NCBI GenBank assembly: GCA_964016885.1
Contig: OZ024742.1
Coordinates: forward strand, 37,758,001 to 37,822,000
Length of the DNA stretch: 64,000 nucleotides
Direction: 5' to 3'
Source: Eledone cirrhosa
Lineage: Eukaryota
Below the pieces are notes generated by a model. That model worked only from the letters and a program-made list of their open reading frames with translations, searched no databases and was not told where the DNA came from. Position 1 is the stretch's first letter. Each line of letters starts with the position of its first letter. The translations under genes were made by a program, and so were the position numbers. Positions 1 through 64,000 of this stretch are shown one piece after another.

Positions 1-2169
1 GAAGTGTTGGAAGAGGCAATTAAAAGGGTTAGTGTTAGGAAGGGCATTCGGCCATAAAACAATTAATTGCCTTAAAAAGAGCCTCATGATTAGAAGCCTA
101 TCACGGGGTGGGGGGTGGGGGGCACATAACAGATCACTGATTCAACAGGGGAAATGGCCTTGAACAATTTTATAGTCATAAATCACCTAACTATCTGATG
201 AATGCTTCTGCCACATAACATTATATTCCTTTTACAATTATTTTAGAGTGAAAGGCATTTTTAAATTTGTTGAGATAATTAGTTAATACACTTTATATTT
301 TACCACAAAGTAATATTTGTACATTCATAAAATTATCTGAGTGATTATTACCAAGCCTCAGTGAACACATATGAAGATAATAATATAAAAATAATGGCTA
401 AGCATGGGGTCAGTGTGCAGTTTATGACTCAATAGTTTCTTTTCTTTTGGGGGCTTTGACATTTATAAAGAGGTAGTTTGTCAAATGGATATTAATTTAT
501 TTTAAGGGTGGGGAGTAAGATGAAGAACTCTGTTAAACAGGGAATACATCTTTTTATTTTAAATTTGATTTTGAATGAATCTACTGAAATTCATTCTCTC
601 AGATTTATCAATCTAATAGAAAAGGGCAGTGAAATGGCAGAGTCATAAGTGTTGGATAAAATGTCTCGCAATATTTGTTCCAGTTCTCTGCATTCCAAGT
701 TCAAATTCCACTTAGGTCAACTTTGTCTTTCATTCTTATAAATTGTTAAGTATCAGGTAAGATGGATGACCATATCTGTTTTGGCACTTGGCTGTGTTAG
801 ATCTTCTTGGACAACATCAGTGGTATGGAGACTTGCATGCATGGGCATTTGCTAGTCTCGCATGCACAAACAACTGCTAGTCTTACATAGAAAATGTTAC
901 CCAGTCTACACCTTTGAGAGAGACTTTCCAGATGTAGAGCCATTGTCATACAAAACATATTGAAGGCTCCAGAAAAAAAAAAACGATTGGTAAAAGACTC
1001 TAAATTGCTAGAGGTGAAATCAATTCTAGTATATATGTCCAGTGAGTAAACTGGGAAGACAGATACTGTATAGAAGCCTGTCAGATGGATTAAGTCTGGC
1101 TTTGTCACATAGCGTCACACTAATTTGGCTTTGGATTATGGTAAGGTAGACATATCTATGAAATACTTAACCATTTACACATTAATCCATGAGTTGTATG
1201 TTCAGATGAACAAATAACTAGATCTCACTGTTGAAACTGATGGAGGATCCCTCATTTGACTGGTATTAGTAAAAGAAAATCACCACACTTGGTATTTGAA
1301 ATCAGAAGGTAGAGATGATAAAACTAAATACAGCAAGACATTTAAACAGACACTCTAACATTTCCTCCACTCCAGTGTCTATACTTTGATTTATCTAAAA
1401 CTGGCCATGTTATTTTTTTGTTGTCTTTTTCTCTTTTAATATGTTGATATGTTTAATATGTTTAATATGTTTGCTTTTCAAACACATTCTGGAAAAGAAA
1501 GACCATGGGGAAAGGAACAAGTGAAAACTTCCCCATTCACAGGATCTAAAGAAAATATTTATATATAGTTCTTTAATTTTCCTTTTACTTTATTCTTATT
1601 TCTTTATGTATACATTTATTTCATATAATGTAAGTGTGCGTGGGGGCACACACATACACTTTAAAAAGTTTCCTACCTGAATACACATATAATTTATCTC
1701 TCTCTCTCGTTCACATACACACTTAAAAAACAATCTAATGTATGAGTTTTTTTACCCTGTGTTCTACAGCTATCCCTTGCAGAATACTATTAATTAATCT
1801 CCTTACGCTACTGCATATATTGAAACCATATTAATCAAATTAAATAATTAATGGGGATAATTTATAATTAATCCTGGAAAACAAAACCTATTTGGAATTA
1901 TTGTAAATCATATATTTTTCAGAGAAAAATTTATCACGAGCCAATTGAGTAGTTCTAGGTTTTTGTCTTCTCTGCATACATTTTTCAAATAACCAGCAAT
2001 TTGGTTATCTAAACCCTGTCGGTGCAAGTTCTGAGATTCAAGAGTGCTCACAAGAATCAAGAGAACTTTAAAATCTTAGTTATTTTTCTTGTAATAATTT
2101 CCAACTTTAGTGACTTTAGTGACTTTAGTGATCCATACTTTTTAGGTTTTTTTTACTTCATCACCAAAT

Positions 2170-2335
2170 AATTGTTTCTACTTTTGGCACCAGGCCAGCA
2201 ATTATCCCAGTAAATTAGTGGTACTTTATTTTATCGACCCCGTAAGGATGAAAGGCAAAGTTAACCTCAACGGGATTTGAACTCAGACCGTAAAGGGACG
2301 TAACTATGCTAGAAAGCATGCCAATCCACCGGCCT
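2170..2335 (-). mobile_element. tRNA-derived SINE, Meta-domain-like family S1
   Basis: Reverse complement of the family consensus: GGTGGATTGGC head, B box GAGTTCAAATCC, GCCTTTCATCCTTACGGGGTCGATAAAATAAAGTACC core, GTAGAAACAATTATT tail. Confidence 0.8.
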
Positions 2336-3376
2336 CATCACCAAATAATGTTGCATTTTTTTAAAGTCCTTGAGTTTATGAGTTTATCATTTAATAAATG
2401 AGCATTGACTTTAATTTAAAGTCCCCACTAAGTATTGCCTGCAAATAATAGGGTTCAGTAAACTTTTGATGCTTTCTAACCACAGTTGTAAGATTTTTTA
2501 GTACAATTCCAGACTGGACACTGTGTCCTCGAGGAAGACAATTTATTTCACATTGTTCCAGTTTACTTAGCTGGAAAAATGAGTTGCAATGACACAAATG
2601 CCAAGCTGCATCGGCCTTTGCCTTTCCTTTGGACAACATCAGTGTTATGGAGAACTTGCATTCATAGTCTTCCACAAAATATCTTGGCCAAGCTAACCTA
2701 TAATAATCAAAGAAAGCTCCTCGCTCTTTCTGTTCACTAGGTTCCATTATTTCACTTTCCATCAAAACAGTTTCTGATGTCATACATTTCCAGAAAACAC
2801 CAATTTCAACCATAATAAACAATTTGGAGAAAATCGTCGTGTGTGCTTTTTGTCATGACTCCTACGTGACCATATTAGAGTGTGGGCTGGGTGCTTTTTG
2901 CCGTGTCGCCATCAAAATCATCTACTAACAAACAAGAAACTGAGGTGCAGTATAAAGGCAAATAGATGCTGTTGGCTCAGCAAATCCCTCACAATTATTT
3001 ACATGCCATTTTCAAAATTTTGCATAAAATTAAAGGATGGTTATAATATATTTAATTATAATTATAACTATGTTCATCAAATTATAGTATGCAAGGGATA
3101 GCTGTATGTGTGAGTGTGTATATATATATATATATTGAAAGCACAATTGCTGCAGTTTGGTCATTTAAAAAAATGATTTTTCAAATTTCCTTATTAGATC
3201 TTTATGTTTAGTTTGCAAGTATGAAGAATCGTAAACAAAAACGATCAAAGTGGAGCACAATTGTGTTTCCAATATAACATGTTTAAAAGAATAGCTATTC
3301 CACATATATATATATATATATATATATATGGAATAGCTATTTTTTGTTTAACTCTTAAATATATATATATATATAT

Positions 3377-3590
3377 TCCAGTTTACTCAGCTGTAGAAAA
3401 GAGATGATAGGGACTGGGGTTCATATCATTCCACTGCAAAGTGGTCGTGGAGGTGCCACGGCAAAAAAGCACCCAGCACTCACTGTAAATGAGGTTGGTG
3501 TTAGGAAGGGCATCCAGCTGTAGAAATCAAGCCAGAATCAGCTCCCGTCCCACCCTTGCAAGCAGGGAAAAAGCGGACGTAAAATGAAAA
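3377..3590 (+). mobile_element. 5'-truncated SINE of family S2 (RTE-type 3' tail)
   Basis: Matches the 3' half of the full copy at 49799-50153. Confidence 0.75.
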
Positions 3591-3603
3591 AAAAAAAATG
3601 AAA

Positions 3604-3810
3604 ATGTAGAAGTTATATTTAATTTGTTGGGATACAACAAGCAAATATTTTTATAACTGATATAAAGCACTCTTTAAGGGTATGACAATATTTGTTTATA
3701 AAACTGATCTATATTATATTTTATCTGATGAAAGCGCACCATAATTTGCTTTGGTGTCCTTGAAATATGTATAATGAAATAAATATGGTTTCCATTTGTT
3801 AATATATTGT
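3604..3810 (+). mobile_element. Penelope-like pLTR fragment (family P1) with hammerhead motif
   Basis: Homologous to 40981-41360 and followed by (TA)n. Contains CTGATGA...GAAA. Confidence 0.65.
3709..3788 (+). ncRNA. Minimal type-I hammerhead ribozyme
   Basis: Stem I ctatattatattttat/atgaaataaatatgg; CTGATGA 3725-3731; stem II aagcgcacca/tggtgtcctt; GAAA 3762-3765; near-palindromic stem III; AUA triplet 3771-3773. Confidence 0.7.
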
Positions 3811-4139
3811 ATATATATATATATATGGTGGCTGCCAACTCGTTTTCGAGTACGGCCACTACTTTATATCCATGTAGGAGAACCCCTACCAATGCGCTGA
3901 ACGAGTGTGACTTTTTAGTCCAGCCAGAGACTTGAAAACTCTGGTACAAACACTACACTTGTGACAATTATTGACACATAGTGCTGGGCCCATGGTACCA
4001 TGTGACGACAAGTGCAGAGAGATCTCCAGATATAAAGCAATGCCTGTGCTGTGAAGCTTTTATAGTGAGCAAAGGCACTGCACAAAGCCAGTCCCACTCT
4101 CTTAACCAAGATGATATTTACCAAAAAGAAGAACAATTC

Positions 4140-4357
4140 AACATCATTGGATACCATCAGGATTGCAGGTGTTATATCAGAGTTTTCCTTCTCCTAGAAT
4201 TCTGCCTTGACAAAGGCTAAGGGGTCATCTCTCCCGGTGATTTTGGATGGCTATTGACTCTTAAGAGCCCCTTTGCCTTTTGACAGGTTTTGTTTTTAGT
4301 CCTGCAGGATGTCCAAAGCCACCCTCCTCACCAAGAAACCTTGGTGGGGTTGCCAGT
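4140..4357 (-). mobile_element. Probable RTE-type LINE 5'UTR remnant
   Basis: Minus strand ACTGGCAACCCCACCAAG...GAGGAGGG...TAGGAGAAGGAAAACTCTGA resembles RTE 5' ends (recalled, not searched). Confidence 0.4.
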
Positions 4358-4479
4358 GTGTATATATATATATACACACACACACATATACATACACACA
4401 CATATATATATACACACACATATATACATATATACACACACACACACACACATATATATACACACACATATATACATAT

Positions 4480-4512
<33 letters not shown>

Positions 4513-4560
4513 CATACCCATACATATATACCCCCCCCCCCCCCCCCCCATATATATGTA
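4358..4560. repeat. Compound (TA)n/(CA)n microsatellite with poly-C
   Basis: Seen directly in the sequence. Confidence 0.95.
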
Positions 4561-5154
4561 TGTAACTTCTGTCAATTCAAAATTATACAAAATTACAGAT
4601 AAAAATGTAAATGGATGAAATATATAAAGAATTAAACTTGTAGACAACAGTTTTTTGGGGGAGGATATCTTGCAATTTTGGCTGAACAACGCAAATGAGA
4701 TCTATTTCTTAGCAAATGATAACAACCAAGAAACTTCATATGTTAATTTTATAACCATAAATGTGGTAATATCTACATTATAATTAACAAATATAAAGAA
4801 TTTGTTAATCGTTTTAATTTGATTATATTTTTAGGCTGAAAAAGAGAAATGAAGAAACTTGTTGCTTTCATTTTCTTGGTTTTATTCAACACATATGATG
4901 AGTTTACTATATTTATGAGTCTATATGTATGACTCATTAAAATAAACAGTTCTTTTTATTATCATCTTCTGAAATGCCATCCTGAACTGATTTTAGTGTG
5001 GATATCTGCTAATCAGCCATACTAATTAGCATGGCTGAATCAAGACAATTTCATGCAGAAGATCCACTCTTGAAAGAGCTCCACAAGGAAAGCAACAGCA
5101 ATAGTTAGATTAATACTTTTTATAGCCCAGATACCCAACACACTTTACACTTAC

Positions 5155-5172
5155 CCATGAAATATCTCCATT
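5155..5172 (-). CDS. Candidate 18-nt microexon (phase 0-0), NGDISW
   Basis: Minus strand: ttaac, a long UC-rich tract, then aatgagctgcttg...tttttttccag|AATGGAGATATTTCATGG|gtaagt. It has a perfect donor and is in frame after ...ANEEK. Confidence 0.6.
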
Positions 5173-7440
5173 CTGGAAAAAAAAATCAATTTCAATGACA
5201 AGCAGCTCATTAAAGGAGAAAAAAAAATGAAATGAGAGAGAGAGAGTGAGAGAGTTAAGACTAGAGACAAGACATAATTTGTCGGTCTTATTAGAGTTTG
5301 TGTGAGGGAATTCACTGAAATCATTGCCATGTGCACTGCAGATATCTTCCGTTAAACCTAATAATCTAACCAAATTAGTTGTGTGGTTACATATGTGAAT
5401 GTAAACTCTCTAAGTGACATGTTACTGCTCTTGTCTAAGTCAATCCCATCCAAAGTAGTAGCTACTTCCATTCAAAGTTGAATGGTTAGTGTTACTAAAT
5501 ATTTTTAACTGTAAAACACTGCATGAAAATGTCTGAATTATTGAAATATCTTGGAATAATAGTGATATATGTCCAAGATGGAATGGCAGCAAACTCAAAT
5601 AGTAATTACACTGAACAAAAAGGTATTACATTTAATATAATGAGTTACAAGAACAGAAATATAATTATTAATATTCCTTTATTGTTTTACTTGTTTCAGT
5701 CATTAGACTTTGACAAAGTTGAGGCACCCCTTCAATTTAGTTAACCATAGTGACCCTAGAGCGTACTTTCTCAAGGCTGGTATTGATTTTATTAATCTCT
5801 TCTTTTGTCAAACTTCTAAGTTACATGACACAGACACAAACACAAATACAACAAGCTGCTATGGTTCCCATCTACCAAATTCCACTTACAAGGTATTGGT
5901 CAATCTGAGGCTATAGTAAAAGATACTTCCCTAAGGTGCTGCAAGCAGGACTGAACCCACAACCTAGGTGGTTGCAAAACAAACTCCTTAACCACACAGC
6001 CATGCCATGCATATAAAATAAAGTTTAGTATTTTCTTTATATTCAATTCTTTCATATTCAGATTTTGCATAACAGATTTAGTATAACAGATGAATGCTTT
6101 TAACAAATGAGACAGTGGTAGTTATTTCATATGAATGAGACAGTGGAAAATAGAGTAAATGCTAGTAGACAGCTGAAAATAAGCTCACGGTAGGTGTTTC
6201 CTCATCATAGTCATTTAACATCCATTTTCCCTGCTAGCAAGTTTTGCAAATGTAGTATTACTAAACAAGTTAACCACTAATACGAGATCTGAGACACTTA
6301 TAATGACCAGCTATTATTAGTAATCTAAATGAAGTGAAATAATTACAAGATAGTAAACTGAGTTTTTCTTTATTGCTTGCCATTTTTGTCAAACTAAAAG
6401 CAAGAGTTGGATCACTTAAGTCTACAGTTATCATATTTCTAATGAAAGACACTGCTCACATGTTTCAAATAATTTTGAAAATAAGAATTTGGAGGGATTT
6501 AGTAATATAACTAACTTTCTCATTATTAAGCTTGTGTTTGGAGCATAACTTAAAGGTTCTTACATAAAATTATGATGGAAGGCTTGTTTTAGAAAAAACA
6601 AAAACTTTAAGATAAACAATTTTGTATAATAGAAGTAGGAGCAGTTTCAGGTCGTTTAGTATAAAAAAGTTTAAATTATTGTATATACTTCAATATAAGC
6701 TGACCCCCATCCCACTTCCATTTATAAGCCAAGACAAATAATCAACACATTATGTTCTAAATATCAACTTAATCTTTTCATTGCCATATATTTTTCAGGA
6801 AAGACATTGACTATAATTTTCAAATGGTTTTGAAATAATAAAGAATTTAGAGGAATTTAGTAATATTAACTTTTGCATTATTTAGCTGGTATTTGGGGCA
6901 TGACTTAACAAAGGTTCTTGCATAAAATTATGATGGAAGGTTATGTCATTAACATTAAGAAGGACATTTAGCCATAGATACCATGCCAAAAAGGGAACAT
7001 ATGAGCATGGCACAACTATCTGACCTGTCTAGACGCAGAGCAAGACAACCAATCTAACATATGGAAAATAGATGTTAAATGGTGATGCTAAGCACATTAA
7101 AATAAACAGCTTAGTATCACAGAACCAGGGGCAGTTTCAGGTGGTTTGGTATCAAAAGGGCTAATAATGAGAAAGTTAGTTACTAAATTACTAAATCCCA
7201 CCCCCCTCCAAATTCTTGATTATTTTCAAAATGCTTTGAAAATCATAAGCAATGTCTTTCTTTAGAAATATAAGGAAAAGGTTAATGTCACTGATTTTCT
7301 ATCTGTTGAGTTGTACAATTTTTTGTGAAAGTGCTTTGTGCAGGTCTTTAAAAATATAATTTAAAAAAAATTTTAATTAGTTTGGAAATGAATGGGAAAC
7401 AATCCTATTTGGAAATTACAACAATAATTCAAAACTATAC

Positions 7441-7502
7441 CTTTTCTTCATTGGCTAGCATGAGTGAATCAACAGCTTTTTTCAGCTTTTCTATTTCACT
7501 TT
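7441..7502 (-). CDS. PPFIBP: Coding exon (62 nt, phase 1 to 0): (Q/E)SEIEKLKKAVDSLMLANEEK, liprin-beta N-terminal coiled coil
   Basis: Minus strand ...aatttcttttttgcag|AAAGTG...GAAAAG|gtatag. The peptide matches, from memory, the liprin-beta-1 segment KMKKAVESLMAANEEK(DRKIE). Confidence 0.85.
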
Positions 7503-8139
7503 CTGCAAAAAAGAAATTACAAAATTAAAATTTAATAAATAAATAAAAATGTACTAAGCCAAAGATGATATTTTTGAGAACAAGCATTAATGGCAGTTGC
7601 TTAGATAGACCAAGAACTTATAATTAACGAAGAAGGAATTTTAACTCATGGCAATTCTGTTTCTTAGCAAACATAATTGAAATGATTTGAAAATGGAAAT
7701 TGAAACTGTATCTCCTAACTGTTACTATAATTTTAGGCATGTCACTTGAAAAGGAGAATAGAGATTTCAAAATGAGTTCAAATCAAGTCTAAAGGAGAAT
7801 AAGGATTTCAAAGTGAGCACATTTCACTTAAGCTTACTTAATTTAATTAACCAAGAATAATGCATCTTCACATACAGAAGATGAAGAGAAGACTTTAACA
7901 ATAAAAAAATAATAAAAAAAACTTTTCTTTAATCACAGGAAGTCAAATTTTAATGAAGAGTTACCTACCCTACTTACTTTCTACTGAATTATACATACAT
8001 ATAATCTGACAGTGTGGCACCAATTAATTTAATAGTTGAATTGCTTTTTCTCCAAACAATGTTTTGTTGTTAGTAATGCTTTGACAAGTAGCTTACAATT
8101 ACAAATACTGTATTATTATTATTATATTTATTATTATAA

Positions 8140-8326
8140 TAATTGTTTCTACTTTTGGCACAAGGCCATCAATTATCCCAGTGCATTACTGGTACTTTAT
8201 TTTATCGACCTCGTAAGGATGAAAGGCAAAGTCAACCTCGGCGGGATTTGAACTCAGATCGTAAAGGGGCGTAACTATGCTGGAAAGCATGGTGTCTGAC
8301 CCTCTACCAATACTGCCAATCCACCG
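8140..8326 (-). mobile_element. SINE family S1
   Basis: Full-length reverse-complement copy, head-to-head with the RTE starting at 8327. Confidence 0.85.
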
Positions 8327-10573
8327 ATAATAACAGAAAGAGTTATAGCACAGTTGATTAGGGACCGGGTGAAACTAGATGAGATGCAATTTGGGTTTGT
8401 ACCAGGAAGAGGCACCACTGATGCCCTCTTCCTTGTGAGGCAGTTACAGGAAAAGTACCTAGCTAAAAGTAAGCCACTCTACCTGGCATTCGTTGATCTT
8501 GAGAAAGCCTTTGACAGAGTTCCACGTGCTGTAATCTGGTGGGCTCTTAGAAAACTAGGAGTAGATGAATGGCTTGTGAAAGCGGTACAAGCCATGTATA
8601 GGGGAGCAGTCAGCAAAGTTAGGATTAGCAATGAGTATAGCGAGGAATTTAGCGTACAGGTTGGGGTCCACCAAGGCTCTGTTCTTAGCCCCCTCCTGTT
8701 CATCATAGTCCTGCAGGCAATAACGGAGGAGTTTAAGACCGGATGCCCATGGGAACTCCTGTATGCTGATGACCTCGCACTTATAGCTGAATCTATGGTA
8801 GAACTAGAGAAGAAATTCCAAACTTGGAAGCAGGGACTAGAAAGAAAGGGTCTCAAAGTCAACATGACAAAGACTAAGGTCCTTGTAAGTAGACGAGAAG
8901 ACAGAACCCAGATCCCCTCAGGGAAATAGCCTTGCTCAGTATGTAGGAAAGGTGTAGGTAGGAACTCCATTCTCTGCCCCAAATGCAAACAATGGGTACA
9001 CAAGAGATGTAGCGAGATCTCAGGGAGCTTAATTATGAATGTAGGCTTCACATGCAGCAGCTGTGCTGGGACAGCAAGCAGCAAACAGCCACAGGAAACA
9101 AGTACCACCAATCTCTGGGAGGGCTCTGTAGAAACAGTAGACAGCTTCTGCTACCTAGGTGACCGAATTAGCAGCGGAGGTGGGTGTTCAGAAAGTACAA
9201 TAACTAGGGTAAGAACGGGATGGAAGAAGTTTAAGGAACTACTACCACTGCTAGCTGCAAAAGGCTTCTCCCTCAAAATGAAAGGCAGACTGTATGATGC
9301 GTGTATCCAAACAGCGATGTTGCATGGTAGTGAGACCTGGGCGCTGAAGGTGGAAGACTTACGTAGATTAGAGAGAAATGAAGCCTGCATGCTCCGATGG
9401 ATGTGTAATAGTAATATACGCGAACGACAAAGCATAAATGAATTGAGAGAGAGACTGAGCATAAGAGGAATCAAATGCTGTGTGCAGGAGAGGCGGTTGC
9501 GTTGGTTTGGACATGTGATGCGTATGAAGGATGACAGCTGCATAAAAAGGTGCGGAGCACTAGAAGTCGATGGAAACCGCGGAGTGGGCAGACCCAAGAA
9601 GACCTGGGATGAGGTGATAAAAGCCGATCTTACCCAATTACACCTCTCAAAGGCGATGACACACGACCGTATCCACTGGCGTCATGCAGTAATACAGAGT
9701 ACCTGACCTCCCATGGGTACAAGTTGAAGCATATAGACAATATGCCCCCACACCCCCACTGCAAGGTGGTCGTGGAGGTGCCACGGCAAAAAAGCACCCA
9801 GCCAACACTGTAAAGTGTACGTGTAGGCGCCACGAAAAAGCAACCACAAACAAGAAACTGAGGTGCAGTATAAAGGCAAATAGATGCTGTTGGCTCAGCA
9901 AATCCCTCACAATTATTTACATGTCATTTTCAAAATTTTGCATAAAATTAAAGGATGGTTATAATATATTTAATTATAATTATAACTATGTTCATCAAAT
10001 TATAGTATGCAAGGGATAGCTGTATGTGTGAGTGTGTATATATATATATTGAAAGCACAATTGCTGCAGTTTGGTCATTTAAAAAAATGATTTTTCAAAT
10101 TTCCTTATTAGATCTTTATGTTTAGTTTGCAAGTATGAAGAATCGTAAACAAAAACGATCAAAGTGGAGCACAATTGTGTTTCCAATATAACATGTTTAA
10201 AAGAATAGCTATTCCACATATATATATATATATATATATATGGAATAGCTATTTTTTGTTTAACTCTTAAATATATATATATATATATATTCCAGTTTAC
10301 TCAGCTGTAGAAATGAGATGATAAGGACTGGGGTCCCTATCATTCCACTGCAAAGTGGTCGTGGAGGTGCCACGGCAAAAAAGCACCCAGCACTCACTGT
10401 AAATGAGGTTGGTGTTAGGAAGGGCATCCAGCTGTAGAAATCAAGCCAAATCAGTTCCTGTATGAGCAAGGCATGGTCAGCCGACCAGACACTGCCCACA
10501 ACAGGAGAACCCGTCTAACCCATGCTAGCATGGAAGAACGGACGTAAAACGGTGATGATGATGATGATGATGA
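8327..10573 (+). mobile_element. 5'-truncated RTE-clade LINE (family A), RT pseudogene with 3'UTR and (GAT)n tail
   Basis: ORFs 8354-8929 and 9035-9706 are in the same frame, split by TAG in place of the W of GKWPC. RT motifs QFGF, FVDLEKAFDRV, GVHQGSVLSP, YADD and the RTE C-terminal RRLRWFGHV...GRPKKTW are present. The 3'UTR is interrupted at about 9847-10456 by a copied segment. Confidence 0.93.
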
Positions 10574-10575
10574 TA

Positions 10576-10930
10576 ATTCCACCGAGGTTAGCTTTGCCTT
10601 TCATCCTTACGGGGGTCGATAAAATAAAGCACCAGTAACGTACTGGGTCGATTTAATCGACTTCCTCTCCCACCAAATTACTGGCGTTGTGTCTATACTA
10701 GAAATCATTATTATTATTATTATTAGTAGTAGGCGGTGGATTGGCAATATTGGTAGAGTGTCGGATGCCATGCTTTGGCGCATAGAGTTACGGCCCTTGC
10801 CATTCTGAGTTCAAATCCCGCCGAGGTTAACTTTGCCTTTCATCCTTACGGGGTCGATAAAATAAAGTACCAGTAATACACTGAGTAATTGTTGGCCTTG
10901 TGCCTAACGTAGAAACAATTATTATTATTA
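10576..10930 (+). mobile_element. Two adjacent S1 SINEs (partial 10576-10720, full 10731-10930)
   Basis: Family core and (TTA)n tails. Confidence 0.8.
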
Positions 10931-11687
10931 TTAGTAGTAGTAGTAGTAATAGTAGTAAACTATAGAAAGAAATAGAAGGAAAATTTGTACAAATTTATTG
11001 TACAAATATCACCACACACATACACACAAAAGTTTTATTATTTGAGAATTTTACAATTAATTATCAGGCAAAATTAATTTTAAAGAGACTTAATTTTGCA
11101 CGTCTTGAATGCTAATTATTCATTAAGATCTAAATTTTACATGATGGAAAATAAAGAACAAAGGAAAAAATATATATACACACATAATATTTGACAAAAG
11201 AGATGGGAGGAAAACTTAAACTAAACTATGAATTGGGAGAACTTAAACTAAACTATGAATTGCTATAGAAACATTAGAGAAGAAAGGAAGGAGTTAGAAA
11301 GTAGAAATATAGGCTCACTGTTGCAACAGTAACATTATTTAGAAAGAATTGCTTTCTTACATAGAGTAAGACCATTCATTATTGTTAAATGTTTAAGACA
11401 AAAGTTCCTTTGTAACAACTGGAGATTTTTATAAATAGTAAAATAGACTTTTAAAATATATTTTTATGAATAGTACATTAACAATAGACCGATGAAAATA
11501 AAGACTTTTAAAATACAAACATACACACACCAACAAAAGCGTTCCAATGTTTGTTTATTCTGTGCTGGCATGGCTCATCAATTTGATACAGTCTTGAGAA
11601 GCAAATGTTTTTATAAGTGAATGCTCTTTTCTAATATAAATCACTTCTTCACTAAGGAAAACACAAGAACAGAAATGTATTTTGTCT

Positions 11688-11947
11688 TAACTCTTTTGAT
11701 ACCAAACCCCATAAAATTGCACTTGGTTCTATGATACAAAACTGTGTATTCTAAAGTATTTAAATTTATCTCAAAATTCCATCATAATTCTATATAAGAA
11801 CCTTTATTAAGTTATGTTCCAAATCCCAGCTTAATAATGAGAAAGTTAGTTGTATTACTAAATTCCTTCAAATTCTTGATTATTTTCAAAATGATATGAA
11901 AATCATAGACAGTGTTTTTATTAAAAATGTGATAACAAAAGGGTTAA
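11688..11947. mobile_element. Representative copy of an abundant, old TTAA-flanked MITE-like family (core CATAAAATTATGATGGAAGG)
   Basis: Ends TTAACTCTTT...AAAAGGGTTAA. Many degenerate copies occur near 6.4-7.3k, 15.6k, 16.8k, 28.7-29.1k, 32.3k, 46.4-47.5k, 55.5k, 57k, 59.5k and 62.4k. TTAA plus CCCTT ends suggest the piggyBac superfamily. Confidence 0.55.
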
Positions 11948-12019
11948 AGAATTTTAGCTTAACTCTCTTTGAAAACAAAATTCATTTTGTTAACTAAGAC
12001 AGAAGAAAGAATAATGGCT

Positions 12020-12550
12020 TGGGTAATATGTTTTTTTATGTTGTGTTGTATGGACTAGACGACATGATGTACAGCATCATGTCATCCAGGTGGATAGTTT
12101 AGGAGTTTAAAGTTTAGAGATGCTGGGAGAAGTTGGAGCATGGCCTATTATGTAATGGGGTTATAGTCGCTGCAGATAATAATAACTTTATTATATAGAA
12201 ACTGCATAATATGACAGCTGTGGTTTGATAACGTCTGTCTTCCCCTTTTGGTGGCTGGTGCAGTCCTATTTGGTTTGCTGGATTTGAGAAAGTAGGCAGG
12301 CCGCATTCAGTTTGCCAAATTTGAAGGATGCATTATGGGTTGGTTGAGCAGGAGCCATGAGTACATGTTGGCATTCGGTTTAGGGTGTTTACATACTGAT
12401 TGGAACCATAATGGCTTTATTTACATATATAGATATTCTTTCATTGTCACAATTAAATGGCTGAAAACAGTAAAATAATGAAAGAATATCTATATATGTA
12501 AATAAAGCCATTATGGTTCCAATCAGTATGTAAACACCCTAAACCGAATG
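12020..12550 (-). mobile_element. Degenerate Penelope-like 3' fragment with a 74-bp perfect inverted repeat
   Basis: Arms 12372-12445 and 12477-12550. The adjacent minus strand ends ...NFKLLNYPPG*, reminiscent of PLE ORF C-termini. Confidence 0.45.
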
Positions 12551-13122
12551 TACTGTAGCGGGTTTTGAACTCAGAACACATAGACCTGGAACAAACATCC
12601 AACACACTGACGATTCTGCCAAACCAACAGCTTTCTAAATTACAGAGGCAGTAATATAAGGAAGATCTAGAAATGCTTTCACACAAGATATTTCAACATA
12701 TGCATGTAATCTTTCTATAAACATACAAATCGTATTTGTTTGAGATGCATAATTGAACTAAATTGCATTGCACTGGTTGCAGCTGGTGACTTAAATAAAT
12801 TAGCTATGTTAACTATGCTCTCACTATTTTTCTTCACATTGCTCAAATGTTATTACAAATATTTCTTTTTTCGTGTTAAAGAGTTCAAACACTAATAAAA
12901 GAACAAAGGTGATTCATAAAAACTTAGTAAGTATATAGCTTTTATGTTACTTTGAAGTTAATCTTTGAGGTTATACTCCACCCCAACTCTCTCGCTCTCT
13001 CTCTCTTCTTATACAGTGAAATTTTATCAAACACACAAGCACAATGAGTAAATTATTATAGAATTTGACTATTGATCTTAAGGTTATGTAGTGAGACCTA
13101 GCTAGTGGAATTTGTTTAAACA

Positions 13123-24630: not shown

Positions 24631-25950
24631 TCATCATCATCAACGTTTAACGTCCGTGTTCCACGCTTGCATGGGTTTGGACGGGGGTTTTCCCACTTGA
24701 GGCAAGAGTGATTGTCTTGCTCGCATAGGACTGTCTGGCAGGTTTTCTACAGTTGGATGCCCTTCCTAACACCAACCACATTTACAGTGTGGGTCTGGGA
24801 GGTTTTTACCGTGTTGCCTACACGGCCACATTACAGCGTGGACTGTGTGTTTTTTGTCGTGACACCTACACGATCTCATTTGTTTCGGCCTGGATGGTGT
24901 GGCACCAACATAACTTTACATAGAACGGGGTGGTGTGGATGGGGTGGGGGTGGGGGTGGTGGCGGGACGGGGTGTAGTTTGTTAGAGATGCCTACTGGCA
25001 AGGCGGGTCTTCTCTGTTACTGAGTGCCGCCAAAGGTCTCGGTCCAGTGACATTGTCTTGGAGAGGTGTAAGTGTGTGAGGTCGGAGATTATCAGCTCGT
25101 CCCAGGTTTTTCTGGGTCTGCCTATTCCGTGGCTACCGTCTATCTTTATTGCCCTGCACTTTGTTATACAGCTATCGTCCTTCATGCGCATCACGTGACC
25201 ATACCAACGTAGCCTTCTCTCGAGTAGACAACATCTGATCCCTCTTATTTCTAATTTTTTTTTCCTTAGTTCGTTTATGCTTTGTCGTTCACGTATATTA
25301 CTATTACACATCCAGCGGAGCATGCAAGCTTCGTTTCTCTCTAGTCTGCGTATATCTTCTGCACACAATGCCCAGGTCTCACTGCCATGCAACATTGCTG
25401 TTCGTATGCAGGCATCGTACAACCTGCCTTTCATTTTTAGGGAGAACCCTTTAGCGGCTAATAGTGGTATAAGCTCTCTGAACTTTTTCCATCCAGTTCT
25501 GACTCTAGCTACTGTACTTTCAGAGCACCCTCCCCCACTGCTGATTTTGTCACCCAGGTAACGGAAGCTGTCCACTATTTCTATAGAACCCTCTGCGCAG
25601 CTGAAAGAGCTAGTATTTTGTGGGCACTTGCTGCTACTTATTGCGCCAGAACACCGGCCACATGTAAAATCTATGTTCTTAGTTAGCTTACCTGTGATCC
25701 CACTACATCTTTTATGCACCCAAACTTTGCATTTGGGACACAAAATGGAGTTTCTACCTACGCCTTTCCTACACTCTGCGCATGGCCACTTCCCGGAGGG
25801 GACCGCCGCCTTATTTTCTTTCGACAAACTAGAACTTTAGTCTTAGCCAGGTTAATTTTAAGGCCTTTTGATTCTAGGCCGTGCTTCCATGTTTGGAATT
25901 TCTTCTCTAGCTCGGCCATTGATTCAGCTATGAGCGTTAGATCATCATCA
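24631..25950 (-). mobile_element. 5'-truncated RTE LINE (family C)
   Basis: ORF 24982-25827 (GKWPCAECRKG...FRYLG...RRLRWYGHV), its own 3'UTR and (GAT)n tail. Truncated at the YADD codons. Confidence 0.92.
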
Positions 25951-25960
25951 TATATATATA

Positions 25961-26031
<71 letters not shown>

Positions 26032-26045
26032 ATTATATATATATA

Positions 26046-26092
<47 letters not shown>

Positions 26093-26127
26093 ATTATATA
26101 TATATATTATATATATATATATATATA
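25951..26127. repeat. Long (TA)n microsatellite
   Basis: Seen directly in the sequence. Confidence 0.95.
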
Positions 26128-26700
26128 TTGTTATACTTGGGGAGGGTCATATTTGTGTAATATTGCCAGAATTAATAACAGAACACACTCACTGTTTGGT
26201 TGGTTTTCGCTTCTGTGTCTTTTATATCGGTAATCTAATATACTCGGTCCTCAATGTTGCCATTGACTGACCGACGGTCAAAAATAATACAGATACAATA
26301 TAGACACAAACACATATATATAGTTTATCATAAATCTTTCGTTGCACATCTGCAACATCGTCAGTGGCGCTATTGTGTCCTCCTGTTGAATTGTATGGCT
26401 ACGCCATTTTTATTCAGTCTGTCTATATATTTATTTATTTATTTGCTTGTTTATTTATTTTATTTTGTCTTCTTTGTGCATGCGTTTGCGTGTGTGTATA
26501 GTGTTTTGTTTGATGTGTGATGTGTGTTCGTGATTGGGTGACTAATGTGTGTTTATGTGTTTGTTGTTATTGTGCTTGTGTATGTATTTATTTATTTTAT
26601 TTTATTTTATTTACTTATTTATACTTCTCTTAGGTCAGTGTTGTTTGTTTGGGTGTTGTTATTCCATTCATTCTTTCTGTATAGAACTTAGAATACCAAG
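26128..26700 (-). mobile_element. Penelope-like 3' fragment (family P2) with a short 5' inversion
   Basis: Homologous to 41897-42455 (NRKNEW codons to the 3' end). 26681-26700 (ATAGAACTTAGAATACCAAG) is the adjacent upstream piece in the opposite orientation. A hammerhead-like CTGACGA...GAAA lies at 26337-26364. Confidence 0.75.
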
Positions 26701-27915
26701 ATGAAAGCACACTTTCCGGGAATCAGTCCTTACTACTGGGATACGCGCGATTTTTCCACCAAAACGAAATGCACGAGGAGCTTCTCTTCACTCTGAATCT
26801 AGCCACAGATACTAAAGGTGCCACGATCTTTGAATCTGTCAAGGGATACCTCGAAGAAAAAGAGATACCTCTTAATAATATTGTATCATGTGCTACGGAC
26901 GGCGCAAGAGCAATGGTCGGCCAACATAAGGGTTTCGTCTCTCTTCTGAAGAGGGAAAATCCATCTGTATTTGCTGTTAATTGTGTCATTCATCGACAAC
27001 ACTTGGCTGCGAAGAAACTCAGCAAGCCGCTGAGCAAGTTCTTGCAGGTAGCCATTGATGTCATCAATTATATCAAACGCCATGCCCTCAATGAACAAAT
27101 TTTCTGGCAACTGTGCGAAGATAATGACGAAGAATTCGTCGAGTTGCTCCTTCATACTGAAGTGAGGTGGCTTTCAAAGGGCAAGTGCCTTACTCGCTTC
27201 TTTAAACTGTTCGACTCTATCATTGAGTTTCTTCAAGGACGCAACACAGAACTATATAAAAAAAACCTCGATGTGAGGCAAGACTGTGCCTACCTCGCCG
27301 ACATCTTTGACAAATGCAATAGTCTCATTATGGCTTTGCAGGGGGAGAAGATCACCTTGTTTAAAGCAAGGAATGCTGTGAAAATATTCCTGGCCAAATT
27401 GAAAGTCATCGAAAGGAATCTTTGTTGACGGGAATTCTATAATTTTCCTAGTGTCGCCAATGTTCAAAACATTGTGAGCGATGACCAACTGCAAATTTAT
27501 ACCGTGCACCTCCGTGCACTACAAGACAACACGAGAGAATGGTTTGTCAACCTTTTGCAGATGGACATCCCAATGTGGATAGCAGATCCCTTCATAGCCA
27601 ACGTCGACGATTTCGACGTTAAATTTCAGGAAGAATTTATTGAAATTCAGACAGATGACATTATCAAAATGAAATTTTCCAAAATAGGTGAACTCCTTTT
27701 TTGGATGCAAGAGGAAATTCAGCGTCGATTTCCACTCCTACATGCAGAGGCTAAGAGATTTGCTTTGCCTTTTCCTAACTCATACTTAGTCGAGAGGGGG
27801 TTTGGCGTTGTTTCCAGACTGCATAGTAAGGCTCGCAACCGCTACAATGTCAAAGAGTTAACTAAACTGACGTCAAAGAGTTAGCTAAACTCCATGAAGC
27901 TCAAGGGTCCCATTG
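26701..27915 (+). pseudogene. hAT transposase remnant (Charlie/ZBED5-like catalytic and dimerization regions)
   Basis: ORFs 26769-27428 and 27474-27884 carry SCATDGARAMVG, CVIHRQHLAAK, LLLHTEVRWLSKG and LPFPNSYLVERGF, with an internal stop and no N-terminus. Confidence 0.9.
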
Positions 27916-29362
27916 ATACAAGGTCAAAGTAAGTCGATTTTTTATTTGTAGTCTGACTGGACTGGAAACCATCTACCACAATTCACTTACTCATTTGTTG
28001 TATATATTTTACCGTTTACTAATGAATATACCCTCTTACGAGGTCGTGAAAACCCTCTTGCGTGGTCACAAAGCGGAGGGGACATCAAGTTAGATATCAA
28101 CATTTATTCTGTCCGTTTCATTAAAGGGAAAATTGGAAAGCTTTGAAATAATACAACTGCCACTTTCTTCCAGATAAGAGCACTCTTTGGATAGACAGAG
28201 TTGCTCTTGTATAAATGTTCAAAATAGCTGGTATCGTCTGGTGGGAATATAACAAATTCAACTGGTCCTTATTCATAAAAAAGAACATTTATGTTCCTTT
28301 TTTTGAAATTTATATACTTCCTTTCAAGGAATGTATTTATACTTTCAACTGCCTGCAATGGTATCTTTGGAATATCGTTAATCAATTTTTTAGTAATCTA
28401 CTGATATCAAAATTTGTAGTATATTGAAAAATGGATTTAAAAAAGGGGGGGGGGGGGGCGTTTCGTGATTTCGAAGGAAAAAAGGGTGCATTTGGCCGAA
28501 ATGGGTTGAGAACCTTTGGTCTAGATGAAAAAAAAAAGTGAGAGTGAGAGAGAAAAGACAAGAAATGTGAAATCAGTGTAAGAAAACAAGTGATTGCACT
28601 GCTGACAGAAAGAGGCTGTAAAATATTAAATAAGAGAATATTTGTTGATCCCAAGTCAGATGTTTAACCCTTTCAATACCAACCTGCCCAAAACTGGCTC
28701 CAGCTGCTATGTAATAAAGTCATCCATTTTAAATGATTCTCATTTAAATTAAAATCGTCCAACAATTTTATATAAGAACCTTTTGTTATGTAACAAATAT
28801 CTTCTTAAATGGTATTTGAAATGACTTTAGTAAAACTTTGCAAGTTCTTCAGTAATTAATTCAAATACAGTGCATTTTATTAGAAATATGGTTATATCAA
28901 ACCACCTGAAACCGCCCCAATTCTACAATACAAAGCTGTTTATTTTAAAGCGTAATATTTATCTAAAAACCTCCCATCACAATTTTACGTAAGAAGCTTT
29001 AAGTTATGTTCCAAATACCAACTTGATAATGAAAAAATGAGTTATATTACTATTCTTCCAAATTTCTGATTACTTAAAAAAATATTTGAAAATTATCGGT
29101 AGTGTCTTTTATTAGAAATATTGTAATGAAAGAGTTGAGAGTTTTTCAAAAAAGACTCATTACATCTTTACAACACAATATTTCCTTCTACAAATAAATA
29201 CTATACATTTATCTAACATATGTCAATATAAAAAGACCCCCTACTATTACCACCACAAAAATAGAAATTAAACTGAGAAAAATAGCAATAAATTAATGAC
29301 TAAACTTCAATTCATGATATTTTCTAAATCTCTTAATTTTCTTAAGAGAGATTTAAGAATAA

Positions 29363-29985
29363 CTAGCTGATGTACCCAGCTTCGCCCGGGTAAACAGATG
29401 AATTGCTTTTATTATCAGTATTCATTTCGAGCAATTGTCAAAAAATGACACAATAATAAATATAAAAGATGTTCGTCAATGTAAAAAAAGGTCCCTATTT
29501 ACTCCCTTGACAACTCTGTGTATGTTAGACTGACAGACAGGCACACAGACAGATAAACTGCATGGCGATTGTGGAACGCCACACGTACACACACATACAC
29601 GCATGGAAATGCGTACACACACACAAACTTACATACATGCACACACATGTTGATAGTTTTGACTTTCTGTGGAATGCTGCATGCACGCACACACACACAC
29701 ACAAACATACGCACACGTACATACACACTCACACATGTTAATAGTTAATTGCTTTCCTTTCCCTCTTATTTCCACACACGTCTCTACACTGACACATATA
29801 CATAGTGTATCCAACACAGCGTTCACTTTGCCTGTTTATTACTCTCCCCTCTCACTCCCTCATTGGCATTATGCATATTACTTTAAGTTTGGTGTCGTTG
29901 AGGTGGGCGGAGTTGTTCTATGAACCAATAATAATCGAGAATTATGACACACGGAATACTGACATTGTTGAAATTAATATATAGA
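29363..29985 (-). mobile_element. Non-autonomous Helitron
   Basis: Minus strand A|TCTATATATT...ACCCGGGCGAAGCTGGGT hairpin...CTAG|T, with internal (GT)n. Confidence 0.75.
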
Positions 29986-30534
29986 TATTAGTATGAAGAG
30001 CACACAGTTGTAGAAACTATGCCAAATGTACAAAGGAGACATAGTTCTCCAACCCATTTAGGGGTGCAGTAACTCAGAATAAGATCTAACTCAGATGGTA
30101 ATGACCAATCCAACCCATGCCAGTATGGAAAATGAATGTAAAACGATGATGATAGTGAAGATTAGTACTCAGAAAAATGTTGAATAAGATATTGTGGTGA
30201 TAAAATAATTAGTGCTATTTGGTTACAAATCCTACTTAGGTCCATTTTGCCTTTTATCTTAGCAAGATTGATGAGTACCTGGGTCAATATAGTACTTCAG
30301 ACAATTGACTATACCATAAAAAGCAATGCCCCAGCAGGGCCACCACATAATGACTGAAATGAATTAAAGAATTGAGAGTTGGCAGTCAATCTACAGAAGA
30401 TCTTAGTATCAAGGTTCATTAATTCAATTACTTGCAATCAACAGTAAAGTTAAATACATAGCTAAAGACAAACTGGTTTACATTAGTCACGTAACAAAAT
30501 GGAATTAAAGGCAGAAAGTAATAAATAGATTTAC

Positions 30535-30546
30535 CATCGTTATCAG
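30535..30546 (-). CDS. Candidate 12-nt microexon (phase 1-1), adds (P/A)DND(E)
   Basis: Minus strand ...ttcttcttctgactatttgcatctaccgttctgc...tcattcag|CTGATAACGATG|gtaaat. It is frame-preserving, creates no stop and has upstream pyrimidine tract and TGC motifs. Confidence 0.45.
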
Positions 30547-33500
30547 CTGAATGATAAGTATTTCACTAAAGCAGAACGGTAGATGCAAATAGTCAGAAGA
30601 AGAAGAAAATAAAAAATAAAAATAAAATGATTACAGACTGCTGGTGAGGGACAAAGTTATCTTTGAGCAAATTTTGTTCTAGTTTAGTAGTGACTTAGAT
30701 ATGATCAACATTTTTTATGAAATAAACATGAACAGCTTCCTGACCAAGGCTAAAGCTTTGTATCATCATTTTACATCCTGTTTCCATATTGGCATGAGTT
30801 AGACAAGTTGTCATGGTCCAAGTCAATTCTTATTCAGAGTTGTTACCCTCCTAGAAGGGTCAAAGGTTGATATCACACTCATGTGTTCTAAAAACTGAAG
30901 TTATATAATATGTTGTGTAAACATTGGCTTATATAGATGCCCTTCTTAACACTAACCACTTTATAGAGGATACTGGGGGCAGTGATTAGCGTTACTGTAA
31001 AAATGGAAGTTATATATTGCATAAACATCAACTCAGGTTAAAACAATTCACAAAATGGTTTCATCAATCCCAACTTAAGTTTTCAAATCTATGGATGTCT
31101 AAAATTGATAAAACATTACTTAATAAGTGAAAAACAAACAAACAAAAAAACACTTAGCTAGTAGTAAAAGGTAAACAGGAGAACACATAGAAGAAATTTA
31201 AAACAGAGTATTGGAACTTACAGAAGAAACAACTACTAAAACTGGCTGATTGAAAGAAGCATCTTAAAATAACATAGAAAAGCTAGTATTGGATGCAGTT
31301 AAAAACGATGCTGGCGATATTTAAAATCACTAAGTCTTACTTAAAACCCAATGAGTATTTTGAAGACTATATAATGCAGTTTGTTATATATGATGAGATA
31401 CATTCACTTGTAAAATTGTTGCTCCAATTACATATGTTTTGATACACATTTAAATGCTATCAATTAGAGCCAGCTGAATTCATTCATTCAGAAAAGAAAA
31501 AAAAAAACACTCAAAAAATTTGATGATGATAATGATGGTGGTTGATCACCATTATGATGGCCATAAACAATAGGCAATGTAAAAGTGTGTATTTTTTAAC
31601 TCTTGAAAATGTGATAAAAACAAAAATATAAAATAGTGTTTTAAACAGTGAAGTCTACCAGTCTGTGTTGAATGTTGGATATACTGATTGTGAACAGGTT
31701 ATTCAAAGAACTCAACAGAATAAATAAATAATCGCACATATCATAATAGGAAAATACAAAGTTAGGGTGTTCATGACCTCCCCTAGAAGCATTAGTAATA
31801 GAAATGAGTCAATTACAATCTATATAATAACTATACAGCCTTTTTGTTCATGTCACACAAATGCAACAATCTGTTAAAAGCGGTCTAAAATTTTAATTTA
31901 GACTTTATGGAATACAAACATAACACACACAAAAGTGGAGGTGGGGAAAACAAATGTCATAAAACTGTCTCTGACAATTGTGTTGTTTATCTTGCCCCTT
32001 TTTTCTCCAATGTTCTCTCTGGCTTTGTACAAGTTTTGTGAAGAATGACAAATATTACTTCTTATGTCTGCAAAACAACAGACCCACAATACACTTGGAT
32101 CACCTATATAATGACACCCGAGTCATTAAAACCCTCTAGACATACAAAGCCTATGTATAGTTTAAAGCCACATACCATTTCAACTCACACAACTTCTCCA
32201 GCAAACATGTTTAAAACAACTGCAAACATTTAGACACAATAGCAACAAGCATGAGTATAAGAGCAGTTAATGCTAAAATCAATGTCCCTCCCAGCTGACC
32301 AACATACCACAAAAGATCAAAATGTTTGGAACTCAATATTAACCATTTTGATACTGAGTCTGCTTGAAATCACCTTGGGTTTTACAATAGAAGTGTTTGG
32401 TTTAAAGTGCTATAAAAAAAATCCAATCATCACATTTTATGTAAGAACCTATAAGTTAGGTTTGAAACACCAGCTGAAATAAAAAAAGCTAGTTATATTA
32501 CTAAATCCCATCAAATTCTTTTATTATAAATATGGTAATGAAAGGATGAAAATGCTTCTTTATACCTAACTTTGTCTTGAGTTTAAGCACTATATATAAA
32601 TCCTAAGTAGTTCCATTTATTGCATAGTTTACTTCAACTAGAACCTATGTGAGACAATGAGGGGGCTTCTATGTAGCTGCTGAACCTGCTAGAAATAGCA
32701 GGCAAAACTCATTTAAATCACATTCAAAATTGTAAAAGAACAAAATAATGTAGTACTAGATACTCTTAAAAAAAACATAAATATGATGGCTATGGCTGGA
32801 ATGATCAAGTTGATCTGGGGTATGATCAAGTTGACCTGGGGGCTAAACAATAATAACTTCCTTATAGGCGAAAGTAGGCTAGACAACAAACAACATATAC
32901 ATCATGACCAGCCAGCTATTACAAACAATAGTGAATTGGATCAACAAAGCAATTTCAAAACATTTCTAGAACTGCTTTCATTTGTGTTTATATCCTATCC
33001 TTGAAGATTAATGATTGTGTGAAAAATAAATTACTACTACTGCTGCTACCAACACCTCCACCCAAACCCCTACCATCACTACGGCTGCTGCTGCTACTGC
33101 TACTACTATTACTTGTGCAGTGGGTGGCTGGATTGGTAGAGTATTAGACAAAATACCTTGCAATATTTAGTTACATGAAGTTATATAAGTTCAAATTTCT
33201 CTGAAGTCAACTTAGCTTTCATTCTTCTAGGGTCAATAAATAAGTATGAGTCAAATATTAGGGTCAATCTAATCAACAATCCCTGCCAATGTTTGTCATT
33301 ATCATTATTACCAGCTGACCCTATGGACATTTTACAGTTAAATTAGAAAAAGTCACCAAGTATTTAAGATCAACATGACATTTTAAATGTTTTATAAATT
33401 ATTACACACTAATAATATAATTGGCTGCTACCACCACCCCTCTTAGACCACACTTTTTCATACCATCCCTTTTCTATAAAAACTTGTTACAGCATGGGAT

Positions 33501-33632
33501 TAAAAAAGCACCACTGCTCCCCCCCCCCCCTCTCGTACATGCACACACACACACTCCCTCTCTTATCATTACTAGTGTTTACACAAAATATGCAACAGTA
33601 TTAATATAATAGATAATTATTATTGTTATTAT

Positions 33633-34078
33633 TGGCAGTATCGGTAGAACGTCAATCACCATGCTTTGTAGCATAGAGTTGCGGCCGATTACAGTCTGAG
33701 TTCATTTCTCGTTGAGGTTAGCTTTGTCTTTCATTCTTACGGGGTTGATAAAATAAAGCACCAGTAATGCACTGACAGCAATTTAATCGACTTGCCTCTC
33801 CCTTCAAAATTGCTGGCCTTGTGCCTAAATTAGAAACAATTATTATTATTACTTGGGTGGTGGATTGGCAGAATTGTTGAAGTGTAGGACAAAATGATTG
33901 GGAGTAATTAATTACAACCTTTTTACATTCTGAGTTCAAATCCCATTGAGGCCAATTTTGCTTTTCATCCTTCTAGGGTCGATGAAATAAAGTATCAATC
34001 AAGTACTGGGACTGATTTAATCAACCCATATTCCTCAAATTACTGGCATTGTGACTAAAATAGAAATCATTATTATTT
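33633..34078 (+). mobile_element. Two diverged S1-related SINEs
   Basis: B box and TTCATCCTT..GGGTCGAT core, with (TTA)n tails. Confidence 0.7.
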
Positions 34079-34079
34079 C

Positions 34080-34600
34080 TTCCATAGATTCATGTGAGTT
34101 TCTACTGTGTCTCTTGGTACCCCTCTATGTTCTTGAGGTATGTGCAGCAATCTATGTTCTTATTTTCGAAGAGTGGGAGAGTATAGACTCATGTTAGTGC
34201 AGTGCTTCAGTTTTGTTTTGTTATGGGGTTTAGCTTGTTTCTGGTGTTATTTTAGTGTTTGTTCTGTTGTGTAAGATATGTCTAATGTGAATTATGTTAT
34301 GTTATTGGGTATTAATGAGTTGTGTTGCTATAATTTATTTTGTGCTTACTGTATAGGATGTGTATTGCGTGTGGATATTATTCTATTTAGGTTGTGCTAT
34401 TGAATCGATAATATCTTGCGCAGGATTTGGGTTGTTCCTAGCAGAGTTATTTTCTGGACAGTGTGTAGCATTGTAAACCTTGGTATGGCTTGTTTTAGTT
34501 TATATTTGCTTATCACACTTAGTGTTCCAATTATCATTATTAGTTGAAGAACTATAGCTGTTATTGTTGCTTGTTTATGTTCTTTCTAATGCAACCCATA
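34080..34600 (-). mobile_element. R4/Dong-like (REL-endonuclease) LINE 3' remnant
   Basis: 34540 to 34397 translates as IMIIGTLSVISK...HTVQKITLLGTTQILRKILSIQ*, the typical IGALG...QK.ALLGT..ILRK.L C-terminus. Confidence 0.7.
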
Positions 34601-37600
34601 TTGTTGAAAACCATACCAAGATTCTCCTCTAAAAATAGATGAAAAAAAAGAAAAAATGAAAAGCTGTTTGTTCTTTCAATGTTTTGAGTTGACTATATAC
34701 TCTGCTGTCTATTTCAGCCGAAATAGTCTTCTTTGGGTTATAGTTTTTTCTCTAAATAACTTACAGATGGCTCTTACATTTTTCCAATGTCTCGTTTTCT
34801 TTTTTTTAACTCAAGTTATAGTTTACAAACTTCTACTAATTAATCTTTTATATCATGTATGTTTAGAGCTATCACAATTACTAAAGATAATCTGTTATGA
34901 ATTGCTGTGTTAACAAAAGACTAAGATTTTAAATGAGGACAAGAAAATAGGTACCAATGTTAAATGTAGTCCCAAAAAGGAAGATACCCACTGTAAAACA
35001 TCTGATTCAGAAGATATATTTCTGATGTTATAGACACCTTAAATTTGCCACAACCAATGAGAGAGCTTCTACATCATTGTTAAACCTGCTAGAAATAGCA
35101 ACCAGATCTCCTTTATCTCACACCCTACAGTCTTAAAAAAGGATAATATGGTCCCGAATGAAAATGAAAAAAAGATAAATAAATAAATAAAATGCAATTT
35201 ACAGCCCACGCACATATAGGTTTAGCTGGCCACCTATGAGGTTGCATCTCATATAAGATTTCTTGGGTGTTTTAATAGACCCTAGACATATAAAAAGCAA
35301 TATCAAATGAAGTTATTTGCTCAAGAACACATGTGGCTCGGTCCAGGTATAAAACCCATGACCTTGTGATTATCTTCAACGCACTAACCACTTGGCTAAA
35401 TGCCTTCACAATAATCCTGAATGTACATAGCCTAAAAGATTGTATATTTGGTCAATCAGGACAGGAATGTGACTAAAGAATAACATCTTACTAGAACACA
35501 GGTTTTAGAAAATGCTTTCTTTTACACAATCTCATATAATATCACTGCAGAAGCTAGTACAGTAATGTGCATCTATAATCATCATTATAGTAAAAATGAT
35601 GATGATATCTCTATATATATATGTCAGGCATTAGTAACCTTTTAGAGAGCTAAGGCTGGTCAAGTTCTTTAGGATACACATTTACCCTTTTGTGACCAAT
35701 TTTCTAACAAGAATATACTGCGTATATAGTGCTTTAATTATCAAAATAATCATGAACTATTACAGGTATACTGAAATAATTAACTTTCAACTTAATAATA
35801 AAAGACAAATATTTAACTACTGAAATTTAATATTATCTGTCATGTAATAATAAGATTTCAGCCAAAGATTTGAATTTAAATTTAACATTTTAAACCTTTT
35901 GTTGCCATATTTGTAATTAAATACCTGATATAATTAAAGAAGAAAGAGTGATTTGTTAAAATTATTGTTTCTCTATGATGGCACATCTAATATAGCAAAA
36001 TGTTTTTAGATAAAATTATGTTGCAAACTTTTAATTAAAATAGGAACCCTTTAAATTGGTTGGTGCTTAAAGGATTAATGCAATATCTTGTTACCATCAT
36101 TGTGCTGTATTTTGAGAAAGAAGACAATTCTCAATAGCCCATGGTGAGCCATAGTTCATTATTGGAAATAGAGGATATTTCATTAGATTAAAGTAATGAG
36201 CTCTAATTTTCCAAAAGGAAAAAGCTTGTGATAAGCTGATGTTTCTATACAGCAAGATGTTTTTTCAACTGCTTAATGATTAGCAGCATGTTGCCTCCAT
36301 GCCACAAGTCACCACTTAGAAACACGCAATATACATAAGAGTTGGGTGTGAAGAGATAAGAAGGAATGTAGAAGTTAGAGATATACTTAGGAAATAACAA
36401 AAATAATGTGGAAGTGAGCCAGGACAGAGTTCAATAGATGAACAAAACGAACCATAGACAGGCCATCACCTGAGTATTTAGAGTCCTAGGCTAGTGCTAC
36501 AATGTGCACTCCCTTCAACTTAGTTTGGCAAGATGACAAGCCTAGTTTTTAACACTTCGTGCTTTAACCACACAAAGAAAATTACTAAGTCTGCATTTTC
36601 TACTACACAGTCCACACTCATTCATGCTAAACCATGTTACAGATTATACAACCCTCTCAAACTCTTTCAATGTTTCCACAACACTGCTACATGACAAAGA
36701 TGTTTAGTGATTTATTTACTGATCATAGGAAATTACATATTTAAGTTAATAATTCAAATTTGTATAAAATTGTGATCTTTTAAGGTTTAGTAAAGGATAC
36801 TTTTGAGGTCTGCACCCTAGGCAGTTGCCTTGTTGGCCTAAATTAACCTTTAACACACTGTTGATGACAAAGTGTAACAATAGAGTCATCTCGCCTTAAT
36901 ACATAATGCAGTGTCAAGGGAAGCGACTCATTAAAAAATCCAGCGTGCTGAAGATTAAGCACCAGCCCTGATCATGGAGTGGAGTCCAAGTGAGGGACAA
37001 AGGAGAAGCAGACAAAAGAGGAGACATAAGGATGACATTGAAGAATGCATGTGATCAGGGGAAGTACAAGACTAATTTGGACAGGAAAGAGAAGGGGCTT
37101 GAAAAGGGATGCATGTAGTAGTGGACTAGTGAAGGGGAAGGACGAAAGGATATACATAAATATCTGAGGTGAAAGATCTTTCTCAAATAAACTCGGTTGA
37201 ATCAACAATTTCTATACAACACTTCAAATGGTGCTTGCTTTAGCTAAGTATTGATCAGATTGAATAACACTGTCTTAAATGCTGTACAGGAGCTTTGTTA
37301 GTATTAATCCTTTAATCAAACTACTTTCAAGGTCAAACCAGATTGTAAACACTGCTATTAACAAGACCTTCCTGTATAGTAAATAAACTAATTTCTTTTG
37401 ACTTAGGATGTCAAATGAGTGGTTTTGTTTCACAGAAATAGATGTGGTTTGGGGTTGGTTAATATCAAAAGTGCAATTTTTAGCTCATTTGTTTATTTAT
37501 TTTTATTATTATTAAAGATTTTAAATCAACATTGTGAAATGGAAAACAGTAGCCTCTTCTAGAATGGCTTCTACTTGCTGGTAAAGTTAGAATGTAGCCA

Positions 37601-38601
37601 TAACAGAGCCTTTAAGGGATTTAGTTGATCATATCAAACTCCACATTTGTTTCTTCATGTCTAGTACTCATTTTATAAACAGTCAGTAAACATAAACACA
37701 TAGACATCACATGACAGTCTTCTAATACTTTCCACCCACAAGGCATCGATCAACCAGAGGCTATAGTTGAAAACACTTCTCCAAGATGCCGTGCAGTGGG
37801 ACTGAACCTCAAATCACTGTTGTAAAGTGAAACAATTAAAAATTGTTTTCATAGAAGAAAATGAGACGTGTGTGTATTATTTGTAAGAAGTTTATAAGAG
37901 TTAATGTCATGTCAGAACAGACTAGGACAGGCATATTTGAATAGTGTGTATAGAGATTATGACCATTGTAAAGACAATAAAGAGGGATCAAAACCCTGTA
38001 ATGCAATAGAAATTCCAAGAAGTCTGTCCCTCAACTGGTCACTCACTACAGGTGGACATAAAATCCACATTGATTTTATACTTTCCAGGAAATGAAGCAA
38101 TCTAAGAGATGTGAATTGAAAATCTCTCACTTTAGCAAAAAAGAAAAAAAATAATAATATAAATAAATAAAAAGCATTTCTTAATTCTGATTAGAAGTCA
38201 GTTACTTTAGATTGGTGGTGAAGAAGATTAGAAAGCAAAGATGGTGGTGGGTGGCGGAGGGGGTTAAAAGATCTTTCTGCTCAAGAAAATTTCAAAATAG
38301 CATGAGATAATACCTATTTAAATAAGAAAGACAACATAGAGAGACAAGAACAGATAGGTGTTCCAAAGAGACCACCTGCTGCATGCAAGTGACCAGTTAT
38401 GTAGATGAACACAATCACAGCCAGGCAGACAATGATATAGTTCCAGAATAGTGCACTAGATAAAGATGCAGGAGTTAAGTGACAGGCATTGAAGGGGTTG
38501 AAGAAAATGAGTAAGAAGGACAAATATTAACCCTTTCGATAACAAACTGCATGAAAATACACCTAGTTCTCCGATAAAAAAAAATACTGTGTGTTTTAAA
38601 A

Positions 38602-38942
38602 CAGCAGTTGCCAACCAGTGGTCCGCGGATCATTGGTGGTCTGCAGAATAATTTGAACATTATTGGGAATTTTTATGTTTTATTAATAATAAAGCAAAAA
38701 TAATATTTGGTTAAAATATATTTCATAACACCCCTAAAATGTTTCTCCTCAGTAATGAACTAACATTCACGAAAGAATTTTACACATATGTATCATCTAT
38801 TGACAATATGACATGTACGCTTCAGTATTGAAAATAAAATGGAAGTTCTCTGATCATATTTTACAAATGTATATTAGTGGTCCGCACGATTTAAAATTAT
38901 GAATTTAGTGGTCTGTGAAGTCCGAAACGTTGGTGACCGCTG
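38602..38942. mobile_element. hAT MITE (MER5/Charlie-like)
   Basis: TIRs CAGCAGTTGCCAAC / GTTGGTGACCGCTG; TSD TTTTAAAA/TTTTAAAG. Confidence 0.75.
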
Positions 38943-39315
38943 TTTTAAAGTATTTATCATCATTGTCATTTTATGATCATCATCGTTTTAACGTCCGCTT
39001 TCCCTGCTAGCGAGGGTTGGATGGGTCTACATATACCAAGTCAGTACTGCTGAAGCAGAGCCACTGATTTCACGGGCAGGCCAGGGATCAGTTTTATGTG
39101 CAGTTTGACGCTCCAGTGGGTGCACAGGAGAGGTTGTTATTTGACCTTTTTTTGACAAGATTTCTATGGCTGGATGCCCTTCCTATCACCAACCACATTA
39201 CAGTGTGAACAAGGTGTGTTTATAGAGTAAATTACCAAACACTAGGGAGGCAGAGATGTCCTTTTGGCTAAGATCAAAATGTTTATATTTATCTAAAAAC
39301 CATCTGTCATAATTT

Positions 39316-39351
<36 letters not shown>

Positions 39352-39514
39352 TAACAGATTAAATTTTAAGCAAAGAATCGCTGCTTTCACCCTTAACGGG
39401 ATCTTCTGAAACTAAAAAAATCAATCTGTGAACGCAGAAGTAAATATTTTGAAAAACGTTACACACTATATATATATATATACACACACTATATATACAT
39501 ATATACATACACAC

Positions 39515-39813
39515 TGCGTCATAATGTCGTCATGCAGACAGCCAGGCATACAGACAGATATTATAAGGGTGCAACGTTATATCTATGTATCTATCTAAAA
39601 AGAGAAAGACTAAGAATTATAGAGAGAGATCGCTATATCGCCTAATGCGCTCCCTAGGGCATTGAACATTTGAACATTTTTTTGCTCAAAACACTCACAC
39701 GACCATAAGTATTACATGTGTAAAGTTTGAAAACAATCGGTTGGGTAGTTCTCAAGTTTTAGTGATCAGACAGGCAGGCAGACAGACATTCTCTGTTTTA
39801 GATATATAAATAG
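39515..39813 (-). mobile_element. Probable Helitron-like fragment
   Basis: Minus strand CTATTTATATATCTAAAACAGAGAATGTCTGTCTGCC with (CAGA)n and AAAGTTTGAAAACAATCGG, as in non-autonomous Helitron 5' regions. No 3' end is visible. Confidence 0.4.
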
Positions 39814-39829
39814 CAAAGATATTGAAAAC

Positions 39830-40330
39830 AGCAGGCTATGTAGTAAAGTCTTTTAGAATTAAAGGAAGTTGTTATTGCCCAGCATCTATTTGACCCAGCA
39901 GTTTCATAGCCAACAGCTACAAGAGCAAAGGAGATGTACTGGAAAGAGATATTTACAGTTTGGCAACAAAGGTATAAGTCAGGAAGCATGTTTGAGGAAA
40001 ATGATGTTTAGCAGCAAGATGTTGGCATGGAAAGTAAAAGAACAGCAGGGGCAGAAGAGAAATGAGCTGAGTACAATCCTTTAGATGTGTAACATCAGTA
40101 TTCATAAAAGGTAGAGCATCAATAAAGAGAGCAGCTAAGTATTAAATATCTTGACTAATGAATGCAGCAGAGACAATTGTGTTGGTATGGACAATGGGTG
40201 AAAAAGTGCTGTGAACTTTCAATGAAAAGTACTTGTGGTAGAAGAAATACTAGTGAGGATATAGGAAAAAATGAAGGGGACAGATCTCAGAATAAAGTGC
40301 CTAATAAACAAGATGACAAAACATCAAGAT
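39830..40330 (+). mobile_element. Old degenerate RTE RT 3' fragment
   Basis: Remnant QQRQLCWYGQWVKKCCE...CGRR (ORF 40162-40377). Confidence 0.6.
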
Positions 40331-40728
40331 ATGTGTCAATATACTGTACAATCCATTCAATCAAAATCAACACTTAAAAGAAAAACTATGTTATAATGCT
40401 GATGATAATATAATTTTTAAATTATTTAAGTGCCTATTAAATATCTATTTTAAAACAAAAATTAAATAGGGAAAAGAAAAAGAACTGAAAAATAACTATT
40501 TTCATTTCAGGAATCATCAAATTATAAATAAATATATTAATTGAGAAGTATTTAGACTATAGCTACATTTAAATACAAACAAACAAATTAGTAAATTAAA
40601 AGGATTAATTAATAGCTGATGTGAAGAGCAGGCAGCAATATTAAAAATAACAAGGGGATGATTAAATAAGATAGTGAGAGAAGGAAGAGGAAGTGGAAGA
40701 GGAGAAGGAGGAAGACATTATTTCTTAC

Positions 40729-40791
40729 GTTTTTTCTTAAGTCTATCTAAGGTACGCTCTCGTTCTAGAGGGCGGTTATTGCTGACATCCC
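40729..40791 (-). CDS. PPFIBP: Coding exon (63 nt, symmetric phase 1-1): (G)DVSNNRPLERERTLDRLKKK
   Basis: Minus strand ...tttgctttgtttcag|GGGATG...AAAAAAC|gtaaga. The frame is open in the phase set by the upstream exon, and the length is divisible by 3. Confidence 0.75.
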
Positions 40792-40946
40792 CTGAAACAA
40801 AGCAAATAAACAAACAAGTGAAATTCACTCTTAATACAAGAGTAAACAGAATGAAGAAAAACGCTTATATGACAAATAAAATACAAATTAACAAAATGTT
40901 CTTTGTTAAAAAAATTTTTTCCTAGAAAGTCATGAATAATTTCCTT

Positions 40947-40980
<34 letters not shown>

Positions 40981-40986
<6 letters not shown>

Positions 40987-41360
40987 GATATTAATAAATG
41001 GAAACTATATTTATAAAACCATATTTATTTCATTATATATATTTCAAGGATACCAAGTTACATTATGGTATGCCTTCATCAGACAAAATACAATATATAA
41101 CAGTTTTATAAATAGACATTGACGTACCCCTTTAAAAATTGACCGTTGCCTTTGGAGGCCATCAGGATATCCTGATGGCCTCCAAAAGCAACGTAACTTG
41201 GTATCCTTGAAATATATATAATGAAATAAATATGGTTTTATAAATATAGTTTCCATTTATTAATATCGTATATCTACTCCAAATATTTGTCGAGTGTTTT
41301 ATATCAGTTATAAAAATATTTGCTTGTTGTATCCCAACAATTTAAATAAAACTTTTGCAT
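40981..41360. mobile_element. Palindromic Penelope-like pLTR remnant (family P1)
   Basis: 81-bp arms at 40981-41061 and 41193-41273, an inner palindrome at 41144-41193 centred on GATATC, and homology to 3604-3810. Confidence 0.7.
41019..41098 (-). ncRNA. Minimal type-I hammerhead ribozyme (P1)
   Basis: Minus strand tattgtattttgt CTGATGA aggcatacca..tggtatcctt GAAA tatata TA^ atgaaataaata. Confidence 0.7.
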
Positions 41361-41370
41361 ATATATATAT

Positions 41371-42455
41371 ACGTTTTGCGAGGTTTTTTATATGAAATCG
41401 TGTGTTGAAACAAATATTGTTATACTTGGGGAGGGTCATATTTGTGTAATATTGCCAGAATTAATAACAGAACACACTCACTGTTTGGCTGATTTTCGCT
41501 TCTGTGTCTTTTATATCGGTTAATTTAATTTATTTGGTCCTCAATGTTGCCATTGACCCACCAACAGTCAAAAATACAGATACAATATAGACACAAACAC
41601 ATATATATAGTCTATCAAAGTTCTTTCGTTGCACATTTGCAACATCGTCAGTGTTGCTATTATGTTTCCTCCGATTGCATTGTATGCTTATGCCATCTTT
41701 ATTTAGTCTGTTTATTTATTTTCTTTTTTTCTGTCTTCTCTGCGCATGCGTTCAGTACTATACGAACATGCCAGACAACAACACAATGGTAACATAGACA
41801 ACATAGAAGTTAGAATAATATCTAAACATAGAAATGACCCAGCAGATAGGCAAATCAGAGAAGCCAGCGAAATAGAACTTAGAAGGCCAAGGCTAAACAG
41901 AAAAAATGAATGGAATAACAACAACACCCAAACAAACAACAGTGACCTAAAAGAAGTATAAATAGATAGATAAATAAATAAATAGATAAATACATACACA
42001 AGCACAATAACAACAAACACATATAAACACACACTAGTAAACTAAGATAGAATACATTAACCAATACACAGTCACCCAAACAAGAACACACATCAAACAA
42101 AACACTATACGCAAACGCATGCGCAGAGAAGACAAAAAAATAAACAAATAAATAAATAAATAAATAGACTAAATAAAGATGGCGTAAGCATACAATGCAA
42201 CGGGAGGAAACATAATAGCAATGTTGACGATGTTGCAGATGCGAAAGAACATTGATAGACTATATATATGTGTTTGTGTCTATATTGTATCTGTATTTTT
42301 GACCGTTGGTCAGTCAATGGCAACATTGAGGACCGAATAAATAAAATTAACCAATATAAAAGACACAGAAGCGAAAACCAACCAAACAGTGAGTGTGTTC
42401 TGTTATTAATTCTGGCAATATTACACAAATATGACCCTCCCCAAGCATAACAATA
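41371..42455 (+). mobile_element. 5'-truncated Penelope-like element (P2): GIY-YIG C-terminus plus pLTR, preceded by an inverted pLTR
   Basis: ORF 41746-41961 SVLYEHARQQH...IISKH...RQIREASEIELRRPRLNRKNEW is a PLE endonuclease C-terminal signature. About 41415-41750 is an inverted copy of about 42115-42455. Confidence 0.8.
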
Positions 42456-42463
42456 TATATATC

Positions 42464-43519
42464 TATAGAAATCACATGAATCAAAGTTCTGTTCAAACCA
42501 TTTATCAGCTTACAATTGTTTCGTCCAAACCGAGGTTTGGAGTCTTCGGAGCAATTTTTCAATGATTGTTTACATACATGACCTCCTTTCCAACACAAGA
42601 GACATACAGAAACATATGTATATATTGATACACAGTGGGGTGACATCCATTATAATATTTTAGCATGGCAATTTAAATTCAAAAATTAAAATCATATTAA
42701 AACAAAATTAAAACAAAATTAAAACAAAATTAAAGTTAAAATACAACATCGGCAGTTTACGAAGATAATGCAAGGGGATAGTTTGAAGTAGTTAGTGTAT
42801 GCAATAGTTACACGTGGGGCATGCACGTGTGTCTTATTTATATAAGATTATTGTGCGGCAAGGTGTTATATGTAATACAAGCACTTTAAGCGGGTAATCA
42901 AGAGTATTATGGAGGTTGTATTGGTAAAGGATTTTTTATGTATGATAAAGAAGCCTGTGTGCAGAGAAATATTAAAAATGAGATACAAATGAGATACAAA
43001 AACCATAACATTATTTTGCTTCTCATTTTTAATATTTCTCTGCACACAAGCTTCTTTATCATACATAAAAAATCCTTTACCAATACAACCCCCCATAATA
43101 CTCTTGATTACCCGCTTAAAGTGCTTGTATTACATATAACACCTTGCCGCACAATAATCTTATATAAATAAGACACACGTGCATGCCCCACGTGTAACTA
43201 TTGCATACACTAACTACTTCAAACTATCCCCTTGCATTATCTTCGTAAACTGCCGATGTTGTATTTTAACTTTAATTTTGTTTTAATATGATTTTAATTT
43301 TTGAATTTAAATTGCCATGCAAAAATATTATAATGGATGTCACCCCACTGTGTATCAATATATACATATGTTTCTGTATGTCTCTTGTGTTGGAAAGGAG
43401 GTCATGTATGTAAACAATCATTGAAAAATTGCTCCGAAGACTCCAAACCTCGGTTTGGACGAAACAATTGTAAGCTAATAAATGGTTTGAACAGAACTTT
43501 GATTCATGTGATTTCTATA
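42464..43519. mobile_element. ~1.05-kb near-perfect palindrome, Penelope-like pLTR pair (P3) with hammerhead variant
   Basis: Arms 42464-42983 and 43021-43519 with a 37-bp spacer. Confidence 0.75.
43416..43488 (+). ncRNA. Hammerhead variant with CCGAAGA core (mirror copy on the - strand at about 42495-42567)
   Basis: gct CCGAAGA(43434-43440) c-tccaaac-ctcg-gtttgga-c GAAA caattg TA^ agc. Stem III is the palindrome ACAATTGT. Confidence 0.6.
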
Positions 43520-43837
43520 TAACTGCTCTGTAGAACTGATGTTATTACATTGAGCTATTTATCTTACTGGTAATAAGGTAGTAATATATTACTGTCTTTC
43601 ACTGTTTAGGGTTTAAAATATATATAACTATAAAAAGTTTTAGTATATACATAACCATAAATAGTATCCTTAATACTATATATATATATAAATTTTAATT
43701 TATATAATGATATGAGTATTTAACTTACATACTGAAAATATAGCTCAAAAGGAAAATCTTCCTCATTTTACTTCATTACTAGAATATCAAACTATTATTT
43801 TTATTGATAACATCTCTCTCACACACACACACATATA

Positions 43838-44632
43838 AAATATGAGGAAATAATAGACAAAAATATGCCTATTTTTTCTTCAAAGTCCCGACTGCAGTTT
43901 CGCCGATCCGTGTGCACCGATTTCTGCGCTTTAAAAGTACATCATCGCTGTGAGGTTGATACGGCTCATCAAGAGACCACTCAGAAAAATGGACTGTTTC
44001 CTGACGCGTTTATAGCAAGTGTGAAAGTCAGAGGCGGAGGGAGAGATTAACAAGTGATATAGTGGTAAAAAAAAAAAAGGATTATTTCTTTTGTAGCAAG
44101 TGAGAATTTCTCGGGAGGCGAGGAGAGAGATAAACACATGATACAGTGGTCTCAGAAGGGTTGTAAGGTGGACAGTGAGTGAATAACGTATTTGCTAGAA
44201 AAATCAGTTAATACACTCGTTAACTCGTACTCCCCTATGGTCAAGTTAACCACGAGTGTATTAACTGCTTTTTCTAGCAAATACGTTATTCACACACTGT
44301 CCACCTTACAACCCTTCTGAGACCACTGTATCATGTGTTTATCTCTCTCTTCGCCTCCCAAGAAATTCTCACTTGCTACAAAAGAAACAATCCTTTTTTT
44401 TTTACCACTATATCACTTGTTAATCTCTCCCTCCGCCTCTGACTTTCACACTTGCTATAAACGCGTCAGGAAACAGTCCATTTTTCTGAGTGGTCTCTTG
44501 ATGAGCCGTATCAACCTCACAGCGATGATGCACTTTTAAAGCGCAGAAATCGGTGCACACGGATCGGCGAAACTGCAGTCGGGACTTTGAAGAAAAAATA
44601 GGTATATTTTTGTCTATTATTTCCTCATATTT
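43838..44632. mobile_element. ~0.8-kb near-perfect palindrome, Penelope-like pLTR pair (P4) with hammerhead variant
   Basis: Arms 43838-44220 and 44252-44632. Confidence 0.75.
44481..44598 (+). ncRNA. Hammerhead variant with 64-nt stem II (mirror copy on the - strand at about 43872-43989)
   Basis: ggtctc TTGATGA(44498-44504) gccg-tatc...gatc-ggc GAAA(44569-44572) ctgcag TC^ gggact. Stem III is the palindrome ACTGCAGT and the triplet is GUC. Confidence 0.65.
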
Positions 44633-44780
44633 CGTAATTTGATAAATAGCTCTGATTATGGAGTTGATTTAATTATTTTAGTTATTTTAACTCTCTCGGT
44701 CATCGAGCAACACTTGTTAAGGCGGACACCACACACACACACACACATATACATATGAATATGTGTGTGTATTTCATTAT

Positions 44781-44845
<65 letters not shown>

Positions 44846-45674
44846 TTAGATAGATATTGCAAATATGAAATTGAGAAATTTGTTTTATTGAATCTTATTT
44901 TAAGTCACTAAAGTAACTTTCATTTAGGAATTTTGTATAGGTACTGAAAAGAATTATAATTACTTGAGCAATGTAACACTAGTTGATGTTACCCACAGTG
45001 GCTAAAGTTTTACAAATTACCTATCATATGATGGGTCTTACTCTAGTTTTCATAAATGTTCACTGGCATTGAGAAAATTATTACAGATCTCTCTTGACTC
45101 TCTTTAAAAAAGAGTTAATTATTACTACAATTGTCTTGAATATTATAGTATATGCATATGAAATAAAATAAAATAAAACAAAACATTTTAAATATACAGA
45201 AATAAAAAAAACATATTAATATTGTTATTCAATATCTTAGCAATAGTATTTCCCTACAAAATATAGTTTTTCAATATCCTAAATAGTGAATGTGTTAGCC
45301 ATATGTGAAGGTTATTTCTGTTTTAAAATGTTAAAACAACAAAACTATAAGGTATTTCTGGATGCAATGCTTAGATAATTCTGTCAGCTTTTTGAAGCTA
45401 TATATTGTTATTCTTTAACTGGGTTCTGTCATTGGATTGAGGCCATGTTGAGGAACTGCCTTGAATGAATTTAGTTGATCATATTGATGCCAACACTTTT
45501 CCCTGCCAAGACTAGCACTTATTTCATTGATCTCTTTTTGTTTAATCACTAAGTTATAGGACATAAATAAATACAGGCAAGGACACACCTATATACATAT
45601 CTATGCCTGTCCCTTTCTCTCTACACACATACACACATATATGTACATACATACCTACATATATTTTCTCTTAA

Positions 45675-45895
45675 CCCTTTAGCATTTAAACCGGCCGTAT
45701 CAGGCCAGATTTCTCTCACCTCTTTCTGTTCAAACCGGCCATAACTGGCCTCTCATACTGACTTTAAGGTATTGTTCTCAAAATAAATAATATCAAAATC
45801 TCATAGATTCGATATTATGTAAGATAACTATGTGAGGTAAAGCCTTTACCATGAAAATACAGTAGTAAATATAAAGTAATGTAAATGTTAAAGGG
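45675..45895 (+). mobile_element. piggyBac-like MITE
   Basis: TTAA|CCCTTTAGCATTT...AAATGTTAAAGGG|TTAA. A second copy lies in the opposite orientation at 57376-57580. Confidence 0.8.
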
Positions 45896-46929
45896 TTAAT
45901 CCCCCAAAAAGCCATCAGTTATCACATAGAACAAAATTTGATTTGTGACTAACTGATTAGATGCTATTCTAAGTCTATATTGTTTTAATGTCTCCCATAA
46001 AATTCTAAATAGTATTGATTTATCACTAAAATTATAAATATTAAGTTTGTAAGAATATGAGTTATTTATGTCTTTGTATGAGCACATACATACACACATG
46101 CAAATAATATTTTGACTTTACTTATCAAGGGATTTAAAAAAGAAAAAAAACTAGATTAGTGGTACCACACTGAATTTTACTATTATTTTATAGAGAACCA
46201 ATATTGGAATCTTGTCATAAATTGTGATATGTAATATTTTTGTTGATTTAATTAAAAACCTAAAAATAAAATTTATTTTCTAAAGTAAAACGAAATCCAA
46301 ATTGATATCAATTACAAACGATTTTGTGTGTCATTTCCAGGAAGCGTGCTTTAACTCTTTTATTATCATATTTCTAATGAAAAACATAGCATATGCTTCA
46401 GTGTTCCTAAATCCAAAGCTATATATTGGCTCAATTAACCCATTCATTGCCATATTTCTAAGGAAAGCTACTATCTATGATTTGAAAATAATTAAGAATT
46501 TGGAGAGATTTAGTAATACAACTTTTTCTTTATTAATCTGGTGTTTAAAATATAACTTAACAAAAATAAATATAACACTTTAAAACAGTTTTGTATCATA
46601 GAAGCAGGAGCAATTTCAAACAGTTTAGTATCAAGAGTTAAGTTTCCTAGTGCCAATAATATTGACAAATGAATTGATATAGACAAAAGACACCTTAAAA
46701 ATGCTATACTGTTAGTTTTCCTCCAGATCCCCACTTTCAGTTTTAAATTGAAACAAATTCAGTCTTTTGTTAACAAACTTCCAATACACTGCTTATGTGT
46801 TTCAATTATTGTGAAAATAATCAAAAAGTTTTCAGAATTTAGTAGTAGCTAACTTTCACTTCATGGTGATACTTGAACCCTTAGTTAGCAAATATTCCTT
46901 ACATAAAATTATGATGGCAGGTTTTAATA

Positions 46930-47415
46930 TCTAAGCTATAATAAAGTAAGAAGCGTGGGACTGCGTATGGTTTATAATTTTGTTTATCCCATTAGTAAAA
47001 TAAGTTGGATTACTTTGAATAAATAATGAATGAATATTACATAATTTATCTACTAAATTTCGTGGCTGTTGATTAAATATATTTTGTTTATTTAAAGATT
47101 CACTTCTTTAAAATTTCTGAAATGTCAACACTTCCCGTTGGCCATCGCTTAAATAAACATACTACTTTTCTGTCACTAATTTTCTCCTAATGCAGTTTAT
47201 ATATAATATCGTCTTTTTTAATGTATCATGGATTACGTTGCTGATTAAATAAGACAGTGTAACGCAGTCTTCGTTCAATTTCTATGTATTATATATTGTC
47301 AATTACGATTTTATTTGATGCTTCATATCTACATGTATAGATACCTGCATATAATATCAATATACACACTACACATGCTAGCAGAAAACCACCCTTCGGG
47401 TGGTTTTTCTGCTAG
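46930..47415 (+). mobile_element. Non-autonomous Helitron nested in a MITE
   Basis: A|TCTAAGCTATAATAAAG...hairpin...CTAG|T. The host MITE sequence resumes on both sides. Confidence 0.7.
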
Positions 47416-48240
47416 TAATTATAAATATTTAAAAATGGACAGTTTTATATCACAGAAAAGGAGCAGTTACCAAAAGGGTTATATATAAATCATCTCTATG
47501 AGGGGAAACATATTTTACTTGCATTAATTTGGGTGCCAGGCTTAATTTGTCACTGGCTATACACCACCACTTGGCACTGGGGTGCTTTAAATGGGAGTTC
47601 ACTGTGTTGGAAGCATTCAGGCAAGATCCCTGGTCTGGGAACACTACCAAACAACAACTAACTGTACCTGCCTGTCAATAATGTTATACTCTTTTGATAA
47701 TGATAATAATGACATTATTGTGTACATTACTCAGGTGCACTACAACTCATCAAAGGTGCATGTATCATACATAGAATATTGTACAAATGTCATCTGACAC
47801 TGGTGCTTATAAAGTATCACAACATTTTAAATTTTATAACGCTAAATATTTTAAACATTGTAAATTATGATAGTCTATTCTTTTACTGATTTCAGGGATT
47901 TAGTTCAACAGTACTGCTTCTTTTCAAGTTTGGTACCTACATTATCAATCTCTTTTTGTTAAACTGCTAGGATTACAGGACATAAACACATACACTCTCT
48001 CTCACCCCCCTCTCTCTCTACACACACACACGCACATGTATATATAGTGTAGTGAATTTCTTTTTAAATATCCAAAGTTGGCAGAGGACTCAGTCCAAGG
48101 GCGAGTTGTAATATACAAAATTTGGTTAAATTCATAACATTTACATATAGAATACGTTCATTTCACTGAGGAAGTTATTACGTCAGTGAAATGAACATAT
48201 TTGACATACGTAAATGTGAATTTAACCAAATTTTGTATGT

Positions 48241-48299
48241 ATGCATGTGTATATATATCATCATCATATATATATATATATACATACATACATACACAC

Positions 48300-48368
<69 letters not shown>

Positions 48369-48396
48369 CATACACACACACATATATATATACATA

Positions 48397-48436
<40 letters not shown>

Positions 48437-48501
48437 TATATATATATACATACACACACACATATATATATATATACACACATATATATATATATACATA
48501 A

Positions 48502-48536
<35 letters not shown>
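48241..48536. repeat. Compound (TA)n/(CA)n microsatellite
   Basis: Seen directly in the sequence. Confidence 0.95.
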
Positions 48537-49587
48537 CGAGGAATTTAGCGTACAGGTTGGTGTCCACTAGGGCTCTGTTCTTAGCCCTCTCCTGTTCATC
48601 ATAGTCCTGCAGGCAATAACGGAGGAGTTTAAGACAGGATGCCCATGGGAACTCCTGTATGCTGATGACCTCGCACTTATAGCTGAATCTATGGTAGAAC
48701 TAGATAAGAAATTCCAAACTTGGAAGCAGGGACTAGAAAGAAAGGGTCTCAAAGTCAACCTGACAAAGACAAAGGTCCTTGTAAGTAGACTAGAAAACAA
48801 AACCCAGATCCCCTCAGTGAAATGGCCTTGCTCAGTATGTAGGAAAGGTGTAGGTAGGAACTCCATTCTCTGCCTCAAATGCAAACAATGAGTACACAAG
48901 AGATGTAGCGGGATCTCAGGAAGCTTAATTAAGAATGTAGACTTCACATGTAGCAGCTGTGCTGGGACAGAAAGCAGCAAACAGCCACAGGAAACAAGTA
49001 CCACCAATCTCTGGGAGGGCTCTGTAGAAACAGTAGACAGCTTCTGCTACCTAGGTGACCAAATTAGCAGCGGAGGTGGGTGTTCAGAAAGTACAATAAC
49101 TAGGGTAAGAACGGGATGAAAGAAGTTCAGGGAACTACTGCCATTGCAAAAGGCTTTTCCCTCAAAATGAAAGGCAGACTGTATGATGCGTGTATCCGAA
49201 CAGCAATGTTACATGGTAGTGAGACCTGGGCGCTGAAGGTGGAAGACTACACGTAGATTAGAAAGAAATGAAGCCTGCATGCTCCGATGGATGTGTAATA
49301 GTAATATACGTGAACAGCAAAGCATAGATGAATTGAGAGAGAGACTGAGCATAAGAGGAATCAAATGCTGTGTGCAGGAGAGACGGTTGTGTTGGTATGG
49401 ACATGTGACGCGTATGAAGGATGACAGCTGCATAAAAAGGTGCAGAGCACTAGAAGTCATTGGAAACTGTGGAGTGGGGAGACCCAAGAAGACCTGGGAT
49501 GAGGTGATAAAAGCCGACCTTACCCAATTACACCTCTCAAAGGCGATGACACACGACCGTGACCTCTGGCGTAACGCAGTAATACAG
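48537..49587 (+). mobile_element. RTE LINE family A internal fragment (truncated at both ends)
   Basis: Closely matches 8641-9698, with stops and frameshifts. Confidence 0.92.
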
Positions 49588-49798
49588 TAATCTTGTGTAG
49601 GAGATCTCGTTTTTTTTTTTTCTTTAAAAAAAAACCTTGTTTTCTTATATATATATATTCCTTATTCAACTTTACCCAACAACAAAATACAATAAGCCTA
49701 AACATACTGCACAAGATACAATTACCCTAACCCTAACCTCATTTTCTTTTATATATATATATATATTCTTTTATATATTTATATATATATATAATAGA

Positions 49799-50153
49799 GG
49801 CTCATGGCTTAGTGGTTAGAGTATTGGCCTTGCAATCGAAAGGTTGTGAGTTCAATTCTCAGACCGGGTGATGTGTTGTTTCCTTGAGCAAGACACTTTA
49901 TTTCACATTGCTCCAGTTTACTCAGCTGTAGAAATGAGATGATAGGGACCCCAGTCCCTATCATTCCACTGCAAAGTGGTCGTGTAGGTGCTACGGCAAA
50001 AAAAAGCACCTAGCACTCACTGTAGATGAGGTTGGTGTTAGGAAGGGCATCCAGCTGTAGAAATCAAGCCAGAATCAGTTCCCGTCCCACCCTTGCAAGC
50101 AGGGAAAAAGCGGACGTAAAATGAAATGATGATGATGAAATGATGATGATGAT
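49799..50153 (+). mobile_element. Full-length tRNA-derived SINE family S2 (V-domain-like body, RTE-type tail)
   Basis: A box TGGCTTAGTGG, B box GAGTTCAATTC, CCTTGAGCAAGACACTT...TTGCTCCAG body and GGACGTAAAATGA(TGA)n tail. Confidence 0.8.
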
Positions 50154-50979
50154 ATAAATCAGCAAAGAAGAGTGACACGGTTTGCTATACAAAAAAGGTT
50201 TTTAATCTCATTGCTGACAATTGTTTTTCTGAACTGGTAAGTCTAGAGATCGCTACCCGCTTGTTTTCACGTCATTCGATCACCAATACATAGTTATAAC
50301 CAGTCAATTCATCGGAGCTTGTGAGAATGAAAGGAATATACAGGCATGGCTACTATATATAGTAGTAACGGCATTCAATCAGAACAATAACAACAATGCT
50401 AGCAATAAATTATTTGAAATAATCACAACATCAATCTAGGTAAGAAACATAGTATATCTACGACTTTAGCGTGTAAAACTAGCTGACATGAGGCAGATGT
50501 ATAAAATTGACATGTAAAAGCTGTCATGGGGTGTATTATATATAGTGTAGAGATAAGCCGGTGGCTTTAAACAATGAACCATTTCCTTTACTGAAGGTCT
50601 GGTGACCGTAAGAATTATTTATTATCTGACAGATGAAATATTTATCACTGTAGTAAGGATAGTAATATTTGTGGTGTGAGGTGGGTTCAATATTTATGTG
50701 GTCTATGTTTCTTACCCAGATTGATGTTGTGATTATTTCAAATAATATATTGTTAGCATTGTTAGTATTGTTGTTATTGTTCTGATTGAATGCCATTACT
50801 ACTATATATAGTAGCCATGCCTCATTCTCACAAGCTCCGATGAATTGACTGGTTACAACTATGTATTGGTGATCGAATGACGTGAAAACAAGTGGGTAGT
50901 TCAGAAAAACAATTGTCAGCAATGAGATTAAAAACCTTTTCTGTATAGCAAACCGTGTCACTCTTCTTTCCTGATTTAT
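50154..50979. repeat. Long inverted repeat (arms 50154-50452 and 50703-50979), probably another Penelope-like remnant
   Basis: The arms are reverse complements with a few indels. Only degenerate hammerhead-like cores are present. Confidence 0.7.
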
Positions 50980-51127
50980 CATTACTCCAAGTGTTAACAA
51001 CATAGAAATTACCGCGTACTCACAGTATCACTATCGAAACGCCTTGCGTTGATATCATCCACTACTCGAAGTACCCTAACTGGACTACACCTAAGTGAAC
51101 TACCTATAACAATAATCTGTTACCCCG

Positions 51128-51159
<32 letters not shown>

Positions 51160-52194
51160 TACCCACGGTAAGATGTGGGGTCTAGTCTGCATCAAGAACT
51201 CAATGTAATCCATATGTTGAAAATGTTGTAGGTTAAAATAAATCCCGGAAAACAACAAAACATTAAAAGGAAAACAGAGTCATGATATTTCATTGTTTTA
51301 ACTTATATATATATATATATATATTCCTTATTCAACTTTACCCAACAACAAAATACAATAGGCCTAAACATACTGCACAAGATACAATTACCAAATTAAA
51401 TAAAATTAAAGTTAAAACCACAACAGAAGAACCATTTGTACTAGATACCTTTAAAGCACAATCATAACATCCACACACATACATATAAGATGAGCATCTG
51501 CAACTTCCATCTACCAAATTTGGCATTAGTCAACTCGAAGCTATAATAGAAAACATTTGCCCAAAGTACCACACACCAGATGTGAACCTAGAACCACATG
51601 GTTGTGAAGCAAACTACTCTGTAACCATATACCCATGCGTGTTGATCTTCTCATCATGAATTCTTAATGTGTAATTTAAATTTACATTTAAAATAGATAA
51701 ATAAATAAATCTGAAACACCTGCATTGATGGATATTACCTGTGTAGAAAAAGTATATACAACAAATATAGGTATGGTCTATCTACAGATTAAAATTTTCA
51801 ATTCTATGCACCTGGTCTAAGATAAATTCATACGAAGTGCAATGGAACTAAGGTAATCTGCAAATGAGTATAAATTCAAGTAATATCAGAAATATTTGAA
51901 AGAGGGAGAAAACACAAAGATTCTTCACCAATTAGATATTATTATCTAGTTTAAAATCTATCTAGTGTAGAGGCAAACTGGAAGTATGGATAAGGTATTG
52001 GACTGTCAGCTCATAAGGTGAAAACATATCTTCTACAGGCACATTTGATGTTTCCAGGCAAATTGCTTAATGCTTCCAAACCAAGCTACTTAACTCTACA
52101 GAATCTTAAACTAGAAACTGGTTTTTACACACACACACACACACACAAAATCTCTAAAAAAATCTAAGATTAGTCTGGAGAGAAATAAATTATG

Positions 52195-52990
52195 TACTTG
52201 GTGGGGTTCAAGTGTTAATCCCCTTCAAAACAGGTTCCTCGAGCTTCCACACACAGCTCAGTGATCATTCCACTATTCAAAGCATATGTGGAATGTTTCT
52301 TCCAGAATATTCTTTCAGCTCCGCCATCACAGTCCACAGCCTTTCAGTGGCATCTTCATTTGGGGGAACAACCAAGTCAGAAAAAGTCATGCCTGGAGAG
52401 TAGGAGCCTGTTGAATGAGTGAAATGCTTTTCTTTGTCAAGAAATTTTGGATCTGTTGCAACAAATAAGCTTGATTATTGTCATGATGCAGCTGCCAGTT
52501 ATGTGAGACAAATCTGGTCTCTTGTGTTGAACTGCATCATGAAGATGTTGGAGGACTTCCTGATAGTATCCCTGTGTAACTGTTTGACCTTCCAGTGTGA
52601 AACCTTCTGGTTGAACAACACCTATATAGTAAAAAAAAAGTCATCATCAATTTGATTTTGCCCTGCACTTGTGCTTTTTTGGGGCCTTGGTGATGTTGGA
52701 TGCTTCCACTGTTATGATTGAGTTTTGGTTTACGAGCCATACCTATATATCCAAGTTTCATCTCCAGTTATCATGGTATTCAGGAACTCAAAATTGGCAA
52801 AATGGAAATGCAACTAGCAAGTAGTACAGCAGCTGACACGGTGAGTAGCTAACAGCGGCTGACACATCCAACAAGCTCACTAAAAGCCATGCATATACAT
52901 AAATGTATGCAGCTCCACTCGACATGCTTTTCTCTCCATAACATTCTTACTTCCCATGAAAAGAAAAGTTTGATACATTTTCAGCAGATC
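52195..52990 (-). mobile_element. Degenerate mariner-family transposon
   Basis: Minus strand 52775-52520 gives (I)TGDETWIY..QWKHPTSP.PKKA..KIKLMMTFF..EGQTV remnants. Confidence 0.7.
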
Positions 52991-52994
52991 TCAA

Positions 52995-53320
52995 CCCCCA
53001 CCCCATCCACACCACCCCTTTCAATGTAAAGTTATGTTGGTGTCACAACATCCAGCCCGAAACAAATGAGGTCGTGTAGGTATCACGACAAAAAACACAC
53101 AGTCCACGCTGTAATGTGGCCGTGTAGGCAACACGGTAAAAACGTCCCAGTTCCACACTGTAAATGTGGTTGGTGTTAGGAAGGGCATCGAGCCGTAGAA
53201 AACCCGCCAGACAGTCCTATACGAGCAAGACAACCACTCTTGCCTCAAGTGGGAAAACTCCCGTCCAAACCCATTGCAAGCGTGGAATATGGACGTTAAA
53301 CGATGATGATGATGATGATG
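52995..53320 (+). mobile_element. RTE family C 3'UTR fragment
   Basis: Reverse complement of 24631-24950, with a (GAT)n tail. Confidence 0.85.
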
Positions 53321-55621
53321 ATATATGACATATATATATATGATTTAGATAGGTTTCGCCCAGTATAGGTCTATATATATATATATATATATAAACAGTT
53401 TGACTTATTTATTTATGCATTACCATTGGTTTCATGGATGTAAATGTTCTGATTGTGTATATATATATATCTTTCACTGATGTAAACAGTATTGAGAAAA
53501 CTGATAAACCAGTGCTTTTCAACAAAAAAATACTGTAAGGTATGTATACAGTCAAGTAAAACAGACACCAGTCATTCTCACAATCATAAATGCAGTGGCT
53601 CAGTGATATGAGAAAACCATATAAATTTGAGAAAACCATATAAACTTGAAAAAAAAACAAAAAAAACATGCATAACATAGTACTGAACAGGTCAAAGACA
53701 TAGTATATTTGAAGCAATAACTCTGTGGATTGTACAGTCATTCAACTGACCACCTACATATGATTGGTGTCTTGCTCAATCAACAATGGCAACTGTGTAT
53801 TAAATATGTATATCAAATTAAAACCAATTTTTATATATCATACAATTAAATATATGACAGTAATATACAGAAACAATTATCACAATTTATATTTCTTAGT
53901 ATTATATATATTTTACATCATAGTACAGCATAACATAATGATAACTGTGGTTACATAAAACTCTAAAAAGTTCAAGATGAGAAAATATGATGTATTTTCA
54001 TAAATATGTGTATGTGTGCATGTAGAAAGAGATTGCTCATTAGAGTGGAGATATGAAAGTGATTATTTGATGAATAAGCGCTGACAGTTCAAGATATCTT
54101 TAGAAGAAGAAAATTAAGGAATCATCATCATCATTGTTTAATGTTCATTTTCCATGCTCGCATGGATTAGATGGGTCGTCCACGTCATGAGACATGTCTG
54201 GCCAGATATGGAGATAAACTGTGAGGTAAGATGACAGGAAGCTGGCTCTCTTGCATAAGACAATGATGATGATATATGAAAAAAATCATTTGTTAGAAAT
54301 ATTTATAAAAATGAAAAGATGCCAAACAAAGAGTTGAAAGGACTCTTCAGCTGTGTCAAAGACATGACAACCTTCTCAGTACTGGTGCTATGATAAAATG
54401 CACCCAGTACATCCTGTAACGTGGTTATTATAGGAAGGACATCCAACTGTAAAAGCTATGTGAAACAAAGGGTTCAGAAAACTCTTCACTTTTGTCAAAG
54501 ACATGACACCCTCCTTAGTGCTGGTGCCATGATAAAATGCACCTTCTACACTTTGTAAAGTGGTTAGCATTAAGAAGGTCATCTAGTTGTATAAAGCATC
54601 TCCAAACTGGAATATATGTGAGACAGCAGCTCCAATTAAATACTGCAGCCGCTGGACAGCAGCTCCAATTAAATACTGACTTGCTCTGTAACAATCTGTC
54701 CAACCCTTGCTAGCATGGACAAACGGAAGTAAAATGGTGATGATGATGAAAAGCTCAGAAAAGATGCTAGAGGATCAATCTTTATTAAAACTTTTTCACT
54801 TCTGGAGAAAATTCTAATTTTGATTTTCCCCCACCTGTTAACTCTTAAAAACCTGAAATAATTTATCAGGGTTGTTAATTTGAATGATTATAGTATTTTT
54901 ACTGGTGTACAGATCATTGTGAAAATGTGCAGTAAGACTTTAATATTTAATGTGATGCAATCACAGTGCTGTTTAGTACTTTTCAAGAATGCCTTGCTAA
55001 TGTGATTTCATATGGGACCGGATATTCAGAGTTAAGGACACAAATACTTCAGTTGTATTGAATCGGTAACTCAATGACCTCAAATTTTCATTATCATATA
55101 ATCCTAATCTAATTTCTGAAAAGTTTTATCAATTTATTCAACAAGTTTAAGAGAACTTATTTTTTTTATCTGTGAAGGAAGAAACATGTTTTTGTTTGTT
55201 TTATTCTATTTTGTTTTGTACATAATGTCAGATTTATTTGCAGTGGACATCATAATATTTGACAACACATATATAGTCAATATACTCTCCACCACTTAAA
55301 ATTACTCCAAGTTCTATCATCTCAAATTTCAAGTTTCTGGCCATGCCTCTATTTCTGGAGCCACAACCCCACAAGTAGGCGTTCCATTCAACATAATGTT
55401 CACTTCCACATCACATTCTGGAACAATGACATGCACTCAACTAAGAAACTACATTTTAAACTCTTTTGTTATCATATTTCTAATAACTTGGACCTTTTCG
55501 TAATCATATTTCTAACGAAAGACACTACCTATAATTCTTATGTTGTTTTGAAAATAATCAACAATTTGGAGGAATGTAACTAACTTTTTCATTAACTAGT
55601 TGGGTTTGGAAAATAACTTAA

Positions 55622-55963
55622 AGGTTCTTACATAAAATAATTGTTTCTTCTTTTTGGCACAAGGCCAGCAATTACCCAGTATAATTACTGGTACTTTATT
55701 TTATCGACCCCGTAAGGATGAAAGGCAAAGTTAACCTCGGCGGGATTTGAACTCAGATCAGGTTCTTACATAAAATAATTGTTTCTACTTTTTGGCACAA
55801 GGCCAGCAATTACCCAGTACATTACTGGTACTTAATTTTATCGACCCCGTAAGGATGAAAGGCAAAGTTAACCTCGGCAGGATTTGAACTCAGATCATAA
55901 AGGGACGTAACTCTATGCTTCAAAGCATGGTGTCCGACTCTCTACCGATACTGCCAATCCACC
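55622..55963 (-). mobile_element. S1 SINE with ~138-bp tandem duplication of its 3' part plus flank
   Basis: 55622-55760 is repeated at 55760-55898. Confidence 0.85.
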
Positions 55964-57375
55964 TAAAATAATGAAAGACAGGCAGATCAATTAAAATAAT
56001 TGAGATATCGCATCAACATACTATTATTATCATTATTATTATTATTATTATTATCATCATTATTATTATTATAATTAGTCTTGGCCTTGTGCCTAAAGTA
56101 GAAACAATTATCATAATTAGTCTTATTTTTATTGCACACCATCACTGCATAACTGAGCACAGCTCTGTATGTCTTGAGTGCAGTGAGGTTTTGAGAGTAC
56201 TCTTCGTAATATGTGTGCACGAGGTTAACTTTTCCTTTCATCCTTACAGGGTCAGTAAAATAAAGTACCAGTGATGCACTGGAAAAATAGCTCGCCTTGT
56301 GCCAAAAGTAGAAACAATTGTTGTTGTCGTCGTCTTCTGACCTTTTACTTTTTTCTATCTTGTAAAGAATTGTGAATTAAAGGAAGAAAATTAATTCAGT
56401 TATAAAATTTATAAAGATTAAGCAGAGTGAATGTTTCTTTTTGATAATGAATTGGCCTCTTAACATACAACCAAATTTAGAGAGACATGTAGATTTCACT
56501 CTTTTTGTTTATGTGTGTATGTGTATTACCATTCAAGATGAACAGCTTGTCAATAAAGATAAATACATTGAAACTTCACTAAAGATTATAATTATCAGAA
56601 ATGAACCAATCATTTTATATTTTCTTAAAAATTCCAATATCGGAACTGAAAAGTAGTTACAAATATTTTTTTTATCTAAGTCTGTATACCAAGTGAATCA
56701 TGATAAAATAAATTACATCACTGGTTTCATGTTAAGATTCATGATAATGAGCTGAAGGTGAATATGTGGAGTTAGATTTTTTTTTCTAAAGTTAAAGGCA
56801 ACTATTTCACTTTTCCTCTGATGATCCCCACTATATCTAATAGCAGCTGCTCTATAATTCAGTTTTTCCTGGTCAATCTCTCTCCTACATCTATGTCTCT
56901 TTCACACACACACTCACACACACACAAGAAAATAAATTCTATAGATATAATTCCTTTAAAATCAACCTATCATGCACACTTTAACCCTCTTGTTACCATA
57001 TTTCTAATGAAAGACCCTACCTGTGATTTTCAAATAGTTTTAACCCTTTAATTGCCATCATTATAATAGAAGACACTCTATGAATTTCAAATAATTTAAA
57101 AAATAATATAAAATTTAGAGATATTTAGAAATATAACTTTTTCATTATTAAGTTTGTGTTTGGGACATAAATTAACAAAGCTTCTTACAAAAAATAATGA
57201 TGGTAGATTTTTTAGATAAATAACAGCTCCAAGAGTGATTTTAAACAGTATGGTATTAAAAGGTTAAATAATCAATAATTTGAAAAGATTTATCATTATT
57301 AAACTGATGTTAGGAATGTAACAAAGGGTCTTACATAAAATTATAATAGGCTTCTAGATAATTATAAGCCTTTAA

Positions 57376-57580
57376 CTCTTTAGCATTTACATTACTCTAT
57401 ATTTACTATTGTATTTTCACAGTAAACAGTTTATCTCACATAATATCAAATCTATGAGATTTTGATATCTATTTTGAGGACAATACCTTAACATAAGTAT
57501 GAGCGGCCAGTTACGACTGGTTTGAACAGAAAAAGGTGAGAGGATTCTGGCCGGATACAGCTGGTTTAAATGCTAAAGGG
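57376..57580 (-). mobile_element. piggyBac-like MITE (same family as 45675-45895)
   Basis: TTAA flanks and CTCTTTAGCATTT/AAATGCTAAAGGG TIRs. Confidence 0.78.
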
Positions 57581-59078
57581 TTAAAATGAGTAATTTTGTC
57601 TTATAGGAGTGGTTTTAGGTGGGTTGGTATCAAAAAGGTTAACAGTTGCTTCATTATTCCCTTCATAGAAGTGACATTCACAAAAATCACACAACATTGA
57701 AGGAAAAGGCATGTTTGTTATAATAACAAAAAAATTGCTAAGTTTCTCCCAAAATAATGATTAAGTGAATGAATTAATGCACAAGACTGTGTTTCCTGGT
57801 ATCCCAGGATATGTGATGTTTGAATTTTCAGCAGGAAATGAAACACAGAGAGCAGACAAATCGAAAGTGAAATTTTGATAGATTTAGAAGAAACTTATAT
57901 TCAGCTCCACATCTTCTGGTGACAGTTAGTAATGCAACATTTAGCTGTAAAAACTTGTTCATGCTATGGTAATGCAGTAATTTCAACAGCTACTGGGTAT
58001 ACTTAACACCAAAGATATTTATCACTGATTAGTAAAACGATAGATATTAATATCAACACATATCAATTCACCCAAGTGTTAATACCATAGCAATCATTTA
58101 TGGATGATGACATGGTACTTGCGAAGTCAACCAATCCAGCATATGTCTCAACAGGAAAGGTTGGTTGCAATAATTTCTTTTAAATGTTAGATGATAAACT
58201 TGATGTAATGACAAAATGTAAAAGCATTAACTCATACATTTAATAACTGCATATCTTGTCATTACTAGATATAACTGGCCTCCAATGAGGTTGATTTTCA
58301 TAAGAGCTTTCTTTGGTGTTTTAATGATAGGGTCCCCAATTCTAATATATATATATGGGGAGGAGGCTTGCTGTTGTGGCTAATATCTGAATAGATTTAG
58401 CTGACCTCTTGTGAAGTTGTATCTTGATTCTAGCTTTGCTAAGGTCTCCTTAGAGAGATGCCCCGTTATAGCAGAACACTGCTGATGACTCAAACCAATG
58501 AAGGAGCCTCTACATAGTTATTCTATCTGCTGAAAATAGCAGCCAAAACTGTTTTTTTTTAATAAAAATGTATAATACTCAATGTCTATGTTAAAGTGTT
58601 TTTCTTGCTTGGTAGGTCTGGAGGAAAGGGCAGTGATCATGTCCTTCACAGGCCCTCTGACACTGCCTTATTGGTTTTTACCTGCTGATAAACATTACTT
58701 TTCCAAATAAAAGTATCTAAAAAAATGAATTTGTTCAGTTAATGAACCCAGTTAACTAAAACAAATATTTCCATTCTAGTTTTGTAACTGTTACTAAGGT
58801 AACACACATTTCTACAATTGATATAATTAGGCTAAAGGTGAAATAGAAGTATAAGAATCAGTTAAAAAGTTTCAAATTTCGTCTTTAAAATATAGACCTA
58901 ATCCTTACATTAACTTGATAGAAAGCCAAAAATAACAGATTCTAAGCAGGAGACTTCTTTGATTTACTCAACAGCTGCTTCTGATACTCTGCTTTCTAGT
59001 CATCTCAATATAAAAGTTATATTTACTGGCCGATATTTTATGTATGCCTTAATCTGCTAAGATACCAAATATCTATAT

Positions 59079-59120
<42 letters not shown>

Positions 59121-60759
59121 ACGTGTGTCTGTGTGTGTGTGAGAGAGAGAGAGAAAGTACACACATGTGCACCTATGTGTGTATGTAGAGGGGGTCTATT
59201 CATGTGTATACAGATGCACCAAAATATAAGGTGAAAGAATTATTCAACATTATACTTTATCAATTATGTTTTCACATATTCTTTTAATGCTTGTACAGGA
59301 AAAGGAAAATAATAGAATAAATAAATATATGTCTTCACTGATCTATCAGAAATATGTTGTATGATTTATGAGATAAACTGAACAGTGTACATCTTATTTA
59401 GGTAAAGATAAGCAACTTGTATCATTATTAATTATGAGATGAAAGAAAATTATGAGGAAGAATAGAATGAAAATTCATAATTAGAAATTATAATATCATA
59501 ATTATAATATCATTTGTTACCATATTTCTAATAAAAAAAATATTGCCAATGAATTTCAATTCATTTTGAAAATAATCAAGAATTTTGAAAGATTTTGTAA
59601 TATAACTAACTGCCTCATTACTAAACTAGTGTTTAGAACATAATAAAGATTCTTACATAAAATTATAATGGAAGGTATTTTGATAAATATAAACAATTTT
59701 TTATCATAGAATGAGGGGAAGTTTTAGGCTGTTCACTACCATATCCATGGGTCTTTAACTTATGAGGGAGTCTTGGGGATTTACACCTGGCAGAGCTCAT
59801 CTCTCCAGTTCTAAACATAGCTGATTTCTTTCAGAAAGAGTAACAAAGTGATATAAAAGAAGAATGTATCCAGTATTGGAGTGGTACTTTATTTATCAAC
59901 CTTGAAAAAAAGGCAAATTGACCATAGCAAAATTGAACTCAGAGCGTAAAGAGCTAGAATGAACACCGCAAAACATTTTATTCAATATTCTAACAACTTT
60001 GCTAAATCGCTGCCTATTTGGTTTCACAAGGGTTGAGGTAAAATTATAACTTTTTCACTATTAACCTCATCTTTAGAGGTGAATTTAAAAATTTGTTTAC
60101 ATCATTATTTTTCAATCAATTTGATTTCTGATCAAGTGTTTTATTTTTGGATGTATCAGACTGGATTCAAATTAAGAACCTTTATTATTCTTAGTAGAGC
60201 AATAAAGTTCAGAGATCAAAACAATCAAAATATCATATCACCATCATTACCGTCATCATTTTACATCTACTTTCCATGCTAACATGGTAAGTGTTGTTAC
60301 AGTCTGAGTGAGTTCTTATTTAGAGTTACTGTCTGCTTAGGCAGAACAGAAAACCATACCTCATTCATATGTTCCATTCTGGCCATGGTTTTTATGGCTT
60401 GATGCCTATCCTAACCCCAACCACTTTATAGAGTGTATTGGGGGTGTTTATTGTAGTACCAGCATTAAAGAAGCTATCATATTCTCATCAGGAATAAAGG
60501 GTGCTATTAATGGTAGGTTGTCTCTGTGGGGGATTTAAAAAGATGTTGCTGCTTTTGAATTATATATATATATATGGGAATAAAACCTTTTCAAATAAAA
60601 AAATCAGACAAAGGTAGGCGAAGAAGTTATTACAGCTCAAAATATGAGATTTATTACAGCAAACTACTCAGAAGGCTACATACAATTCTATTTGATGGAA
60701 ATCTATTTTAGATGTTTAAGTAAAGTCATAGAAAAGAAGATCAAAGACTGTTAATTATA

Positions 60760-60880
60760 TAATTGTTTCTACTTTTGGCACAAGGCCAGCAATTACCCAG
60801 TGTATTACTGGTACTTTATTTTATCAACCCCATAAGGATGAAAGGCAAAGTTAACCTCAGCGGAATTTGAACTCAGAATG
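60760..60880 (-). mobile_element. Partial S1 SINE
   Basis: 3' half of the family consensus. Confidence 0.8.
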
Positions 60881-61514
60881 TAATTAACAATCTTTGGTCA
60901 TCTTTTCAATGTTTTATATATATATATATATATACTCATCATCATTTTATATCCACTTTTCTATGCTGACTGGCTGGATTGTTGCAGACCAAGTCTGTAC
61001 TAAATGAAGCTACTTACATACATTTAAGTTTTGGTATAGTTTCTGCAGGTTGGTGCTCTTCCCCTTTCCAACCACTTTACAGAGTGTACTGTGTGAATTT
61101 TACCATGGCACCAGCATGGCAACCTAGGAAGTGGCTGTGTAGGCGCCACGAAAAAGCACCCAGCACTCACTGTAAACCTAGGAAAGTTGCCATGTCTTTG
61201 ACACAGCTGAAGAGGCTTCCCAACCTTTCAAATTTTTTTTTTTACATATTTTTGATACCTAGATGCCCATCCCAATGCTAACCATTTTAGAGTGTACTAG
61301 GTGCATTTTATCATGGGACCAGTACTAGTGATGCTGTCATGCACTTGACATGGCTTAAGAGCTCTCTCATCCAATTTTTTCCTGATAAATATTAAATATT
61401 AGAAAACTGTAAGCTCATTTCCTTAAAATTGTTGTGATAAAGAATAAATAAATGGAGCCTTTTGAACAGTCTAGATTTATGTAAACAAAATAATTATAAA
61501 TTTTCTTCGCTTAC

Positions 61515-61623
61515 CTGCACTATCTGTTGGTAAAATGGTACCATTTTTGGTGAGTCTTTGTTTAAGTTCATGAAGTTCAGCGTCTCTTAATAGTAGTTTC
61601 TTTTCCAATTCAGTAATACGTTT
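61515..61623 (-). CDS. PPFIBP: Coding exon (109 nt, phase 0 to 1) of a liprin-beta-like gene: KRITELEKKLLLRDAELHELKQRLTKNGTILPTDSA(G)
   Basis: Minus strand reads ...ttttctttcttgcag|AAACGT...AGTGCAG|gtaagc, with canonical acceptor and donor. The exon is an open heptad-rich frame and splices in frame with the exons at 40729-40791 and 7441-7502. Confidence 0.85.
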
Positions 61624-63055
61624 CTGCAAGAAAGAAAAGAAAGGGCACATGAACAATGCAGACTCTAGCAGACTGGTGCAGTTGTTGTTCTGTTTGGACA
61701 TTTATAAGTCAATATGAGCAGGGAAGGAGTTCTAGAAAATGACCTATGCAGCAATGTTCACATATAAGACCCTTCACTTATGGATCCCAGAACCATGTAC
61801 TTATTGTCAGTATATATTTTGTTTATGGAATACATTTTTTAGGGTTATAAAATAAGTAAGATAGTGCAAACTTGAATATTTCAATATCATTGAGTGTTCT
61901 TTCAAATTAAGTATAGTTAATCAAGCAGAGTGAGTTCAGTGTAGTAAGGATGGCACTCATAACCAACACCTGAACCTCATAAATATAACATATCTTTACA
62001 TAACAGCAACACTAATAGGAAGCCTTCAGACAGAAATCCCCCGCTTCTCAATGGGGAGATGGGGGATAGAGAAGCAACAGTATTTGCTCAAAAACAGTAA
62101 CAGTCACTCTGATGGGCTTCCACTTAATTTTTACCTACCAAATTTCACTCAAAAGGCCTAGTTGACTTTCATGTTATGGTAGAAGACACTTGCCCAAGTG
62201 GCTGCACAGTGTTATTGGATTCAGAACCATGCAGTTGTAAAGTAAACTTCTTAACAACTACACCAATGCCTGAGCCCAGATATTAACTTGCTAATGTTCT
62301 AGTTGGTCATTGGCCGCAGTTTAGAAGTGACTTACAAATGTCATAGGTATTGTCTCTCCTTTGACTAATTTGTTTTAAAGCAAAAATCCAAATTTTGCTT
62401 AACTCTTTCATTGCTATATTTCTACTAAAAGATATTTTATTTTGAAAATAAAATGTTGACAATAATCAAGAATTTGGAGAGATTTTGTAATATAACTAAT
62501 TTTCTCATTATCAAGTTCGAAGATGACTTAACAGGAAATTACAATAGAAAGGTTTTAGATAATGTTTTGTATTGTAGAATTAAGGGTTGTTTCAGGCATG
62601 TTTGTACCAAATGGTTAGTAATAGATATTCTTTGTAAGATCAAAACTGATTCTATAATCAAACAAAATCTAGCATTATTTAAAATAAGGACAGCTGTACA
62701 TTGTTAATCTTTTCAATAAGTACATACATGTGTATAAAAGGTAGTAATAAAAAAAAGATGTATAAAATTTAGTGTATATTTGTGTGTCTCTTGCATTTAA
62801 ACCTGGCAGAGCCCATCCCTCTCCACAGTTGATTTGAGAGTGGGAGTAGACCCAAGTAATGGTGTGGTACACTATTGACCACCATCCCCACCACGAATAT
62901 ATATATATATAAAAAAAAAAAGGATGGAAGTCAAAGTTGACCTTAGCAGAGAATTGGAATGAATACAGAGGAACATTTTATCCTATGTTCTAATGACTCT
63001 GCTAATTCACCAGCTAATGAAATAAATAGTTAAATTAAATAAAGATAAGAAATAT

Positions 63056-63238
63056 ATTTGTTTCTACTTTAGGCACAAGGCCAGCAATTACCCAGTTCAT
63101 TACTGGTACTTTATTTTATCGACTTCGTAAGAATGAAAGGCAAAGTCAACCTCGGCGGGATTTGAACTCAGATCGTAAAGGGACGTAACTATGCTGGAAA
63201 GCATGGCGTCCGACCCTCTACCGATACTGCCAATCCAC
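63056..63238 (-). mobile_element. SINE family S1
   Basis: Near-consensus copy. Confidence 0.88.
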
Positions 63239-63354
63239 TAAGAAATATATTGAGGAAAAAAAAGTTTATTTGTAATCAATATTTATGAGTGAATTCCTCT
63301 GTACTTATACATTTTGGTGATTCTCGGACGTAAAACGGTGATGATGATGATGAT

Positions 63355-63859
63355 CATCATCATCATCATCACCGTTTTACGTCCGTTCTTCCACGCTAGC
63401 ATGGGTTAGATGGGTTGTCCTGTTGTGGGCAGTGTCTGGTCGGCTGACCATGCCTTGCTATACAGGAACTGATTTGGCTTGATTTCTACATCTGGATGCC
63501 CTTCCTAACACCAACCTCATTTACAGTGAGTGCTGGGTGCTTTTTCGTGGCGCCTACACGGCCACTTTACAGTGTGGGCTGGGTGCTTTTTTGCCGTGGC
63601 ACCTCCACGACCACCTTGCAGTGGGAGGGTGTGGGGGCATATTGTCTATATGCTTCAGTTTGTACCCATGGGAGGTCGGGTACTCTGTATTACTGCGTGA
63701 CGCCAGAGGTCCCGGTCGTGTATCATCGCCTTTGAGAGGTGTAATTGGGTAAGGTCGGCTTTTATCATCTCATCCCAGGTCATCTTAGGTCTCCCCACTC
63801 CGCGGTTTCCATCGACTTCTAGTGCTCTGCACCTTTCATCCTTCATACGCATCACATGA
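63355..63859 (-). mobile_element. RTE family A 3' end (ORF end + intact 3'UTR)
   Basis: ORF 63655-63855 (...GVGRPKMTWDE...) followed by the 3'UTR and (GAT)n tail. Confidence 0.9.
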
Positions 63860-64000
63860 TGATACAGGTATTAATTATATAATGAGCACATTATACCACA
63901 TAATTTTCTCAAGATGTTTGTAATCTATATATTCTAGTATTTTCTATACAATTAAACTGATATTACAGAAATTAGGTCACATTCATAAATATATTTAATT

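What the first reader, a model, noticed from the sequence alone, without database searches (positions are those of the whole stretch)
40981..44632. 3.7-kb pile-up of four unrelated palindromic, hammerhead-bearing Penelope-like remnants next to an exon
Seen: four consecutive inverted-repeat structures of different sequence, with arms of about 80, 340, 500 and 380 bp (40981-41273, 41415-42455, 42464-43519, 43838-44632), mostly joined by (TA)n. Each carries a hammerhead-like core, and one retains a GIY-YIG C-terminus. The cluster begins about 190 bp upstream (in transcript sense) of the acceptor of the 63-nt exon. Inference: this is an insertion hotspot (TA microsatellite or cruciform-driven breaks attracting PLEs). 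Because of the palindromy, the host pre-mRNA carries a sense-strand ribozyme from each family, while the complementary arm could mask it in P2-P4.
Basis: partly seen in the sequence, partly recalled or inferred. Interest (0 to 1): 0.75.

Follow-up and report, generated by a model that had tools for sequence, protein, structure and literature searches.

The report
Penelope stumps piled in TA microsatellite
Four mirror-image stumps of different Penelope-like jumping genes sit side by side in TA repeats, likely inserted one after another; such stacks are common in this genome, and their predicted self-cutting RNA motifs are likely masked in the host transcript, so this is ordinary.

Summary
The four palindromes and their hammerhead-like cores are real. 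Each belongs to a dispersed family whose other copies also end in (TA)n, and 34 of 110 carry their own inverted arm. P2 is the end of a Neptune-like element; P1 and P3 trace to Hydra-like endonuclease genes; P4 is a non-coding head-to-tail unit (retrozyme-like). The spacers are mostly the elements' own tails. Arm divergence (0, 0.8, 1.9, 8.9%) points to four separate events. In 1.2 Mb of random genome I found 107 palindromes and 130 hammerhead-family insertions, 129 of them within 250 bp of (TA)n. They cluster more than uniform placement predicts but within what TA-site targeting predicts: 13 pairs, 8 triples, no run of four. A four-palindrome chain is the tail of a genome-wide pattern (roughly 10-170 expected), not a special hotspot. 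Host-RNA cleavage is unlikely: the antisense arm is transcribed first and covers all four cut sites, P1 included, and only P1 has a canonical core. One regularity stands out: 31 of 34 other palindromes, and all four here, have a tail on exactly one arm. The scan reported such pile-ups and this asymmetry before on other DNA of this genome.

The parts
40729..40791 (-). 63-nt candidate host exon (DVSNNRPLERERTLDRLKKK in frame 2); host gene not identified
   Evidence: splice signals; no Pfam match; no RNA holder listed
40953..40985 (.). (TA)16, left remnant of the first target microsatellite
40984..41168 (-). P1 left arm, untailed; 3' 185 nt of a Hydra-like family; 100% identical to many copies
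41034..41082 (-). P1 type I hammerhead motif, canonical CUGAUGA/GAAA/AUA core, palindromic short stem III
41167..41358 (+). P1 right arm (82-nt internal deletion removes the 5' half of the motif) plus tail 41274-41358
41372..41752 (-). P2 left arm with tail (41372-41413); carries family-type motif CUGACGA + extra U at 41618-41651
41752..42456 (+). P2 right copy, untailed: GIY-YIG C-terminus (41752-41958), 3' region and pseudo-LTR ending in the next ORF start MTLP..; motif degenerate
42464..42996 (-). P3 left arm, untailed; motif CCGAAGA (U4C, C10.1) at 42511-42549
42997..43676 (+). P3 right arm plus tail (43520-43676); 3' end of a Hydra-like family
43677..43837 (.). (TA)7, about 120 bp of non-repeated DNA, then a CT/CA/TA microsatellite (second target)
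43838..44235 (-). P4 left arm, untailed; motif UUGAUGA (U3.G8; family majority U3-A8) at 43890-43972
44236..44780 (+). P4 right arm plus tail (44633-44780); about 550-nt non-coding head-to-tail unit
44781..44834 (.). (TA)27, right remnant of the second target

Best explanation
The stretch is a stack of four short ends of different Penelope-like elements, each with its own inverted arm, likely inserted at different times into two neighbouring microsatellites by the TA-directed nicking and priming of these elements. Shown: four dispersed families, (TA)n at their ends, one tailed and one untailed arm each, different arm divergences, and frequent pairs and triples elsewhere. Inferred: each insertion leaves (TA)n on both sides, which keeps the site a target; each palindrome forms in one event in which both cut strands prime a cDNA at one of two start sites and the two cDNAs are joined at their inner ends; the order is P2, P4, P3, P1. 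In a host pre-mRNA the antisense arm is made first and is predicted to pair over every cut site, so the motifs are likely inert passengers.
For: Families: 1388, 3253, 3595 and 652 first-look candidates. Ends in (TA)n or tail then (TA)n. Inverted arm at 34 of 110 other loci with variable fold points. Coding parents: RT + CxxxxxCxxC + GIY-YIG contiguous with P2; Hydra-type EN about 1.6 kb upstream of P3 in 3 loci and about 1.9 kb upstream of P1 in L121, with 2 more loci by coordinates. Arm differences P1 0/77, P3 4/478, P4 7/378, P2 29/325. Random 1.2 Mb: 107 palindromes, 130 insertions, 129 of 130 within 250 bp of (TA)n against 35% of random windows; chains 80/13/8/0. Predicted pairing of motif bases to the earlier arm: 31/61, 36/46, 51/51, 95/95. 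Literature: inverted 5'-truncated copy, one-sided tail and (TA)n bias (PMC8557442); two RT start sites bounding the tail (PMC11167929); single minimal motif inactive, U3-A8 and extra-nucleotide variants (PMC4209133).
Against: No run of four was seen in 1.2 Mb, so the expected number (about 2,800 chains of four; 8-175 all palindromic) is an extrapolation. The equal-weight TA null still leaves a small excess at gaps under 600 bp (27 vs 19.6, p=0.03), and both TA nulls are partly circular because insertions lengthen TA tracts. Pfam scores of the parent proteins are below the curated cut-offs (RVT_1 E=0.008, GIY-YIG E=0.02, none for P1's parent). No coding parent was found for P4. No contig bridged the junctions. 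Folding is a prediction and no RNA data were available.
Confidence: 0.85

Rival explanations
1. A true local hotspot: the first palindrome extrudes as a cruciform, breaks, and draws later insertions beyond what TA content explains.
For: Short gaps exceed uniform placement and slightly exceed the equal-weight TA null (p=0.03); all four members are palindromic where 23-50% per family would be expected.
Against: No element is inserted in another's hairpin centre; all junctions are at (TA)n, as at single copies elsewhere. The length-weighted TA null over-predicts clustering. Many clusters in the random sample involve non-palindromic members.
Confidence: 0.1
2. The motifs cut the host pre-mRNA and modulate the gene next to the 63-nt exon.
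For: One sense motif per family lies on the minus strand; P1's core is canonical and unmutated.
Against: The antisense arm precedes each motif and is predicted to cover each cut site; P2-P4 cores deviate; the four stems III differ, so no partner for a dimer is present; isolated motifs fold no better than shuffles (z -1.05 to 0.03); similar motifs occur about every 9 kb.
Confidence: 0.04
3. The palindromes are fold-back artefacts of sequencing or assembly.
For: No contig of the listed runs spans the stretch (short contigs, a hole proves nothing).
Against: Arms differ by up to 8.9% and by indels, one arm has a tail and the other not, P1 has an internal deletion, and each structure ends at family-specific points.
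Confidence: 0.01

Closest known systems
EN+ Penelope-like element insertions with inverted 5'-truncated copy and tail (Craig et al. 2021, PMC8557442; passages and section 11 read)
   Same: Inverted 5'-truncated arm, tail at one end, (TA)n targets, hammerhead motif in the pseudo-LTR.
   Different: Tails here are 40-155 nt rather than 30-40; only short ends remain; four families are stacked.
Hydra clade of C-terminal EN+ PLEs (PMC8557442 section 11)
   Same: Parents of P1 and P3 have CxCX5C linker, no CCHH, CxxC and CxH around E/N, and (TA)n insertion.
   Different: 3' regions of 1.5-1.9 kb; RT-side motifs (RWK, DKT) not seen or tested; P3's motif is non-canonical.
Neptune clade PLEs (clade features as given in PMC8557442)
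   Same: P2's parent: RT, CX2-5CxxC linker, C-terminal GIY-YIG with cysteines and histidines.
   Different: No tree was built; Neptune versus Nematis rests on the linker motif alone.
Animal non-LTR retrozymes (PMC7229834 passages; bioRxiv 10.64898/2026.07.22.740005 part 1 of 5 and passages)
   Same: P4 is a non-coding head-to-tail unit with a type I motif.
   Different: About 550 nt (longer than the 170-400 nt reported), U3-A8 core, mostly 1-1.5 units, no RNA shown.
Minimal PLE hammerheads (Cervera and de la Pena 2014, PMC4209133; parts 1-2 of 4 read)
   Same: Short palindromic stem III, extra base after A9 (P2), U3-A8 covariation (P4 family).
   Different: P3's family majority has U4C and C10.1; P4's window copies have U3.G8.

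Membership tests
EN+ Penelope-like elements | RT followed by C-terminal GIY-YIG EN in the parent | tested here: met
   P2: one frame with YVDD, linker and EN, 65/69 to the window fragment. P3: EN plus upstream RT-thumb-like frame. P1: EN only. Pfam scores below cut-off.
EN+ Penelope-like elements | Fixed 3' end, variable 5' truncation, inverted arm, optional tail | tested here: met
   all four families
EN+ Penelope-like elements | Hammerhead motif in the pseudo-LTR | tested here: met
   by descriptor and alignment; no Rfam match
EN+ Penelope-like elements | RT phylogeny with PLE clades | not tested
Hydra clade (P1, P3) | CxCX5C linker, no CCHH, CxxC and CxH near E/N | tested here: met
   CNCRSNRTC...CNLC...CQH in L125; CNCRNKSDC...CDLC and CRH after a frame break in L121
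Hydra clade (P1, P3) | RWK and DKT motifs, divergent RT4 | not tested
   no copy with the RT core was fetched
Neptune clade (P2) | CX2-5CxxC linker upstream of GIY-YIG | tested here: met
   CTNRKCIIC in L127, L128; shared with Nematis, so not decisive
Non-LTR retrozyme (P4) | Non-coding head-to-tail units with type I hammerhead | tested here: met
   tail joined to unit start in 15 of 28 other copies; no linked ORF
Non-LTR retrozyme (P4) | Self-cleaved linear and circular RNA | not testable with these tools
   no RNA run listed (searched with the host flank)
Active hammerhead ribozyme | Canonical core C3 U4 G5 A6 N7 G8 A9, G12 A13 A14, NUH | tested here: inconclusive
   met by P1; P2 has weak stems I and III and a CUU site; P3 U4C; P4 U3.G8
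Foldback/MITE DNA transposons | Fixed internal length with identical termini in all copies | tested here: not met
   76 of 110 other loci show no second arm within the fetched flank, and fold points vary

The most novel reading that the evidence does not exclude
PLE palindromes obey a strict one-tail rule across Neptune-like, Hydra-like and non-coding families (35 of 38 with exactly one tailed arm, none with two) because a dimeric enzyme primes both strands of a nicked (TA)n, one at each of the two RT start sites, and joins the two cDNAs by microhomology; stacked copies like these would be a dated record of that twin-priming route.
Probability: 0.45. Interest if true: 0.55.

Novelty: new member of a known kind. 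Interest (0 to 1): 0.2.

Why it matters
As a locus it matters little: it is the upper tail of a pattern that covers about 5% of this genome. It is a compact example of how TA-targeting retroelements build stacks, and it shows why such insertions can be tolerated in introns: the geometry puts the antisense arm first. The one-tail rule is a testable clue to how PLEs make inverted ends, which PMC8557442 names as an open question.

Tried and rejected
Rfam scan: only low-complexity miRNA hits, no hammerhead. Independent data: no RNA holder listed; contigs were too short to bridge junctions or show an empty site; a contig of a second organism covers 40300-40912 and none of the 17 listed of its 24 differences falls in 40680-40831, a weak hint for the exon only. 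A-to-G editing marks (lead e1-10323346): no excess in the six window arms tested. Arm homogenisation in P4: 13 variants shared by both arms, but 11 occur in other copies, so subfamily structure may suffice; a 31-mer with three of them occurs only in the two arms; left open. The EN next to P4 in L129 belongs to another abutting family. Host gene: no Pfam match above cut-off, Atlas gave no result, no PDB match. Four paper searches listed no paper that counts PLE stacks or tail asymmetry; supplements were not read.

Full report
Observation. Self-comparison confirms four inverted repeats at the stated places. Hammerhead-like cores are present in all four by descriptor and alignment, though Rfam finds none. 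The same descriptor gives 71 hits in 1.2 Mb of random genome against 2 in 0.6 Mb of shuffled sequence. The EN fragment at 41752-41958 is 65/69 identical to the end of an RT-EN frame elsewhere. A 63-nt exon-like segment lies 193 bp from P1 on the minus strand; it is not confirmed by RNA and the gene is unnamed.

Families. Each palindrome belongs to a dispersed family (40 best candidates scored per search, 30 loci fetched each, so the loci are biased to close and long copies). Other copies share a fixed outer end followed by (TA)n, or by a family-specific tail and then (TA)n. After dropping self and duplicate loci, 34 of 110 have an inverted arm: P1 13/27, P2 5/29, P3 11/26, P4 5/28, with variable fold points. 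This is the PLE architecture in PMC8557442 (passages). The spacers in the window are these tails, so P1-P2-P3 fill one (TA)n tract wall to wall, and P4 sits in a second microsatellite about 120 bp away.

Parents. P2 continues upstream into RT, a CxxxxxCxxC linker and GIY-YIG: Neptune-like. P3 continues to an EN with CxCX5C, CxxC and CxH motifs in three loci, matching the Hydra definition (section 11). P1 is linked to a similar EN in L121 and by coordinates in two more loci. Pfam scores for these frames are below cut-off, so the clade calls rest on motifs. In P4 the tail runs straight into the unit start in 15 of 28 other copies and no ORF is linked: a non-coding, retrozyme-like unit.

Ages. 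Arm-to-arm differences are P1 0/77, P3 4/478, P4 7/378, P2 29/325; P1 has 40 matches at 100% over 162 nt, the window's own included. Four events at different times are inferred, P2 first and P1 last. P4's arms are closer to each other than to the family majority (13 shared variants, 11 seen in other copies), so its age is less certain.

Is the cluster special? I drew 120 random 10-kb stretches from 22 contigs that hold 2.71 of 3.0 Gb. 129 of 130 lie within 250 bp of (TA)n, against 35% of random windows. Gaps under 600 bp number 27, against 8.2 under uniform placement (0 of 2000 simulations), 19.6 if TA tracts are chosen equally (p=0.03) and 40.8 if chosen by length. Neighbouring pairs are of many family combinations with (TA)n between. 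Chains with gaps up to 700 bp: 80 singles, 13 pairs, 8 triples, none of four. Extrapolation gives about 2,800 chains of four and 8-175 with all four palindromic. So clustering is real, but TA targeting roughly accounts for it.

Ribozymes and the host. On the minus strand each family has one motif. P1 is canonical. P2 has an extra U after A9 and weak stems; P3's family majority is CCGAAGA with C10.1; P4's majority is U3-A8, while both window arms have U3.G8. U3-A8 and the extra base are known PLE variants, and a single minimal motif showed no cleavage in vitro (PMC4209133). Because the arms point outwards, a read-through transcript makes the antisense arm first. Predicted folds pair 31/61, 36/46, 51/51 and 95/95 motif bases to that arm, including the cut site of P1. 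Cleavage of the host RNA is therefore unlikely, though untested.

How the palindromes form. All four here and 31 of 34 elsewhere have a tail on exactly one arm, 3 have none and none has two (p about 1e-6 against independence). I counted this after reading note e1-8668198; PMC8557442 already says the tail is often at one end only. Both P1 arms start at the same base (-186), inside a cluster of 5' ends (13 of 27 at -170 to -193, partly favoured by the query length), and join over a 2-base TA overlap. With two RT start sites bounding the tail and extension on both strands in vitro (PMC11167929 passages), twin priming is the likeliest route; snap-back copying with EN resolution is not excluded. 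P3 and P2 show no sharp 5' cluster.

Verdict. Real, correctly recognised as Penelope-like, but ordinary for this genome, where the scan has logged similar stacks. New members of known kinds; interest 0.2.

Noticed in passing
window 18129-19986: Four 466-bp tandem units, 99.7% alike, each with a canonical CUGAUGA/GAAA motif: a young retrozyme-like array; the family has 20 motif hits in 1.2 Mb.
   Followed up: partly
window 3604-3826 and 26114-26684: Older single copies of the P1 and P2 families; the P2 copy abuts a 180-bp (TA)n and a transposase-like frame at 26685-27884 (hAT-like, label recalled).
   Followed up: partly
L131 1326-1457, minus strand (1.3 kb beyond the window end): 132-nt exon-like segment encoding a coiled coil that resembles liprin-beta (recalled, not confirmed); possibly the same host gene as the 63-nt exon.
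   Followed up: partly
window 43838-44632: P4 arms share 13 departures from the family majority, yet the best other copy is only 93% identical; diverse source copies or conversion between arms are both open.
   Followed up: partly
L129 3881-8126: A palindrome of another Neptune-like family abuts a P4 copy across (TA)n; L122 holds two copies of the same family near P1.
   Followed up: partly
L235 3705-6225: 310-bp tandem unit with canonical motif arranged as a palindrome (2 units one way, 7 the other).
   Followed up: no
window 8300-9846, 13151-14824, 20023-22818, 24982-25952, 48533-49587: Several RTE-like LINE pieces (label recalled), one with a 931-aa open frame; further palindromes at 12372-12550 and 50154-50979.
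   Followed up: no
P3 family: The family majority has U4C and a C10.1.C11.1 mismatch yet the family spread recently, which suggests that cleavage is dispensable for its spread.
   Followed up: no
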